From Patescibacteria group bacterium (GTDB lineage Bacteria > Patescibacteriota > Minisyncoccia > Phycocordibacterales > UBA9973), in the NCBI GenBank assembly GCA_040390725.1, contig JAZJXT010000001.1:6896-70895 (forward strand): 64,000 nt of DNA, written 5' to 3'. Positions within the stretch are counted from its first letter, which is position 1. Every line of letters starts with the position of its first letter. Shown here one piece after another: positions 1 through 64,000 of this stretch. The translations under genes were made by a program, and so were the position numbers. The notes under the pieces were generated by a model. That model did no database searches. It was given only the letters and a program-made list of their open reading frames with translations, and was not told where the DNA came from.

Positions 1-53
1 AAAAAAGTATTTTTTAGCAATATTTTGCAAAGTTTATTAGTATTGCGTTAATC

Positions 54-134
54 TTGACATTAATTGGGGTTTTCGTCTGTGGATAACTTTGCTTGCCAAA
101 TGCCTGAGGGGGGGGGGTATTATATAGATGTCGG
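54..134 (+). promoter_or_regulatory. Conserved upstream element (copy 1): TTGACA...TGTGGATAACT...CTTGCC-N19 (includes G10 run 108-117)-TATTAT; a second copy lies at 33675-33750.
   Basis: The G10 homopolymer lies between the -35-like cttgcc and the -10-like tattat. An approximately 80-bp alignment with 33675-33750 shares tgtggataact, cttgcY, G10 and tattatataNatgtcg. Confidence 0.45.
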
Positions 135-164
135 TTTAGAAATAGTTTAATTAACATAAAATAT

Positions 165-791
165 ATGGGTAAAGGAATGGAGAAAGGATATCATGCGGAT
201 TTAAATGAAAGAACAGAAAAAGTACAGGCAAAAATAAGAGCTGGTGGGGACGAGGCGCTTAGTGCTCAATCTGAACTTGGCAAAATTCAAAATGAAGCCA
301 ATGAAAACCTTATGGGCGAAGCATCGCTGGAGCTAAAAGATAGAGAAGAAAGAGAAAATGTTATATCTGAACTTACTGAAAAATATGGTTGGGAAAAATC
401 CGGGGAAAAATCCGAATCACTCAGTAAATTACTTAAATACGGAGGTGAGGAAGCTAAAATATTAGGGAATAGATGGAGTGCCGCCTACAATCGTTTTTTT
501 AATGATAGTGGGGGAAATAAAAATTTTGTTGATAATTTTAAATTAAAAACCCCTGAAGCTAGGCAGTACGAAAGAGAACATTATAATCAAGCTTTTAATA
601 GTTTTAATCTTTCTAATTATGATTGTAAATTTCTTTATAATAGATTTATGAATCAGCTAACAATGGAAGAGCTAAAACTTTTAGAGAAAATAGCAGAAAT
701 AAAAGATGTTTTTTTTGAAGGACATGTGGGTGAAGATTGTCGCTTAAGAATTGATCTTTCTACTCCTAAATATGAAACTTCGGCAGATTAA
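165..791 (+). CDS. hypothetical protein (208 aa)
   Basis: ORF with an ATG start downstream of the G10 promoter element. No recognisable domain. Confidence 0.55.
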   Translation: MGKGMEKGYHADLNERTEKVQAKIRAGGDEALSAQSELGKIQNEANENLMGEASLELKDREERENVISELTEKYGWEKSGEKSESLSKLLKYGGEEAKILGNRWSAAYNRFFNDSGGNKNFVDNFKLKTPEARQYEREHYNQAFNSFNLSNYDCKFLYNRFMNQLTMEELKLLEKIAEIKDVFFEGHVGEDCRLRIDLSTPKYETSAD

Positions 792-840
792 TTTCTATTG
801 ATTTTTGCCGGACGTCCAACGTCCGGCAATTTTTGGTTTA

Positions 841-873
841 CTTAAAATAGAGTGATCGCAGAAATTTAAGTTT
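841..873. repeat. 33-bp dispersed repeat ttacttaaaaYagagYgatcgcagaaaWttaagtt (copy 1)
   Basis: A near-identical copy lies at 6834-6866. Both sit just 3' of hypothetical genes. Confidence 0.6.
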
Positions 874-900
874 TGCAAAGTTTATTAGTCTTGCTATAAT
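873..900 (+). promoter_or_regulatory. Sigma70-like promoter TTGCAA-N16-TATAAT. The start codon is 6 nt downstream, so the mRNA is probably leaderless.
   Basis: ttgcaa 873-878 and tataat 895-900, with ATG at 907. A degenerate copy of the same module lies at 26-53. Confidence 0.4.
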
Positions 901-906
901 GTCAAA

Positions 907-2103
907 ATGCAAACACCAAAAGTATCAAACAGGGGAGTTAACGTCATAGCTTCGCCACTTCGCAAGTTCTTGCCCTTCGTGCAGGATGCGGAGAATAGGG
1001 GGATAAAAGTCTATAAATTAAATACAGGGGATCCGGATCTAGATACACCGGCGGAGTTTTTTAATGAGATTAAGAATTATAAAAGCAAGAATTTGCCTTA
1101 TGCGCCGAGCCCGGGGATTTCCGAGCATATGACTGCTTGGCAGAAATACTACAAACAATTCGGCGTGGAGCTAGAAAAATCAGAAATGATTCCAACTGTC
1201 GGTTGTGCTGAAGCGATACTGCTTGCGTTAATGGCGGCTGCCGATGTCGGTGATGATGTTTTAGTTTTCGAACCTTTATATGTGAGCTATAAATCTTTTG
1301 CAGTGATGCTAGGCATTAACCTCGTGCCTATTACCTTAAAAACTTCTGAGAATTTTGTTTTACCAACAGAGGAAGAAATACAAAATAAAATAACCCCGAA
1401 AACTCGCGCGATAGTCATCATCAACCCTGACAACCCTACCGGCAAGCTTTGGACCGACGAAGAACTTTCCAAAATTTTAAATATTGCGAAAAAGAATAAT
1501 ATTTTTGTAATTGCGGATGAGACTTATCGCGAGATACGTTTCAAAGGCGAGCCGTCTTGTTTATTAACTCAAAAAGAATACAGTGAAAATATTATTTTGG
1601 TGGATAGTGTTTCCAAAAGATTTTCAATGCCCGGCGCACGCGTCGGCTGTGTGGCTTCTTATAATAAAGAGGTTATGAATGCTGTTTTGAAATTTGCGCA
1701 GGCACGCCTTTCAGTCGGAACACTCGAACAATACGGGCTCATTCCGCTTCTTGAGAATTCTAAAAAATACACCGACCCGGTAAAAGTAGAATATGAAAAA
1801 AGATGCGAAGTAGTTTATCAATCTTTGGCGAATGTTCCCGGCGTAGTGGTGAACAGGCCTTTCGGAGCATTTTATATTTATGCCGGTTTGCCTGTAGACT
1901 CTGCAGAAGAATTCGTAAAGTTTTTGATAAGAGATTTTTCTGACAACAACGAAACGGTGATGATCTCCCCAATGCCTGATTTTTATATCACACCTGGGCT
2001 AGGTAAGAACGAAATCCGCATCGCCTATGTCCTCGAATCAGACAAATTAAAACGTGCAATGGAAATCTTGGTTAAAGGATTGAATGCTTATTTAAAAAGA
2101 TAG
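907..2103 (+). CDS. PLP-dependent class I/II aminotransferase (aspartate/aromatic aminotransferase-like)
   Basis: 398-aa ORF. Fold-type I aminotransferase features are present, including the SKRFSMPGARVG lysine region. Confidence 0.82.
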   Translation: MQTPKVSNRGVNVIASPLRKFLPFVQDAENRGIKVYKLNTGDPDLDTPAEFFNEIKNYKSKNLPYAPSPGISEHMTAWQKYYKQFGVELEKSEMIPTVGCAEAILLALMAAADVGDDVLVFEPLYVSYKSFAVMLGINLVPITLKTSENFVLPTEEEIQNKITPKTRAIVIINPDNPTGKLWTDEELSKILNIAKKNNIFVIADETYREIRFKGEPSCLLTQKEYSENIILVDSVSKRFSMPGARVGCVASYNKEVMNAVLKFAQARLSVGTLEQYGLIPLLENSKKYTDPVKVEYEKRCEVVYQSLANVPGVVVNRPFGAFYIYAGLPVDSAEEFVKFLIRDFSDNNETVMISPMPDFYITPGLGKNEIRIAYVLESDKLKRAMEILVKGLNAYLKR

Positions 2104-2106
2104 AAT

Positions 2107-2134
2107 TTGACATTATTTTTTAATTTGCTAGTAT
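2107..2134 (+). promoter_or_regulatory. Promoter AATTTGACATT-N-TTTGCTAGTAT upstream of tuf
   Basis: TTGACA-N16-TAGTAT. Nearly the same module lies at 13623-13650 upstream of rpsS. Confidence 0.45.
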
Positions 2135-2263
2135 ATGACCTAACTGCACTTTTGGCAGTTTTTATATTGGTTTTTTTAAAAATTATTAGTTTAATTAAGT
2201 TAGTGACTAGGCCTTAGCAACTGGTTCTCGTATGCTGAGTTTTAGCCATTAAATAATAAATAT

Positions 2264-3457
<1,194 letters not shown>

Positions 3458-3467
3458 TTCGGTTAGG

Positions 3468-3497
3468 CCCGATGTCGGACATATGTCCGACATCGGG
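3468..3497. repeat. Perfect 30-bp palindrome cccgatgtcggacat|atgtccgacatcggg (family copy 1)
   Basis: Read directly from the sequence. Further copies lie at 16448-16488 (full) and 41707-41726 (one arm). No U-tract follows. Confidence 0.8.
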
Positions 3498-3505
3498 ACA
3501 AATTT

Positions 3506-3898
3506 ATGACAACAGAAGAAACAAAAATAAAAAAAGTGAAAACAGCAAAGGCAAAGTCTTCTTCTAAAAAAGAAAAGACTGGCGATGAGGGAGCAGTTGT
3601 TCTTCGCATCAGAGTTCGTGCTTACGAGAGCAAGATCTTGGATGCGTCGGTAAAGCAAATCATCGACACGGCTATGCGTTATGATGCAAAGATTGTAGGA
3701 CCAGTACCTCTTCCGACTGAGATAAAAAAATACACGGTGAACCGCGCTTCTTTTATTTACAAAAATGCGCGAGAACAATTCGAAATGCGAATACACAAAA
3801 GAGTTATCGACATTTTGAATCCCGGAGCAAAGACAATCGAGGCGCTTACCAATTTATCTTTACCTTCCGGTGTTGATATTGACGTAAAGATGCTATAA
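3506..3898 (+). CDS. rpsJ: 30S ribosomal protein S10 (N-terminal Lys-rich extension)
   Basis: LRIRVRAYE...GPVPLPT...REQFEMRIHKRVIDI matches the S10 core. Confidence 0.92.
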   Translation: MTTEETKIKKVKTAKAKSSSKKEKTGDEGAVVLRIRVRAYESKILDASVKQIIDTAMRYDAKIVGPVPLPTEIKKYTVNRASFIYKNAREQFEMRIHKRVIDILNPGAKTIEALTNLSLPSGVDIDVKML

Positions 3899-3905
3899 AA
3901 AATAT

Positions 3906-4529
3906 ATGAAATTCATTCTTGGAACAAAAGAAAATATGACGGAGTATTTCTCTGAAGACGGCACAGTTATTCCTGTGACTATTATTTCAGCTGGCCCTGT
4001 GATTGTGACTCGTGTTTTTGAGGCGTCTAAGGACGGATACAATGCAGTGCAGGTAGGCTTTGGAACTCAAAAAGACAGCAGAATTGCAAAAGCTCAAAAG
4101 GGTGAGAAGGCTCAAATGAAAGGTGGACTTTACAGAACTTTGAAAGAATTCAGATTAAAACCTACTGATACTAATGATGCAAAAGAAGGCGATGTTATTG
4201 ATGTTTCCGCTTTTGCTCCGGGTGATAAATTACAAGTTTCCGGTGTTTCAAAAGGTAAAGGTTTTCAAGGTGTTGTCAAAAGACACGGTTTCGGGGGAGG
4301 TCCTCGTACACACGGTCAAAAGCACTCTGAAAGAGAGCCGGGAAGTATCGGAGGAGGTCTTCGTACACACGTGCCAAAAGGCATGCGTATGGCTGGTAGA
4401 ATGGGTTCCGATAGAATTACTTACAAGAATTTGAAAGTTGTTTACGTTGATCAAGAAAATAACGTTATGCTTATCAAAGGCGCATTACCAGGAAAGAGAG
4501 GTACTTTAATTGAAATAGTTTCAAGATAA
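3906..4529 (+). CDS. rplC: 50S ribosomal protein L3
   Basis: ILGTKENMTEYFSEDGTVIPVTII...GKGFQGVVKRHGF matches L3. Confidence 0.93.
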   Translation: MKFILGTKENMTEYFSEDGTVIPVTIISAGPVIVTRVFEASKDGYNAVQVGFGTQKDSRIAKAQKGEKAQMKGGLYRTLKEFRLKPTDTNDAKEGDVIDVSAFAPGDKLQVSGVSKGKGFQGVVKRHGFGGGPRTHGQKHSEREPGSIGGGLRTHVPKGMRMAGRMGSDRITYKNLKVVYVDQENNVMLIKGALPGKRGTLIEIVSR

Positions 4530-4533
4530 TAAT

Positions 4534-5193
4534 ATGGAAGCAAAAATATACAATCAGAAAGGGGTAGAAGCAGGGAAGATAACTCTTCCGGCAAAAGTTT
4601 TTTCCGCAAAATGGCGCGCTGACTTGGTGCACCAAGTTGTAGAAGGAATGCGTTCAAACAAGCGCGCTGGCACAGCTGACACAAAAGGACGCGGTGAAGT
4701 TCGTGGAGGAGGCAAGAAGCCTTGGAAACAAAAAGGTACAGGACGCGCTCGTCACGGATCTTCTCGTTCACCTATCTGGGTGGGTGGAGGTGTCACACAC
4801 GGTCCTTTGGCTGAGAAAAATTACAAGAGAAAAATCACTCGCAGTATGCGCGCGCAAGCATTGTTCTCAGTGCTTTCCAAGAAATTCAAAGACGGCGAAA
4901 TTATTTTTGTTGATACTCTGGCACCATCTGACATTAAGACAAAAACAGCTTTGGAAACAATGAAGAATTTATCAAAAGCAACAGGCGCAAAGCCATTGGC
5001 AAATTCAAAGAAGCCTAGAGTTTTGGTGGCATTGGGAGGACGCAGTGAAAAGACTGAAAAAAGTTACCGCAATTTGCCTCAGCTCGAAATAGCTTTTCTT
5101 AAAAATATAAACCCGTTAGACGTTTTGAATTATCAATATCTTTTAATCGAGAATCCGGAAGAATCCGTAAAGTTTTTGGAGGCCCGCGGTTAA
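4534..5193 (+). CDS. rplD: 50S ribosomal protein L4
   Basis: Position in the S10 operon plus an L4-like sequence (KPWKQKGTGRARHGS). Confidence 0.9.
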   Translation: MEAKIYNQKGVEAGKITLPAKVFSAKWRADLVHQVVEGMRSNKRAGTADTKGRGEVRGGGKKPWKQKGTGRARHGSSRSPIWVGGGVTHGPLAEKNYKRKITRSMRAQALFSVLSKKFKDGEIIFVDTLAPSDIKTKTALETMKNLSKATGAKPLANSKKPRVLVALGGRSEKTEKSYRNLPQLEIAFLKNINPLDVLNYQYLLIENPEESVKFLEARG

Positions 5194-5206
5194 TTTTTAA
5201 ATTTTT

Positions 5207-5491
5207 ATGTCAAAAATAATTTCAATGAAAATAATAAATAAGCCGAGAGTTACCGAGAAGTCTTCTATGTTAGCAGAAGCGAATATTTACAGTTTCAATG
5301 TTGCAAAGAGTACCACAAAAAGTGAAATCAAAAAGGCAATTTTTGAACTTTACAAAGTAAAGCCTGTCAAAGTAAATACGATTTCATTTGCCGGAAAGAA
5401 GATAACAGTACGCGGTAAAAAAGGAGTAAAAGCGGGAGGCAAGAAAGCTTTCGTTTATTTGAAAAAAGGGGATAAGATAGAAGTAATTTAA
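5207..5491 (+). CDS. rplW: 50S ribosomal protein L23
   Basis: Operon position, 94 aa, L23-like. Confidence 0.85.
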   Translation: MSKIISMKIINKPRVTEKSSMLAEANIYSFNVAKSTTKSEIKKAIFELYKVKPVKVNTISFAGKKITVRGKKGVKAGGKKAFVYLKKGDKIEVI

Positions 5492-5502
5492 ATTAAAATA
5501 AG

Positions 5503-6351
5503 ATGAAAACATACAAACCTACAAGTAAATCAAGAAGACAAATGACCAACGTCACTTATCGTGGTGTTCTGACAAAAACAGAACCTACGAAATCTTTGAC
5601 GCACGGTTTCCGCCGATCAGTCGGACGCAATAGCCAAGGACGCATTACCACTCGCCACAAAGGTGCAGGACACAAGCGTTTGTATCGCGATGTTGATTTC
5701 TTATACGATAAAAAAGATATTCCTGCGAAGATAACATCCGTAGAATACGATCCAAACCGTTCCGCATTCATCGGACTCGCTGTTTATGCTGATGGTGAAA
5801 AGAGATATGTAGTTCTTCCTAAGTCAGTAAGACCTGGAGACAAATTTCTAGTTTCCGAAAAAGCAGAAGTTTCCACAGCAAACAGATTACCTTTGAAAAA
5901 TATTCCTGTCGGTACTTTTGTTTACAATGTTGAGATAAAGCCTCGCGGTGGAGCAAAGATAGGCCGTTCAGCGGGAATCTTCGCGCAAGTTGTGGCAAAT
6001 GCTGACGGTTATACAAACTTGAAAATGCCTTCTACTGAAGTTCGCAAAGTTTCTGAGAATTGTTGGGCATGCGTAGGTACAGTTTCAAACGAAGAACATC
6101 ATTTGGAAAATTACGGTAAAGCGGGACGTTCTCGATGGAAAGGTATTCGTCCGACAGTTCGTGGTACTGCTATGAACCCTGTGGATCACCCATACGGAGG
6201 AGGTGAAGGCCGACAAGGACGCGGAACAAAGCGACCAAAAACAATGTGGGGTAAAGTTACCGGAGGACGCAAGACCAGAACTCCAAAGAAATATTCAAAC
6301 GTATTCATCGTCTCTCGCCGAAAGACAGGCAAGTCTCGAAAATCTCAATAA
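5503..6351 (+). CDS. rplB: 50S ribosomal protein L2
   Basis: HKGAGHKRLYR and GTAMNPVDHPYGGGEG motifs. Confidence 0.95.
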   Translation: MKTYKPTSKSRRQMTNVTYRGVLTKTEPTKSLTHGFRRSVGRNSQGRITTRHKGAGHKRLYRDVDFLYDKKDIPAKITSVEYDPNRSAFIGLAVYADGEKRYVVLPKSVRPGDKFLVSEKAEVSTANRLPLKNIPVGTFVYNVEIKPRGGAKIGRSAGIFAQVVANADGYTNLKMPSTEVRKVSENCWACVGTVSNEEHHLENYGKAGRSRWKGIRPTVRGTAMNPVDHPYGGGEGRQGRGTKRPKTMWGKVTGGRKTRTPKKYSNVFIVSRRKTGKSRKSQ

Positions 6352-6358
6352 CATCCAT

Positions 6359-6383
6359 AAAAAGCGCCGATTGGCGCTTTTTA
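6359..6383 (+). terminator. Rho-independent terminator hairpin aaagcgccGATTggcgcttttt after rplB
   Basis: 8-bp GC stem, 4-nt loop and a T-run. An almost identical hairpin lies at 7106-7130. Confidence 0.6.
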
Positions 6384-6444
6384 GTTAACTATATTTTATT
6401 TATTGCCTATTGCAAAAGATTATATAAAATAATATAATTGAAAG

Positions 6445-6795
6445 ATGAGTGAACAATTGGGCATGAGTAATAATTCAAAACCACTAGAAAAATCAAATGA
6501 TTTATCATTTGATCCATTTAACCTTAACCTTGCCCCAATACAAATAGGAACTTCACAAGTTAATGGTAATAAACTATTTCAAGATCACGTTGTAATAGCA
6601 TACAGAATGCTTGCATCAGGAGATAAAAAAATAACTTATAAGTCAATTGTTGAAAAAATTATAGAACTTTACCACTACCCTAATGATAAACTTTTACACG
6701 ACTCAATAGGGAAAATTTTTAGTAAATTAGATCTCGATACTAATAAAGTGCTTAGGTATAATGATTTAGAAGATAAATTCAAACCATTTAGTTAG
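6445..6795 (+). CDS. hypothetical protein (116 aa)
   Basis: ORF lying between the duplicated terminators. No recognisable domain. Confidence 0.5.
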   Translation: MSEQLGMSNNSKPLEKSNDLSFDPFNLNLAPIQIGTSQVNGNKLFQDHVVIAYRMLASGDKKITYKSIVEKIIELYHYPNDKLLHDSIGKIFSKLDLDTNKVLRYNDLEDKFKPFS

Positions 6796-6833
6796 ATAGA
6801 AACTTTCAAGGATAGTCCTTTAGAAAGAAAATT

Positions 6834-6866
6834 ACTTAAAACAGAGCGATCGCAGAAAATTAAGTT
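6834..6866. repeat. 33-bp dispersed repeat (copy 2 of the 841-873 element)
   Basis: acttaaaacagagcgatcgcagaaaattaagtt. Confidence 0.6.
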
Positions 6867-6924
6867 CTTTGCGTGTTTTTAGTTTTTATTTGGTGGTTTT
6901 TTGCTTGTGTGATATAATGTTGGA

Positions 6925-7095
6925 ATGATAACTGATTTTGTATTGAAACAATTAAATAAAGCTAAATACAAGACATTAGCAGACGGCACTTGTTTTGCTT
7001 CTATTCTCGGAATTAAAGGTGTTTGGGCAAATGCAAAGAATAAAAAACTTTGCCAAAAAGAACTACAAGAAGTACTTTCAGAATTCTCTCAATAA
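6925..7095 (+). CDS. small hypothetical protein (56 aa), probably leaderless
   Basis: Extended -10 tgATATAAT at 6910-6918 lies 6 nt upstream of ATG 6925. The ORF is below the ORF-track size cutoff. Its stop lies 10 nt upstream of the terminator hairpin. Confidence 0.35.
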   Translation: MITDFVLKQLNKAKYKTLADGTCFASILGIKGVWANAKNKKLCQKELQEVLSEFSQ

Positions 7096-7105
7096 TAATA
7101 TCCCT

Positions 7106-7130
7106 AAAAAGCGCCAATTGGCGCTTTTTA
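7106..7130 (+). terminator. Rho-independent terminator hairpin aaaagcgccAATTggcgctttt (duplicate of 6359-6383)
   Basis: Same stem sequence as the rplB terminator; the loop differs by 1 nt. Confidence 0.55.
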
Positions 7131-7159
7131 GCTTTTTGTGTTATATTTAAAGGGCTTTT

Positions 7160-7915
7160 ATGGAAACACAGAAAAATATAGTGATAATAGGCGGTGGAGT
7201 GATGGGCGAATGTATCGCTTCAGCTATTTTGAGTGCAAAAAATAATTGGAAGGTTGGTGTTATTGGAAGAAATGACAATAAAACAAAAATTCAAAATGCG
7301 GACGTGATTATTTTAGCTGTAAAGCCTCAGTCATTTTTAGAATTGGCAAAAGAAATAAAAGGGTTCGTGCCGAAGAATGCTTTATGTATTTCTGTGATGG
7401 TAGGTATAACTTTGGCGAGTATCAAAAAAGAATTGGGAGTTGAGAGGGTTATCCGCTCAATGCCGAACTTGGGCGCGCGGATTTTAGAATCAATGACCGT
7501 CTGGACTGGGACAAAAAATTTAACAAAAATAGATAAAACTTTTGCCGAGGAACTTTTTTCACTATTAGGGAAAAATGTTTATGTGAAAAATGAAGATATG
7601 GTGGACAAGGCTACAGCAGTAAACGGCAGTGGTCCGGGTTTTATGTTTTCATTTATTGAAAGTTACATCGAGGGTGCAGTAAAGCTCGGTTTTTCTAAAA
7701 AAGACGCGACCATTTTTGCTAAGCAAGTTTTGAAAGCTACAAATACTTTATTGCAAGAAAAAAATACAGATGTAAAAACTTTGCGCGAACAAGTGACTTC
7801 AAAAGGAGGCACGACAGAAGCAGGATTAAAAATATTAATGGATAAATCTTTTAAAAATAAAATTTCCGGTGCTTTAGAAAAAGCATATAAACGTGCGAAA
7901 GAATTATCAAAATAA
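7160..7915 (+). CDS. proC: pyrroline-5-carboxylate reductase
   Basis: N-terminal Rossmann GGGVMG, AVKPQ, and C-terminal VTSKGGTTEAGL motif. Confidence 0.85.
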   Translation: METQKNIVIIGGGVMGECIASAILSAKNNWKVGVIGRNDNKTKIQNADVIILAVKPQSFLELAKEIKGFVPKNALCISVMVGITLASIKKELGVERVIRSMPNLGARILESMTVWTGTKNLTKIDKTFAEELFSLLGKNVYVKNEDMVDKATAVNGSGPGFMFSFIESYIEGAVKLGFSKKDATIFAKQVLKATNTLLQEKNTDVKTLREQVTSKGGTTEAGLKILMDKSFKNKISGALEKAYKRAKELSK

Positions 7916-7919
7916 ATTT

Positions 7920-9002
7920 ATGCGATTAGTAATAAAAATAGGAACATATGCAATATTTAACGAGAAAGGTCTCGATCTTTCTCGTATTAAACAGATAACG
8001 AGTGAGATAGCTGAACTAATGAAAATGGGACATGAAGTTATTTTGGTTAGTTCTGGTGCTGCTGGATACGGAATGCATAAAATTCCAGAGCTCGGTCCTC
8101 CATTCAGGAAAAAAATTTGGGCATCAGTCGGTCAGCCTATGATATTTAATAGTTATATGCGTGAAGCCGAAGAACATGGTTTTTCTGTCGGGCAAATGCT
8201 TTTACTTCGCGATGATTTTACTAATCGTGAAAGTTTTTCTAACATGACCGGTGTCATCGAATCAATGCTCGCATTTAAAATTTTACCAATACTAAATGAA
8301 AATGATGTTTTAAAAACTGAAGATTTAACGGTGGGGGACAATGATATTTTATCTGCAATGGTGGCCATAGCTTTGTCTGCTGATAAGCTAATAATAATAA
8401 CCAATAAAGATGGGCTATTTAGTGATAACCCAGACAAGAATAAAGATGCGGAATTAATAAAAGTTGTTTCCGATATTGATTTCGAAATCGAGAAATTTTG
8501 TTCAAAAGAAAAATCAAATCTCGGTACGGGCGGAATGCTTTCGAAAGTTCGCGCCGCGAAGCATGCAGTTTCTTCCGGGGTGGAAGTACTCTTAGGTAAC
8601 GGTACAAAAAAAGGAATAATTTTATCTACTTTGGAAAAAGATTTTTATGGTACGAGGTTTGTACCTAGTGAAAAAATTTCTATGAATGAAGCAAAGAGGT
8701 GGATGATGGCGACAAAAGGTGTAGGGCTGTTGGCTATTGATGACGGTGCGATAGAGGCTTTGCGTGGGGGCAAGAGTTTGCTTTTACCGGGGCTTATTTC
8801 CGCTAAGGGAGAATTTTCTGCGGGAGAGATAGTGGAAGTTGTTTCAAAATTCGGGCAAGCGGTAGCATATGGCAGAGTTAATTATCCTGCAAATGAAATA
8901 AAAAAAGCTATAATTACTCAGAAAAAATCACTAGAGAAAGGCGTGAGAATTTTAGAAAAAGAAATAATTCATCGTGATTATATGGTAATCTTAAAGAAGT
9001 AA
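7920..9002 (+). CDS. proB: glutamate 5-kinase (with C-terminal PUA domain)
   Basis: MRLVIKIGT...VILVSSGAAGYG kinase motifs. The start is moved from the ORF-track 7893 to ATG 7920 to remove the overlap with proC. Confidence 0.85.
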   Translation: MRLVIKIGTYAIFNEKGLDLSRIKQITSEIAELMKMGHEVILVSSGAAGYGMHKIPELGPPFRKKIWASVGQPMIFNSYMREAEEHGFSVGQMLLLRDDFTNRESFSNMTGVIESMLAFKILPILNENDVLKTEDLTVGDNDILSAMVAIALSADKLIIITNKDGLFSDNPDKNKDAELIKVVSDIDFEIEKFCSKEKSNLGTGGMLSKVRAAKHAVSSGVEVLLGNGTKKGIILSTLEKDFYGTRFVPSEKISMNEAKRWMMATKGVGLLAIDDGAIEALRGGKSLLLPGLISAKGEFSAGEIVEVVSKFGQAVAYGRVNYPANEIKKAIITQKKSLEKGVRILEKEIIHRDYMVILKK

Positions 9003-9016
9003 ATTGAAATAGAATT

Positions 9017-10273
9017 ATGGATAAAAAACTTTTAAAACAATTACAGAATGCAAAAACTGCTTCAGCAGAGCTCGGGCTTCTTTCTGGTGCGAAAAGAAAT
9101 TTAATTTTAAAAAACTTGGCGCAACTTTTACGCAAGAATAAAAAATTAATTATTTCTGCCAATCAAAAAGACGCAAAGAATTTTGACATTAATAACCCGA
9201 TGCGCGATAGGTTGCTCTTAAATGATGAACGCATCGAAGGCATGGCAAAAGAAATCGAAGGCATTATTGCATTGCCTGACCCAATAGGCGAGCTTTTTGA
9301 TTGCAGAGAAAGAGGTGAGTTAAATATTTGCAGGAAACGAGTACCGCTTGGCGTAGTTGGAATTATCTACGAATCTCGCCCAAATGTGACGACGGATGTC
9401 TCGGCTATTTGTATCAAGTCTGGCAATGCAGCTGTATTAAAAGGCGGAAAAGAAGCTCGAAATAGCTATATTGTTTTACATAATTTAATTAAAAAAGCAT
9501 TTGTTTCTGCTGGTGCAAATCCTGATGCGATACAATTTATTGACCCGAAAGACAGGGAAATAGTAAATCAAATTATCAAAGCTAATGATTATATAGATAT
9601 GATAATTCCTCGTGGAAGTCATCGCTTGATAAGTTTCGTTCGTGATAATGCCACAGTGCCTATGATAGAAACAGGCGCTGGAGTTTGCCACACATTTGTG
9701 GATGAAAGTGCGAAATTAATTCCTTCAGCAAAAATAATTTTCAATGCCAAAACTCAAAGACCCAGCGTGTGCAATGCGTTGGATACTTTGCTCGTGCATA
9801 AAAAAATAGCTGAAAAGTTTTTGCCAATGACTGCGAAACTTCTAGCTGAAAAAGAAGTGGAGATTTTTGCCGATGCTGAGAGTTTTAAAATTTTGAAAAA
9901 TGTTTATCCTAATAATCTTTTGAAAAAAGCAGTAGAGGCTGACTTTGGTAGGGAATTCTTGAGTCAAAAAATGTCTGTAAAAATTGTCTCCGGTGTGGAT
10001 GAAGCTATAAAACACATTAGTAAATTTTCTTCCAAACATTCCGAAGCCATTCTTTCTGAAAATAAACAAAATTGCCAAAAGTTTTTGGATAAAATAGATT
10101 CTGCTGTTGTATATGTAAATGCTTCCACTCGTTTTTCTGATGGGGCGGTTTTTGGATTGGGTTCTGAAATAGGGAATTCCACTTCCAAGCTTCACGCTCG
10201 TGGCCCGATGGGCCCGAAAGAGATAACCACTTACAAATGGATTGTAAAAGGTAAATATTCTACGAGAAAATAA
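9017..10273 (+). CDS. proA: gamma-glutamyl phosphate reductase (glutamate-5-semialdehyde dehydrogenase)
   Basis: VPLGVVGIIYESRPNVTTD...LKGGKEA with catalytic Cys region; 418 aa. Confidence 0.88.
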   Translation: MDKKLLKQLQNAKTASAELGLLSGAKRNLILKNLAQLLRKNKKLIISANQKDAKNFDINNPMRDRLLLNDERIEGMAKEIEGIIALPDPIGELFDCRERGELNICRKRVPLGVVGIIYESRPNVTTDVSAICIKSGNAAVLKGGKEARNSYIVLHNLIKKAFVSAGANPDAIQFIDPKDREIVNQIIKANDYIDMIIPRGSHRLISFVRDNATVPMIETGAGVCHTFVDESAKLIPSAKIIFNAKTQRPSVCNALDTLLVHKKIAEKFLPMTAKLLAEKEVEIFADAESFKILKNVYPNNLLKKAVEADFGREFLSQKMSVKIVSGVDEAIKHISKFSSKHSEAILSENKQNCQKFLDKIDSAVVYVNASTRFSDGAVFGLGSEIGNSTSKLHARGPMGPKEITTYKWIVKGKYSTRK

Positions 10274-10276
10274 AAA

Positions 10277-12058
10277 ATGCAAAACAAAAATTGCCAAAAT
10301 TGTAAAAAAGATTTTACTGTAGACCAGGAAGATTTTAATTTTTACGAAAAAATGAAAGTTCCAGTTCCGACATTTTGTCCTATGTGCAGGGTGCAGAGGA
10401 GGTTTACATTTAGGAATGAACGCGTGCTTTACAAGAGGAAATGTGATTTTTCTGGTGAGGAAATTTTTTCAATGTATGCATCGGATTCTCCAGTAAAAAT
10501 TTATGAACGAGATATTTGGCTTTCTGATAAATGGGATGCATTGGACTATGGCAGAGACATTGATTGGTCCAGGCCGTTTTTGTCTCAGCTCTATGAACTC
10601 ATGCTTCAGGTGCCTTTTAAATCAAATAATGTTATTCGTGGAGTAAATAGTAATTATTCTAACAATGCCACTGACCCAAAAAATTGTTATTTAGTTTTTA
10701 ATACTACTAGTCCGGAGGATTGTATGTATTCAAATGGTGTAAATTTCTCACGGGACTGTGTGGACGTGTCACATGTTTCCAAGGCGGAAGGTTGTTACCA
10801 GAGTTTTTGGCTCAGTGGATGTTTTAAGACTCACTACTCTTCTCAGTGTGCAGAGTCCAGTGATTTATGGTTTTGTAAAGATTGCCAGGGATGCATGAGT
10901 TGTTTTGGTTGTGTTGATTTAGTTAATAAAAATTATTATTTTTTTAATCAAAAATGTAGTAAAGAAGAATATGAAAAAAAAGTAAAAGAATATAATCTTC
11001 ACACCAGAGAGGGGATTAAAAAAGCACAAGACGAGGCACTCGCTTTTTGGAAGAAATTCCCTAATAAGAATTTTCAAGGCGTAAAGAATTTAAATTGTAC
11101 TGGTTCTTATGTGACTAACTCTAAAAATGTACATGACTCTTTTCTCGTACGTGAAGGAGAAAATCTACGATACTGCCAATATTTACAAGAAATGCCAGCT
11201 CCAAAAGATTGTTATGATTATTCGGGCTGGGGTTCAGGTGCTGAAATGGTATACGAAGCAGTGTCCACTGGATCAAATGCTCAAAATGTAAAATTTACGT
11301 GGCTAACTCAAGAGAATGTGCATGATATGGAATATACAATGGCTTGTTCAAACGGCTCTCAAAATTTATTTGGCTGTGTGGGATTACGCCATAAAGAGTA
11401 TTGTATTTTAAATAAAAAATATACAAAAGAGGAATATGAAATTTTAATTGAAAAAATAAAAAAACATATGGATGAGATGCCTTATGTGGATAAAGTTGGT
11501 CGTGTATATAAATACGGAGAGTTTTATCCTGCTGAAATGAGTCCTTGGGCATACAATGAAACTATTGCATATGAATATTTTCCTTTAACTAAAGAGGAAG
11601 CTCTCGCGAAAGGCTACAGATGGCGTGATCCAGATGCAAAAGATTATACGCCTACAATTTTAGCAGAAAATATACCGGTAGATATCATAAAGGTAGATGA
11701 CTCAATCACGGGAGAGGTATTTGAATGTGCCCACAAGAGGGAATGCAATCATAATTGTACAAAAGCATTTCGGATTATTCCAAATGAATTAAATTTTTAT
11801 AGAAAAATAGGTGTTCCTTTGCCTACTTTGTGTCCCGCTTGTCGTACAATGGAGAGGTTAAAAATGCGTTTAGGTGTAGAACTTTATGATAGGAATTGCA
11901 TGTGTACTGGAGAATTTTCAGAAGATAAAGAATATAAAAATTCAGTTTCTCATACTCACGGCAACAGTCATTGTGAAAACAAATTTAAAACAGGATACAA
12001 TCCGACAAAGAAGGATATAGTCTACTGTGAGCAGTGTTATCAGCAAGAGGTATATTAA
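10277..12058 (+). CDS. Cys-rich zinc-ribbon protein of unknown function (593 aa)
   Basis: N- and C-terminal CxxC...FYxKxxVPxPTxCPxCR zinc-ribbon modules are duplicated, and internal FGCVxL...KEEYE repeats are present. Confidence 0.65.
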   Translation: MQNKNCQNCKKDFTVDQEDFNFYEKMKVPVPTFCPMCRVQRRFTFRNERVLYKRKCDFSGEEIFSMYASDSPVKIYERDIWLSDKWDALDYGRDIDWSRPFLSQLYELMLQVPFKSNNVIRGVNSNYSNNATDPKNCYLVFNTTSPEDCMYSNGVNFSRDCVDVSHVSKAEGCYQSFWLSGCFKTHYSSQCAESSDLWFCKDCQGCMSCFGCVDLVNKNYYFFNQKCSKEEYEKKVKEYNLHTREGIKKAQDEALAFWKKFPNKNFQGVKNLNCTGSYVTNSKNVHDSFLVREGENLRYCQYLQEMPAPKDCYDYSGWGSGAEMVYEAVSTGSNAQNVKFTWLTQENVHDMEYTMACSNGSQNLFGCVGLRHKEYCILNKKYTKEEYEILIEKIKKHMDEMPYVDKVGRVYKYGEFYPAEMSPWAYNETIAYEYFPLTKEEALAKGYRWRDPDAKDYTPTILAENIPVDIIKVDDSITGEVFECAHKRECNHNCTKAFRIIPNELNFYRKIGVPLPTLCPACRTMERLKMRLGVELYDRNCMCTGEFSEDKEYKNSVSHTHGNSHCENKFKTGYNPTKKDIVYCEQCYQQEVY

Positions 12059-12118
12059 TTAGTTGCTTTAAATATAATTATTCTAGCGTGTAGTCAATAA
12101 ATATGTTAAATTAAGTTT

Positions 12119-12472
12119 ATGGGAATAATAATTTTAGACAAACAAATAGGAATGGACGAAGTGAAAGAACTCGCAAAAAGCTGGTATGGCACAATGATAA
12201 AAGGTGCGGTTGATATTATGGACGGGCGGGTAGCTCTAGGCGGGGATTATCATATTGAAGACTCTGAAATGCTTACAAGCACAGGTTCAAAATTTGAAAA
12301 TGTTTGGGGCTTTAATATAAGATTTGAAGAAAATGAAAACGGTGTTTTAGAATTTGATTCTATGGTAAATATCAAGCCAAATCTCGGCAATCGTTCTCGA
12401 AATATCAGTGACCCGGAAGTTATAAAAAAAGGCGAAGAAATAATTTACAAACTTATTAAATTTGTCAGTTAG
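12119..12472 (+). CDS. hypothetical protein (117 aa)
   Basis: ORF only. Confidence 0.45.
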   Translation: MGIIILDKQIGMDEVKELAKSWYGTMIKGAVDIMDGRVALGGDYHIEDSEMLTSTGSKFENVWGFNIRFEENENGVLEFDSMVNIKPNLGNRSRNISDPEVIKKGEEIIYKLIKFVS

Positions 12473-12785
12473 TTTTTTTTGTAATTTTATGGAGAAAAAT
12501 TCTTTATTTTACATGGCAAATCTTTACCCAGAAATAGGGCGACTTTTTTCTTTTTATGATTCTGGGAAAAATGAAGCGGCAGAAAATGCAAAGACCAGGG
12601 CGTTAGGCATAGTTGATCAAATATTATCTTTTCGAGATATTATCCCTGCTGGACGTGAAGAATGGAGTGTTATTAAAAATTTTATTTTAGGTTATCAAAA
12701 CCTTGATTCATACGAACGAAGAATTTTGGAAAAATACGCCGAGCCGTTTTCCTATAAATTTATGAATCAGTATTCTTCGGTATAA
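12462..12785 (+). CDS. hypothetical protein (107 aa)
   Basis: ORF only; overlaps the previous ORF by 11 nt. Confidence 0.4.
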   Translation: MSVSFFCNFMEKNSLFYMANLYPEIGRLFSFYDSGKNEAAENAKTRALGIVDQILSFRDIIPAGREEWSVIKNFILGYQNLDSYERRILEKYAEPFSYKFMNQYSSV

Positions 12786-12789
12786 AAAA

Positions 12790-13569
12790 TTAAACTTTAA
12801 ATATAATTCCAACCAGGTATCCTACAAAAGCGGAGAGCATTCCTATCAAGAGCATTTTTATAGCTTCTTTCATGAAATTTCTGCCTAGGGTGACTTTTGC
12901 TTTATAGTATCCCGCTGCGAATAAAACTCCCGCCGCTAAAATCAAACTAAAAATAGTGGCATATGTAATAGGAAGGAAAAAGTAAGCGGTCAGTGGAATA
13001 AATGATCCGATAAGAGCAGAAATGCCGACAAGGAAACCGGAAGGCAATGCTTGCTTGCGGTCTACACGCTGGAGTTTTAATTCTTGTTCCATCATTATTT
13101 TTAGCCAAATATCTTTATCACTCGTTATTTTTTTCACTATGTCTTCCAAGATTTCTCCTTCAAAACCATAATCTCGATATAGAACTCGGATTTCTTCCAC
13201 TTCACCTTCGGGCGCATTTTCTATTTCCCATTTTTCTCGTTCCATTTCGGATTGATAATAATCCGCTTCGGCGAGCTTGGATGTATAAGCAACTGCCGCC
13301 ATCGAGACACTTTCGGCAAATGTCGCGGCCAGTCCGGCGACGATGACGACTTTTGAAGAAGCTGTCGCGGCGGCGACACCTAGAATAACTCCCAAAACAT
13401 TTACCAAACCGTCCTGCCCGCCCAATATTATTTCCGGAAGGTTAAAACCTACAAGATGTTTTTCTTTATGTTCCGCATCTTTGTCCACAACATTTTTTAA
13501 ATGAGAAGCTTTTAATTTATTAATATCTTTTTCTAAATATGCTTTTCGGGCATCTTGTATCCTTGTCAT
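12790..13569 (-). CDS. VIT1/CCC1-family iron/manganese transporter
   Basis: GGQDGLVNVLGVILGVAAA motif and C-terminal transmembrane helices typical of the VIT family. Confidence 0.78.
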   Translation of the reverse strand: MTRIQDARKAYLEKDINKLKASHLKNVVDKDAEHKEKHLVGFNLPEIILGGQDGLVNVLGVILGVAAATASSKVVIVAGLAATFAESVSMAAVAYTSKLAEADYYQSEMEREKWEIENAPEGEVEEIRVLYRDYGFEGEILEDIVKKITSDKDIWLKIMMEQELKLQRVDRKQALPSGFLVGISALIGSFIPLTAYFFLPITYATIFSLILAAGVLFAAGYYKAKVTLGRNFMKEAIKMLLIGMLSAFVGYLVGIIFKV

Positions 13570-13622
13570 GGTTGGATTATAACATATTATTGTTTTGTTC
13601 TACTTCTCATGAAGCCATAAAT

Positions 13623-13650
13623 TTGACATTTTAGCTGTATTTGCTAGTAT
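13623..13650 (+). promoter_or_regulatory. Promoter TTGACA-N16-TAGTAT upstream of rpsS (same module as 2107-2134)
   Basis: aatttgacatt...tttgctagtat is shared with the tuf promoter. Confidence 0.45.
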
Positions 13651-13688
13651 GGGTATCAGCTCGATTTCGGGCTTTTTATTTAATAGAA

Positions 13689-14036
13689 ATGACAAGATCA
13701 ATCAAAAAAGGAATAAATGTCGACGAAAAATTGCTAAAGAAAATAGCGGGTAAAAACCCATTGGAAACAGCAATGATCAAGACATGGAAAAGAGCTTGTC
13801 AGATAGCCCCTGAGATGGTTGGTTTCGTTTTTGGTGTTTACAATGGCAAGGTTCATATCGAAGTATTAGTTACTGAAGACATGGTAGGACACAGATTGGG
13901 TGAATTTTCTCCTACAAAGAAATTCTTGAAACACGGAGGAAAGATGCAAAAGGAAATGGAGCAGAAAAAGAAAGAAGCTGAAATAACAGCAGCTAAAGGA
14001 GCGACAGCAGCCGCAGCTGACACAAAGAAGAAATAA
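13689..14036 (+). CDS. rpsS: 30S ribosomal protein S19 (Lys/Ala-rich C-terminal extension)
   Basis: MTRSIKKG...IKTWKR...VYNGKVHIEVLVTEDMVGHRLGEF. The ORF-track start at 13641 is an alternative-start artefact; the true ATG is 13689. Confidence 0.9.
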   Translation: MTRSIKKGINVDEKLLKKIAGKNPLETAMIKTWKRACQIAPEMVGFVFGVYNGKVHIEVLVTEDMVGHRLGEFSPTKKFLKHGGKMQKEMEQKKKEAEITAAKGATAAAADTKKK

Positions 14037-14045
14037 AATAATCAT

Positions 14046-14444
14046 ATGAAAGCCTTTTTGAAAAATTATAGACAGTCCCCAAGAAAAGTCCGCCTTGTAG
14101 CGGGTCTTGTTCGTGGTAAAGACGTTTCTGAAGCTTTGGTAGAATTGGATTTCTTGGCGAAGCGCGCAGGTGAACCGATTCAGAAATTGATTAAATCCGC
14201 AGTTGCAAATGCAAAACAAATCGGTTTAGACGCTGAGAATTTATTTATAAAAGAAATTACAGTTGATAAAGGGATAGTCATGAAAAGAATGATGCCTGCA
14301 GCCATGGGTTCCGGACACAGAATAAACAAGAGAACGAGCCACATCAATGTAGTGCTCGCAGAAAGAGTTGCAAAAGTTAAAAAAGTAAAAACAGTTAAAG
14401 CAAAAGTCGCAACAAAAAAAGTAGTTACAAAAAAAGCAAAATAA
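14046..14444 (+). CDS. rplV: 50S ribosomal protein L22 (Lys-rich C-terminal tail)
   Basis: L22 core and operon position. Confidence 0.9.
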   Translation: MKAFLKNYRQSPRKVRLVAGLVRGKDVSEALVELDFLAKRAGEPIQKLIKSAVANAKQIGLDAENLFIKEITVDKGIVMKRMMPAAMGSGHRINKRTSHINVVLAERVAKVKKVKTVKAKVATKKVVTKKAK

Positions 14445-14448
14445 TTTT

Positions 14449-15132
14449 ATGTCAAAAATAGTACACCCATATGCGCATAGATTAGTAATTCTCCGAGACT
14501 GGAAGTCTCGCTGGTTTGCTGAGCCTAAAAAATATTGTGATTTCTTAAAAGGGGATGTGCTTATTCGCGAGTACTTGGAAAAGAAATTGCGAGGAATGTA
14601 TCTTTCTTCTATTGAAATAGAAAGAAGTCAAAAGGCGACTCGTTTTATGATCAAGACTTCACGACCTGGTTTGATAATCGGCAGAAATGGTGAAGGCGCG
14701 ACAAAACTAAAAGAAGAAATTTTGAAGAAAATGCAAAAGTTGAAACTTTCCAAGCCGGAAGAATTCAAATTGGAAATAATCGAAGTTACAAATCCTGAAT
14801 CTGATGCTGCTATCGTGGCTTATATGATCGCTGAAGGATTGGAAAAAAGAATGCCATATCGCCGAGTTATCAAGCAAGTTTTGGAAAAAGTTATGACTGC
14901 TCGTGGCGTAGAAGGTGCCCGAGTTACTCTTTCCGGACGTCTTGGTGGAGCTGAAATTGCTCGTACGGAAGATTTGAAACGAGGTTCTATCCCGCTTCAG
15001 ACTTTCCGCGCGGATATTGATTTCAAGCGAGAAAAAGCGCATTTGCCTTATGGTGATGTGGGTATAAAAGTTTGGATTTACCGAGGTAAGATTTTTTCTG
15101 AAAAGAAAAAGCAAGAAGTAGTAAATAATTAA
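14449..15132 (+). CDS. rpsC: 30S ribosomal protein S3
   Basis: KH domain and an S3 C-terminal domain. Confidence 0.93.
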   Translation: MSKIVHPYAHRLVILRDWKSRWFAEPKKYCDFLKGDVLIREYLEKKLRGMYLSSIEIERSQKATRFMIKTSRPGLIIGRNGEGATKLKEEILKKMQKLKLSKPEEFKLEIIEVTNPESDAAIVAYMIAEGLEKRMPYRRVIKQVLEKVMTARGVEGARVTLSGRLGGAEIARTEDLKRGSIPLQTFRADIDFKREKAHLPYGDVGIKVWIYRGKIFSEKKKQEVVNN

Positions 15133-15141
15133 TATAAATAT

Positions 15142-15570
15142 ATGTTAGTACCAAAAAAAGTAAAATTTAGAAAGTGGCAGACAGGACGCATGAACAAAAA
15201 GGCGATGACTGCAGATACCCGCGGAACAAAATTAGCCTTCGGTTCTTTCGGATTGAAAGCCGAGACTCAAGCTCGCGTCAAATCAAATCAAATAGAATCC
15301 GCCCGCAAGGCAATGTCTCGCGCACTTACAAAAGCCGGCAAATATTGGATCCGTATTTTTCCTGACAGACCTTATACAGCAAAAGCCGCAGAAGTAGGTA
15401 TGGGAAAGGGAAAGGGTGATCCGCAAGGGTATTGTTTTGAGGTTTTTCCTGGACGCATAATTTTCGAAGTTGATGGAATAGATGAAAAAATAGCACGTGA
15501 AGCCTTGAGAAAAGCTGGTACAAAATTGCCGATCAAGTTTAGAATAGTTTCCAGAGTTAAAAAACAATAA
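15142..15570 (+). CDS. rplP: 50S ribosomal protein L16
   Basis: MLVPKKVKFRK start typical of L16. Confidence 0.93.
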   Translation: MLVPKKVKFRKWQTGRMNKKAMTADTRGTKLAFGSFGLKAETQARVKSNQIESARKAMSRALTKAGKYWIRIFPDRPYTAKAAEVGMGKGKGDPQGYCFEVFPGRIIFEVDGIDEKIAREALRKAGTKLPIKFRIVSRVKKQ

Positions 15571-15579
15571 TAAAATTAT

Positions 15580-15771
15580 ATGGCAAAAAAAGTTGAAAAT
15601 TTAAAAGGAATGAAAAAAGCGGAACTCGAGTCTACTCTCGCTACTTTACGAGAAAATGTACGAGGAATAATGTTTAAGGCTGAAGGTTCAAAATCAAAAA
15701 ATGTGAAAGAATTAGCAACCTTAAAAAAACAAATCGCCCGAGTAATGACAGAGTTAAACAAAAAGAAATAA
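15580..15771 (+). CDS. rpmC: 50S ribosomal protein L29
   Basis: 63 aa, operon position. Confidence 0.82.
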   Translation: MAKKVENLKGMKKAELESTLATLRENVRGIMFKAEGSKSKNVKELATLKKQIARVMTELNKKK

Positions 15772-15774
15772 TTT

Positions 15775-16050
15775 ATGAAAAAAGCAACAACAAAAACAAA
15801 TACAGAAAGTACGGAAAACAAAGGCACAGTTTTAAAAGGTACAGTTGTTTCCGACAAGATGAACAAGACAATTGTCGTTTCCGTTTCTCGTTTTATCAAG
15901 CACCCTAAATACGGCAAGTTTTATCAGAAGAATAAAAAGTACAAGGTGCATGATGAAAATAACACATACAAAGTAGGTGATAAAGTAGAAATAATAGAAA
16001 CACGACCAATTTCAAAAGATAAAAAGTTTAAAGTTTTAGAAAAGAATTAG
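15775..16050 (+). CDS. rpsQ: 30S ribosomal protein S17
   Basis: S17 OB fold; operon position. Confidence 0.88.
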
Positions 16051-16068
16051 AAAATTTAATTTAAATTT

Positions 16069-16440
16069 ATGATACAACCAGAAACATTAGTAAAAATAAC
16101 AGACAATGCCGGAGGCACTATCGGAAAAGTGTTCAAGGTTTTAGGCAGTGCTCACAAGAGATACGCTACTCTAGGCGAGCTTGTTATTATTTCCGTCAAA
16201 GTCGCTTCACCTCGTAAGGGAGTTAAGAAGAAAGATGTGCATCAGGCAGTCGTTGTACGTACTCGCAATGCTTATCGCCGAAAGGACGGTTCATACATTC
16301 GTTTTGATGACAACGCTGTAGTTATTTTGGAAAAAGGAAAGAAAGATCCAAAAGCAGGACGCGTATTCGGACCTATCCCTCGTGAGCTCGCTGAGAAAGG
16401 TTTTCAGAAGATTATTTCTTTGGCACCGGAAGTTATTTAA
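16069..16440 (+). CDS. rplN: 50S ribosomal protein L14
   Basis: MIQPETLVKITDNAG start typical of L14. Confidence 0.95.
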   Translation: MIQPETLVKITDNAGGTIGKVFKVLGSAHKRYATLGELVIISVKVASPRKGVKKKDVHQAVVVRTRNAYRRKDGSYIRFDDNAVVILEKGKKDPKAGRVFGPIPRELAEKGFQKIISLAPEVI

Positions 16441-16447
16441 AAATAGC

Positions 16448-16488
16448 CCCGATGTCGGACATATGGAAACCATATGTCCGACATCGGG
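16448..16488. repeat. Palindrome family copy 2: 19-bp arms cccgatgtcggacatatgg / ccatatgtccgacatcggg with loop aaa
   Basis: Read directly from the sequence, between rplN and rplX. Confidence 0.8.
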
Positions 16489-16503
16489 ACAAAAGAAAAA
16501 CAT

Positions 16504-16809
16504 ATGAAATTAAAAAAAGGAGACAATATAATAATCATCACAGGAAAAGACAAAGGCAAGAAAGGTAAAATTACCAAAGTTTTTCCTGATTTAAACAAAG
16601 TCGTAGTAGAAGGCGCAAATACAATGAAGAAGCACCAACGTCCTAGAAAGTCCGGCGAAAAAGGCCAGATGGTTTCCATTTCTATGCCGATGCATGCTTC
16701 CAATGTAATGATTGCAGATCCAAAATCAGGCAAGCCTTCCAAGATCGGCAAGAAAAAAGTAGGCGATAAAATGGTCAGAATCGCCCGAAAAAGTAAACAA
16801 GAAATTTAA
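16504..16809 (+). CDS. rplX: 50S ribosomal protein L24
   Basis: MKLKKGDNIIIITGKDKGKKGKITKV. The ORF-track start at 16474 lies inside the palindrome; the true ATG is 16504. Confidence 0.88.
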   Translation: MKLKKGDNIIIITGKDKGKKGKITKVFPDLNKVVVEGANTMKKHQRPRKSGEKGQMVSISMPMHASNVMIADPKSGKPSKIGKKKVGDKMVRIARKSKQEI

Positions 16810-16814
16810 AAAAT

Positions 16815-17381
16815 ATGAAACACTTAACCGTAAAAGAAAAAGAAGCAGAGGCATTTTCAAAAATGAAAGGTACTTTTGGTTACAAGAATGCAATGTCTGC
16901 GCCAAGATTAAAAAAGATAGTTATCAACGTAGGCACAGGCACCGCTGTTAAAAAAGATAAAAACAAAAATACTGCAATTGCAGAACGTTTAACAAAAATA
17001 ACAGGCCAGAAGCCAGCTCTTCGCGGAGCAAAGCAATCTATTGCATCTTTCAAAATCCGTCAGGGCGACCCTGTAGGTATCGTGGTTACTCTTCGTGGCA
17101 AGAGAATGTATGCTTTCTTGGAAAAATTAATTAACGTATCTCTTCCTCGTACAAAAGACTTCCGTGGTATCAATCGCACAACTGTGGACAGTATTGGAAA
17201 CCTTACTCTCGGCATCAAGGAACACACTATTTTCCCTGAAACAGCTGATGAAGACATCAAAGACGTATTCGGTATGGCTATCACCATGGTATCCTCGGCA
17301 AAAACTAAACCCGAAGGTTTCGCATTTTTCGAATTGCTAGGTATTCCTTTTAAAAAGGAAGAGGCAGGTAAGAAAAAATAA
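16815..17381 (+). CDS. rplE: 50S ribosomal protein L5
   Basis: L5 signature and operon position. Confidence 0.93.
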   Translation: MKHLTVKEKEAEAFSKMKGTFGYKNAMSAPRLKKIVINVGTGTAVKKDKNKNTAIAERLTKITGQKPALRGAKQSIASFKIRQGDPVGIVVTLRGKRMYAFLEKLINVSLPRTKDFRGINRTTVDSIGNLTLGIKEHTIFPETADEDIKDVFGMAITMVSSAKTKPEGFAFFELLGIPFKKEEAGKKK

Positions 17382-17384
17382 ATT

Positions 17385-17408
17385 CTATTTTTCTATTTTT
17401 CTATTTTT
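17385..17408. repeat. Simple sequence repeat (ctattttt)x3
   Basis: Read directly from the sequence. Confidence 0.5.
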
Positions 17409-17445
17409 TATTTCTTTTTTAGGTTTTTTATGCTACGATAGCCAG

Positions 17446-19362
17446 ATGCAAATGCAGAATTTTTTTAATCAAAAAGACCAGAAAAATATGGGTATGCCAA
17501 AGAAAAAAGGGGAGAAAGAGCCAAAGTTTGCGGGCAGTATTGCCGGCGCTATTTTATTTTTTATGCTTTTGACAGGGCTTTATTTGGTTATTTCTGATAA
17601 TTCCGCAAAACCGACAACGGAAGTTTCTATTTCAGATTTGGCAAAAAGCGTGTCAGCAGGGGAAGTGAAAGGTATTACTGTGGAGACTGACAAACTTTCT
17701 ATTGAGTATAAAAATGGTGACAAAAAAACAGCAAAAAAAGAAATTGAAAGTTCTTTGTCGCAGACTTTATTTAATTACGGTGTAAAACCAGAAGCAGTAC
17801 AGGCTACTGAAATAACTGTGAAAGATGACAGCGGGTTTATTTTTTGGGCGGGGAATATCATTCCATTTCTTTTGCCGGTTTTGTTTGTTATTTTTTTCTT
17901 TTGGTATCTTTCAAAACAAGTAAAGGGTGCGGGGATGCAAGCATTTTCCTTTGGGCAATCAAAAGCGCGCATCACCGACCCAAATGACAATAATAACAAA
18001 GTGACATTTAAAGACGTCGCCGGAAATAAAGAAGCGAAAGAAGAATTGACGGAGATTGTGGATTTTTTGAAAGCTCCGAAAAAGTTTTTAGATATCGGTG
18101 CTAGAATTCCTAAGGGAGTTATTTTAACAGGTTCGCCGGGTACAGGGAAGACATTGCTCGCGAGGGCAGTAGCGGGGGAGGCCGGCGTGCCATTCTTTCA
18201 TCTTTCTGGTTCGGAATTCGTGGAGATGTTCGTAGGTGTTGGGGCGAGTCGTGTGCGCGACCTTTTCAAAATGGCAAAGAAAGCCGCGCCGGCTATTATC
18301 TTCGTGGATGAACTCGATGCTATCGGACGCACTCGCGGGGGAGGTTTTGGCGGAGGCAATGATGAACGCGAGCAAACTTTAAACCAAATTCTTGTGGAGA
18401 TGGATGGTTTTGAACCGGCAGATAAAGTAATAGTAATGGCTGCGACGAATCGCGCGGATGTCCTCGACCCTGCTCTCGTGCGACCGGGGCGTTTCGACAG
18501 AAAAGTAATTCTTGATTTGCCTGACCGCGCTGACCGTGAAGAAATTTTGAAAATTCACGCAGTGAAAAAACCTTTGGCGGAAGATATTAATTTGAAATTA
18601 ATTGCCGAGAGGACACCTGGTTTTTCCGGAGCGGATTTATCATCGCTCATGAACGAAGGCGCAATATTGGCAGCACGAGAAAATAGAAAAAAAGTTTTCC
18701 AATTTGACCTCATTCGTTCTATCGAAAAAGTGATGATGGGTCCTGAGCGCAAGAGTCATTTACTGACGAAAAAAGAAAAAGAAATAACTGCATATCACGA
18801 AGCCGGACACGCACTTGTGGCTTCTGTTCTTCCGCACGCTGACCCGGTACACAAAGTTTCCATTGTTGCTCGTGGACGAGCCGGTGGATACACTATGAAG
18901 CTTCCACTCGAAGAAAGAAAATTGCAATCTAAAAAAGAATTTATCGATGACATAGCGATGTCTCTAGGCGGATATGTCGCGGAGAAAATGATTTTCGGAG
19001 ACATCACTACCGGACCTTCGAGTGATTTGCAAGTGGCGACTAACCTCGCGCGCGCGATGGTGACGAGATGGGGGATGTCGGATGTTATCGGACCGATTGC
19101 TTTAAATGGAGAAGGAGGAAAATCTGCTTGGGGTATGCCGGAAGAAAAAGAATATTCCGAAGCAATGTCTGAAAAAATAGATGAGGAAGTTTCTAAAATA
19201 ATAAACAACGGAATAAAATCCGCGGAGAAAGTTTTGACCGAACACAAAAAAGCTTTGGCTTCTATCGCGAACAAGCTTATCGAAGTCGAGACATTGGAAA
19301 AAGACGAATATGAAAAAATAATTATAGCACATGGTATTTTGCCAAAGAAGATTGAAGGATAA
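17446..19362 (+). CDS. ftsH: ATP-dependent zinc metalloprotease FtsH
   Basis: Two N-terminal transmembrane helices, AAA Walker A GSPGTGKT, and the HEAGH zinc motif. The exact start is uncertain (ATGs at 17446, 17488 and 17494). Confidence 0.92.
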
Positions 19363-19375
19363 TTTGTTTTATTGT

Positions 19376-19449
19376 CCGCCCTCTTGGATTCGAACCAAGG
19401 ACCCCAGAGGTATAAGCTCTGTGCTCTAACCAACTGAGCTAAGGGCGGA
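19376..19449 (-). tRNA. tRNA with anticodon loop CUUAUAC (anticodon UAU, Ile-type)
   Basis: Folded by hand into a cloverleaf: acceptor CCGCCCT/AGGGCGG, D arm GCTC-AGTTGGTTA-GAGC, anticodon stem CAGAG/CTCTG, T arm CTTGG-TTCGAAT-CCAAG. No CCA is encoded. Confidence 0.7.
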
Positions 19450-19450
19450 T

Positions 19451-19530
19451 ATTTACTTATCGCCTAACCAAAACAGTTAAAAACGGATTACTTACTTATC
19501 GCCTAACCAAAACAGCTAAGGGTGGATTAC
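19451..19530. repeat. Tandem 39-bp repeat x2 (ttacttatcgcctaaccaaaacag + 15-nt variable part). The second unit ends with ctaagggtggattac, a diverged copy of the tRNA 5'-end flank.
   Basis: Read directly from the sequence, immediately upstream of the tRNA. Confidence 0.6.
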
Positions 19531-19640
19531 TAATTTTTTAACTATATAGAATATAATAGTTTATGCGACATTTTGCAAGCTATTCAATTTAAGAAATTCC
19601 TCTTTTCCCTTTGAAACTTTCTCGGTGAGTGATACAATAT

Positions 19641-22600
19641 ATGTATATGAAGCTGGGAGTGAGTAGCACCAAGTTTAAATTTTTTGCAATTTTTGCTGTT
19701 GCTTTTTTTTGTTTCTTTTTTTCTGCGCATAGCGCGAGCGCTACGGCGAAGTTTGCCGTAGCTTCTGGAAACTGGAGCGCTACTTCTGGCGTTTGGGCGC
19801 TTACATCTTGCGCGACTGGCGCCGGAAATAATGTGCCGACTAGTAGTGATGCAGTGACTATTTGTAATGGAGTTACAGTTACAGTGGACGGTGCTGACGT
19901 TGCTTCTAGTATTACGGTTAATGCACCTACCACCGCAAATGGAATTACAATTAGCGGAACGAATACTCTCACTGTTACAAATGCGATTACCATGAATGCT
20001 CCGACGGCGGGAGTAAATGATACAATCGCTGTCGGCGCTGGGACTCTTTCTTCCGTAGGTATTACTATTAATGGAGGAGGTTCTTCAGGGTTTAATTCAA
20101 TTTTAAGTTTAAGTACGGGAACTATTACAACTACGGGTGGAATATCTTTTGGTGGTACAGTTGCTCAAGCACAATTGACGACGACCGACGTGGCGACGAT
20201 AAATCTGACTGGTACGATTTCTTCCGGCGGGACTCTCAGTATAAATTCCGGTACGCTTTTGAAAGCCACAGGTAGCAGTACTATAAACATTAGTAGCTCT
20301 TCTACTAATTGGGGCAAGGTTCAAGTTAATACGGGTACTCTCGGGTTGGGTGCTGCATTTACTGTGGCGACAGGTTTGCAAATTGATTCCGGCGCAACCT
20401 TGTCAGCAGGAGCAAATCTTGTAACTGATAAATGTGCGAGTACGGGATTGTCAGGGTTTACTATTAACGGAACATTATCCGGATCTGGCGGAGTAACTTT
20501 AGATACGGCGAGTTGTACTTTGGATGGTACCGGGTCAGTGACGAATACTGGCACATTTACTATGACAAATGATAAAACTATAGCTGGGACTGCGAGTTTG
20601 ACTGTGGGGGGCAGTGCTAGCGCTTCTACAATTTCTGCAGGTACAACAATAACAAATAATGGAACTTTTATTTTTGCAGGCACAGGGGCAGTGACGGGTG
20701 GTAATGCCACGACTACTATTTGGATTAACGCAGCGAATTCAACTTTGAAAATAGCAGGTACTGCTTTTTTGGCAACAGGAGTTTTAACAGCGACAGCGAG
20801 TGGTAATACTGTGGACTATAATAATAGTGCAGGGGTAGCAACAACACAAACACTTTTTAATACCACTTATTATAATTTTAATTTCGGAGGTACTAGCACG
20901 AAAGCTCTTCCTGCCGGCGGTATACAAGTTACTAATACTCTTTCTGTCAGTTCCGGTATTACGGCTACACTTAGTACTGGTGATTTTTTGACTACTAATT
21001 TAACTGTGACGGGCAGTGGAATATTTACTGGTACTGGTAGGACTATAACAATGAACGGAAATGGCGTTGGTACAGCAGGTAGATGGTTACATACTACAGG
21101 GGCAGGACAAATACGAACTAATTTAACTTTTAACTCGGCGGGAAATATTACTTTAGGAGATGGCACTACGGGATCAGCGGGTACAGTATTATGGGGGAAT
21201 TTTGGTTCTACTTTAACATGGACTGCTGGTACCATGATAACTACAAACTCTACATTAAATTTACATATGGATAATGCCCCTACAATATCTACAAATGGAA
21301 TGAAGTGGAACAATGTAACCTTGCTTAATACTGGTGGTGGAACACTTACATTGGGAAGTGACTTAGATATCGGGGGTAATTTAACTTGGCCTACTACTTC
21401 TACTGCGACTACTTTTGTCGGGGCAAATCGTATTATTACGTTACAAGGTAATTTAGTGATGGGAACTTCTTCTGCTGCAACTAACGCAGTGGCATCCGGA
21501 GCTTCTACTCAGACTATAAAAATGAATGCTAGTTCCGGTGCTCAAACTTGGTCAGGTCAACAAGCAATATCTGCAATCAGATTAACAGTAATACAGACAG
21601 GTTCGGCTTCATTCGCAATTAGCGGTACAGTGACACTTGCCACTACTGGATTTACTATTACTAGTGTTGGTTCTGGAGGATTTTCAGCAGCCGGAAGTAC
21701 CTTAAATTCATATAACAATGTTATTTTTAATACGAGTGGTTCAACATACCCCCTCTATAATGTGACTACTTGGGATGGTGGCAATACTATTCCTTTGAGT
21801 AGTAACTTATATATGACGGGAAATCTCGTTATGAATGGTAATACAAATGGTAGTAATGCTACTACTACATGGACTGGTCCATATTCAGTTACTGTTGGTG
21901 GTAACTTAACGCAAAGTTCAACTTCACTTAATATTACTGGTTCCACTAGCGGTGGTAATGTATTTCTTGGAATTATTATGAATGGCACTGGTACTTGGTC
22001 TAATGCTGCAGGTGCAACGAGCGTGATGACGGTGCCTTTGACATTTAATACTTCTGGTACGATTACTATCGGTAGTAGTGTGTATTATAGTACGGGAACT
22101 TTGTTGTATACTTTAGGCACAATTGATACATCTGCAAATAGTTCGACACTTAACATCGCAGGCTCGGCAACTTTAAATACTCCTACGGCAAGTATGAGTT
22201 GGTATAATTTAAACCAATCTACTACGGGAACTTTAACCTTGACGAGTGCAATAACCATTTCAAATACTCTTTCTGTCGCAAGTGGAGTGACTGAAACTAT
22301 TGCAACCAGTAATATAACAACAGTCAATTTAACCGTAACTAATACTGGTGTATTTTCTGGTAATGGAAGAACGATAACAGTAAGTGGAAGGTGGAGTCAC
22401 ACACAAGCCGGCTCAGGGAAAATAAGGTGCAATATAACTTTAACAAGCACTGCAACAATATCAGGAACAGTGTATTTTACAGGTGATAGTTTTCCAGTAA
22501 CATTAACAGGCGCAAGTGGAGTCACTACAACTGGAAGTATATTGGATATTGATGCTAGTGTCACATTAAATACTTCTACGATGTCATTCCAAGATATAAC

Positions 22601-25600
22601 CCATGTTGGTTCTATCGGAACGTTAACTCTTACAAGTGACTTAAACATAAATGGAAATTGGACAATGTTAGCAGGGGCAGCTGGTCTCGCAGGTGCAAAT
22701 ACAAATATATATTTAAAAGGTAATCTTAATATGGCTGCATCTGGTAGTGTTCAAGGACTTAGTACTCAAATATTATATATGAATGCAAGTTCTGGTACAC
22801 AGACTTGGTCTGGCGCACAAACTTGGAAATTTACAAAATTTATTGTCATTCAAACTGGGACAGCAGCATTTACAATGTCAGGCAGTCTCGCTCTTGATGG
22901 TGGCACATTCACTTTTACCTCTGTTGGAAGTGGAGGATTTACTAACACATCTACTGTCACAATGCTTGCCTCTTCAGGAAATATTTCATTAAGTTCCGCT
23001 AGTTCTTCTTATTCATTTAATAATGTGACAATGACTCTTTCAGCAAATAACATAACACTTCTAACAGATATTTATATTCTTGGAAATTTGGCTATAAATG
23101 GAACTGCCTCAACTCCAACAATAGGAGCATTCACCCTTTATGTAGCTGGTAATCTTTCTCAAGGTGGAACATCAACTAATGTTACCGGTACCGTAGGAAT
23201 TGTAATGAATGGATCGGGAACTTGGAGTAATACCGTAGGTGCAACGAGTGTGATGCAGGTGCCTTTGACATTTAATACCTCGGGGACGATAACACTTTCC
23301 GGAAACCTATACTATAGTACCGGAACTTTGACATACACAGCAGGCACATTATCTCCTGGCAGTTCTACTTTGAATATTCCGGCGAATACTACTTTTGCCG
23401 GAGGAATGAGTGGTAGTAATGCATTTAATAATATTGCAGTGTCAGCAGGAACTTTGACGAATAATGCGACGGCTGGTACGACAGGTTTAGCCATCACAGG
23501 AAATCTTACCGGCGCCGGGGCATTAACTCAAGGAACTAATTCTATTTTAACTTTAGGTGGAACTTCGACAATTACAACTTTGACGGCAAACACAACAGGG
23601 AATACTGTAATTTATAATGGTACGGCGGGGCAGACGGTAAAAGTACCCGCGAGTTCTACTTATATGAATTTAACTATTAACGATAGTGGACAAACAGCGA
23701 CTCTTGGCGGAGCTATTACTGTGAGTGGGAATTTAGCAATCAATACTGGAACACTGGATGATAATGGAACACAGATTACAGGTAATGCTACAAATAATTT
23801 AACGATGGCATCAGGTACGACTTTGAAAATTGGTATTGCCGGTACGGCGACGACTTTTCCTACGCTTTACACGACAGGACATACGACATTAAATTCTGCT
23901 TCGACCGTCATATATAATGCAGGAGTAACTCAAACTATTTCGTCGACGCCTGCTTATGGCAATTTGCAACTCTCTCGCGCATCCGGTACCCCGACGAAAT
24001 CTTTGAATGGTACAACGACAATAAATGGATCTTTGACTATTGACGCGAGCAATACGCTCTCTGCCGGAGCAAATCAAATAGCGCTCGGCGGAAATTATTC
24101 TAACAGTGGAACATTCACTGCAGGTACTGGAACATTTTTATTATCTGGGTCAGTGGCGCAAACTTTGTCGGGGACGATGACTAGCGGTTCGGCATTTTAC
24201 GATCTAACAATTACGAATTCTTCCGGTGCTTCAGCTAGTGATTGTGGACTCACAGGATTCACTGCTGGAATTATTTTCGGAGGATCAGCGACATCAACAC
24301 ATAACTATGTTATTACTACTGCTAATGTGCGAGTGACTTATAATGCCGGGTCAACTTATACTTTTGCAAATATAAATTGGAGCGGACAAGCCAGCGGAAC
24401 AAAAATTTATTTTAGGTCTTCGAGTGCAGGGTCCGCTTGGAATTTAAATGTTTCCGGCACACAGACTGCGGTGTCATATATAGATGTGTCTGATTCGGAT
24501 GCTCACACAGGAAGCTCTATAAATAGTGATACTACTGTGACCGATTGTAATAATAATACAAATTGGGTTTTTATTATGACGATTTCTGGTACGGCAAATG
24601 GTAATGATGGGGGCACAGTAAAGGTTGCTTTTAATAATTCTATTGATGCACACACTACTACTATTTCGGGTGGAGCTTGGACTATCAGTAATATTACGAA
24701 GCCAGCTGCGGGAGTTATTGTGACTGTTTTTGTTGATGGTGCTACTCTTGATTCAAATGAAACTACCGCTATTACAAAATACAGTTCAGGTGTTATTTCC
24801 GGTATGGTTTTGAATACAAATGTTTTAACAATTGGAAGTAATCAAAATACAAGTTTGACTACGACTAACCTCGGTCAATATACTTCTAGTAATGACGAAG
24901 ACGTAATGCAATCAGTTTCCAGCGGAGCATTATCAGTGCAGGGAACAAGTAATACATATGTAAATCCAATTCTTGCTGTTCTTAATAATAATACTCTTAC
25001 TGTAGATAGCGCTTCTACTGAAAGCATAACGACTGGTCAGTTGTATATATATGGTAGCGCTACTTTGACTGCTACCGGTACGCCGACTATTACTTTGAAT
25101 GGAACTTCCGGAACATTATTTACAAACTCAGGTACATTTACTCCAGCAACTTCTACTGTTACGCTTTCTGGCAATGGAGATGCTACTATAAATTCCGGAG
25201 CGATAACATTTTACAATTTAACTTCAAGCGGGACGGGAGTGAAAAGTGTAGATGCTTCTTCTGCATTAACATTTGCAACTTCTGGAACACTGACAGTTTC
25301 TGGGGGGACTTTTGATCCGGTGACAGCTCTCGTCGCAAGTGGTTCAAATACTTTAACTGCTTCGGCTGTACTTCGTGTTGAAGCATCTACTTTTGCCGGA
25401 TCGTATCCTGCAGGTTTCGGCACTTTGAATTTAAATTCCGGTTCTACTGTTGATTATCATTCCAGTGGAGCGCAAACAATTTCCAGCACAATTTCACCAT
25501 ATTATAATTTAACAACTTCGACAGGTGGGACAAAAACTTTAGGAGGTAATGTGACTATTTCAAATGTTTTAACAATCGGTGCTAGCTCAACACTTTCTGC

Positions 25601-28600
25601 AAGTTCTAATAATATTACATTATCAGGAACTACGGGAACACCTTTTATAGATTCTGGAACATTTTCTTCCGGCACGGGGACAGTTTCTTATACTGGAAAT
25701 AATGGTTCGGGAAATACTACGGTCTTGCCGGAAACTTATCACGATTTAACTTTAAATAATGCGAGTGAGACTTATGTATTAGGCGGAGCTACGACCATAA
25801 ATAATTTATTAACTATTACCGACGGAACACTCGATACTGATAGCACGAATCATTACAACTTTTCTACGAGTGATATTTTGATTGACACATCCGGCACGCT
25901 TTTGGGACGTGCTTCAAATATTACAGTCACAGAAAACTGGGTAAATACTGGGACATTTACCCGAGGCACTTCTACGGTGTTATTGAACGGAGACATTACG
26001 GATAACATAGCTGGAGATACTAATTTTAATAATTTAACTATTTCTAGCACTGTCGCAAAAACTGTTTACTTTACGACTACTGGCACTACTAGTGTTTATG
26101 GCATTTTTACTGTGACAGGGCATAATAGCCAGTTAATAAGTTTACTTCCAGAGCTTGCTCACCCAACAACTCAATTTCCTTTTCGGGTAATATCGCCTGG
26201 TACAGCTAGTATTAGTTATATAAATGTTTCTTATGGAGGATGCGCGGCTACCGCTATAAATATGTCACCCGTTAATTCTGTTGATGGTGGAAATAATGAC
26301 ACTTGTTGGTCTTTTGGAATTGCGATTTCCGGAACAGCAAATGGCAATGATGGAGAGACTGTAAAAATTGCAATCAATGGCACGGCGGATAGTCACACTA
26401 CTACGATATCGAGCGGAGCGTGGTCCTTTACAACTATTACTCAACCATCTTCCGGTGATATTGTTACTGTTTGGGTTGAAGGTGCTTCTGCTCCAAATAA
26501 AACAACTGCTATCACAAAATATTCTTCTGGCTCAGTTTCTGGAATGGTTTTGGATACAAATACACTGACTGTCGGGGATGCAGGTGGAGTGAGTTTGGCT
26601 GTTTCTGATTTTTCACATTATACTTCTGCTGATGACAGTTATGTGATGCATTCATATTCGAGCGGAGATTTGTCAGTGGCAGGGACTAATCCGACTTTGA
26701 AAATTTTATCTGGAAATACTTTAACTGCTTCTACTGGAGAAAGTGTAACAACAGGGAAAATTGATAATGCTGGCACTATTACTGTTACAGCTTCCAACAC
26801 TCCGAGTTTTACTTTGAACGGAACTTCGGGAACTTTGTTTACTAACTCTGGCACATTTACACCGGCGAGTTCTACGGTCACACTTTCCGGTAATGGCGAT
26901 GCGACTGTGAATTCCGGCGCTATTACTTTTTACAATTTAACAAATTCTGGCACGGGAGTGAAATCTTTGGGTGATGCGAATATTACTGTGAACCACAACA
27001 TGACAGTTTCTGGCGGTACTTTTGATCCGACTGCTTCTCGTACTATTACAGGGTCCGGCACAAATACTCTGGCTGTTTCTAGTGGAGCTACTATTCGCGC
27101 GGAGCATTCTTTATTTTCCGGTGATTGGATTTCTTTTGAAATTACGACTTTGAGTTCCGGCTCGACGGTGGATTATTATTTAAATAATGCTCAAACTATA
27201 GACAACACTCTTTCATATTCTAATTTAAATTTATCAAATAGTGGTACGAAAACTTTGGGAGGGGACACAACCATTGCAAATGTTTTGACTGTCGGCAGTA
27301 GTGCGACTCTTGATGGTAGCTCACATACTTTGACTCTTTCTGGGGCAACCGGTACGCCGTTTGTAGATTCTGGTACATTTACTTCCAGCACGGGAACTGT
27401 TTCTTATACGGGGAATTATGCGAGCGGTAATACGACGGTCTTGCCGGAAACTTACCACAATTTAACTTTAAATAATGCAAGCGAGACTTATGTTTTGAAT
27501 GGAACGACGCCAATAAATAATTTATTGACTATCACCGCAGGTACACTCGACACTGTCAGTCATAATTTTTCTACAAGTGATATCACCATTGGCGCTTCCG
27601 GCATGCTTAATGCAAATGCTTCCATTGCAACTGTCACAGAAAATTGGACAAACAATGGCACATTTAATTCTGGTACTTCTACCGTGTTGATGAATGGTGA
27701 TAATGCTCACGATCTAGTCGCTGGGACTACGAGTTTTTATAATCTTACTATCACCACTACCACTCCAAGCGTTGCCAAGGAAGTGGATTTTCCATCTACC
27801 ACTACCACAGTGATGAATGCTTTTAATGTTACAGGACATGGAGGCGCATTGATTAGTTTGTACTCTACGCCTTCTCCGACCAAGTGGAATTTTTATCCGA
27901 TGTTGGGTACTAACAATAGCGTGCGTTATGCAAAAATAAAAGATGGAGGCTGCGCTAATAATGCTATTGCTATTCGCCCGGCTAATTCCGTGGACGATGG
28001 CAACAATGATTCCTGTTGGGTTTTTTCTCCTTATGTTTACAAGCTCACAAATGCCAACACAGTAGAAGTTTACAATGATACAAATACTTCCAATCCTTCT
28101 CCGGTAAAAACTATTCAATTTTCAGATGACTATGCTTTGCCTACAAATAGTTTAGTAAAGCTAACAAGCTTGGCAGTCGATACTCACTTCAACAGACTTT
28201 ATGTGACGACAGATGATCCATCAGCTGGTCTGAAAGTTGTCGATATTAGTAATCCTTCTCCTTCCAGTTGGGTATGTTGTGCTAGTACTGTAGTTCTCTC
28301 TGATAATAGTGTGAATTTCCCCGGGCGTGATGTATATGTAGACAGTGCTGGTGTGCCTACAGTGTTGGGAGCTACGAGTTCCAAGGGCGGAATTTTTGTA
28401 ATAAATCCAAGCACTCTCGGTATTGCTTATTCAAATGTTCATAATGTTTCCGATCCTTCAGATGTCGCTCTCATTGTTCATGAACATGCCGGAATATATG
28501 ACAACACTGCTACCGGATTTATTTATGAATCAAATTATCACACATCACAACTTTATATTTATCCTTATAGCAATGTGACTCCGAGCGTAATCAGAGAAAC

Positions 28601-28994
28601 TACAAATGATATTTCGTCTTACGGTAAACCCACTGCTATTTCAGTGCATAGTATCAGTAATGGAAATACTTATTTTATGTTAGCCAATAATTCCCAAGTC
28701 GTGCATTTCTTCCCGGTTGATTATTCCACATCAAGTATTGCGGATTTAGTTTCTGCGCATGATTCTTCTTCGGTCGGTACAAATGTGATAAATGATTTGG
28801 CTTCGGCTTTGAATGATTATTTATATATCGCAGGAGGAACCGGGATTTATAAAATAGGTATTCCGTCTTCATCGCCTGCTTCTTCGTTTTATGTATTAGC
28901 GGATGGTTTTTCAAGTGTTGCGCAGGCTTCCGCCTCCGGACTCATCTTTGGCGTATCAAATGGAAATAGTACATTGTATCCTTTTACTCCATAA
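19641..28994 (+). CDS. Giant secreted repetitive surface protein (about 3,118 aa), a putative adhesin with a C-terminal LVIVD-like beta-propeller region
   Basis: Signal peptide MKLGVSS...FSAHSASA, Thr/Gly/Ser/Asn-rich beta-helix-like repeats, large internal duplications, and C-terminal LKVVDISNPSP-type motifs. The ORF-track start at 19629 is a GTG; ATG 19641 or 19647 is more likely. Confidence 0.85.
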   Translation: MYMKLGVSSTKFKFFAIFAVAFFCFFFSAHSASATAKFAVASGNWSATSGVWALTSCATGAGNNVPTSSDAVTICNGVTVTVDGADVASSITVNAPTTANGITISGTNTLTVTNAITMNAPTAGVNDTIAVGAGTLSSVGITINGGGSSGFNSILSLSTGTITTTGGISFGGTVAQAQLTTTDVATINLTGTISSGGTLSINSGTLLKATGSSTINISSSSTNWGKVQVNTGTLGLGAAFTVATGLQIDSGATLSAGANLVTDKCASTGLSGFTINGTLSGSGGVTLDTASCTLDGTGSVTNTGTFTMTNDKTIAGTASLTVGGSASASTISAGTTITNNGTFIFAGTGAVTGGNATTTIWINAANSTLKIAGTAFLATGVLTATASGNTVDYNNSAGVATTQTLFNTTYYNFNFGGTSTKALPAGGIQVTNTLSVSSGITATLSTGDFLTTNLTVTGSGIFTGTGRTITMNGNGVGTAGRWLHTTGAGQIRTNLTFNSAGNITLGDGTTGSAGTVLWGNFGSTLTWTAGTMITTNSTLNLHMDNAPTISTNGMKWNNVTLLNTGGGTLTLGSDLDIGGNLTWPTTSTATTFVGANRIITLQGNLVMGTSSAATNAVASGASTQTIKMNASSGAQTWSGQQAISAIRLTVIQTGSASFAISGTVTLATTGFTITSVGSGGFSAAGSTLNSYNNVIFNTSGSTYPLYNVTTWDGGNTIPLSSNLYMTGNLVMNGNTNGSNATTTWTGPYSVTVGGNLTQSSTSLNITGSTSGGNVFLGIIMNGTGTWSNAAGATSVMTVPLTFNTSGTITIGSSVYYSTGTLLYTLGTIDTSANSSTLNIAGSATLNTPTASMSWYNLNQSTTGTLTLTSAITISNTLSVASGVTETIATSNITTVNLTVTNTGVFSGNGRTITVSGRWSHTQAGSGKIRCNITLTSTATISGTVYFTGDSFPVTLTGASGVTTTGSILDIDASVTLNTSTMSFQDITHVGSIGTLTLTSDLNINGNWTMLAGAAGLAGANTNIYLKGNLNMAASGSVQGLSTQILYMNASSGTQTWSGAQTWKFTKFIVIQTGTAAFTMSGSLALDGGTFTFTSVGSGGFTNTSTVTMLASSGNISLSSASSSYSFNNVTMTLSANNITLLTDIYILGNLAINGTASTPTIGAFTLYVAGNLSQGGTSTNVTGTVGIVMNGSGTWSNTVGATSVMQVPLTFNTSGTITLSGNLYYSTGTLTYTAGTLSPGSSTLNIPANTTFAGGMSGSNAFNNIAVSAGTLTNNATAGTTGLAITGNLTGAGALTQGTNSILTLGGTSTITTLTANTTGNTVIYNGTAGQTVKVPASSTYMNLTINDSGQTATLGGAITVSGNLAINTGTLDDNGTQITGNATNNLTMASGTTLKIGIAGTATTFPTLYTTGHTTLNSASTVIYNAGVTQTISSTPAYGNLQLSRASGTPTKSLNGTTTINGSLTIDASNTLSAGANQIALGGNYSNSGTFTAGTGTFLLSGSVAQTLSGTMTSGSAFYDLTITNSSGASASDCGLTGFTAGIIFGGSATSTHNYVITTANVRVTYNAGSTYTFANINWSGQASGTKIYFRSSSAGSAWNLNVSGTQTAVSYIDVSDSDAHTGSSINSDTTVTDCNNNTNWVFIMTISGTANGNDGGTVKVAFNNSIDAHTTTISGGAWTISNITKPAAGVIVTVFVDGATLDSNETTAITKYSSGVISGMVLNTNVLTIGSNQNTSLTTTNLGQYTSSNDEDVMQSVSSGALSVQGTSNTYVNPILAVLNNNTLTVDSASTESITTGQLYIYGSATLTATGTPTITLNGTSGTLFTNSGTFTPATSTVTLSGNGDATINSGAITFYNLTSSGTGVKSVDASSALTFATSGTLTVSGGTFDPVTALVASGSNTLTASAVLRVEASTFAGSYPAGFGTLNLNSGSTVDYHSSGAQTISSTISPYYNLTTSTGGTKTLGGNVTISNVLTIGASSTLSASSNNITLSGTTGTPFIDSGTFSSGTGTVSYTGNNGSGNTTVLPETYHDLTLNNASETYVLGGATTINNLLTITDGTLDTDSTNHYNFSTSDILIDTSGTLLGRASNITVTENWVNTGTFTRGTSTVLLNGDITDNIAGDTNFNNLTISSTVAKTVYFTTTGTTSVYGIFTVTGHNSQLISLLPELAHPTTQFPFRVISPGTASISYINVSYGGCAATAINMSPVNSVDGGNNDTCWSFGIAISGTANGNDGETVKIAINGTADSHTTTISSGAWSFTTITQPSSGDIVTVWVEGASAPNKTTAITKYSSGSVSGMVLDTNTLTVGDAGGVSLAVSDFSHYTSADDSYVMHSYSSGDLSVAGTNPTLKILSGNTLTASTGESVTTGKIDNAGTITVTASNTPSFTLNGTSGTLFTNSGTFTPASSTVTLSGNGDATVNSGAITFYNLTNSGTGVKSLGDANITVNHNMTVSGGTFDPTASRTITGSGTNTLAVSSGATIRAEHSLFSGDWISFEITTLSSGSTVDYYLNNAQTIDNTLSYSNLNLSNSGTKTLGGDTTIANVLTVGSSATLDGSSHTLTLSGATGTPFVDSGTFTSSTGTVSYTGNYASGNTTVLPETYHNLTLNNASETYVLNGTTPINNLLTITAGTLDTVSHNFSTSDITIGASGMLNANASIATVTENWTNNGTFNSGTSTVLMNGDNAHDLVAGTTSFYNLTITTTTPSVAKEVDFPSTTTTVMNAFNVTGHGGALISLYSTPSPTKWNFYPMLGTNNSVRYAKIKDGGCANNAIAIRPANSVDDGNNDSCWVFSPYVYKLTNANTVEVYNDTNTSNPSPVKTIQFSDDYALPTNSLVKLTSLAVDTHFNRLYVTTDDPSAGLKVVDISNPSPSSWVCCASTVVLSDNSVNFPGRDVYVDSAGVPTVLGATSSKGGIFVINPSTLGIAYSNVHNVSDPSDVALIVHEHAGIYDNTATGFIYESNYHTSQLYIYPYSNVTPSVIRETTNDISSYGKPTAISVHSISNGNTYFMLANNSQVVHFFPVDYSTSSIADLVSAHDSSSVGTNVINDLASALNDYLYIAGGTGIYKIGIPSSSPASSFYVLADGFSSVAQASASGLIFGVSNGNSTLYPFTP
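20890..23450 (+). repeat. Intragenic tandem duplication, 2 x roughly 1.28 kb (protein-level repeats of about 430 aa)
   Basis: Paired blocks, for example TNTLSVSSGITATLSTGDFLTTNLTVTGSGIFTGTGRTIT versus SNTLSVASGVTETIATSNITTVNLTVTNTGVFSGNGRTIT, and TWSNAAGATSVMTVPLTFNTSGTIT versus TWSNTVGATSVMQVPLTFNTSGTIT. Boundaries are approximate. Confidence 0.5.
24570..28030 (+). repeat. Intragenic tandem duplication, 2 x roughly 1.73 kb (roughly 80-85% nucleotide identity by eye)
   Basis: ISGTANGNDGGTVKVAFNNSIDAHTTTISGGAW... matches AISGTANGNDGETVKIAINGTADSHTTTISSGAW... Both units end in NSVDGGNNDTCW and NSVDDGNNDSCW. Confidence 0.6.
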
Positions 28995-29003
28995 TGATAA
29001 ATT

Positions 29004-29558
29004 ATGAAAATAAAAATGTTAAATAAAATTATAAATAAAAAATCAGGTTTTACTCTCATCGAGCTTGTTTTATATGTGAGCTTGGTGTCAGTGTTGGTGC
29101 TGGGTGTAGCTTCTTTTTGGAATGTGATAAGGAGTATTGGATTAAAAAATAAATCAGTGTCTGCTGTCGAAGAGCAGGGGGCATTTGTTTCTGATATTAT
29201 GAATGAGCGTATTCGCCAAGCGACGCACGTATGCACTCCGACGAGCGCTGGTGACACTGCACACACTCTCGACCTCGATACCAATTGTACTGTGCACACC
29301 GGCAGTGAAGTGAGTCTTGCGTTAGACATTCATGGGATTTTAATTCTGACAGAGGGAGGGCAGGATTATTCATTGACTGATGAGAGGGTCAGCATGCCTT
29401 CGAGTTCTATTAATTTTACCAAAGCGCAAGACACAGTGCATGGAGGAGCAGAGAGCGTGAATTATACTTTTGTAATGCAGTCGAAAGATTATTCTTCCAG
29501 TTCTCCTTTTAGTTATGAGAAAACATTTTCCGGCGGGGGAGTATTGAGAGTTTATTAA
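29004..29558 (+). CDS. type IV pilin-like protein (prepilin N-terminus G|FTLIELV)
   Basis: Class III signal peptide KSGFTLIELVLYVSLVSVLVLG with Glu at +5. Confidence 0.7.
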   Translation: MKIKMLNKIINKKSGFTLIELVLYVSLVSVLVLGVASFWNVIRSIGLKNKSVSAVEEQGAFVSDIMNERIRQATHVCTPTSAGDTAHTLDLDTNCTVHTGSEVSLALDIHGILILTEGGQDYSLTDERVSMPSSSINFTKAQDTVHGGAESVNYTFVMQSKDYSSSSPFSYEKTFSGGGVLRVY

Positions 29559-29563
29559 AATTT

Positions 29564-29959
29564 ATGAAAATAAAAAAACAAAAAGGATATGTGACTCTCA
29601 TGATGATGATTATCATCGGAGCTCTGACTGCGGGCATAGTTTATACTATTATGTCCGACAGTATCAGTAGTTTGCAGATGGGGGTTTCTTTTAGTCAGAC
29701 TTATAAAGCACGAAGCTATGCGAATGCTTGCGCCGAAGAGGCTTTATTTAGAATTCATAATGGCGACATAACTGCACATGAAGACAATACAAGCTCACCG
29801 ATTTCTTTTGGCACAAATGAAACTTGCACTTATGATGCGACAGTGTCAGGTGGAAATGTTACAATAACTGTGACAGGTAATGCAAAAAGGGCGATTGTTT
29901 CTGAAACGGTAAACGGCACTGTTTCAGGTGGTGCTGTACACATTACAAGTTGGCAATAA
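29564..29959 (+). CDS. PilX-like minor pilin / pilus assembly protein (putative)
   Basis: N-terminal hydrophobic segment QKGYVTLMMMIIIGALTAG without the conserved Glu; sits within the pilus operon. Confidence 0.4.
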   Translation: MKIKKQKGYVTLMMMIIIGALTAGIVYTIMSDSISSLQMGVSFSQTYKARSYANACAEEALFRIHNGDITAHEDNTSSPISFGTNETCTYDATVSGGNVTITVTGNAKRAIVSETVNGTVSGGAVHITSWQ

Positions 29960-29974
29960 TTTTTAAAATTAAAA

Positions 29975-31111
29975 ATGAAAAAACAAAATTCGGGTTCGAT
30001 AATAATTTTTGGAATAGTTTTTCTTTTAATCCTTACCGGTTTTTATTTTGGTTACAAAAAAGGACTTTTCTCTCCGACAAAAGAGCCCGCTATCAAAACT
30101 TTGATTCCTGCTCCGGTTGTTATTCCGGCATCAGACATAACTCCAGCACCAAAACCAACCGTAGTAGCTCCGAAAAAAACTTCTACCACTACAACAGTTA
30201 AAAAAACAACCGCCCCTGTCGTAAAAGTCACAACTCCTCCTGCGCCCACAGCACCACTTCCGCCTCCTTTACCAAAGATTGTTTCTGCTACTGCCACGAA
30301 TCCGGGGACTTCTACGATTATAATAACTTGGAAAACAAACGTGCCTACCGTAGGGCAAATTCTTTACGGCGAACAAAGCTCTTTGACTGGGACATATCCG
30401 TTATCGACTAATCAGGAAAATGTTTTATCTACGGATCACACGTATACATTTTCTGACCTTATCCCGGAAAAAAAATATTATTATAAAATTTATGTGACGG
30501 ATGCATCAGGGAATAAAACCAATTCTTCAGAAAATTCTTTTGTACCGGCATTGGCCACTATATCCGGGGTAAAAACTGACAATATTTCTGCTACCGGAGC
30601 GACTATTTCTTGGACAACAAATTTTAAGACAAAAGGGCAGGTAGTTTATAGTACAGAAAGTTCGTCTACCGGAGTTTATTCTTTTAGTACTCCTTTGACC
30701 AACACTTTTGAAACATCTCATAGTGTTGACCTTTCCAATCTTACTTATAATACAAAATATTACTATCGAGTTATTTTTGTTGATGCGGCTGGCATTAAAG
30801 TTTCTTCTCAGGAATATTCTTTTTCTTCTTCTATTATTTATAACGTTTCTTATAGCAAGAGCTACTCAGGGATTTCTGGAGTTATTATTTCTTGGAGTAC
30901 CAGTGTTCCGACTAAGACAGAAATAAGATATGGCACCCAAAGATCAACTGCCGGCATTTATCCTTTTAGCGCTACCGACAGTAGTCTTTTGATGTATCAC
31001 AATATGACACTTTATAATTTGGATATAAATGCAACTTATTATTATAGGATTATTACCACTGACGCCAATAATAAAAAAACCACTTCTGTGGAGTATAGTT
31101 TCAATGCATAG
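29975..31111 (+). CDS. membrane-anchored protein with four tandem Fn3-like beta-sandwich repeats
   Basis: N-terminal transmembrane segment, a Pro/Thr linker, and four repeats of the form TxISWTTNxxTxGxVxYG...YYYRV. Confidence 0.65.
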   Translation: MKKQNSGSIIIFGIVFLLILTGFYFGYKKGLFSPTKEPAIKTLIPAPVVIPASDITPAPKPTVVAPKKTSTTTTVKKTTAPVVKVTTPPAPTAPLPPPLPKIVSATATNPGTSTIIITWKTNVPTVGQILYGEQSSLTGTYPLSTNQENVLSTDHTYTFSDLIPEKKYYYKIYVTDASGNKTNSSENSFVPALATISGVKTDNISATGATISWTTNFKTKGQVVYSTESSSTGVYSFSTPLTNTFETSHSVDLSNLTYNTKYYYRVIFVDAAGIKVSSQEYSFSSSIIYNVSYSKSYSGISGVIISWSTSVPTKTEIRYGTQRSTAGIYPFSATDSSLLMYHNMTLYNLDINATYYYRIITTDANNKKTTSVEYSFNA

Positions 31112-31129
31112 TGGCATGAGGATGAGTGC

Positions 31130-31157
31130 TTGCTTATTTTTTAGCATAGATTATAAT
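31130..31157 (+). promoter_or_regulatory. Promoter-like TTGCTT-N16-TATAAT upstream of the pilin gene
   Basis: ttgctt 31130-31135 and tataat 31152-31157. Confidence 0.35.
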
Positions 31158-31200
31158 TGGGGTATTACAATTTTTAGAAAATTTTTAATCAAATAAATAT

Positions 31201-31710
31201 ATGCGAAATTTTGGGAATAAGAACAAAAAATTATCAAAGGGTTTTACATTACTTGAACTCCTCTTGGTTATAGCCGGTATTGGTATCTTGGCGACTATCG
31301 TTTTCGTGGTTTTGGACCCGGCAACAACTATTACTAAAACTAACAATGCAAAAAGGTTGAGTGATGTTCAGGGTATTTTATCCGCGATGGAATTGTATTC
31401 TTTTGATCATGATGGCAACAGAGCTGGAACAAGCTGGGATACTGTTACTTATGACTATGAGCCTATTTGTTATGGTACGACAAACGACATGCCTATTACT
31501 TGCACATCCGGTTCTATAGATTTAACCGCTCATCTTTTGACTGATGCAAAATATTTGTCAGCAGTTCCGTTTGATCCTTCATTAATATCAACTCCGCCTT
31601 CAGTTGGAGGTGATAGCGGATATGAAGCCAAAGTACTTGCTACCGGAGTCGTGACTATTCGCTCTGAGACCAATACTGCAGCATCAGTGACTGCTAAATT
31701 TAATCCGTAA
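31201..31710 (+). CDS. type IV pilin (candidate major pilin, PilA-like)
   Basis: KGFTLLELLLVIAGIGILATIV prepilin motif with Glu at +5; 169 aa. Confidence 0.8.
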   Translation: MRNFGNKNKKLSKGFTLLELLLVIAGIGILATIVFVVLDPATTITKTNNAKRLSDVQGILSAMELYSFDHDGNRAGTSWDTVTYDYEPICYGTTNDMPITCTSGSIDLTAHLLTDAKYLSAVPFDPSLISTPPSVGGDSGYEAKVLATGVVTIRSETNTAASVTAKFNP

Positions 31711-33147
31711 ATGGAGCCGAATAAAAAATTAAAAAAAATAAATCCTATTTTAACTGCAACTGTTGTTTTGGTTTTATCTCTTTTTGTGACTGTGGCGATG
31801 TTTTTGTATGAAAAGAATATTTTTGAATCAGCCAATTCTGCAGATGTTACCAAGGTTTTAGTTTCAAGTTTCCCTGAGTATATTGCGCTATTTGGTTTTG
31901 CCGGGTCTCTTGCTTTGTTTGGAATAATTTTATCATTACTTACAGCACGCAGTCGCGCGGTGGACTTGGCAGACATCATGACGGCTTCTTTGAAAAAACG
32001 CACGGAAGAACTCGAATACGCGAAAGATAAAATTGAAAATGAAAAAAGAAAATTGAGCACGATTCTTTCTTCGATGGGGGAATGCTTAATAGCTGTGTCT
32101 GACGCAGGTGAAATAGTTTTGATGAATCAAATGGCTCAGGCTACCCTGGGCAGGGCAGAGGCAGATTCTACCGGAGAAAAAATCGAAGATGTTTTGACTC
32201 TTGTGAAAGATGGAAAATTAATACCGCAAAGGAGTCATCCCGTTTATAAAGCTATCAAGGGCAAAGATATTGCGCGTGTTTCTTTGAATGACAATGTTTC
32301 TATTAAAGATAAATCCGGGCGAGTTTTTCCCGTTGTTCTTTCTGCTGTTTCTACTTTGGGTAAAGTTGATGATGGGGAAGTTTCAGTTATTATAGTTTTC
32401 CGTGATGTATCTACGGAGAAAGCCGTGGACGAAGCAAAAACAGAATTCGTTTCTCTCGCTGCGCATCAGTTACGTATGCCACTTACTTCTATTCGATGGT
32501 ATTCCGAAATGCTTATTTCCGGTGATGCGGGAGTTCTTAATCCTGATCAAAAATCATATCTTGATGAAATTTATCAGAATAATAAACGCATGGTGAACCT
32601 AGTCAATCAGCTTCTTTCTGTTTCTCGTATTCGCCTCGGTACTTTTAAAATAGAACCTGTGCCGACCGATATGAATGAAATAGTGGAAAGTGTTTTAGGA
32701 GAATTAAAACCTGATATCACTAAAAAAAATATGCAGGTGGTAAAAAATTATACAAAAGATTTGGAAAAAATGAATGCTGATCCGGGGCTCTTGCGAGTGG
32801 TTTTGCAAAACCTTATTTCAAATGCGATAAAGTATACTCCGGAAAAGGGAACTATAACCATAGCTATCGAAGAAGGCAAAGAATTTTCAATAAAAGTTTC
32901 TGATACGGGCTACGGTATTCCGGAAGCTGACTCAGGAAAAATATTTTCCCAACTTTTCCGCGCGGAAAATATAAAAGGCAAAGATGTCGAAGGCACAGGC
33001 TTAGGACTTTATATGGTAAAAACAATCGTCGAACAAGTCGGCGGAGCCATTAGTTTCCATTCCGAAGAAAACAAAGGCACCACTTTCCGTGTAACTTTCC
33101 CAAAAATTGGAATGAAAGCCAAAAAAGGGGCTACGACGCTAGGATAG
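31711..33147 (+). CDS. sensor histidine kinase (2 TM, PAS, HisKA, HATPase_c)
   Basis: H-box LAAHQLRMPLTSI and N/G1/G2 boxes. Its start codon abuts the stop codon of the pilin gene. Confidence 0.85.
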   Translation: MEPNKKLKKINPILTATVVLVLSLFVTVAMFLYEKNIFESANSADVTKVLVSSFPEYIALFGFAGSLALFGIILSLLTARSRAVDLADIMTASLKKRTEELEYAKDKIENEKRKLSTILSSMGECLIAVSDAGEIVLMNQMAQATLGRAEADSTGEKIEDVLTLVKDGKLIPQRSHPVYKAIKGKDIARVSLNDNVSIKDKSGRVFPVVLSAVSTLGKVDDGEVSVIIVFRDVSTEKAVDEAKTEFVSLAAHQLRMPLTSIRWYSEMLISGDAGVLNPDQKSYLDEIYQNNKRMVNLVNQLLSVSRIRLGTFKIEPVPTDMNEIVESVLGELKPDITKKNMQVVKNYTKDLEKMNADPGLLRVVLQNLISNAIKYTPEKGTITIAIEEGKEFSIKVSDTGYGIPEADSGKIFSQLFRAENIKGKDVEGTGLGLYMVKTIVEQVGGAISFHSEENKGTTFRVTFPKIGMKAKKGATTLG

Positions 33148-33191
33148 TATTTTGAGTTTGCATTTTACTTAAAAATTGGTACAATATAAAT

Positions 33192-33425
33192 ATGAAATTG
33201 CCAATGCAAAAATTTACTGCTGTATATAAAAAATCAGGCAAGTGGTACTCCGCTTGGATTGAAGAAATTCCCGGTGTAAATAGTCAGGGCAAAACACTAT
33301 CCGAAGCTAAGCAAAATCTAAAAGAAGCATTGATGCTTATTCTTGAAACTAATCGTTTCTTATCTAGAAAATCCGAAGGACGCTCTTCTTTTATTCGAAG
33401 AGAAAGTCTATCGGTTTTCGCTTAA
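33192..33425 (+). CDS. hicB: HicB-family antitoxin
   Basis: YSAWIEEIPGVNSQGKTLSEAKQNLKEAL is typical of the HicB/UPF0150 fold. Confidence 0.65.
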   Translation: MKLPMQKFTAVYKKSGKWYSAWIEEIPGVNSQGKTLSEAKQNLKEALMLILETNRFLSRKSEGRSSFIRRESLSVFA

Positions 33426-33431
33426 TTATTT

Positions 33432-33626
33432 ATGAAGCAAATTGACCTTATTAAACATATCAGAAAATATGGTTGTATGTTTGTGCGGGAAGGCGGTTCA
33501 CATAGTGTTTGGTATAATAGCCTGACAGGCAGGACTTCTACAATACCGAGACATAGTGAAATAAATAATCACACAGGTAAAAAGATTTGCGAAGACTTAG
33601 GAGTGCCGATAATTAAAAAGCGGTAA
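33432..33626 (+). CDS. hicA: HicA-family mRNA interferase toxin
   Basis: FVREGGSHSVWYN...TGRTSTIPRHSEIN matches the HicA motif; 64 aa. Confidence 0.78.
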   Translation: MKQIDLIKHIRKYGCMFVREGGSHSVWYNSLTGRTSTIPRHSEINNHTGKKICEDLGVPIIKKR

Positions 33627-33674
33627 TAACTTTTTTTGAGTTTTGCTTAAAAATTGAATATATGTTCAAAAAAC

Positions 33675-33750
33675 TAGACATTTTTATGTGTGGATAACTG
33701 CACTTGCTAAAAGGCTACGGGGGGGGGGTATTATATATATGTCGTTTACC
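33675..33750 (+). promoter_or_regulatory. Conserved upstream element (copy 2) with G10 run 33719-33728 between -35-like cttgct and -10-like tattat
   Basis: Aligns with 54-134. The spacer is 19 nt in both copies. Confidence 0.45.
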
Positions 33751-33773
33751 AGTAGCTTAATTTTAATTAATAT

Positions 33774-34478
33774 ATGAAAGAAGGATTACCAAAGGCAGTA
33801 GAAAATAGTGGGGTAGAATCAAAAGGAATAAAAGGTTTTTTGGGGGATATAAAAGAATTAGGTAGAAAAGGATTGCTTGCCATTGGAACAGTGGTCGCAT
33901 TTACGGCACTTTTTTCTTCAGATGCATCTGCTCAGACAATTGAAAAAGAAGTTAGGCAATATCTTCCAGAGAATCCAGTTCTATTAAAGGCATCTGAGGT
34001 GCAGGCTATTAGAACCGTAGCTAGCGGGGATGCATTTTTAGATCATTTAAAAAAAAGTGGAGCAAAATTTACTACAGAAAAGACGAAATCAGGTGTTTCA
34101 GCAATGAAGTCAGGAGATGTTTCTTATATTTCGCTTTCCGAAGATCACGCAATCTTGGAATTACATAAAGATACCAGTGAAAATTCTGATAACTTTATGC
34201 TAGCTAAATTAGGGGAACATCATCACGTTGTTAGTGGGAAACATGGAGATACCACTGAAATTTTTAATGCAACATTTGATCCACATGCAGACGGTGACGG
34301 GGTTTTAACATTTACTCATTTAGTTAAGATTGGAGACAAGCTCGTGAGTGATGTACAAATAACTAATCCACTTAATGTTGAACTAGTAGAATATACTTCA
34401 CTTTTATCTAAAATTGAGGCTGATATTGCAGAAAGAGAAGCGAAACTTTCTAAGTCTCAATCCGGCGTAAAAAAATAA
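33774..34478 (+). CDS. hypothetical secreted/membrane protein (234 aa)
   Basis: ORF with an N-terminal hydrophobic segment. Confidence 0.5.
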   Translation: MKEGLPKAVENSGVESKGIKGFLGDIKELGRKGLLAIGTVVAFTALFSSDASAQTIEKEVRQYLPENPVLLKASEVQAIRTVASGDAFLDHLKKSGAKFTTEKTKSGVSAMKSGDVSYISLSEDHAILELHKDTSENSDNFMLAKLGEHHHVVSGKHGDTTEIFNATFDPHADGDGVLTFTHLVKIGDKLVSDVQITNPLNVELVEYTSLLSKIEADIAEREAKLSKSQSGVKK

Positions 34479-34514
34479 AAACTAAAATCTTATTGTTGCG
34501 AACTATAACACTTA

Positions 34515-35102
34515 TTGTCTTTTCTAGTTCGTATTTGTTATAATAAACTGATGGAATTTAGTAAGAGAAATATAATACTTTGGGTTGTGGTAGTCATAGT
34601 TTTGATTGTCAGTGTTTATTCTTTTTTGCATTTTAACAATTCAAATGAAATTGGAATACCGGCAAGTAAAAAAGTGAACCCTGTAGCTAAGCCTGTTCTG
34701 ACGGGAGCATTGCCGTTAGACACTAGCACTTTGTCTGCCGCTGATAAAAAAGCATATGATGAACTTGCAAAATGGGTGGATATAAAAATTACCAATCAGC
34801 CTACTGTTTCTAAAAATCCTCAAACTGTAAAACTTCCAGCGGATTGGACTGCTCGAGAAGATTATTTGCTGACCGTGGTTCCGTCAAAAATGCCCGCGAA
34901 TATTCGCAATTTTCGTTCGGTTATTATGCGTCCTTCCAGATTTAAAATTTTATCTCGCGAAGATGCCATATACAGCGTCCCTGATGCCACGGATCCATAT
35001 TTCAAAGACCACTGCCATGCCGGCACAGTTATTGTTTGTTATGGAGGGAAGAATCCCGAGGTCAAGCATGTTTTTGATTTGATGTTTTATTTTAATAAGT
35101 AA
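34515..35102 (+). CDS. hypothetical membrane-anchored protein (195 aa)
   Basis: ORF with an N-terminal transmembrane helix. Confidence 0.45.
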   Translation: MSFLVRICYNKLMEFSKRNIILWVVVVIVLIVSVYSFLHFNNSNEIGIPASKKVNPVAKPVLTGALPLDTSTLSAADKKAYDELAKWVDIKITNQPTVSKNPQTVKLPADWTAREDYLLTVVPSKMPANIRNFRSVIMRPSRFKILSREDAIYSVPDATDPYFKDHCHAGTVIVCYGGKNPEVKHVFDLMFYFNK

Positions 35103-35136
35103 TTAGGATTTGTGATACAATAAATTATAAGAAATT

Positions 35137-35511
35137 ATGGAAGAAAAAAAGAAAAAAATTTTAGTATGTGATGATGAACAAGCTATTAATCATGCTCTCC
35201 GATTAAAATTAGGCCATGAAGGCTTTGATGTTTCTTCGGCGCTTGACGGTGATGAATGCGTCGCAGCGTTAAATAAAGATAATTATGATCTTCTTTTGTT
35301 GGATTTAATTTTACCAAAGAAAGATGGTTTTGAAGTTTTAGCAGAAATGAAAAATATGGCATACAAAGTTCCCGTGGTTATCGTTTCGAATTTGGGACAA
35401 GAAGAAGATATTGCGCGAGTCAAACATCTCGGTGTGAGTGATTATTTAATAAAATCCAATACTTCTATTTCCGATATGGTTGCAAAAGTAAAAGAAGTTT
35501 TAAGTAAATAA
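35137..35511 (+). CDS. single-domain response regulator (CheY-like receiver)
   Basis: DD...LLLLDLILPKKDG...K receiver motifs. Confidence 0.8.
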   Translation: MEEKKKKILVCDDEQAINHALRLKLGHEGFDVSSALDGDECVAALNKDNYDLLLLDLILPKKDGFEVLAEMKNMAYKVPVVIVSNLGQEEDIARVKHLGVSDYLIKSNTSISDMVAKVKEVLSK

Positions 35512-35541
35512 AAGTAATAATAAAAAATAGTAAAAATAATT

Positions 35542-37188
35542 ATGACAAATGAAGAAATAAAAAAAATACTCATAGATGGAAATTACGCAACTCCGGAAGA
35601 TATAACAAAAGTCGAAGATGAGATGAATCGCGCTGATTCTTTGTCTGATGCATTGATAAGGGAAGGCATAGTCACTAGCACTATCTTGGGGCAAGCCATC
35701 GCCGAGTTTTATGGAGTTCCTTTTGCAGATTTGAATTCACATCCTCCATTTCGTGAAAGTGTTTTGAAAATACCTGAAGATACGGCTCGAAAATATCGGC
35801 TTATTGCAGTGAGTGAAGACCAAGACGGGGTGACGATAGCCACTGACAATCCAAAACAAGAAGATTTAATAAAAATTCTACCTACTCTCTTTAAAGATGT
35901 AAAAATTTATTTGGTTTATTCTACATCAGAACAAATCGATGAACAATTTTCTGCTTACCAAAAATCCCTCGAGACAAGATTTTCAAAAATCATAAAAGAA
36001 AACAGTCGTGTTGCTCCGGAAATTATCGACCAAATTATCGGTGATGCTCTCGGCCTTCATTCTTCCGATGTGCACTTTGAACCGATAGGGGAAGATGTGG
36101 TGATTCGTTTTCGTATAGACGGGGTGATGCATGAAGCTGGAAAATTCAAAAAACTTTTTTATGAAAATATTTTAAACCGTGTGAAAGTTCAGGCAAAGCT
36201 GCGTATTGACGAGCATTATGCCGCGCAAGACGGATCTATTCGTTATCAAAAAGACGGACATTTTATTGACTTGCGTGTATCTATCGTGCCGACAGTCGAT
36301 GGAGAAAAAATAGTTATTAGAATTTTGGGTGAATATGTGCGTGGTTTTACTTTGGGAGATTTAGGTCTTTCAAAAGAAGATGAAACAATTATCCGTGAAG
36401 CTGCAGACAAGCCATTCGGCATGATACTTGTCGCAGGTCCGACAGGTTCCGGAAAAACTACGACACTTTATGCACTCATTCGTTTATTAAATAGTCCAAA
36501 AGTGAATATTACTACTATTGAGGATCCTGTGGAATATCATTTGGCAGGTATAAATCAAATTCAGGTGAATCCCGCTACTGATCTTACTTTTGCAAAAGGT
36601 TTGCGTTCGATTGTGCGTCAGGATCCGGATGTAGTATTGGTAGGTGAAATACGCGACAGGGAAACAGCTGAGATAGCCGTGAATGCGGCATTGACCGGGC
36701 ACCTTTTGCTCTCTACTTTTCACGCCAATGATTCCGCGACGGTTATCCCTAGACTTTTAAATATGGGCATCGAGCCATTTCTGCTTTCTTCTACATTCGA
36801 ACTTATTATTTCTCAGCGCTTGGTGCGAAAGATTTGCATGCAATGCAGATACGGCGTGGAGTATACCGACACCAAGCTTGTTGAAAAATTTAAACAAGCA
36901 AAAACATTTTTCTCGGAAAAGAAAATAACTTTATATGAAGGCAAGGGTTGTGATGCTTGCAATCATACGGGCTTTACCGGACGCAGTGCTATTTTTGAAT
37001 TTATTAAAATTTCTCCGGGTATAGAGGATTTGATTATAAAGAATCCTTCCTCGGGGCAGATCTGGGAATTGGCGCGCAAGGAAGGCGCTATATCAATGTT
37101 TGAAGACGGTATTAGAAAAGTAAAAAATGGCATCACTACTATAGATGAACTCTTGCGTGTCGCCGAGCCTCCGCGAGATATTATTTAA
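35542..37188 (+). CDS. pilB: type IV pilus assembly ATPase PilB (GspE family)
   Basis: N-terminal GSPII_E_N-like domain, Walker A GPTGSGKTTTLYA, and a C-terminal CxxC zinc site. Confidence 0.92.
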   Translation: MTNEEIKKILIDGNYATPEDITKVEDEMNRADSLSDALIREGIVTSTILGQAIAEFYGVPFADLNSHPPFRESVLKIPEDTARKYRLIAVSEDQDGVTIATDNPKQEDLIKILPTLFKDVKIYLVYSTSEQIDEQFSAYQKSLETRFSKIIKENSRVAPEIIDQIIGDALGLHSSDVHFEPIGEDVVIRFRIDGVMHEAGKFKKLFYENILNRVKVQAKLRIDEHYAAQDGSIRYQKDGHFIDLRVSIVPTVDGEKIVIRILGEYVRGFTLGDLGLSKEDETIIREAADKPFGMILVAGPTGSGKTTTLYALIRLLNSPKVNITTIEDPVEYHLAGINQIQVNPATDLTFAKGLRSIVRQDPDVVLVGEIRDRETAEIAVNAALTGHLLLSTFHANDSATVIPRLLNMGIEPFLLSSTFELIISQRLVRKICMQCRYGVEYTDTKLVEKFKQAKTFFSEKKITLYEGKGCDACNHTGFTGRSAIFEFIKISPGIEDLIIKNPSSGQIWELARKEGAISMFEDGIRKVKNGITTIDELLRVAEPPRDII

Positions 37189-37194
37189 TAAATT

Positions 37195-38292
37195 ATGGAA
37201 CCTAAAAAGAAAAAAATATCAAAAAGTTCTTTTGGAATATATTTGGGACTGGCCAAAGAAAAAGAATATTTAATGGAAAATTTGAGTTTTCTTATTTCTT
37301 CCGGAATGCCGATAGGGGAAGCGCTTCGCTCTATTCAGGTCGAACTCAAAAGCAATTTTATGAAAAAAATTGTCGAGCAAGCAGTGGAAGACGTCGAAAA
37401 TGGCGTACCACTTTATCGGGCGCTCGACGATACCGGGCTTTTCGGAATGCATGAAATTTCCTTGATAAAAAATGGAGAAGAGTCCGGACTCCTGGTGGGG
37501 AATTTAAAAGTAATCTCTGAGCAGGCTGCCAAGAATCGTATTTTCAGATCTCGTTTGTCTTCGGCTTTGATGTATCCGACGCTTATATTGTCTGTCACCT
37601 TTTTGGTGGGTACAGGGGTGGCTTGGTTTATTTTACCCAGATTAGCGACGATGTTTTCTCAGCTTCATATAAAGCTCCCGCTTATCACTCAGATTTTTAT
37701 TTCTGTCGGTATTTTTTTGAGTAAATACGGTTCTATATTTTTCCCTTTTTTAATTGCTTTTGTTGTTTTGGCCATTTACTTGCTTTTTTATTTTCCAAAG
37801 ACACGTATAGCCGGGCAGTATCTTTTATTTTCGATTCCGGGCATCAGCAGATTGATTCAAGAATTGGAAATTTCCAGAATGGGATATCTTTTAGGATCAC
37901 TTAATAATGCCGGATTGCCTTTACTGCAAGCTATCGGCTCGCTTCGCGAATCTACACTTTCTCCTTTTTATGCGAAGTTTTATGATTTCTTATATATAAA
38001 AATAGAAGAAGGTTTTTCTTTTGAGGAAAGTTTTAAAGCATACAAAAATATTCGCAAGATATTGCCTTTATCCATTCAGCAAATAATAACTATCGGAGAA
38101 CAATCAGGCAATCTTTCGACTGCTCTTTTGAAAATAGGCCAAGCTTATGAAGAAAAAACAGAAGTCACCAGTAAAAATATTTCTATTGCCCTCGAGCCTA
38201 TTTTGCTTGTGATAGTTTGGGGGGGAGTGATGTTGGTGGCTATCGCTGTTATTTTGCCTATTTATAGTTTGGTTGGCGGAATAGGAAAGTAA
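37195..38292 (+). CDS. pilC: type IV pilus platform protein PilC (GspF family)
   Basis: Two GspF-like repeats with transmembrane helices. Confidence 0.88.
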   Translation: MEPKKKKISKSSFGIYLGLAKEKEYLMENLSFLISSGMPIGEALRSIQVELKSNFMKKIVEQAVEDVENGVPLYRALDDTGLFGMHEISLIKNGEESGLLVGNLKVISEQAAKNRIFRSRLSSALMYPTLILSVTFLVGTGVAWFILPRLATMFSQLHIKLPLITQIFISVGIFLSKYGSIFFPFLIAFVVLAIYLLFYFPKTRIAGQYLLFSIPGISRLIQELEISRMGYLLGSLNNAGLPLLQAIGSLRESTLSPFYAKFYDFLYIKIEEGFSFEESFKAYKNIRKILPLSIQQIITIGEQSGNLSTALLKIGQAYEEKTEVTSKNISIALEPILLVIVWGGVMLVAIAVILPIYSLVGGIGK

Positions 38293-38293
38293 A

Positions 38294-38755
38294 ATGAAAT
38301 TAAAAAATAATAAATTTTTTAATAGGGGCTTCACTTTATTTGAGCTTTTGCTCGTGGTGGCGGCATTCGCTACTATCGCGCTCATCGTCGGTCCTTTTTC
38401 CAGCTCGTCGGTAATACGCAGTAATTTAGATGTAGCATCTCGCAATGTGGAATCTTCTTTGCATCGGGCGTATACTTATGCCAGATCAGGAGAAAATAAT
38501 TCTGATTGGGGAGTGCATATTACCAGCACTGATGTGATTGTATTTTCCGGCTCAACTTATTCTGGACGAGATGCTGACCTTGATGAAGATGCAAAGATTG
38601 CTTCTTCGGTTACCTTGGGTGGATTAAGCGATGTTATCTTTATGCAAAAAACCGGCACTCCGACCAATGACAGTATCGGCGAGATTACTTTGGAGTCAGA
38701 TCAAGTTACAAAACATATTAATATAAATGGAGCGGGTGCGGTGACTGTAAATTAA
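38294..38755 (+). CDS. type IV pilin-like protein
   Basis: NRGFTLFELLLVVAAFATIALIV prepilin motif. Confidence 0.75.
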   Translation: MKLKNNKFFNRGFTLFELLLVVAAFATIALIVGPFSSSSVIRSNLDVASRNVESSLHRAYTYARSGENNSDWGVHITSTDVIVFSGSTYSGRDADLDEDAKIASSVTLGGLSDVIFMQKTGTPTNDSIGEITLESDQVTKHININGAGAVTVN

Positions 38756-38756
38756 A

Positions 38757-40628
38757 ATGCAAAATAAAATTAAAAATAAATATAATAAAAAAAGTACCGG
38801 TTTTTCAATTATTGAAATTATTTTATCTATTTCTTTATTTTCTATAATAACTCTGGGTGCTATATCTTCCGCCTTATACGGAGAAAGTGCGCAAATACAA
38901 TCCGGCGCTCGCAAGCGTGCGACCCTCATCGCGGATCAGACAGTAGAAATTCTCCGTGCAATTCGTGATTCCTCTTCGAGGGGTTTTGGAGCTATTACTA
39001 TTTCCGGCAGGCATCAAGGCTTGGGCATGCACAATGGCGCATGGACATTGATAGCGGACCCGGATACTGTTGATGATTATTTTTTACGCACTGTGGATGT
39101 CACCTTAGCTGATGATGGTATTGCAAAAAAAATCACCACCACTGTTTGTTGGCCGGCTACTGATTGCCCCAGTGCCGGGGATTCTGTTTCTATAGTTACA
39201 TATTTGACCGACTGGCGCAGTGGCGGGACGGGAACTGCAGGAGGAATAAAAGTTGCGGTCGCTGGTGATGGACAACATGCTTATATGATTACTGATCACA
39301 ACAGTCTCGAAGTTTTTAATATCACTAATCCGGCTCTTAACTCTTGGACACCAATGGGCACAGCGTCACTAGGAGGGGATATCAACGGACTTCCTACCAA
39401 TCTTTTTTATAGTGCTTATGGTGGTCAAAAATTTGTTTACGTGTCATCGAGTAATCCTTCAGCTGGATTTCAAATTGTAAATGTTTCCGATCCTACTTCA
39501 CCGCAAGTTTACGGCACTGCGTATGTCACGGTAGAAGGGGATAGTAATTCTACTGTTGATTCTGTCTGGGCTGATACGCAAACAGGGGAAGCATTTTTAC
39601 TCGCGCACAATAGTGACAGCAGTGTCAGTGAAATTTTTATGGTTGATGCTAGGGATCCTTCGGCTCCTAATATAATTTTACTTCCTACGGCGACATATTC
39701 GGTCGCGAATCAAGTCATAGGAGGTCTAGCCGTCGGAGATATTTCTTCACAACCTAAAATGTGCACGACCGCAGGAGGATCGGTAGCTACAGGTTATTCC
39801 TTGTATTGTTATGATTACAATTTTGATTTTTCTAATCCTACACCAGCGCCTTCTCTGGCTGAAGATGGTGTTTTGAGTACTTCGCATGGTTCTTGGGCTC
39901 CATCTCATACGATTGCTATTTATAATAATGATTATTACACGACTCCTGGAGGACAAATAAGTAAAAATGATTCCACTCCTGTGACTATTTCCAGCAATGA
40001 TATTTATGATATGTCGTTGACCACTCGCGAGGGCAGGCCTTATGCATATTTGGCTGTGCCTAGTGACACGACTGGCTTTAAAGAAGTTGATATTTTTGAT
40101 ATTAATAATCCTGTAATTATAACTGCTAGGAATACTGTCGGTGCACTTTACGGTGTTGTTTATGATAGTACTACAAGTACTCCATATGCTTTTGGTTCGG
40201 ATTCCATCGATGGTTTTGTTTCTTTTTTGCCGACTACTGTAGGAATAAACATGACGCCTTTTGATGGCATAGATGCGACGACGATAAAAGGTTCAGATTT
40301 TGTGCATTGTCTGCCTGTTGTTTCACCGAGTACTGATCATGGTTGTCCGGTAACTTATAGATTAACAAATGTCAGTAGTGGAAATTTAGCTTATACAATA
40401 TCTTCGGACGAGTCATGGGTAGTTCTTTCTGGTTCAGGTAATACTCTTTCACCTACTGATCATGACGATATTATTGCATCTGTGGATGTTGCAGAAGTTA
40501 ATACTGCTAATTTGAGTGAAGGCACTCATTCTGCCACTATTACTTTGACTTATGGTTCCACGCACATTACTCGTACGGTTTCTTTAATAGTGAATCCTGC
40601 AGTAGGAACAAAAGTCCGCGCGCAGTAA
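38757..40628 (+). CDS. large pilin-like protein with C-terminal LVIVD-type beta-propeller (putative pilus tip adhesin)
   Basis: Prepilin N-terminus STGFSIIEIILSISLF, then repeated hxVxDxSNPxxP motifs (LEVFNITNPALNS, FQIVNVSDPTSPQ, IFMVDARDPSAPN, KEVDIFDINNPV). Confidence 0.7.
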   Translation: MQNKIKNKYNKKSTGFSIIEIILSISLFSIITLGAISSALYGESAQIQSGARKRATLIADQTVEILRAIRDSSSRGFGAITISGRHQGLGMHNGAWTLIADPDTVDDYFLRTVDVTLADDGIAKKITTTVCWPATDCPSAGDSVSIVTYLTDWRSGGTGTAGGIKVAVAGDGQHAYMITDHNSLEVFNITNPALNSWTPMGTASLGGDINGLPTNLFYSAYGGQKFVYVSSSNPSAGFQIVNVSDPTSPQVYGTAYVTVEGDSNSTVDSVWADTQTGEAFLLAHNSDSSVSEIFMVDARDPSAPNIILLPTATYSVANQVIGGLAVGDISSQPKMCTTAGGSVATGYSLYCYDYNFDFSNPTPAPSLAEDGVLSTSHGSWAPSHTIAIYNNDYYTTPGGQISKNDSTPVTISSNDIYDMSLTTREGRPYAYLAVPSDTTGFKEVDIFDINNPVIITARNTVGALYGVVYDSTTSTPYAFGSDSIDGFVSFLPTTVGINMTPFDGIDATTIKGSDFVHCLPVVSPSTDHGCPVTYRLTNVSSGNLAYTISSDESWVVLSGSGNTLSPTDHDDIIASVDVAEVNTANLSEGTHSATITLTYGSTHITRTVSLIVNPAVGTKVRAQ

Positions 40629-40699
40629 AATGCAGATTGGGTAAAAAAATAACCATTCACGATTGTAAATGGTTATAATGCCGAATCTCGGCAAAAAAA

Positions 40700-41542
40700 T
40701 TATCTGTGGTGCATGCCACCATGACCACCTGATGGTCCTTGGGTAGCATTACCTTGATGTATTCCAGGGCTCCCGTGCACTCCAGGGTTTCCTTGATGAT
40801 TAACTCCAACATTGGTATTAGCACGAGGAATTGTTACAATCCCTGTACTTTTTACACCCGTCGTGTTTTGGTGCCACTGCATCGTCTGGTTGTTGGGCTG
40901 AGTAATTTGCCCATTGCCACGACTAGGTGTAGTGGTAGTAGTGATCAAGCCCTTATTATTAGTTACAGGATTTGTAACTGCTGCAGGGCGAGACTTACTT
41001 TCCTCATAGCGCTTAGCGGCTTCTGTTGTTGTGGGTGTGCGGTTGGCAACATTGTTGGGCGAAGAAACTTTTGTATAATTTCTTGTACCATTTGTGTTGC
41101 CGGATCTTCCGGTAGAAGAGTTTCGGTTTGGGTTGTTAGCGAACAATGTGGTCGTTCGGTGTCCATGATTCCCGCTAATGGTATTAGAAAAAATACCATT
41201 CCCTTTGGAAAACATTCCACTATTCCGATAAAATCCATTAATACCATACATGCCATAATAGCCCATACCGTAATAACCTCCCATAAATCCATACCCCATA
41301 CCAACTCCCCAGCCATAGCCGAAGAATCCTAGGTATGGTAAACCAAATCCGTATCCCATCATGCCATATCCATACCCCATGTACGGATAACTCCATACAT
41401 TATTTAGGCCTTGATAATTGCCTATGTTGTTCGTATGGAAAACGACTTCATGCACGGTGTGCACAGTTGTTGTGGTTTTTCTACCACAAGAAACTAGGGC
41501 CATCATCACGATGGCGAACGAAATCAAAACTGAGTTTTTCAT
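40700..41542 (-). CDS. Gly/Tyr/Met-rich low-complexity lipoprotein
   Basis: Lipobox LVSC, then GYGYGMMGYGFG...GMGYGFMGGYYGMGYYGMYG and an Asn/Thr-rich disordered tail. Confidence 0.6.
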   Translation of the reverse strand: MKNSVLISFAIVMMALVSCGRKTTTTVHTVHEVVFHTNNIGNYQGLNNVWSYPYMGYGYGMMGYGFGLPYLGFFGYGWGVGMGYGFMGGYYGMGYYGMYGINGFYRNSGMFSKGNGIFSNTISGNHGHRTTTLFANNPNRNSSTGRSGNTNGTRNYTKVSSPNNVANRTPTTTEAAKRYEESKSRPAAVTNPVTNNKGLITTTTTPSRGNGQITQPNNQTMQWHQNTTGVKSTGIVTIPRANTNVGVNHQGNPGVHGSPGIHQGNATQGPSGGHGGMHHR

Positions 41543-41706
41543 AAGTGAAATATTAAAAGTTTTTTAGATTCAAAGTTAAAATACACGAACCAAATTTTAT
41601 TTTAGTTGTTGTATTTTAACTTCAAAATCTTTAAAACTCATATTTTCAAGGAACTAAAGACCTCGATAAGTATACACCTTTCATTCAAAAATGTCAAGGT
41701 CATAAA

Positions 41707-41726
41707 CCCCGATGTCGGACATATGG
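41707..41726. repeat. Palindrome family copy 3 (single arm ccccgatgtcggacatatgg)
   Basis: Left arm only; the partner arm is absent. Lies 3' of recG. Confidence 0.6.
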
Positions 41727-41746
41727 AAAAGCCTTATTTATAAGCT

Positions 41747-43981
41747 TTATTCGAAATGAAACTCGCCAGCTTTTGATTTTACTGTTTGTTTTAAGAGGGG
41801 ATATTTTATAAGTTCCGGATCTTCATAAATAAGTCGCACGGCTTCATTGCGGGCTGCTTCAACCATTTTTATATTTTTTATCGCTTCCATGCCGAGGTCG
41901 GTGATGCCCCATTGTTTTCCGCCGGAAAGCTCGCCGGCTCCGCGCAAAGTCAAATCAAGCTCTGCCAGTTCAAAACCATTTTTGGCATTTTTCAAAGCTT
42001 TTAACCTTTGCAAAGTTTTATCAGTTTTAGCATCAGCAAAAACATAACAGTAGGCTTGGTGTGAACTGCGGATGACGCGTCCACGGAGCTGGTGGAGTTG
42101 TGCTAGGCCGAATCTTTCCGCGCCCTCTATTATTATTACTGTGGCATTTGGTACATTCACTCCGACTTCAACCACAGACGTGGCGCACAAAATATTTATT
42201 TTGCCATTTGTAAAATCTTCCATTACTTCTTCTTTTTTTTGCTTGGACATTTTTGAATGAAGCACGCCGATTTCATATTCCGGGAAAATTTCTTTTTTTA
42301 ATCTTTTTGCTTCTGATGTTACGGATTTTAGGTCAAGCTTCACCCCTTGAAATTTTTCCACCTTGCGCCCTTCCCGGAGTACCGGTTGGGACCCTCGGGC
42401 AGGAAAAATTTCAAGGGATTCAGCTTCTTGGTCTTCGAAAATCCTCGGACAAATAACATAAAGCTGTCTGCCTTTTTTCATTTCTTCTTTTATTTTTTCA
42501 TAAGTTTCATTTCTTTTATCCGGCGTGATTATCTCGGTAATTATTTGTTTTCTACCAGCGGGCATTTCTTCGAGTAGTGATAAATCCAAATCGCCATAAA
42601 TTGTGAGGGCGAGTGTGCGGGGGATAGGCGTCGCTGTCATGGATAGTAGATGTGGCGCAACGCCATCTTTCCTGGTTAATTTTCTTCTTTGCATTGTGCC
42701 AAAGCGATGCTGTTCATCTATCACAACTAATGCCAAGTTTTTAAATTTAACGGATTTTTGGATCAGGGCGTGCGTGCCTATTAAAATAGGTATTTCGCCA
42801 TTTGCTGTCCATTTTAAAAGTTGTGCGCGGGAAATGTCAGTCCAGCCCGAAGGGTTTACTTTTGATGGGAATTTTTTACATCCCGATCCGGTAATAAGCC
42901 CTATGCTTATACCGGTGTTAACAAAATATTTTATAAATGATTCGAAATGTTGTGATGCTAATATTTCTGTCGGAGCCATGTAGCCCACTTGTAAATTACC
43001 GAATTTTTGTCCATCGGGTCTTTGCATAACCGTAGCATAAGTCGCTGTCGCGGCGACGGCTGTTTTACCGGACCCGACATCACCCTCGAGGAGCCGAGAC
43101 ATGGGGAAATTTTTCCCAATGTCTTCCAGAATTGTTTTTATGGATTTTTCTTGGGAATTAGTCGGCATGAAGGGGAACTTAGAAATAAAATTCTCAACAT
43201 TTTTTTTATCCGGAGTAATTTGGAATGATTTATTTTTTCTGTATATAAATTTATCATGCTGGCGTTCAAGCTGGATGCAAAAAACTTCTTCAAAAGCGAA
43301 ACGCTTGCGCGCCACCTCGGCATCATTTTTATTTTTTGGTTTATGCACCCAGACTAGTGCTGTTTTTAGGGTTGGTAAATTATATTTTTTTAAAATCTCT
43401 GCCGGAATGTAGTCTATGATATCATCCAAAGTTTTATCATTTAATATTTTTACAATCGCGTGATAGAACCATTTGCTCGTGATGCCTCGGGTTTCCGGAT
43501 AAACAGGATAAGAGAAGCCTTCATTTTTTATGCCTTCTTTGGCAAATAAATTATCATGTGAATCTATCGGCATATTTGGTATTTTTACAAATTCAGGATT
43601 GGCTAAATATACTCCATTTTTTCCTTCTGTTATTTTCCCTGTGAGCATCACGGTGTCGCCTTCATGTATCATTTTTGCCAGGTAGGCCTGGTGGAACCAT
43701 GTAATTTTTATTTTTCCTGAGAGGTCTTCGACTTCACCTTCGCCCATCGGTATCTTGGAATGAAAACTTTTTTTGGTTTTTAGTTTTGAAATTTTTCCAC
43801 AAACTGTGGCAGTTTCACTCGGTATGAGTTCTGATATTTTTTTTATTTGGCTGATATCTGAATACCTGACAGGGAAGTGAAAAAGTAAGTCGTGCACCGA
43901 AAAAAGGTTGAGCTTGCGCAGGGCTTTTTTCTGATTTTCGTCCAAGCGGAATTTAGATTCAAGCTTGTCGTGTAGTTCCAT
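41747..43981 (-). CDS. recG: ATP-dependent DNA helicase RecG
   Basis: OB-fold wedge domain, helicase motifs GDVGSGKT and DEQHRFG. Confidence 0.92.
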   Translation of the reverse strand: MELHDKLESKFRLDENQKKALRKLNLFSVHDLLFHFPVRYSDISQIKKISELIPSETATVCGKISKLKTKKSFHSKIPMGEGEVEDLSGKIKITWFHQAYLAKMIHEGDTVMLTGKITEGKNGVYLANPEFVKIPNMPIDSHDNLFAKEGIKNEGFSYPVYPETRGITSKWFYHAIVKILNDKTLDDIIDYIPAEILKKYNLPTLKTALVWVHKPKNKNDAEVARKRFAFEEVFCIQLERQHDKFIYRKNKSFQITPDKKNVENFISKFPFMPTNSQEKSIKTILEDIGKNFPMSRLLEGDVGSGKTAVAATATYATVMQRPDGQKFGNLQVGYMAPTEILASQHFESFIKYFVNTGISIGLITGSGCKKFPSKVNPSGWTDISRAQLLKWTANGEIPILIGTHALIQKSVKFKNLALVVIDEQHRFGTMQRRKLTRKDGVAPHLLSMTATPIPRTLALTIYGDLDLSLLEEMPAGRKQIITEIITPDKRNETYEKIKEEMKKGRQLYVICPRIFEDQEAESLEIFPARGSQPVLREGRKVEKFQGVKLDLKSVTSEAKRLKKEIFPEYEIGVLHSKMSKQKKEEVMEDFTNGKINILCATSVVEVGVNVPNATVIIIEGAERFGLAQLHQLRGRVIRSSHQAYCYVFADAKTDKTLQRLKALKNAKNGFELAELDLTLRGAGELSGGKQWGITDLGMEAIKNIKMVEAARNEAVRLIYEDPELIKYPLLKQTVKSKAGEFHFE

Positions 43982-43995
43982 ATTGAAGTTTTAAA

Positions 43996-44373
43996 CTAGG
44001 ATCCGATCAGACCTTTAATTTTAGTTGCCAGTTCATCTAGAGTAAAATTAGACTTTACCATGAATTCACTGATACCGAGCTTTTGAGCGCGCTTGATGTC
44101 TTTTTCTTCGGATAGGTTTGAGAATACAATAACAGGAATAGTTAGGAATTCTTTATTTTGTCTGATTCTTTCTAGGATCATAAAACCGTCTACTTCGGGG
44201 AGCAAAAGGTCGAGAAGTATGAGGTCTAGCTTGTTCTTTGGGTCGTCTATTATTTTAAATGCTTCTACGCTATTGCCCGCAGCTAAAACATCGTAGCCTT
44301 CCTTTTTTAGCTTTGTAGCTTCGAGTCCTTGCAAGAAATTGTCATCTTCTATTATAAGTATTATTTTTGCCAT
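43996..44373 (-). CDS. single-domain response regulator (CheY-like receiver)
   Basis: Paralogue of 35137-35511 (..VIVFSNLSEEKDIKRAQKLGISEFMVKSN). Confidence 0.8.
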   Translation of the reverse strand: MAKIILIIEDDNFLQGLEATKLKKEGYDVLAAGNSVEAFKIIDDPKNKLDLILLDLLLPEVDGFMILERIRQNKEFLTIPVIVFSNLSEEKDIKRAQKLGISEFMVKSNFTLDELATKIKGLIGS

Positions 44374-44432
44374 GTTTTTATTATGCTATTGATACATTAC
44401 TATTATATTACTACTGAAAATAAATGCAACCA

Positions 44433-45200
44433 TTAAATTTGGGCTTGTTTAAATTCCGGTATTTTAAAGAAAAATGTAGTGCCTGCTTCTTTTTCACTTT
44501 CAAACCAGATTTTCCCTCCATGATCCTCAACTATTTTTTTAATAGTAAAAAGCCCTATACCTGAACCGATGATTTCTTTTTTTTGAGCTTCCGGGTCGCG
44601 ATAAAACTTTTCAAAAAGTTTCTTTTTTCCGTCTTCTGATATACCTATACCGGTGTCTTTGACGGAAATTTCCATAAATCCGTCGCCGTCTTTTCTGATA
44701 GTTATAAAAACTTTTCCGTGATCGTTGCTGTACTTTATCGCATTCTCTAAAATATTTTGAAACACTACTCTGATTTTTTCTTTGTCTGCCCTTAATGCGG
44801 GCATTTTTTCTTCGGGTTTTAAGAATATTATTTCAATGCCTTTATTGTAAGCTTCTCCGGAAAAGTCGAAAATAGAGTGCTCGATTATTTCTGCCATATC
44901 TACAGATTCGAAAACATATTTTTTTTCTGTGGTATTTTCTGTTTTATTTGCTAAAAGTAGTTCATTGACTATGCCTATCGCTCGGTCATTGCCTTCATAA
45001 GCTTTACGCATTAAATTTTCTTGTTCGGGTGTAGCCTTACCCAAGTCACCATCAAGGAACATTTTAATAATCCATTTCAATGCGGAAAGGGAAGTACGTA
45101 TCTGATGCGCGCTGATAGAAACGATATCAGACTTTACTGAAAGTGATTGCTTTAATTTATCATTTTCCTCCTGCAGATTTTTTATTTCATTTTCATCCAT
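44433..45200 (-). CDS. cytoplasmic histidine kinase (HisKA + HATPase_c, no sensor domain)
   Basis: H-box SAHQIRTSLSALKW and G-boxes. Confidence 0.82.
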   Translation of the reverse strand: MDENEIKNLQEENDKLKQSLSVKSDIVSISAHQIRTSLSALKWIIKMFLDGDLGKATPEQENLMRKAYEGNDRAIGIVNELLLANKTENTTEKKYVFESVDMAEIIEHSIFDFSGEAYNKGIEIIFLKPEEKMPALRADKEKIRVVFQNILENAIKYSNDHGKVFITIRKDGDGFMEISVKDTGIGISEDGKKKLFEKFYRDPEAQKKEIIGSGIGLFTIKKIVEDHGGKIWFESEKEAGTTFFFKIPEFKQAQI

Positions 45201-45257
45201 GATTATATTGTAGCATTTCTTATATAAAACTAGAAATAAACTAAAATTTATGTTAAG

Positions 45258-46004
45258 TTGTTATATATGATTCTATTTTTTATAGCAATAGCGACTGCTT
45301 TATCTACTTTTTTTGGCGGGTTGTTTGCTCTTAAGTTTAAAGATAAAACACATTTAATAGTTGGTTTTTCGGCTGGTGCTGTGATAGGTGTGGCGTTTTT
45401 TGATTTACTTCCGGAGGCACTTGAGCTTAGTTCTTCTTATGTTATTTCAATAGTCACTGGAGTCGTAGCTCTGGGTTTTGTTACATATTTAATTTTAGAC
45501 AGAATGTTGGGTTTGCATGCTCACACTGAAAGCATTTGTGAAGATGAAGAAAATCACGTCCATGAACATATGCACAGGGGAATATTGCGAGCGAGCAGTT
45601 TGTCAGTGCATAGCTTTTTGGACGGGCTTGGTATAGGGTTGGCATTTAAAGTTTCTCCGGCACTTGGCGTCGTCGTTGCCGTAGCAGTACTCGCTCATGA
45701 TTTTTCCGATGGTATAAACACTGTGACTGCTATTTTTAAATCCGGCGGAAATAAAGCTCGCGCATTCAAATGGCTTTTAGTTGATGCAATTACTCCGGTT
45801 TTGGGAATTATTTTTTCTTTATTTATTACAGTTAAAGAATCAACCCTAGGTTTGATTCTCGCTCTTTTTGCCGGTTTCTTTTTTTACATTGGCGCTTCTG
45901 ACCTGGTGCCCGAGAGTTATCACGCACACCCTACAAAATGGACAACCATTGCCACTGTTTTAGGAATAGCGTTTATTTTTGTCGTTATAAATTTAGCGCA
46001 ATAA
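45258..46004 (+). CDS. ZIP-family (ZupT-like) metal transporter
   Basis: HxHxH loop and LAHDFSDGIN motif; eight predicted transmembrane helices. Confidence 0.78.
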   Translation: MLYMILFFIAIATALSTFFGGLFALKFKDKTHLIVGFSAGAVIGVAFFDLLPEALELSSSYVISIVTGVVALGFVTYLILDRMLGLHAHTESICEDEENHVHEHMHRGILRASSLSVHSFLDGLGIGLAFKVSPALGVVVAVAVLAHDFSDGINTVTAIFKSGGNKARAFKWLLVDAITPVLGIIFSLFITVKESTLGLILALFAGFFFYIGASDLVPESYHAHPTKWTTIATVLGIAFIFVVINLAQ

Positions 46005-46014
46005 TAAATAAATT

Positions 46015-46278
46015 TTACTTTTCTATTTCTTTAGTTTCTAAAGTTTTTAAAACATATTTACTGATAAAAACTATTAGCATTGTTAAAATAATTGCGTATA
46101 AAAACTTTGCTGTTATGGAATTTTGATTGAGAGGGAAAAGGTATTCGATCGATGAGCGGATGGCATCATTCCAAGCTAGACCCACCACCAACCCAAGTGC
46201 TGTCAAAATATACCCGAAAGTTTGTCTTTGTATATCTCTATTTACTTTTGCAATTTTTTTGATTACCTCTTCTTTCAT
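46015..46278 (-). CDS. small membrane protein (87 aa)
   Basis: ORF with two hydrophobic helices. Confidence 0.4.
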   Translation of the reverse strand: MKEEVIKKIAKVNRDIQRQTFGYILTALGLVVGLAWNDAIRSSIEYLFPLNQNSITAKFLYAIILTMLIVFISKYVLKTLETKEIEK

Positions 46279-46420
46279 TGGTTTATTATAGCATTTTTAG
46301 TGTTTAATTTTAGTTTGACAAGTAGAATTATTTACATTAGTATGCTGTTTAGATTTATAACCTTTGTTCGGTTAAAAAATCCCGCAAATTCTCGAATTTT
46401 TAACTTTTTAAAACTGAATA

Positions 46421-48040
46421 ATGAAAGCAAAAACTTTAGTTAAGACACAGCCCTTTAAGGTTGTGTTAAATGGAGGCAGTGACATAATGGAATCTGCAAC
46501 CATTCCGGTGACTTTTTTCTTTGATGATTCTATCATTGAAAAAGAACCGCATTTTATCCTAGTGATTGAGCAGAGTGAAAAAGAATCAAAGCTCGATGAT
46601 GGCAATGCTCCTACTCAAGGGCATAGGCAAATCGTGAAAGTTGAAGATGGAGTAATCCATATTCAATTTTTGTCATCCGGATGGCATAGGATTGTTTTTA
46701 TTGTGGTGGGTGATATTGATTCCGACACAAGAAAAAAATTCCTTAAAAAAGTTGATCGTAAAAATTATGATTACAATTTGCCATGGCAAGACATGACTTC
46801 GACTTCGTTGTCTGAAAAGTGGTCTAATTATCATTTTCTAACTTCTACTGTTGCAGAACCAGAGGTGCCTAAAGAATTATTCTCTAAAAAAGGAGGTGGC
46901 ACGGTTCTCGGAAAAGCTTTTTATGATTACGTAAATCGTTGGTACGAAGTTGAAACCAAAGATCCATGCAAGCTAAGAAGAAGAATACCGTTTACTCTTT
47001 TTGTCCAAACGCCATTGATACTTTTAGGCAGAATTTTTACTTTTATTGCAGCCTCGATCATTTTTTTATTTCTTTTTATTTGCCGTGTTGTAATGTCTTT
47101 TCTTGGATTTATGCCTGCAGGACTTACTGATACAAACAAGGTTTTATGGAGAGATTTATTTTGGCGAGGAATGCTGAAAAGCTCAGAAAAAATCGAAAAT
47201 GTTTGCAAGTTTCCATTTGATTTGGAAAATTACAGGAGATTTACTAATGAAAAAAGACATTCTAATTTGGAATATGTTCCGACTACTCCGCTTGAACTGT
47301 CCATTATTGGCGGTTTAATTTATTTCTTAGTTTATGACTTTAAGAATATAAACTGGCTGGAGTGGGGATGGTGGATTCCGGAATGTTGTGGTATTGTTAT
47401 GTTTCTTTCAAGTATAGTAAGTCGTATTCTAAAAATGAAAAACGAAGCAAGATGGGGTACTCGAGTTATCGGCACGGGTATTCTTTTCGCCTTGTGGTTT
47501 CTGATGTGGTTTGTTCTCAATACCTGGAAACCAACTCTTTGGTTCTTTGGTAAGATTGGAGAATTTTTTGGTTATATTTGGGAGGCTCTTTTTTCAGCCA
47601 CTTATCGTGTTCCTCAAATAGACACACACCAAGTTGTTCAATCTTTTGATTTTCCTTGGATGAATGTTTTACTGGTTCTTTTTTCAGTTGTTTTGATCGT
47701 TTCTGTATTTAAAAAATACAGTTTATGGGAGAAGCTTACTCAGGCATGGAATAAATGGCTCGAGCAGATGAAGGAAAAAAATGCCTTAATAAGGATCGAA
47801 AGACAGAAAACTCTTGATGCTAAAAATAAATTAAAGAGAGAAGCAAGAGAGGAAAGAAAAAGAAGACAGAATACAACTTATAAGGAATGGCTTTCAGGGT
47901 TTCATATTAAGAATGCTACCGAAAAAGTTGAACTTTCCAAGATTCCGGTTCCAATGGAAACAACAAGACAAGTTGTGCAAAAATTTAAAGTTGCATTTTG
48001 GTTCACAAAGGCTCGCATTTGCAAGCCTTATGAGGAGTAA
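46421..48040 (+). CDS. hypothetical integral membrane protein (539 aa)
   Basis: N-terminal soluble domain, multiple transmembrane helices, and a C-terminal Lys/Arg/Glu-rich coiled coil. Confidence 0.55.
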   Translation: MKAKTLVKTQPFKVVLNGGSDIMESATIPVTFFFDDSIIEKEPHFILVIEQSEKESKLDDGNAPTQGHRQIVKVEDGVIHIQFLSSGWHRIVFIVVGDIDSDTRKKFLKKVDRKNYDYNLPWQDMTSTSLSEKWSNYHFLTSTVAEPEVPKELFSKKGGGTVLGKAFYDYVNRWYEVETKDPCKLRRRIPFTLFVQTPLILLGRIFTFIAASIIFLFLFICRVVMSFLGFMPAGLTDTNKVLWRDLFWRGMLKSSEKIENVCKFPFDLENYRRFTNEKRHSNLEYVPTTPLELSIIGGLIYFLVYDFKNINWLEWGWWIPECCGIVMFLSSIVSRILKMKNEARWGTRVIGTGILFALWFLMWFVLNTWKPTLWFFGKIGEFFGYIWEALFSATYRVPQIDTHQVVQSFDFPWMNVLLVLFSVVLIVSVFKKYSLWEKLTQAWNKWLEQMKEKNALIRIERQKTLDAKNKLKREAREERKRRQNTTYKEWLSGFHIKNATEKVELSKIPVPMETTRQVVQKFKVAFWFTKARICKPYEE

Positions 48041-48118
48041 TTGATTTGATACCGTTGTGATTTTCGAAAGGAAACGCACGGTATTTTTTTTTGCCTATTT
48101 ATTTGTTATACTTGCACA

Positions 48119-49267
48119 ATGCACGAAGAGTTATATAAAAAAGCGTTGGAGATGCATGCGAAATATCACGGCAAGATAGAGACTGTGAGCAAAGCAAAGC
48201 TCGATTCTTTGGATACTCTTTCGTGGGCATATACTCCGGGAGTGGCGGAAGTTTGCAGGGAAATAGTTCGTGATCCTAGCCTCGCACGTGAGTATACTTT
48301 GAAAAGAAATACTGTGGCTATCGTTACTGACGGCTCAGCTGTTTTGGGCTTGGGGAATCTTGGCGCTCTTGCATCAATACCGGTGATGGAAGGCAAGGCT
48401 GCTATTTTTAAAGAATTCGCCGGCGTGGACGCATTTCCAATTTGCTTGGATACGCAAGACATAGAAGAAATTATAAAAGCTGTAAAACAAATTGCTCCTG
48501 TTTTCGGCGGGATAAATTTAGAAGATATTTCCGCGCCGAGGTGTTTTGAAATTGAAGAAAGATTGAGGAAGGAATTAAATATTCCCGTAATGCATGATGA
48601 CCAGTGGGGTGCGGCGACTGTCGCCCTCGCGGGGATGATAAATTCTTTAAAACTTTCCGGACTGGAAAAAGAAAATGCACGTGTGGTGATAAATGGCGTC
48701 GGAGCGGCGGGTGTCGCTACTGCGAGATTATTTTTCGCATATGGAGTTAAAAATATTATTTTCTGCGACAGGCATGGCATCATTCACCATGGCGAAGAAG
48801 GGCTGACAATTCAGAAAAAAGAATTATTGGAAAAAAGTTCTTGGGCGCATGAGGCAGGCACATTGGCTGATGCGGTAAAAGGCGCAAATGTTTTCATTGG
48901 CCTTTCTGTGCCGAATGTTTTGACGGGGGAGATGGTGCGCACTATGGCGGACAAGCCGATAATTTTCGCACTTGCAAACCCTACACCTGAAATAATGCCT
49001 GACGAGGCGCGTGAGGCTGGCGCATTTATAGTCGCCACCGGGAGGAGTGATTTCCCGAATCAATTAAATAATTCTCTCGTTTTCCCCGGTGCATTCAAGG
49101 GTATGCTTGAAAATAATATATCGCAATTTAAAACTGAAATGTTTTTGGATATTGCCGAAGCTTTGGCGAACTCTGTTACTGACCTATCTCCGCAGAAAAT
49201 TTTGCCTTCTATGTTTGATAAAGAAGTGGTGAAAATTGTTTCAGAAGTTGTGAAGAAATTTAAATAA
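48119..49267 (+). CDS. NAD(P)-dependent malic enzyme (small form)
   Basis: YTPGVAEVC and VTDGSAVLGLGNLG malic-enzyme motifs, plus the Rossmann GVGAAG. Confidence 0.9.
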   Translation: MHEELYKKALEMHAKYHGKIETVSKAKLDSLDTLSWAYTPGVAEVCREIVRDPSLAREYTLKRNTVAIVTDGSAVLGLGNLGALASIPVMEGKAAIFKEFAGVDAFPICLDTQDIEEIIKAVKQIAPVFGGINLEDISAPRCFEIEERLRKELNIPVMHDDQWGAATVALAGMINSLKLSGLEKENARVVINGVGAAGVATARLFFAYGVKNIIFCDRHGIIHHGEEGLTIQKKELLEKSSWAHEAGTLADAVKGANVFIGLSVPNVLTGEMVRTMADKPIIFALANPTPEIMPDEAREAGAFIVATGRSDFPNQLNNSLVFPGAFKGMLENNISQFKTEMFLDIAEALANSVTDLSPQKILPSMFDKEVVKIVSEVVKKFK

Positions 49268-49444
49268 AATGTGCTGGCGGAAGCGGTGAGAATTTCTCCC
49301 TCGACTAAATTTTTTGTCGTCACAAAAAATTTGTCTGGTCACCGACTCATGGATTTTTTCTATTGAAAAAATCACATTCCGTCGTTCTCATCTCACTCAA
49401 AAGCCAAGCAGTTGGCTTTCTCGCTTCCGCAGTTTTTCACTGCG

Positions 49445-49529
49445 TTTAAAACTGCGGAAGCGGTGAGATTCGAACTCACGGTCCGGTTAGGGACGACGGT
49501 TTAGTAAACCGTTGATTTAAGCCACTCAT
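49445..49529 (-). tRNA. type II (long variable arm) Ser-like tRNA; anticodon loop reads UUACUAA (anticodon ACU if canonical)
   Basis: Folded by hand: acceptor GGAAGCG/CGCTTCC, discriminator G, 3-bp D stem, anticodon stem ACGGT/ACCGT, 16-nt variable arm, T arm GTGAG-TTCGAAT-CTCAC. No CCA is encoded. Confidence 0.65.
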
Positions 49530-49934
49530 CCACGCTTCCAATATACAGTTGTCAGGATTCCGCGGATGAGTGGCTCTCTCGCTTTGCTCGCGGGTGAAAG
49601 CAAAGTAGTTTGCTTTCACCCCATCTCATCCACGCTTCCAATACTTAATTTTTTTCGGATTTTTAAACTTAAAAATCCGATTGCGGGACACTCGAGTTAA
49701 GTACCCACGCGTTCAACTACCGTAAGGGTATTCTAGCATATTTTATGGTGGCAAAACTAGGCACTCGGGTCGCTAGGCGGTTTTTCAAAATGAGACAAAT
49801 GAGACACTAAATGTGTTTTTTGTGTTTGTGTCTCATTTTTGTCTAGGCAAAAACTTACCCACTTAATTATTTGACTATAATATCTTTTATTTGTTATCAT
49901 TAAACTATTATAATTTTAAAAAAAGTTAATAATC

Positions 49935-50137
49935 TCCTCCCAGAGTCGATTTAGGGACCATCTTCATTAAGACCGGAGGTGCGCTATCAGGGGTCGGGGA
50001 TCCCTGCCAGGTAGGTATCATTGGGAAGCTACCATTTCATCTTACATTCAATTGATCAATCAATCCATGTAGGTTGCGATGGTAGCATTCTAGAGCTTCT
50101 TCGCAAACTGCAATTCGTAAGAGTGCAGTTTTTTTTA
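49935..50137 (+). ncRNA. Candidate structured small RNA, GC-rich for this genome, ending in a hairpin plus T8 terminator
   Basis: Stems cctcc/ggagg, caggg/ccctg, gctaccat/atggtagc; terminal ctgca...tgcag followed by tttttttt at 50108-50137. Confidence 0.25.
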
Positions 50138-50159
50138 TTACTAATTTTCTAATAAATGT

Positions 50160-51485
50160 ATGAAACATGAAAACATAAAAATTGTTGAAGTTCCAATCAA
50201 TGAACTTCGAGAGTCGGAATATAATCCTCGCCAGCATTCCAAAGAGCAGAGTGACCAGCTCAAAGAATCAATTAAAAGATTTGGTCTAGTCGATCCCATA
50301 ATATGCAATGATGCGTCAGGTCGTGAGAATGTAATTATCGGCGGACATTTCAGAGCTGAAGTGGCGAAAGAAATGGGCATGGCAACTGTGCCGGTGGTGT
50401 ATGTAAAAGTTGAAGAGTTAGAAAAAGAAAAAGAGTTAAACATTCGTCTTAATAAAAACCAAGGTGAATTTGACCTAGATCTTTTGGCTAGTTTTGATGA
50501 ATCTTTTTTGTCTGATATTGGATTCGATTCAGAAGAAATTGATGAAATTTTTTTAGAAGATGCAATCGAAGAGCAGTTTGATTTAACCAAAGAGTTAGAC
50601 AAACTAGACATTAAAAGTATTTCGGTAAAGAAAGGAGATGTCTATGAAATTAATGGGTCGAGGTTGTGCTGTGGGGATTCAACCATTGAGGCAGACGTAC
50701 TAAGGTTAATGGGAGAAGAAAAAGCAGACATGGTATTTACTGATCCACCATATATTCTCGACTATCTTCACGGAAAAACAAGGAAAGGAAAAGCTACTGA
50801 AGGTTTTGGTTCAAAAAAGAACAGAAGGTATCTTGAAACAGAATCTCTGCCTGATAATTTTACAGATCTTTGGATGGCTAATGTTGCCAAAGTTCAGAAA
50901 CCCGATTTCTCTATTATTGTTTTTGAGAATCCAAAAAATCTTAGAATTATTTGGAATGAGTTAGAAAAATATTGGAAATACAGAAATACAATTACATGGC
51001 ATGTTCCAAACCGTGTCCAAGGATTTTCAGCAAAATATAAATTGTTTAATAAACATGATATTGCTGTGGTTGGAACTGGCGGAAATGTTGCATTAAACCT
51101 TGAGGAAGAAGATGAGTTGTTTCAAAATGAATATGAAAATGCCATTCTTGCAACGTCGGGCAAGCCACATTGGGAAGGTTATGGAAAAAATAAAAAATAT
51201 TGCCCAACTGATTTTATAGAACACATTGCCGCTGATGAAAAAAGTTCAGGTCAAGGGATTATTTTTGGAACTAAACCGTTAGAACTACTTATTCCGTACA
51301 TTAAGGTGTTAACAAAGAGAAATGACTTAATTTTGGAGCCATTTGGTGGATCCGGAAGTACTTTAATTGCAAGCATTAAAATGGGTCGAAGGTGTTTTCT
51401 GATGGAAAAATCGACTGTATATACTCAGGTTATTCTGAAACGCTGGGAGAAAGAAACTAATCAAAAAGCGATAAAAATAAAATGA
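50160..51485 (+). CDS. ParB-like nuclease domain fused to a DNA methyltransferase (N4-C/N6-A class, DPPY motif); no restriction endonuclease is evident nearby
   Basis: N-terminal IIGGHFRAEVA (ParB/Srx) motif; FTDPPYIL motif IV; C-terminal AdoMet-binding EPFGGSGST. Confidence 0.8.
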   Translation: MKHENIKIVEVPINELRESEYNPRQHSKEQSDQLKESIKRFGLVDPIICNDASGRENVIIGGHFRAEVAKEMGMATVPVVYVKVEELEKEKELNIRLNKNQGEFDLDLLASFDESFLSDIGFDSEEIDEIFLEDAIEEQFDLTKELDKLDIKSISVKKGDVYEINGSRLCCGDSTIEADVLRLMGEEKADMVFTDPPYILDYLHGKTRKGKATEGFGSKKNRRYLETESLPDNFTDLWMANVAKVQKPDFSIIVFENPKNLRIIWNELEKYWKYRNTITWHVPNRVQGFSAKYKLFNKHDIAVVGTGGNVALNLEEEDELFQNEYENAILATSGKPHWEGYGKNKKYCPTDFIEHIAADEKSSGQGIIFGTKPLELLIPYIKVLTKRNDLILEPFGGSGSTLIASIKMGRRCFLMEKSTVYTQVILKRWEKETNQKAIKIK

Positions 51486-51946
51486 GAGATATAGAAGACA
51501 AAAAGAGACTCATAGAAATACTTTCTGAGGTTCCATATATTATATATGCTTGCAAAAAAATTGGTATTGCAAGAGCCACTTTTTACCGTTGGTGCTCGGA
51601 AGATGAAGACTTTCACCAAGCTGTTTTAAAGGCTATGAAGTATAGCAGACAGGATGAATCAGAAAAGATAGAAATGAAAATGGCAAAAAGAGCCAAAGAA
51701 GGAGATTTTAATTCTGGAAAATTTTTCCTTGAACATAATGATGACAGATATAGGAAATACAAGCCAGAAAGAAATCCATATGATTTTGACCCGGTGCCTC
51801 TTTTAGAGTATTGTATTCCATACTTGGAATTTATGTTTGGACCGAATTTTGATCACAGTGCGATGCTTAAAAAAATTGAAACGATTGATATATCAGATCC
51901 AGAAGATAATCCGTCAAAGAAAAGCCTAAGATATGAAGTAAAGTAA
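51482..51946 (+). CDS. HTH protein resembling a phage terminase small subunit N-terminus
   Basis: ACKKIGIARATFYRWCSED HTH; overlaps the methyltransferase stop by 4 nt. Confidence 0.45.
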   Translation: MRDIEDKKRLIEILSEVPYIIYACKKIGIARATFYRWCSEDEDFHQAVLKAMKYSRQDESEKIEMKMAKRAKEGDFNSGKFFLEHNDDRYRKYKPERNPYDFDPVPLLEYCIPYLEFMFGPNFDHSAMLKKIETIDISDPEDNPSKKSLRYEVK

Positions 51947-51953
51947 AATATCT

Positions 51954-52646
51954 TTAATTGTTGCCAACTTTTCTAATTAGGTCAGCAATTTCGTAAGAAT
52001 CTTTAATGGCTTGCTGGTCTTTTTTAGAGAGGGTTATATCTTTTAATCCTGACCCACCAGTAAATCTGACTTTAATAATTGCGTCACCGCTTTCCGCAAT
52101 AGCTTTTATTATTCCATTATCTCTACCATTTGTATAAAGAATTTTTTCCCATACACTACCGCTTCCATTGTTCTCAAGGTTATTAGGATCAGATATTGAA
52201 ATATTTTCGGTTTCATAAACAGTGTCACCAATTTTAACTTGAACTCTAGTATGGAAAATCCAATCTTCACCAAAGTAATTACTTTCAAGGCATAAATTAC
52301 CGTCTGACCCTACTGTCACTGATAAATAATTTCTGTTATATGAGTTATCTGTTGTTTGATTTTTATGTATATACAAACCATCTTTTTCAAATTCATCATA
52401 GTCATAGTTGAAATTTCTTTTTAGGATTTCAAGTCTTTCCTTGTATGCTTTTAAAGTTGCAGGATCTAGTGGAGCAGAGTGTTGTAGAATTTTATTTTCA
52501 CTCAATGTCTGATTTCTTAGAGATATGGTTTTACGAATTATAGGTACGAGAATGAATATGAATAAAATAATTATAATTATGTAATATTTCTTTAAAAAGT
52601 TTTTCATTTTAGTTTTTTTGTTCGATACGTTTATTTTTTCGACCAA
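51954..52646 (-). CDS. hypothetical membrane-anchored protein (230 aa)
   Basis: ORF with an N-terminal transmembrane helix. Confidence 0.5.
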   Translation of the reverse strand: MVEKINVSNKKTKMKNFLKKYYIIIIILFIFILVPIIRKTISLRNQTLSENKILQHSAPLDPATLKAYKERLEILKRNFNYDYDEFEKDGLYIHKNQTTDNSYNRNYLSVTVGSDGNLCLESNYFGEDWIFHTRVQVKIGDTVYETENISISDPNNLENNGSGSVWEKILYTNGRDNGIIKAIAESGDAIIKVRFTGGSGLKDITLSKKDQQAIKDSYEIADLIRKVGNN

Positions 52647-52803
52647 GATAAACTAATACATATGCTCCTTCAATTATCATAGGCAAACCTACGAGCAATG
52701 CTTGACCCATTTCTTTGCCATTACTTTCTGTTAAAAGCGGAAGTGATTCCAAAACCCCTATAATTAATATTAAGATAGACCAGACCTGTAAAAATCTTTT
52801 CAT
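52609..52803 (-). CDS. small membrane protein (about 65 aa; the ORF-track N-terminal extension was rejected)
   Basis: MKRFLQVWSILILIIGVL transmembrane helix. The upstream part of the track ORF overlaps a hairpin-rich intergenic region. Confidence 0.35.
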   Translation of the reverse strand: MKRFLQVWSILILIIGVLESLPLLTESNGKEMGQALLVGLPMIIEGAYVLVYLGRKNKRIEQKN

Positions 52804-53132
52804 ATTTTTTCTATTGCGTTTTATTAGTAAGCCCTTGAGTAGGACGCAAAAAGCCCACCACAGGTAGAGACCGAAGTCTCTCGTATCCGTTTCCAGATAC
52901 GGCGTATGAAGCACCCCATGATGGGTTCTTTATGCTTCATACGACTTTTGACCATATCCTTTGGAAATCCAAAGGGGTTAGGTCTTCTATTAATTTGTCT
53001 AATAATTCTAGCACATTTTTAGTGCTTTTGGCATCCTAGCTTAGATCAAAGGATTTGTGTAGTCGAGTTATCAACAGTTAGTAAATACAAGTAAACTCAC
53101 TTTAATTGTAATTTTTATTATATAATTTAAAT

Positions 53133-53576
53133 ATGATAATCAGATTATTAAAAAAGAAAGATATAAAAAGCGCATCTGTTATTGCTCGATTAAATTATTC
53201 CAAAAAAGAAGAAAAGCTTGCAAAGATAGAGTTAAAAGAAATGTTTACAAAAGGACCATTTCGACCTGTATTTTATGTTGCCGAAGAACAAGGAAAAATA
53301 TTTGGCTTTGCCGGATATGCTCAAGCGTGGATGGAATACAGTGTATATCAAATCTTTTGGGTGAATGTTGCTCCCAACGAAAAAGGTAAAGGCGTAGGCA
53401 AAGCTCTTATATCAAAAGTCATTACTGAAATAAAAAAGAAGAAAAATGCAGACTTGATTTTAATCAGTGCCGACGAAAATGCAAAAAATCACGAATACTA
53501 CAAAAAGCATTTCGGATTTAAAACTTTGGATTTATTTAACAAAAAAAGATATCATTTGATGTCGCTTAAGGTTTAA
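53133..53576 (+). CDS. GNAT-family N-acetyltransferase
   Basis: FWVNVAPNEKGKGVGKALI acetyl-CoA-binding motif. Confidence 0.75.
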   Translation: MIIRLLKKKDIKSASVIARLNYSKKEEKLAKIELKEMFTKGPFRPVFYVAEEQGKIFGFAGYAQAWMEYSVYQIFWVNVAPNEKGKGVGKALISKVITEIKKKKNADLILISADENAKNHEYYKKHFGFKTLDLFNKKRYHLMSLKV

Positions 53577-53611
53577 TTACAAATACCTATTAATTATGCT
53601 ATTATCTTAAT

Positions 53612-55105
53612 ATGAAAGAATGGGCGCCACAGCTTAAATACCGAAAGGAAGACACAGAACCAAAGCCTAACTTCGGCGTGCTAGCTTCCCCGGAGGGGGG
53701 GGCAACAATAAAGAATTTGAAGGAGAAAAATGAAGCGCTGGAAGCTCTTATTAAGGAAGCTATTGTGAAACTTATACCCATACTTGAAAAACATAATCCT
53801 GATAAATTTGGTACTGGATTTATTACTAAATACTTAAGGTATAATTATAATAAGCTAGTAAAAAATCTTCCTGGGAATAAGGAAAATAAAACGGACTGGA
53901 TGCCATTTGACAGTCAGTTGCCAAAGAAATGGCAAGAAAGGTTTTATCTTCCGGAAAAAAGGTTAAAATTTTTTGCGGCTAAAATTGTTTCAATTTTAGA
54001 AAAAGAAAAGCCAGAATTTTTTACTCCGGGTTCAATAAAAAAAATGGATCCAAGTATCTATATGATATTGACACAGATGCTACCGAGGGATGAAGAAGAT
54101 AATATTGACTATAAACCCTTTGAAGAAGAATTACCGGAGGAATGGAAAAACAAATTTGAATATGGGAATATTTCTTTTCCGTATGTTGTCTTGAAATTTG
54201 TTTTATTACTTGAAAAAGAAAAACCTGAAGAGTTTAATGTGACTTATATAAGAGATTACGCACCTGACATTTATGGCATGCTAGATCGGATTTTGCCAAA
54301 AAATCAAAAAGGTGAGCCTGATTGGTTATACTTTAAAAGCCAATTGCCGGAAAAATGGCAAGAAAGGTTTACATATGAGGAAAAAAAACGTTTATCTTTC
54401 GAAGAATGTGTTTCAAAAGTAGTTGAAAAGTTAAACGAAAAAAAGCCGGAGCAATTTGGACCTATTTGGATTAAAGAAAATTGCGGGGATATTGTATATA
54501 ATGAACTGCGTAGAATTTTACCAAGAAAGGATAACCAAGATGACCAAATTGATTGGCAACCCTTTCTTGATAAGTTACCTAAGGAGTGGCTAGCAAAGTG
54601 GAAACATAAAAAAGATCCATATTACAAGCATCTAAAAGAGTTCCCGAGTAAGAAAGAATTAAGGCAGATATTATTAAAATACAAAAATTATGGAGATGCA
54701 CATGAAAATAAACTTTATGTTTTGCCTTATTATCCGAATCTTTCAAAAGATGACAGGATAATTGCCAATAAAATTGTAGGGGAAATAATAAAGTTGGCAC
54801 AGAAAGGCAGTAGTGCCGCACGAGAAATGCTCGAGTTAGACTTAAATTTTGTCTGTGAGGAATGGATACAAAAATACCCCGGATACCCTTTTGAATTGAA
54901 GCCGTGGAAGGATAAACCGGAACAGTTAAAGAAACTTATACGGGGCTGTATTTATAATTATCAGAATAAGGGATCATTCTTTTCATACTTGTTTACGGCT
55001 TTAAAAATGGGCAGACCAACTTCAATTAAAATGGTAGAATTTGATGAGGGCTACATGAAAAAATTAAATGATTCAATGATGGAAGGGTTTGAGGATCAGT
55101 TATAA
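53612..55105 (+). CDS. hypothetical protein with 3.5 tandem roughly 70-aa repeats (DWxPFxxxLPxxWxxxF...LEKEKPExF)
   Basis: The repeats are visible in the translation. A G8 homopolymer lies at 53695-53702 near the 5' end. Confidence 0.6.
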   Translation: MKEWAPQLKYRKEDTEPKPNFGVLASPEGGATIKNLKEKNEALEALIKEAIVKLIPILEKHNPDKFGTGFITKYLRYNYNKLVKNLPGNKENKTDWMPFDSQLPKKWQERFYLPEKRLKFFAAKIVSILEKEKPEFFTPGSIKKMDPSIYMILTQMLPRDEEDNIDYKPFEEELPEEWKNKFEYGNISFPYVVLKFVLLLEKEKPEEFNVTYIRDYAPDIYGMLDRILPKNQKGEPDWLYFKSQLPEKWQERFTYEEKKRLSFEECVSKVVEKLNEKKPEQFGPIWIKENCGDIVYNELRRILPRKDNQDDQIDWQPFLDKLPKEWLAKWKHKKDPYYKHLKEFPSKKELRQILLKYKNYGDAHENKLYVLPYYPNLSKDDRIIANKIVGEIIKLAQKGSSAAREMLELDLNFVCEEWIQKYPGYPFELKPWKDKPEQLKKLIRGCIYNYQNKGSFFSYLFTALKMGRPTSIKMVEFDEGYMKKLNDSMMEGFEDQL

Positions 55106-55116
55106 GATTTATTATT

Positions 55117-56208
55117 TTATTTCCCCTTAAGTTTTAAAACCAAAACCCCCGCTAAAACCCCAGCCACAGCACAAGACAAAATCGCAATAAGAATTTCGTT
55201 AGTTGTAAATACAAAATTCGGATGAACTAAATATGATGCCCCGACATAGAAAATAACAGCCGAGAGAATGCCCATTATCAAACCTTTAATAACTAAATTA
55301 AATTTTGGAATAGTTTCGACTACGATTGCCGGCAGAATGTAGGAGAAAAGGAAAAGCCAAAATGGAGGATTAAAGAATTCATTTATCATTACTCCCGGAG
55401 CAGGGTGAATGAGGGTAGCCGGACCGACGGAAGAAATGAAAGCGTAAAAGATTGTCGTTAAAAGAATTGATTCTGATTTTTTCTTTTGTTGTCCTAAATA
55501 CAGCATCACGGCAATCCAGGCAAATACTACTATTCCCGCTCCCCAGAATCCCATTACTCTGTATGCCCCCAAAGGGAAAAATGGCAAAGTAAAAATGAGA
55601 ATGTATCCTAAGAATGTCGCCCAAAGTCCGCAATCCAAAAGCCAATCAACAGTATGGTCAGAGCCGAGTTTAGCTATTTTTCTAGAAAATAAAGTCAGGG
55701 TAATAAGTGAGCCGAGGATTAAAAGATGCGGAGGCGACCAGACTACGATAGGGCTTAGTAAGTTCTCAGTGCCGAAAACAGAGTGCCAAGCTTGGTCCAA
55801 GACTCCGGTGATAGGAAAAAGCAAACTCACCCAAAAGGCATTTCTGTATATTTTATTTTTCGTTTTTCTCCAAGCTACAAATGAACATATTATGACGACA
55901 CTAAGACAAAGATACAAAGCAGTATGCGGAGGAATAAAAAATTGATCCCTGCCTATGGCCACATGCCACCAAGCATCCCACAATAATGCCGTAGCCATGC
56001 AAATGCTCATAAAGGGAATAAGTCGTGTGTAAATTTTGTTGTGCATAGGGGAATTATAGCAAGAAATGCTAGAGATTAGTAAGAGTTGAATGTACCCAAA
56101 AAAAGCTTGACAAATAGGTATTAAATGTGCTATACTTTCATTGGTCTTTGTTCGTTGAAAAATATTGATTTTTAAGAGGTGAATTGAAAAGTTGTTATAT
56201 AAAAACAT
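55117..56208 (-). CDS. hypothetical polytopic membrane protein (363 aa)
   Basis: About ten predicted transmembrane helices. Confidence 0.55.
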   Translation of the reverse strand: MFLYNNFSIHLLKINIFQRTKTNESIAHLIPICQAFFGYIQLLLISSISCYNSPMHNKIYTRLIPFMSICMATALLWDAWWHVAIGRDQFFIPPHTALYLCLSVVIICSFVAWRKTKNKIYRNAFWVSLLFPITGVLDQAWHSVFGTENLLSPIVVWSPPHLLILGSLITLTLFSRKIAKLGSDHTVDWLLDCGLWATFLGYILIFTLPFFPLGAYRVMGFWGAGIVVFAWIAVMLYLGQQKKKSESILLTTIFYAFISSVGPATLIHPAPGVMINEFFNPPFWLFLFSYILPAIVVETIPKFNLVIKGLIMGILSAVIFYVGASYLVHPNFVFTTNEILIAILSCAVAGVLAGVLVLKLKGK

Positions 56209-56211
56209 ACT

Positions 56212-56724
56212 TTGTATAATAGCTTTTCAATTTTTCTCACTATTAATCATTTATTTAAACTCAGTATTATGAACTTTTTATCTTCAATCTCGAAAGTTTC
56301 GCATTTTTCTGTAAAAAATGGCGTTGGACAAGTTTTATGCTTTGTCGCTACATTTATAGCTGGCTTTGCATTTGCAAACAATATAATGGAGAAAGAGATA
56401 GTTTCTCCAAGCGACAGATTGTTTTTCTTTCTTATTGCCATATTTGTTTTTGGAATAGGTATGATAGTAAGATACAAGGCCTATTTTTGGCCAAACAAGT
56501 TGTTGGGTGAAAATATGATTCACGGCTCTGGATTTTTTTTGGGGATTTGGTATTTAGGTACATTAATGAGTACCACTTCCTTCTCACCAGTCGAGCAGTT
56601 GGTAGAAACAATGCCCGATGATTTTCTGTGGATGATGGCAGGAATGTCATTTGCCCTTGGAGTTATTTTTCGCATTCTTGGGCGTAAACCCAAGATAGCG
56701 AAGACGTGTCTCGAAATTGGGTAA
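56212..56724 (+). CDS. hypothetical membrane protein (170 aa)
   Basis: ORF with four hydrophobic helices. Confidence 0.45.
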   Translation: MYNSFSIFLTINHLFKLSIMNFLSSISKVSHFSVKNGVGQVLCFVATFIAGFAFANNIMEKEIVSPSDRLFFFLIAIFVFGIGMIVRYKAYFWPNKLLGENMIHGSGFFLGIWYLGTLMSTTSFSPVEQLVETMPDDFLWMMAGMSFALGVIFRILGRKPKIAKTCLEIG

Positions 56725-56843
56725 CCCACTAACCTTAATAGTGGAAAAAAGAATCGATTGCACGGCTTTATGTCTGCTCTCGATTCTTTTTAATTTTGGC
56801 AGGTAAATTTATCCATACTAAGGCGAATCTATTTTGTAAAAGG

Positions 56844-57596
56844 TTATACTATTAAAAATACATCAATAGCTAAATGATCCGAAATCCTATCGGGAAGTAA
56901 TTTACAGTTTACTTTTAAATTTTGTGTTATAAATTTATTTACATAAATATGGTCAGTTTTTAATTTCACAGATATTCCTATTGACGCAAAAAAGTTTGCA
57001 ATTTTTGTTATAAAAAATGGTGTTTGTTCGGTATATCTACTGTCGAGAGTAGGACCTAATGTTTTGTTAATTCTTGAAAATTCCGGAGAAAGTATTTTTT
57101 CTTGGTTAGTAATTTCAAAAGGAAATCCAGTATTGAAGTCCCCGCCGATAACTATAGGATTATTTAAATTTTCTTCTAAAATTTTTGCTTTTATAATTTC
57201 CAACTGCTTTAATCGTTTGTGCGGTCTTAGCCCCGGGTGCAGGTGAATTGTACTTATAAATATTACCTCATTGTCTTTTGTAAATTTTCCACCAACAAAA
57301 CCCCAACCTCTGCGTGGCGAGTCAGTATTTAATATTGCAAATGACAAAAAAGTATCGTCAGTTAAAACAAATTCTTTTTTGTATAAAATACACACACCTG
57401 TATTTTCTCCTAAATTAGAATCGTAAGAGTTAAGTATTTTATAATTTTGAGAAGCGTTTTTTATTAAAACAATAATTTGTTCCGTTATCTCTTGTAAAAG
57501 TAAAAAATCATATTTTTCTTCTTTTAAAATATGAATAATAAAGTTTTCAAAATTTGGTTGGTATGCTTTTTGGCAATTGAGGGTGAAAATTTTCAT
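56844..57596 (-). CDS. endonuclease/exonuclease/phosphatase (EEP) family protein
   Basis: N-terminal LLLQE, GGDFNTG, and C-terminal SDHLAI motifs. Confidence 0.7.
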   Translation of the reverse strand: MKIFTLNCQKAYQPNFENFIIHILKEEKYDFLLLQEITEQIIVLIKNASQNYKILNSYDSNLGENTGVCILYKKEFVLTDDTFLSFAILNTDSPRRGWGFVGGKFTKDNEVIFISTIHLHPGLRPHKRLKQLEIIKAKILEENLNNPIVIGGDFNTGFPFEITNQEKILSPEFSRINKTLGPTLDSRYTEQTPFFITKIANFFASIGISVKLKTDHIYVNKFITQNLKVNCKLLPDRISDHLAIDVFLIV

Positions 57597-57599
57597 TTT

Positions 57600-58394
57600 T
57601 TAATTAGAAACTTCTTTTGAAGTAAAATACTGATAAACATAAATAAAAGCTGGCACGCCAAATAGTATCCACGATAACTCTTCTATGGGAAAACTAAGAT
57701 CTCCAATATGGACCATTCCCAAATACTGACTACCGAGAAATCCCCATTGATGTGTTGCTAACGCGGAAAGTTCTATGATAAAAAGCATCATGCTGAACGG
57801 TAAACATTGTAGCCAAAGCTTACAAAAGCGCTTAGCTGATTTAAGAAGTCCAATAATGGTGGGTGTACAGAAGAAGATAAGAACAAACCATAGATAAAAA
57901 TACGGAATTGTTAGTAATTTACTGTTTGTGTAAAGTATGAAAATTTCAACAAAAAGAACGGTGAATAAAATAATTACAAATTTATTAAATCGAGGTAGAA
58001 TTTTTATTTGCAAATTTTGTTCAGTAAAAAAGTAATTATATAAAGACACAATTAAATATACATAGACAACTGCCCATATAACTGTTTCAAACGGAATTAA
58101 ATTAAAAATTCGTCTAGGAAAAACAGATGTCTCCCACCAGGCATTATTAAACAAAGCGAGACTGTCAGTCAAAAGAACAAATGGTAAACCCGTAAGCAAT
58201 GCGAACTTTGCGGTGGATTTAAATAAACTAGGACGACGAAATGTTATGTAAATTGAGGGAACCAAAAAATAAAGACCGGTAGAAATTAAATAATTCAGTT
58301 TAAAAGTAATAGTAAAGTAAGCAATAATAGCTGTATAAATGACTACTCCAATCAGCTCAATTATTTTTTTATTAGACCTAGGTATTGGAAACAT
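57600..58394 (-). CDS. hypothetical integral membrane protein (264 aa)
   Basis: Seven or eight transmembrane helices; family uncertain. Confidence 0.5.
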   Translation of the reverse strand: MFPIPRSNKKIIELIGVVIYTAIIAYFTITFKLNYLISTGLYFLVPSIYITFRRPSLFKSTAKFALLTGLPFVLLTDSLALFNNAWWETSVFPRRIFNLIPFETVIWAVVYVYLIVSLYNYFFTEQNLQIKILPRFNKFVIILFTVLFVEIFILYTNSKLLTIPYFYLWFVLIFFCTPTIIGLLKSAKRFCKLWLQCLPFSMMLFIIELSALATHQWGFLGSQYLGMVHIGDLSFPIEELSWILFGVPAFIYVYQYFTSKEVSN

Positions 58395-58483
58395 ATTTTT
58401 ATGATAGCCTATAAAAGTAATGAATTCAAGCTATAGTCTTAGATTAGATAAAAAGATTTGTGCAGTTGAGTTACAATAGTTTT

Positions 58484-59044
58484 TTACCTGCTTAAATATC
58501 TTCTTATAATTCTTTCTTTTGATTCTTGTTGCTTTGTTTTAGTTAGCATCTTTTCCCAGTCCCAAATCTTTCCACTGGGACCAAAAGCTTTGAGATAATA
58601 TTCAAGATAAATTTTAGGATTTATAAAAATAACATCATCTATTTTTTTCCAACCCAAAGCCATTTTATAATCATAGCCAATTCTGTGACCAATTGATCCT
58701 ATCCATTGATGAGCAAGAACGTTTCTCCAGTCGTGGATTGACTTGGCAATGGTGGAAAACTTAGTATCAGCAGTATCACCATCAACAAACTTTTTAAGAA
58801 ATAACTTATATCCTTTTAAACTAGTTTTATTAAACAATCCTTCAGAAATAGTAAGTGCCACCGAATGGACACCAAGAAACAGTAAAGACGTCTGATAGTT
58901 ATCTTGTTGAGCTGTTAGGGTAATTTCATTATTAAAGAAATTTGCTATTGAGTTAAGTAGGGTTGCAATAATTTCATATGGTGGACCGTTCTGAAATCTT
59001 TCTAGGCGTTTTTCTTTTGTTTCTCCGTGGGAATTATTTTTCAT
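58484..59044 (-). CDS. HEPN-like protein (186 aa), a candidate toxin or defence component
   Basis: DWRNVLAHQ matches the HEPN Rx4-6H motif (R-N-xxx-H form). The size fits HEPN domains. Forms an operon with 59056-60666. Confidence 0.5.
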   Translation of the reverse strand: MKNNSHGETKEKRLERFQNGPPYEIIATLLNSIANFFNNEITLTAQQDNYQTSLLFLGVHSVALTISEGLFNKTSLKGYKLFLKKFVDGDTADTKFSTIAKSIHDWRNVLAHQWIGSIGHRIGYDYKMALGWKKIDDVIFINPKIYLEYYLKAFGPSGKIWDWEKMLTKTKQQESKERIIRRYLSR

Positions 59045-59055
59045 TTCATTTAAAA

Positions 59056-60666
59056 TTAAAGTAGGTTTTCTTTCTTAGGAAGAAAACGACTTTCCATCGT
59101 ATTAAGTACTTGGATGCATTTTATGAGAATATCTTCAAAAACTACCCAAAGGTCTTTACTATCTATGTCAAAGAATTTTTTAATCTTTTCATAATTACTA
59201 CCTTTTAGATGAGCAACGCTTGTCGAACGCAAAGTTTGTAGGTTTCTAAAAAATTCAATCATTTTAGGCGCAGAAAATCCATGAGCCATAGAAAAAGCTT
59301 CAAACTTATCTATGCCTTTAGGATTAACTTTACTAATGGTTAACCCTTTTTTAAGTTCTTTTTCGTTGAGTGAGTCGATCATAATTTTTGTTATTGATGC
59401 TACCTGATCATCAAACTCTTTTTGCTCATTTGTCGTCGGAACATGAAGTGATTTCATGTGATGCGTATCACCAATAGATAGCGGTTTAAATAGATACCAT
59501 CCAAATTGTTTATTCCATGCCTCTTGAAAAATTTCAAATTTCTCTTTGAAATAAAGTTCTGGATGTTCAGAGTCTGCAAAATTACCTTCAATATTTCGTG
59601 TAAAATCTGCATGACTAATTTTTCTCCTACTTGGAGTGAGGTTAAAAGCTTTCCAGTGAGTCTGTTCCTTGTATGGCAAGGATTTTAAGTCTCCCAACCA
59701 TATTACCACGTGATCCCTATGATTAATCATAGCCCTTAAGCCCCAGAAACCTTCAAATTTTATATATCCATCTTCAACAGAATATTTACCTGGATTATCA
59801 TAGTATTTTTTGAGTACCTCTCGCTTAAAAAAGACTGGTGTTAGAAAACCAGGACTGGACTGATAATCAGTATTACAACTATAATTAACTTCTTTTCCAT
59901 TTTCATCTACTCCAATTATAAATTCTTCAAACTTTTCATCAGCTCTCGTTTGCCAAATAGTTGGATTAAAGTCTTTTAGTCCTGCAATCAATTTTTTACC
60001 AAGCAACCATCCCTGAGATTTATTATCACCTAAATTAAGACTTCGAATGCATAGTGAATAGGTATAATTATCTCCCTTTTTAATTTCGTCGATTTTTTGC
60101 TGATTTAATTCCTCGAGTGTTTTGTCTAAAAATCTCATGGCTTCAAAATAAATTGCGAGATGCATTTGTTTTGCTGATAAAAACTCTTTTATAAATTTTA
60201 ATTTGATTTCTACCTTATTCTTACTAATTTGAACAACTTCGTCTTCATCTCCATAGTCGTTAGTATAAGTAAATATTTTTTTATCATCGATGATTTTTTC
60301 AAAGAGATTAAAATACAACCGAAATTCTTCTGAGACCTCAAGACAGGCTTTTTCTTTACCACTAAATGATCTCCAATATACTAATGACTCTATACCTTCA
60401 TCGGAAAAACGATAATATTCAGTTTTTGATTTCCCCGCCAGATAGTGGGTCATAAAACCTGGACGTCCTCCATCGATTCGTAAATCCCAGTCGTATTTTT
60501 CCAAAACCTCTTTTACTTTATTATCAGCTATCAGTGCAGAAAAATAGGTACCCCTATCAATGTCAACGGAATCTAAAAATTCAAAAACTGTGACCCATTC
60601 CGTTTTTCCTAGATCACCTTCAATGTTTTTTATTAAATCGGTAAATTTTAAATCTTTTGTATTCAT
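59056..60666 (-). CDS. hypothetical protein (536 aa) with a C-terminal HEPN-like Rx5H motif
   Basis: C-terminal LRSTSVAHLKG; no other recognisable motif. A 12-nt gap separates it from the downstream HEPN-like gene. Confidence 0.5.
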   Translation of the reverse strand: MNTKDLKFTDLIKNIEGDLGKTEWVTVFEFLDSVDIDRGTYFSALIADNKVKEVLEKYDWDLRIDGGRPGFMTHYLAGKSKTEYYRFSDEGIESLVYWRSFSGKEKACLEVSEEFRLYFNLFEKIIDDKKIFTYTNDYGDEDEVVQISKNKVEIKLKFIKEFLSAKQMHLAIYFEAMRFLDKTLEELNQQKIDEIKKGDNYTYSLCIRSLNLGDNKSQGWLLGKKLIAGLKDFNPTIWQTRADEKFEEFIIGVDENGKEVNYSCNTDYQSSPGFLTPVFFKREVLKKYYDNPGKYSVEDGYIKFEGFWGLRAMINHRDHVVIWLGDLKSLPYKEQTHWKAFNLTPSRRKISHADFTRNIEGNFADSEHPELYFKEKFEIFQEAWNKQFGWYLFKPLSIGDTHHMKSLHVPTTNEQKEFDDQVASITKIMIDSLNEKELKKGLTISKVNPKGIDKFEAFSMAHGFSAPKMIEFFRNLQTLRSTSVAHLKGSNYEKIKKFFDIDSKDLWVVFEDILIKCIQVLNTMESRFLPKKENLL

Positions 60667-60791
60667 TCTATATTTTTATAATAGCATTTTTTGCTAGAAA
60701 ATAAAGAGTTTTTTATGAATATTAGTTACCAACACTCTACCAACTGGGTCGCACTAGACTCCTGGAGCAAGTTGCGTCATTCATTAGGTAT

Positions 60792-62114
60792 ATGAATAAC
60801 ACAATATCAATACCAATTGGGACAATGGTAAAAGAAGTAGTCCCCGTAAGAGTAAAGTACTGTTTGTATGCAAGAAAATCAACGGAATCGGAAGAACGCC
60901 AAGTCCTATCAATCGATAGCCAAATAAAGGAAATGTTGCAGATGGCAGAAAGAGAAGGGCTTGAGATTGTAACAATGAAAAGAGAAAGTCACTCCGCCAA
61001 AGAAACAGGACAGCGACCAATCTTTAATGAAATAATAGAAGAACTAAGGCAAGAGAAATTTAACGGAATACTAACTTGGGCACCGGATAGAATAAGTAGA
61101 AATGCAGGCGACCTTGGTAAAATAGTAGATTTGATGGATTCAGGAAAACTTCATGAGATACGAACTTTTGGACAAAGATTTACAAACAGTCCAAGTGAAA
61201 AATTCTTGTTAATGATTTTAGGAAGTCAGGCAAAACTTGAAAATGACAACCGAGGAATAAATGTAAAAAGAGGATTACGCACACGAGCCGAGATGGGGCT
61301 ATGGGCAGGAATGGCACCATTGGGATATTTAAATCAAAATCGAATGGACAAGAAGTGTCAGGTAATAATTGATCCATTAAGAGGTCCGGTAATTAAAAGA
61401 ATGTTTGAAAAAGTCGCATATGAAAAGTATTCAGGAAGAAGGATATATAACTGGTTAAAATTTGAATTGAATTTTTACACAAGAGGAAATAAACCACTTA
61501 CCCTGAGTGGAATATACCGACTACTGGAAAACCCTTTTTACTACGGAGTGTTTGAAAAACCATTAAAGAGTGGAAATTGGTATCAAGGTAAACACGAACC
61601 TCTAATAACTCAAGAATTATTTGAAAAATCCAAAGCACAACTGAAGAGAGACAACATACAAAGAGAAAACAAAGAATTTGCATTTACCAAATTATTCACT
61701 TGTGGGTACTGCGGAAGTGGAATATCCGCAGAAGAAAAATGGAAACAACTTAAGAACGGAACAGATGCAAGATATATTTACTATTCTTGTAGTAGGGCAA
61801 GAGATAGGAATTGTAAAAACAAATATATACGAGAAGAAGAATTAATAACTGAATTGCTTAAAATTATAGACAAGGTAAATATTAATGAGCTTGGAATGAG
61901 GCAAAAACTCGAAGATGAAATTGCACGATTTAATATTTTTCAAAGGTCAGTATTGGGCAGTACGGATAAAATTAAAAATAATCAGGAGACGGACATACGA
62001 AATTATGCTAAATATATTCTCAAAGAAGGTTCGACGAGTGAGAAAAGAGAATTGCTTGGGAATTTGAGGAGTAGGATAGTTTATAAGGATAAGATACTTA
62101 CATTACTAAATTAA
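60792..62114 (+). CDS. large serine recombinase (resolvase/invertase catalytic domain + recombinase domain + zinc ribbon)
   Basis: YARKSTESEE...SIDSQ catalytic Ser region, and a C-terminal CGYCGS...C zinc ribbon. Confidence 0.85.
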   Translation: MNNTISIPIGTMVKEVVPVRVKYCLYARKSTESEERQVLSIDSQIKEMLQMAEREGLEIVTMKRESHSAKETGQRPIFNEIIEELRQEKFNGILTWAPDRISRNAGDLGKIVDLMDSGKLHEIRTFGQRFTNSPSEKFLLMILGSQAKLENDNRGINVKRGLRTRAEMGLWAGMAPLGYLNQNRMDKKCQVIIDPLRGPVIKRMFEKVAYEKYSGRRIYNWLKFELNFYTRGNKPLTLSGIYRLLENPFYYGVFEKPLKSGNWYQGKHEPLITQELFEKSKAQLKRDNIQRENKEFAFTKLFTCGYCGSGISAEEKWKQLKNGTDARYIYYSCSRARDRNCKNKYIREEELITELLKIIDKVNINELGMRQKLEDEIARFNIFQRSVLGSTDKIKNNQETDIRNYAKYILKEGSTSEKRELLGNLRSRIVYKDKILTLLN

Positions 62115-63352
62115 GAATATTTGTTTTTATATTTATACTTTTTCTTTTGTAAATTTAAATGATATTGGTGAAATTTATCGTCGTCCTTTTCTGGATCTAA
62201 GCTCATTGCTTGAAATGACCTTCCTCTTCTGTGTGGACCAAATAAATGAGCAAATTCACCCTTGAACCAATTAAGAGTTCTATGCTCACTGTAAGTATTT
62301 GTTTCTTTGTTATAATCTGGATCTTCAGGTACTCTTCCGTATTCATCCATTGATCCTCCTGGTCCAGGCCCACCACCCCAGAATATTTCTCCTCCCAGGT
62401 GTATGGGGCGAGGGTCAGGCATTAATAAATAACCTTCACCGTATTTATTCCAATTTGATTTTGAAACATATTTTTCTGGATATAACCAATCTTTTTTTGC
62501 TCCAGCAATATGACGGAAAGCCCTATTTTTTATAATGAAATTTATTTCACGTACCTCTTGCTCATTTAAATGACGCATAGTTTGTATATCAGTAAATTTA
62601 AAAATTGCGTTGCGAAATAAGTTTGAATTTGGTCGAGGCTTAGTAGCGGATTGATATGGGTTTCGTACCCATGAAAGATTTGTAAGTATTAGTATCTTGT
62701 CTAAAGACAAAGGAAATATAGTATGACTACCTTGAAGAAATATATCAGGATCATTCGCATTTCGACATTGCTGGGACCTTGGTCCGCATTCACGATTATA
62801 TATAGTTATTGGATGGTCAGAAATAATAAATTTGGTTTCTGAATTAGAAGCATCAGCAATTAACCATACTGATTCGGTCCATATTGCACAATTCATTCTT
62901 CCAAGTGTTGTCATTGATGACAGTATATTATATTTATTATCAGTATTTAACTTGTCTTTAAGCCACGTCAAACCTTTTGGGGTTCTTAACTTTTGAGTAC
63001 TCATATAGATCATAATATCCTCAAAGTACGTTTTCCAGTCTTTGAGTGGATAAGCAAATTTTTCAAAATATTCCACAGCTTCTTGTCCTTTTCGGTCTAT
63101 TTTTCCGAAAAAGTATTTTTCAATATCTTTAGATTCAATAGACTGAATTTTTGTTGTATATAAATCCTTTTCCACAAAACATTTTTTAGATCCTTGTTTT
63201 ATAAGGGCTTTACTGTGGTACGGTATTTTATCAGGACTCATGAAAGTATTTGGTTTCATATCTAAGTAAAAAAGTTCCGACTCACTGGGTAACATAAACT
63301 TTTTTTGGTACCATTGAGGCACATAATGATGATTTTTATATTCTTCAGGCAT
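62111..63352 (-). CDS. hypothetical protein, DUF4238-like (N-terminal HHYVPQWY motif)
   Basis: The N-terminal motif resembles DUF4238, recalled from memory and unverified; convergent with the recombinase and overlapping its stop by 4 nt. Confidence 0.5.
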   Translation of the reverse strand: MPEEYKNHHYVPQWYQKKFMLPSESELFYLDMKPNTFMSPDKIPYHSKALIKQGSKKCFVEKDLYTTKIQSIESKDIEKYFFGKIDRKGQEAVEYFEKFAYPLKDWKTYFEDIMIYMSTQKLRTPKGLTWLKDKLNTDNKYNILSSMTTLGRMNCAIWTESVWLIADASNSETKFIISDHPITIYNRECGPRSQQCRNANDPDIFLQGSHTIFPLSLDKILILTNLSWVRNPYQSATKPRPNSNLFRNAIFKFTDIQTMRHLNEQEVREINFIIKNRAFRHIAGAKKDWLYPEKYVSKSNWNKYGEGYLLMPDPRPIHLGGEIFWGGGPGPGGSMDEYGRVPEDPDYNKETNTYSEHRTLNWFKGEFAHLFGPHRRGRSFQAMSLDPEKDDDKFHQYHLNLQKKKYKYKNKYS

Positions 63353-63422
63353 TAACCTAATTTAGCATGATTTATAGAAAATGTTTATAAAATATTCTTT
63401 AACAGTATGGTATATTTAATCA

Positions 63423-64000
63423 ATGAAATATATATTTATTGGTTTTCTTGGGTGGCCAGAACCCGCAATGAAACAAGACGAAAGAATCTATGAAATAGAT
63501 AATGGCTTTGAATGTTGGAATTTGACTAAATTTTCTGCTACAGAATTTGTAGAAGCTATAAAAATTAAGATACCACCTTTTAATGATAATATTCTCAGAA
63601 ATTATATAAATAATGGAAAAGATTTTTATGGAATAAGTGAGGAGCAGTACGGTAAATGTCTTTGGGGTATTTTAGTTCCAGACCCAGATGAATTTTTTGT
63701 TGTGTATAAAGAAGTACTTTCTATTTTAAATCTTTTTTCAACAAAATATATGCATCCTGCTTTTTTTATTACAAACACAGGGATAAATAAAGGGGAAGAG
63801 TTTAATCAAAATTATGTTTTACCGAACGATTATCAAGGCTACGAATATTTTAAAACTTTAAGTTTTGTTTCTTTCTTTAAGACCATGGCTGATCAAATGA
63901 AGTACTTTGCTTGGGTTAGAAATAGAGTTACAAGTTGGGGAAAAGAAGACTGGCGACTATTTATGGCTTGTGGTTTTTATGAAGGGTTAGAAGAATACGA
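63423..64000 (+). CDS. hypothetical protein, 5' portion (runs off the window end)
   Basis: Open frame from ATG 63423 to the window end with no stop (hand-translated MKYIFIGFLGWPEP...). Absent from the ORF track because it is truncated. Confidence 0.4.
   Translation, partial: MKYIFIGFLGWPEPAMKQDERIYEIDNGFECWNLTKFSATEFVEAIKIKIPPFNDNILRNYINNGKDFYGISEEQYGKCLWGILVPDPDEFFVVYKEVLSILNLFSTKYMHPAFFITNTGINKGEEFNQNYVLPNDYQGYEYFKTLSFVSFFKTMADQMKYFAWVRNRVTSWGKEDWRLFMACGFYEGLEEY

What the first reader, a model, noticed from the sequence alone, without database searches (positions are those of the whole stretch)
58484..60666. Two-gene cassette with HEPN-like motifs in both products: candidate undescribed defence or abortive-infection system
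The two-gene operon is on the minus strand, with a 12-nt gap, and sits next to the serine recombinase. The 186-aa product carries DWRNVLAHQ, a canonical HEPN Rx4H motif of the R-N-xxx-H type. The 536-aa product has no recognisable N-terminal domain but ends with LRSTSVAHLKG, an Rx5H motif. HEPN RNases are the effector of many Abi, TA and CRISPR-associated systems. I do not recognise this pair as a named system.
Basis: partly seen in the sequence, partly recalled or inferred. Interest (0 to 1): 0.75.

Follow-up and report, generated by a model that had tools for sequence, protein, structure and literature searches.

The report
Two unrelated HEPN genes, adjacent by chance
The two genes are real and each probably encodes a HEPN-type RNA-cutting protein of the kind bacteria use against phages, but they belong to two independent, uncharacterised families that occur side by side only in this genome, so they are not a conserved two-gene system.

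Summary
Two minus-strand ORFs (536 aa 'A', 186 aa 'B') are separated by 11 nt (not 12) and lie beside a large serine recombinase. Both Rx4-6H motifs are strongly conserved: B R107-H112 in 58/58 aligned homologues, A R480-H486 in 42/44 diverse ones. Predicted structures are confident (pLDDT 88-89). They resemble HEPN proteins for all of B and for A's C-terminal third.

None of 80 A loci carries B and none of 80 B loci carries A, and the nearest relatives (81-86% identity) are also unpaired.

A is a widespread stand-alone family in bacteria and archaea. It is a lone moron in an E. coli P2-like prophage and the first cargo gene of a Pseudomonas GMT island. DefensePredictor lists the E. coli member as a predicted, untested defence gene.

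B is a small family of 129 clusters; every named source is Patescibacteria. It is typically the last gene behind very different upstream genes (R-M, CBASS, HEPN, protease). It travels with the ParB-methylase/small-terminase/serine-recombinase element also present in the window.

Verdict: two new members of a known kind (HEPN defence or addiction genes), sitting together as mobile-element cargo. Moderate interest.

The parts
59056..60666 (-). Gene A, 536 aa: uncharacterised N-terminal domain plus C-terminal HEPN-like domain. Member of a widespread stand-alone family.
59632..60666 (-). A residues 1-345: beta-rich region of unknown fold, presumed sensor/regulatory part. Holds the most conserved block (FF.KEVL.KYY ... 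LGDL..LP.KEQ.HWK.FN).
   Evidence: Secondary structure; invariant F280, V284, L327, E334, Q335, W338 in the diverse alignment; no significant PDB fold match by Foldseek; no family hit.
59077..59619 (-). A residues ~350-530: all-helical C-terminal domain, HEPN-like.
59209..59229 (-). A motif R480-S-T-S-V-A-H486 (Rx5H), putative catalytic site.
   Evidence: R kept 42/44 and H 44/44 in diverse members; appears as RNKLAGH / RNEIRGH in 21-26%-identical members.
59045..59055 (.). 11-nt A-B spacer (ttttaaatgaa). No terminator between the genes; co-transcription is likely but not shown.
58484..59044 (-). Gene B, 186 aa: minimal HEPN-like protein with a C-terminal beta/alpha extension. Small family whose named sources are all Patescibacteria.
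58709..58726 (-). B motif R107-N-V-L-A-H112 (RNxxxH, Rx4H), putative catalytic site.
   Evidence: Invariant 58/58; 119/120; codons read.
60792..62114 (+). Large serine recombinase of the mobile element. Its family accompanies B, not A.
   Evidence: Pfam; homologues (up to 91% identity) in 14 B loci and, at a looser threshold, 4 A loci.
50160..51946 (+). ParB_N-N6_N4 DNA methyltransferase and a small-terminase-like HTH gene: backbone genes of the same element family. Assigning them to one element with A, B and the recombinase is an inference.
   Evidence: Pfam; homologues (73-76% identity) in 10 and 6 B loci versus 1 and 0 A loci; GC drops to 0.30-0.34 from 50 kb; tRNA-Ser at 49454-49539.

Best explanation
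A and B are two independent HEPN-domain genes that happen to be neighbours as cargo of a Patescibacteria mobile element (ParB-methylase, small-terminase-like gene, large serine recombinase). A is a self-contained single-protein module. An N-terminal ~345-aa beta-rich domain of unknown fold is inferred to be the sensor. It would control a C-terminal HEPN domain whose R480/H486 site, after dimerisation, cuts RNA and stops growth or aborts infection. B is a minimal HEPN protein (R107/N108/H112) that would act as a homodimeric RNase. It is characteristically the last gene of operons whose upstream genes differ from locus to locus, and it rides this element family. Shown here: the ORFs, motif conservation, predicted folds, independence of the two families, and their genomic contexts. 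Inferred: RNase activity, dimerisation, the trigger, and the defence or addiction role.
Confidence: 0.6

Rival explanations
1. A and B do work together here. B is a plug-in HEPN module that couples functionally to whatever gene lies upstream, acting as a back-up or guard effector in the manner of PrrC inside an R-M operon. A-B would be one instance of a general 'X-B' two-gene design.
For: B's upstream neighbour is same-strand within 30 nt in 45/67 loci, versus 131/350 for other adjacent pairs in the same loci (OR 3.4, p=1e-5). Its downstream junction is not enriched (14/54). Examples are Cap15->B at 8 nt, Eco57I-type MTase->B at 4 nt, a HEPN protein->B at 1 nt in L166, and A->B at 11 nt with no terminator.
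Against: The upstream partners are extremely heterogeneous: membrane proteins, XRE regulators, proteases, methylases, and even the recombinase itself. One 186-aa protein is unlikely to recognise them all. A functions alone elsewhere. Compact CPR genomes have short intergenic gaps in general. A conserved gene flanking a variable cargo slot would give the same pattern.
Confidence: 0.2
2. B is not a defence effector but a maintenance or backbone gene of the mobile element, for example an addiction toxin or regulator. It sits at the edge of a variable cargo hotspot, and A is simply one cargo gene inserted there.
For: B co-occurs with element genes (recombinase 14 loci, ParB-MTase 10, small-terminase-like 6), whereas A largely does not. 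B is highly conserved (>=58% identity over the top 120 hits) while its upstream neighbours are swapped. In L002, B lies at the element edge, close to host housekeeping genes.
Against: Only 8 of 47 B loci with >=3 kb of flank on at least one side show the recombinase. B was not found in viral contigs. No antitoxin-like partner is conserved next to B.
Confidence: 0.15
3. A and B form a toxin-antitoxin pair: one HEPN protein is the toxin and the other neutralises it.
Against: TA partners co-occur, and these never do (0/160 loci). There is no MNT nucleotidyltransferase or other known antitoxin domain. A is solitary in E. coli.
Confidence: 0.03
4. One or both HEPN-like domains are non-catalytic (ligand-binding or regulatory, as in KNTase C-terminal domains or MtlR), and the genes have no role in conflict.
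Against: The R and H of the motif are the most strictly conserved residues, as expected for catalysis. The contexts are mobile elements and defence loci, not metabolic operons.
Confidence: 0.08

Closest known systems
HepT/HEPN toxins of HEPN-MNT (type VII) toxin-antitoxin systems (PDB 7ae2, 5yep, 8xdj)
   Different: No MNT partner next to A or B. No sequence-profile similarity: PF01934 HepT-like hit one of 58 B members at E=0.14. B has an extra C-terminal beta-sheet/helix extension.
Single-gene HEPN abortive-infection or defence proteins: AbiV (9bj5), AbiD/F (Abi_2), ApeA, and DS-11 (CBS-HEPN) of DefensePredictor
   Different: No Pfam or PADLOC model of these families matches A or B. A's N-terminal domain is not CBS or any known domain. 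There is no experimental phenotype.
Avs3 (SeAvs3, PDB 8dgc; AVAST type III)
   Different: A has no STAND/NACHT NTPase or TPR sensor (no Pfam hit) and is a quarter of the size. I could not determine which Avs3 domain is matched.
PrrC/RloC-type latent RNases embedded in restriction-modification operons (from my own knowledge; Anantharaman et al. 2013 class them with HEPN)
   Same: An analogy for B's habit of sitting as an extra gene at the end of R-M, CBASS and other defence operons.
   Different: B lacks the N-terminal ATPase domain of PrrC/RloC. Its partners are far more diverse. No interaction has been shown.

Membership tests
HEPN superfamily (gene B) | Conserved Rx4-6H motif, usually with a polar residue after R | tested here: met
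   R107-N-V-L-A-H112 invariant in 58/58 and present in 119/120 homologues.
HEPN superfamily (gene B) | Four-helix up-and-down HEPN fold | tested here: met
HEPN superfamily (gene B) | Sequence-profile membership in a curated HEPN family | tested here: not met
   No Pfam, NCBIfam, PADLOC or PHROGs hit. No PDB sequence hit.
HEPN superfamily (gene A, C-terminal domain) | Conserved Rx4-6H motif | tested here: met
   R480/H486 kept in 42/44 diverse members, with H invariant. Takes the RNxxxGH form in divergent members.
HEPN superfamily (gene A, C-terminal domain) | HEPN fold | tested here: inconclusive
HEPN RNases (both genes) | Metal-independent RNase activity from a dimeric composite site | not testable with these tools
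   Needs biochemistry or multimer modelling.
Conserved two-gene defence system (A+B) | The two genes co-occur and are adjacent across genomes | tested here: not met
   0/80 and 0/80 loci. The closest relatives are unpaired. A is solitary in E. coli.
HEPN-MNT toxin-antitoxin | Adjacent MNT (minimal nucleotidyltransferase) antitoxin | tested here: not met
   No NTP_transf_2-type gene beside A or B in the window.
Avs / STAND antiviral NTPases | STAND (NACHT-type) NTPase core plus a C-terminal repeat sensor | tested here: not met
   No P-loop or TPR family hit in any of 68 members. Only a partial structural resemblance to 8dgc_A.
GAPS systems of GMT islands | Homology to GAPS1-13 | tested here: inconclusive
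   No similarity of A or B to the N-terminal ~126 aa of eight candidates: GAPS2, 4 (first gene), 5, 7, 8, 9, 12 and 13. GAPS1, 3, 6, 10 and 11, and the full-length sequences, were not compared.

The most novel reading that the evidence does not exclude
B is a universal plug-in HEPN effector or guard for the mobile immune repertoire of Patescibacteria. It would be translationally coupled to, and functionally dependent on, whichever defence gene precedes it (R-M, CBASS, another HEPN protein, here A), firing when that primary system is triggered or disabled. A+B would then be a heteromeric HEPN RNase pair.
Probability: 0.15. Interest if true: 0.65.

Novelty: new member of a known kind. Interest (0 to 1): 0.4.

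Why it matters
HEPN RNases are recurrent effectors of prokaryotic immunity. Family A is a large, phylogenetically very broad family (CPR, Actinobacteria, Proteobacteria, Bacteroides, Cyanobacteria, archaea). It has no database model and has an N-terminal domain of unknown fold. It is directly testable because an E. coli P2-prophage copy exists and has already been flagged by machine learning as a likely defence gene. Family B adds to the very thin picture of immunity in Patescibacteria, and it shows an unusual 'last gene behind anything' arrangement on a mobile element. Correcting the 'two-gene system' reading also matters: any experiment should test A alone and B alone before testing them together.

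Tried and rejected
- TA pair or obligate two-gene system: rejected by zero co-occurrence and the unpaired nearest relatives.
- Shared contig of P0050 and P0148 (both 2779 nt): two different contigs, a coincidence.
- 'HEPN always pairs with HEPN upstream of B': only 2-3 of 44 tight partners carry an RN..H motif.
- 'A plus a variable small nuclease' in the CPR clade: the HNH-like partner recurs only in L005/L010, which are the same contig; the other downstream genes are unrelated (PIN, HsdR, GNAT-like, or spurious ORFs).
- A as a PD-(D/E)xK nuclease: I saw no conserved D...(D/E)xK pattern in the N-terminal region on reading the alignments. This was inspection only.
- A as a GAPS system: no similarity over the available N-terminal fragments.
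- A as a system named in the P2/P4 hotspot papers: not named there.
- Any validated DefensePredictor DS protein: the A and B signature motifs are absent from the stored supplement sequences.
- Sequence searches of the PDB with three profiles: nothing.
- Rfam on 56-64 kb: nothing.
- Promoter and terminator scans: not above chance.
- The afdb50 fold library was unavailable.
- B in viral contigs: none. A in the GenBank phage collection: none.

Full report
**Observation**

The window holds two co-oriented minus-strand ORFs: B (58484-59044, 186 aa) and A (59056-60666, 536 aa). They are separated by 11 nt, 'ttttaaatgaa', not 12. A large serine recombinase (Resolvase, Recombinase and Zn_ribbon_recom domains) lies at 60792-62114 on the plus strand, divergent from A.

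B carries DWRNVLAHQ (R107-x4-H112). A carries LRSTSVAHLKG (R480-x5-H486), 47 residues from its C-terminus.

A bare Rx4-6H pattern is not informative on its own. Composition predicts 0.65 such patterns in B and 1.2 in A, and A actually has four. What makes these two sites real is their conservation:
- B's motif is invariant in 58/58 aligned homologues and present in 119/120 database hits.
- A's R480-H486 is kept in 65/68 close and 42/44 diverse homologues, with H486 invariant.
- A's other three patterns are poorly kept, in at most 15/44 diverse homologues.
- In members only 21-26% identical to the window protein, the site reads SRNKLAGH or LRNEIRGH, the more canonical RN...H form.

**What the proteins are**

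Neither protein matches any model in Pfam, NCBIfam, PADLOC or PHROGs. This holds when every member of the family alignments is scanned on its own, and when divergent A members are used. Three profile searches of PDB sequences found nothing meaningful.

AlphaFold2 models built on family alignments are confident. B has pLDDT 89.0 and pTM 0.87. A has pLDDT 88.1 and pTM 0.70.

- MNT-HEPN toxins 7ae2, 5yep and 8xdj
- YutE (1ylm)
- the kanamycin nucleotidyltransferase 6nlt
- Csx1 (8y7f)
- AbiV (9bj5)
- the HEPN-domain protein 4nqf

**The pair is not conserved**

I fetched 80 genomic loci encoding A relatives (one genome per species) and 80 metagenomic loci encoding B relatives. I then searched six-frame ORFs with HMMs of both families. 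No A locus has a B, and no B locus has an A. The same is true of the further loci fetched individually.

The nearest relatives are also unpaired:
- An 83%-identical A (L009) is followed by an unrelated 330-aa ORF.
- A 78%-identical A (L005/L010) is followed, within about 10 nt, by a weakly HNH-like 138-aa gene.
- An 81%-identical A (L178) is followed by a 96-aa gene and an SNase-domain gene.
- An 86%-identical B (L182) follows an unrelated ORF.
- An 82%-identical B (L180) follows an Eco57I-type methyltransferase at 4 nt.
- A 73%-identical B (L002-L004) follows a CD-NTase + Cap15 CBASS pair at 8 nt.

The only contig length shared between the two hit lists, apart from the window's own contig, turned out to be two different contigs.

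**Family A is a widespread stand-alone gene**

Relatives occur in many groups:
- Patescibacteria
- Actinobacteria (Streptomyces, Actinomadura)
- Proteobacteria (Psychrobacter, Pseudomonas)
- Bacteroides
- Cyanobacteria
- Firmicutes
- Planctomycetes
- archaea (Methanophagales, Bathyarchaeia, Woesearchaeota)

Relatives also occur on 15 plasmids, always annotated as 'hypothetical protein', in 8 viral contigs, and in 11 of 5,426 complete E. coli genomes.

The immediate neighbours of A form no recurrent family. Together with B's neighbours, 274 ORFs fall into 234 clusters. A's neighbours include HsdR, PIN, HicA, Uma2 and resolvases, but also housekeeping genes. Its downstream genes are unrelated to each other.

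Two annotated contexts are especially clear:
- In E. coli S42, the homologue WP_052318713.1 (543 aa, motif VRSTGVAHRKG) is a single opposite-strand gene inside a P2-like prophage. It lies between the virion-morphogenesis gene and baseplate gene V.
- In P. syringae plasmid pPma4326F, the homologue is the first gene after the Gamma-Mobile-Trio GmtY/GmtZ/GmtX. This island is listed in the GMT paper's dataset (bioRxiv 10.1101/2023.03.28.534373), and that paper reports GMT cargo to be rich in defence systems.

A is not one of the eight GAPS candidates I could compare over the ~126 N-terminal residues available.

The DefensePredictor study (PMC13092281) lists WP_052318713.1 in Table S10. Its mean log-odds is 7.36, against a stringent cut-off of 4, and it is labelled 'Predicted novel defense gene'. 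Its only remote similarity there is to Avs3A (coverage 0.29, probability 67.8). It is absent from the table of tested units. None of the stored sequences of validated systems carries the A or B signatures. Family A has therefore been flagged computationally but is neither characterised nor named.

**Family B is a small add-on gene in Patescibacteria**

An exhaustive profile search of 1.84 billion representative proteins found only 129 clusters. Nearly all are stand-alone proteins of about 170-225 aa, and there is no tail reaching into other families. All named sources are Patescibacteria lineages or unclassified bacteria.

B's upstream neighbour is on the same strand within 30 nt in 45 of 67 loci. 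The figure is 131 of 350 for other adjacent ORF pairs in the same loci (odds ratio 3.4, p=1e-5). Its downstream junction is not enriched (14/54).

The upstream genes are extremely varied:
- type I, II and III R-M components
- SMODS/AGS_C cyclases and Cap15
- a trypsin-like protease
- a metallo-beta-lactamase-fold protein
- XRE regulators
- membrane proteins
- a SEC-C protein
- a Ymh/Aga-type HEPN protein (L166; PADLOC PD-Lambda-3_B 2.8e-9, Aga_HEPN 2.4e-7)

Only 2-3 of the 44 tightly coupled partners carry an RN..H motif, so a 'HEPN pairs with HEPN' rule does not hold.

B also travels with a mobile-element backbone that the window itself contains. Homologues of the window's genes occur as follows:

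| Window gene | B loci | A loci | Best identity |
|---|---|---|---|
| Serine recombinase (60792-62114) | 14 | 4 | 91% (L166), 82% (L161) |
| ParB_N-N6_N4 methyltransferase (50160-51485) | 10 | 1 | 76% |
| Small-terminase-like gene (51482-51946) | 6 | 0 | 37% |

The window's GC content falls to 0.30-0.34 from about 50 kb, just after tRNA-Ser at 49454-49539. A is therefore best read as one of many variable genes occupying the slot upstream of B on this element.

**Most likely mechanism**

Established knowledge of HEPN domains, summarised in the sources cited above, says they are typically dimeric RNases whose two Rx4-6H motifs form a composite site. Applied here:
- A is most likely a single-polypeptide sensor-effector. 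Its N-terminal beta-rich domain senses an infection-related cue and licenses the C-terminal HEPN RNase, causing growth arrest or abortive infection.
- B is most likely a minimal homodimeric HEPN RNase. It would serve the element as an additional defence or addiction function.

These activities, the trigger, and how B is kept silent are all inferred, not shown. Co-transcription of A and B in the window is likely (11-nt gap, no terminator) but not demonstrated.

**Rivals**

1. B couples functionally to whatever lies upstream, so A-B is one of many 'X-B' pairs. This is supported by the coupling statistic. It is weakened by the partners' heterogeneity and by A's autonomy elsewhere. Confidence about 0.2.
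2. B is a backbone or maintenance gene at the edge of a cargo hotspot. Confidence about 0.15.
3. A and B are a toxin-antitoxin pair. This is essentially refuted by the co-occurrence data.
4. The HEPN-like domains are non-catalytic. This is unlikely given that R and H are the most conserved residues.

**Novelty and verdict**

Both are uncharacterised families of a well-known kind: HEPN-based conflict genes.

Interest is moderate (0.4). The most useful outcome is that family A is broad, has an unknown N-terminal fold with a reproducible but unexplained resemblance to part of Avs3, and can be tested directly in E. coli.

Noticed in passing
window 62111-63352 (-): A 413-aa DUF4238 protein (Pfam E 3.7e-16) lies convergent with the serine recombinase, and the two ORFs overlap by 4 nt. 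It has no PADLOC, NCBIfam or PHROGs hit. It may be further cargo of the same element.
   Followed up: partly
window 53612-55105 (+): A 497-aa protein built of about four internal repeats (motif ...EKxKPExF...DWxPFxxxLPxxWxxxF). It has no Pfam hit. Its only relative among the fetched loci is the gene immediately downstream of B in L008 (6590-7141, 28% identity).
   Followed up: partly
window 19374-19448 (-) and 49454-49539 (-): ARAGORN reports tRNA-Ile with anticodon TAT and tRNA-Ser with anticodon ACT. From my own knowledge, both are unusual anticodons for bacteria. The tRNA-Ser lies just before the low-GC segment that starts at about 50 kb.
   Followed up: no
L166 4100-4993 and 4995-5564: In the locus whose recombinase is 91% identical to the window's, B is preceded at 1 nt by a 297-aa protein with a Ymh/Aga-type HEPN domain ('WWRNNLSHG'; PADLOC PD-Lambda-3_B and Aga_HEPN). 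This is a second, unrelated example of a HEPN gene directly upstream of B.
   Followed up: partly
L002 6483-8564 (also L003, L004): A CD-NTase + Cap15 CBASS pair in a Staskawiczbacteria genome is followed at 8 nt by a B homologue as a third gene. It lies near a ParB-MTase and an S24 peptidase, only a few genes from dnaA and dnaN.
   Followed up: partly
L176 4685-5635: The most divergent A homologue, on a viral contig, is preceded by a 316-aa protein ending in 'LRNKLSTSHGAG'. By eye this is an Abi_C-like HEPN motif; I did not scan it against family libraries.
   Followed up: no
L178 6620-9591: An 81%-identical A homologue sits in a cluster with an SNase-domain gene, a reverse transcriptase (RVT_1), a trypsin-like protease and a large RHS/Tc-toxin gene. 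This looks like a conflict island in another CPR-like contig.
   Followed up: no
window 56844-57596 (-) and 57600-58394 (-): Directly downstream of B lie a 264-aa multi-pass membrane protein and an endonuclease/exonuclease/phosphatase-family protein (Pfam E 7.3e-12), on the same strand with short gaps. None of the fetched A or B loci has homologues of them, so they are probably host or unrelated cargo genes.
   Followed up: partly
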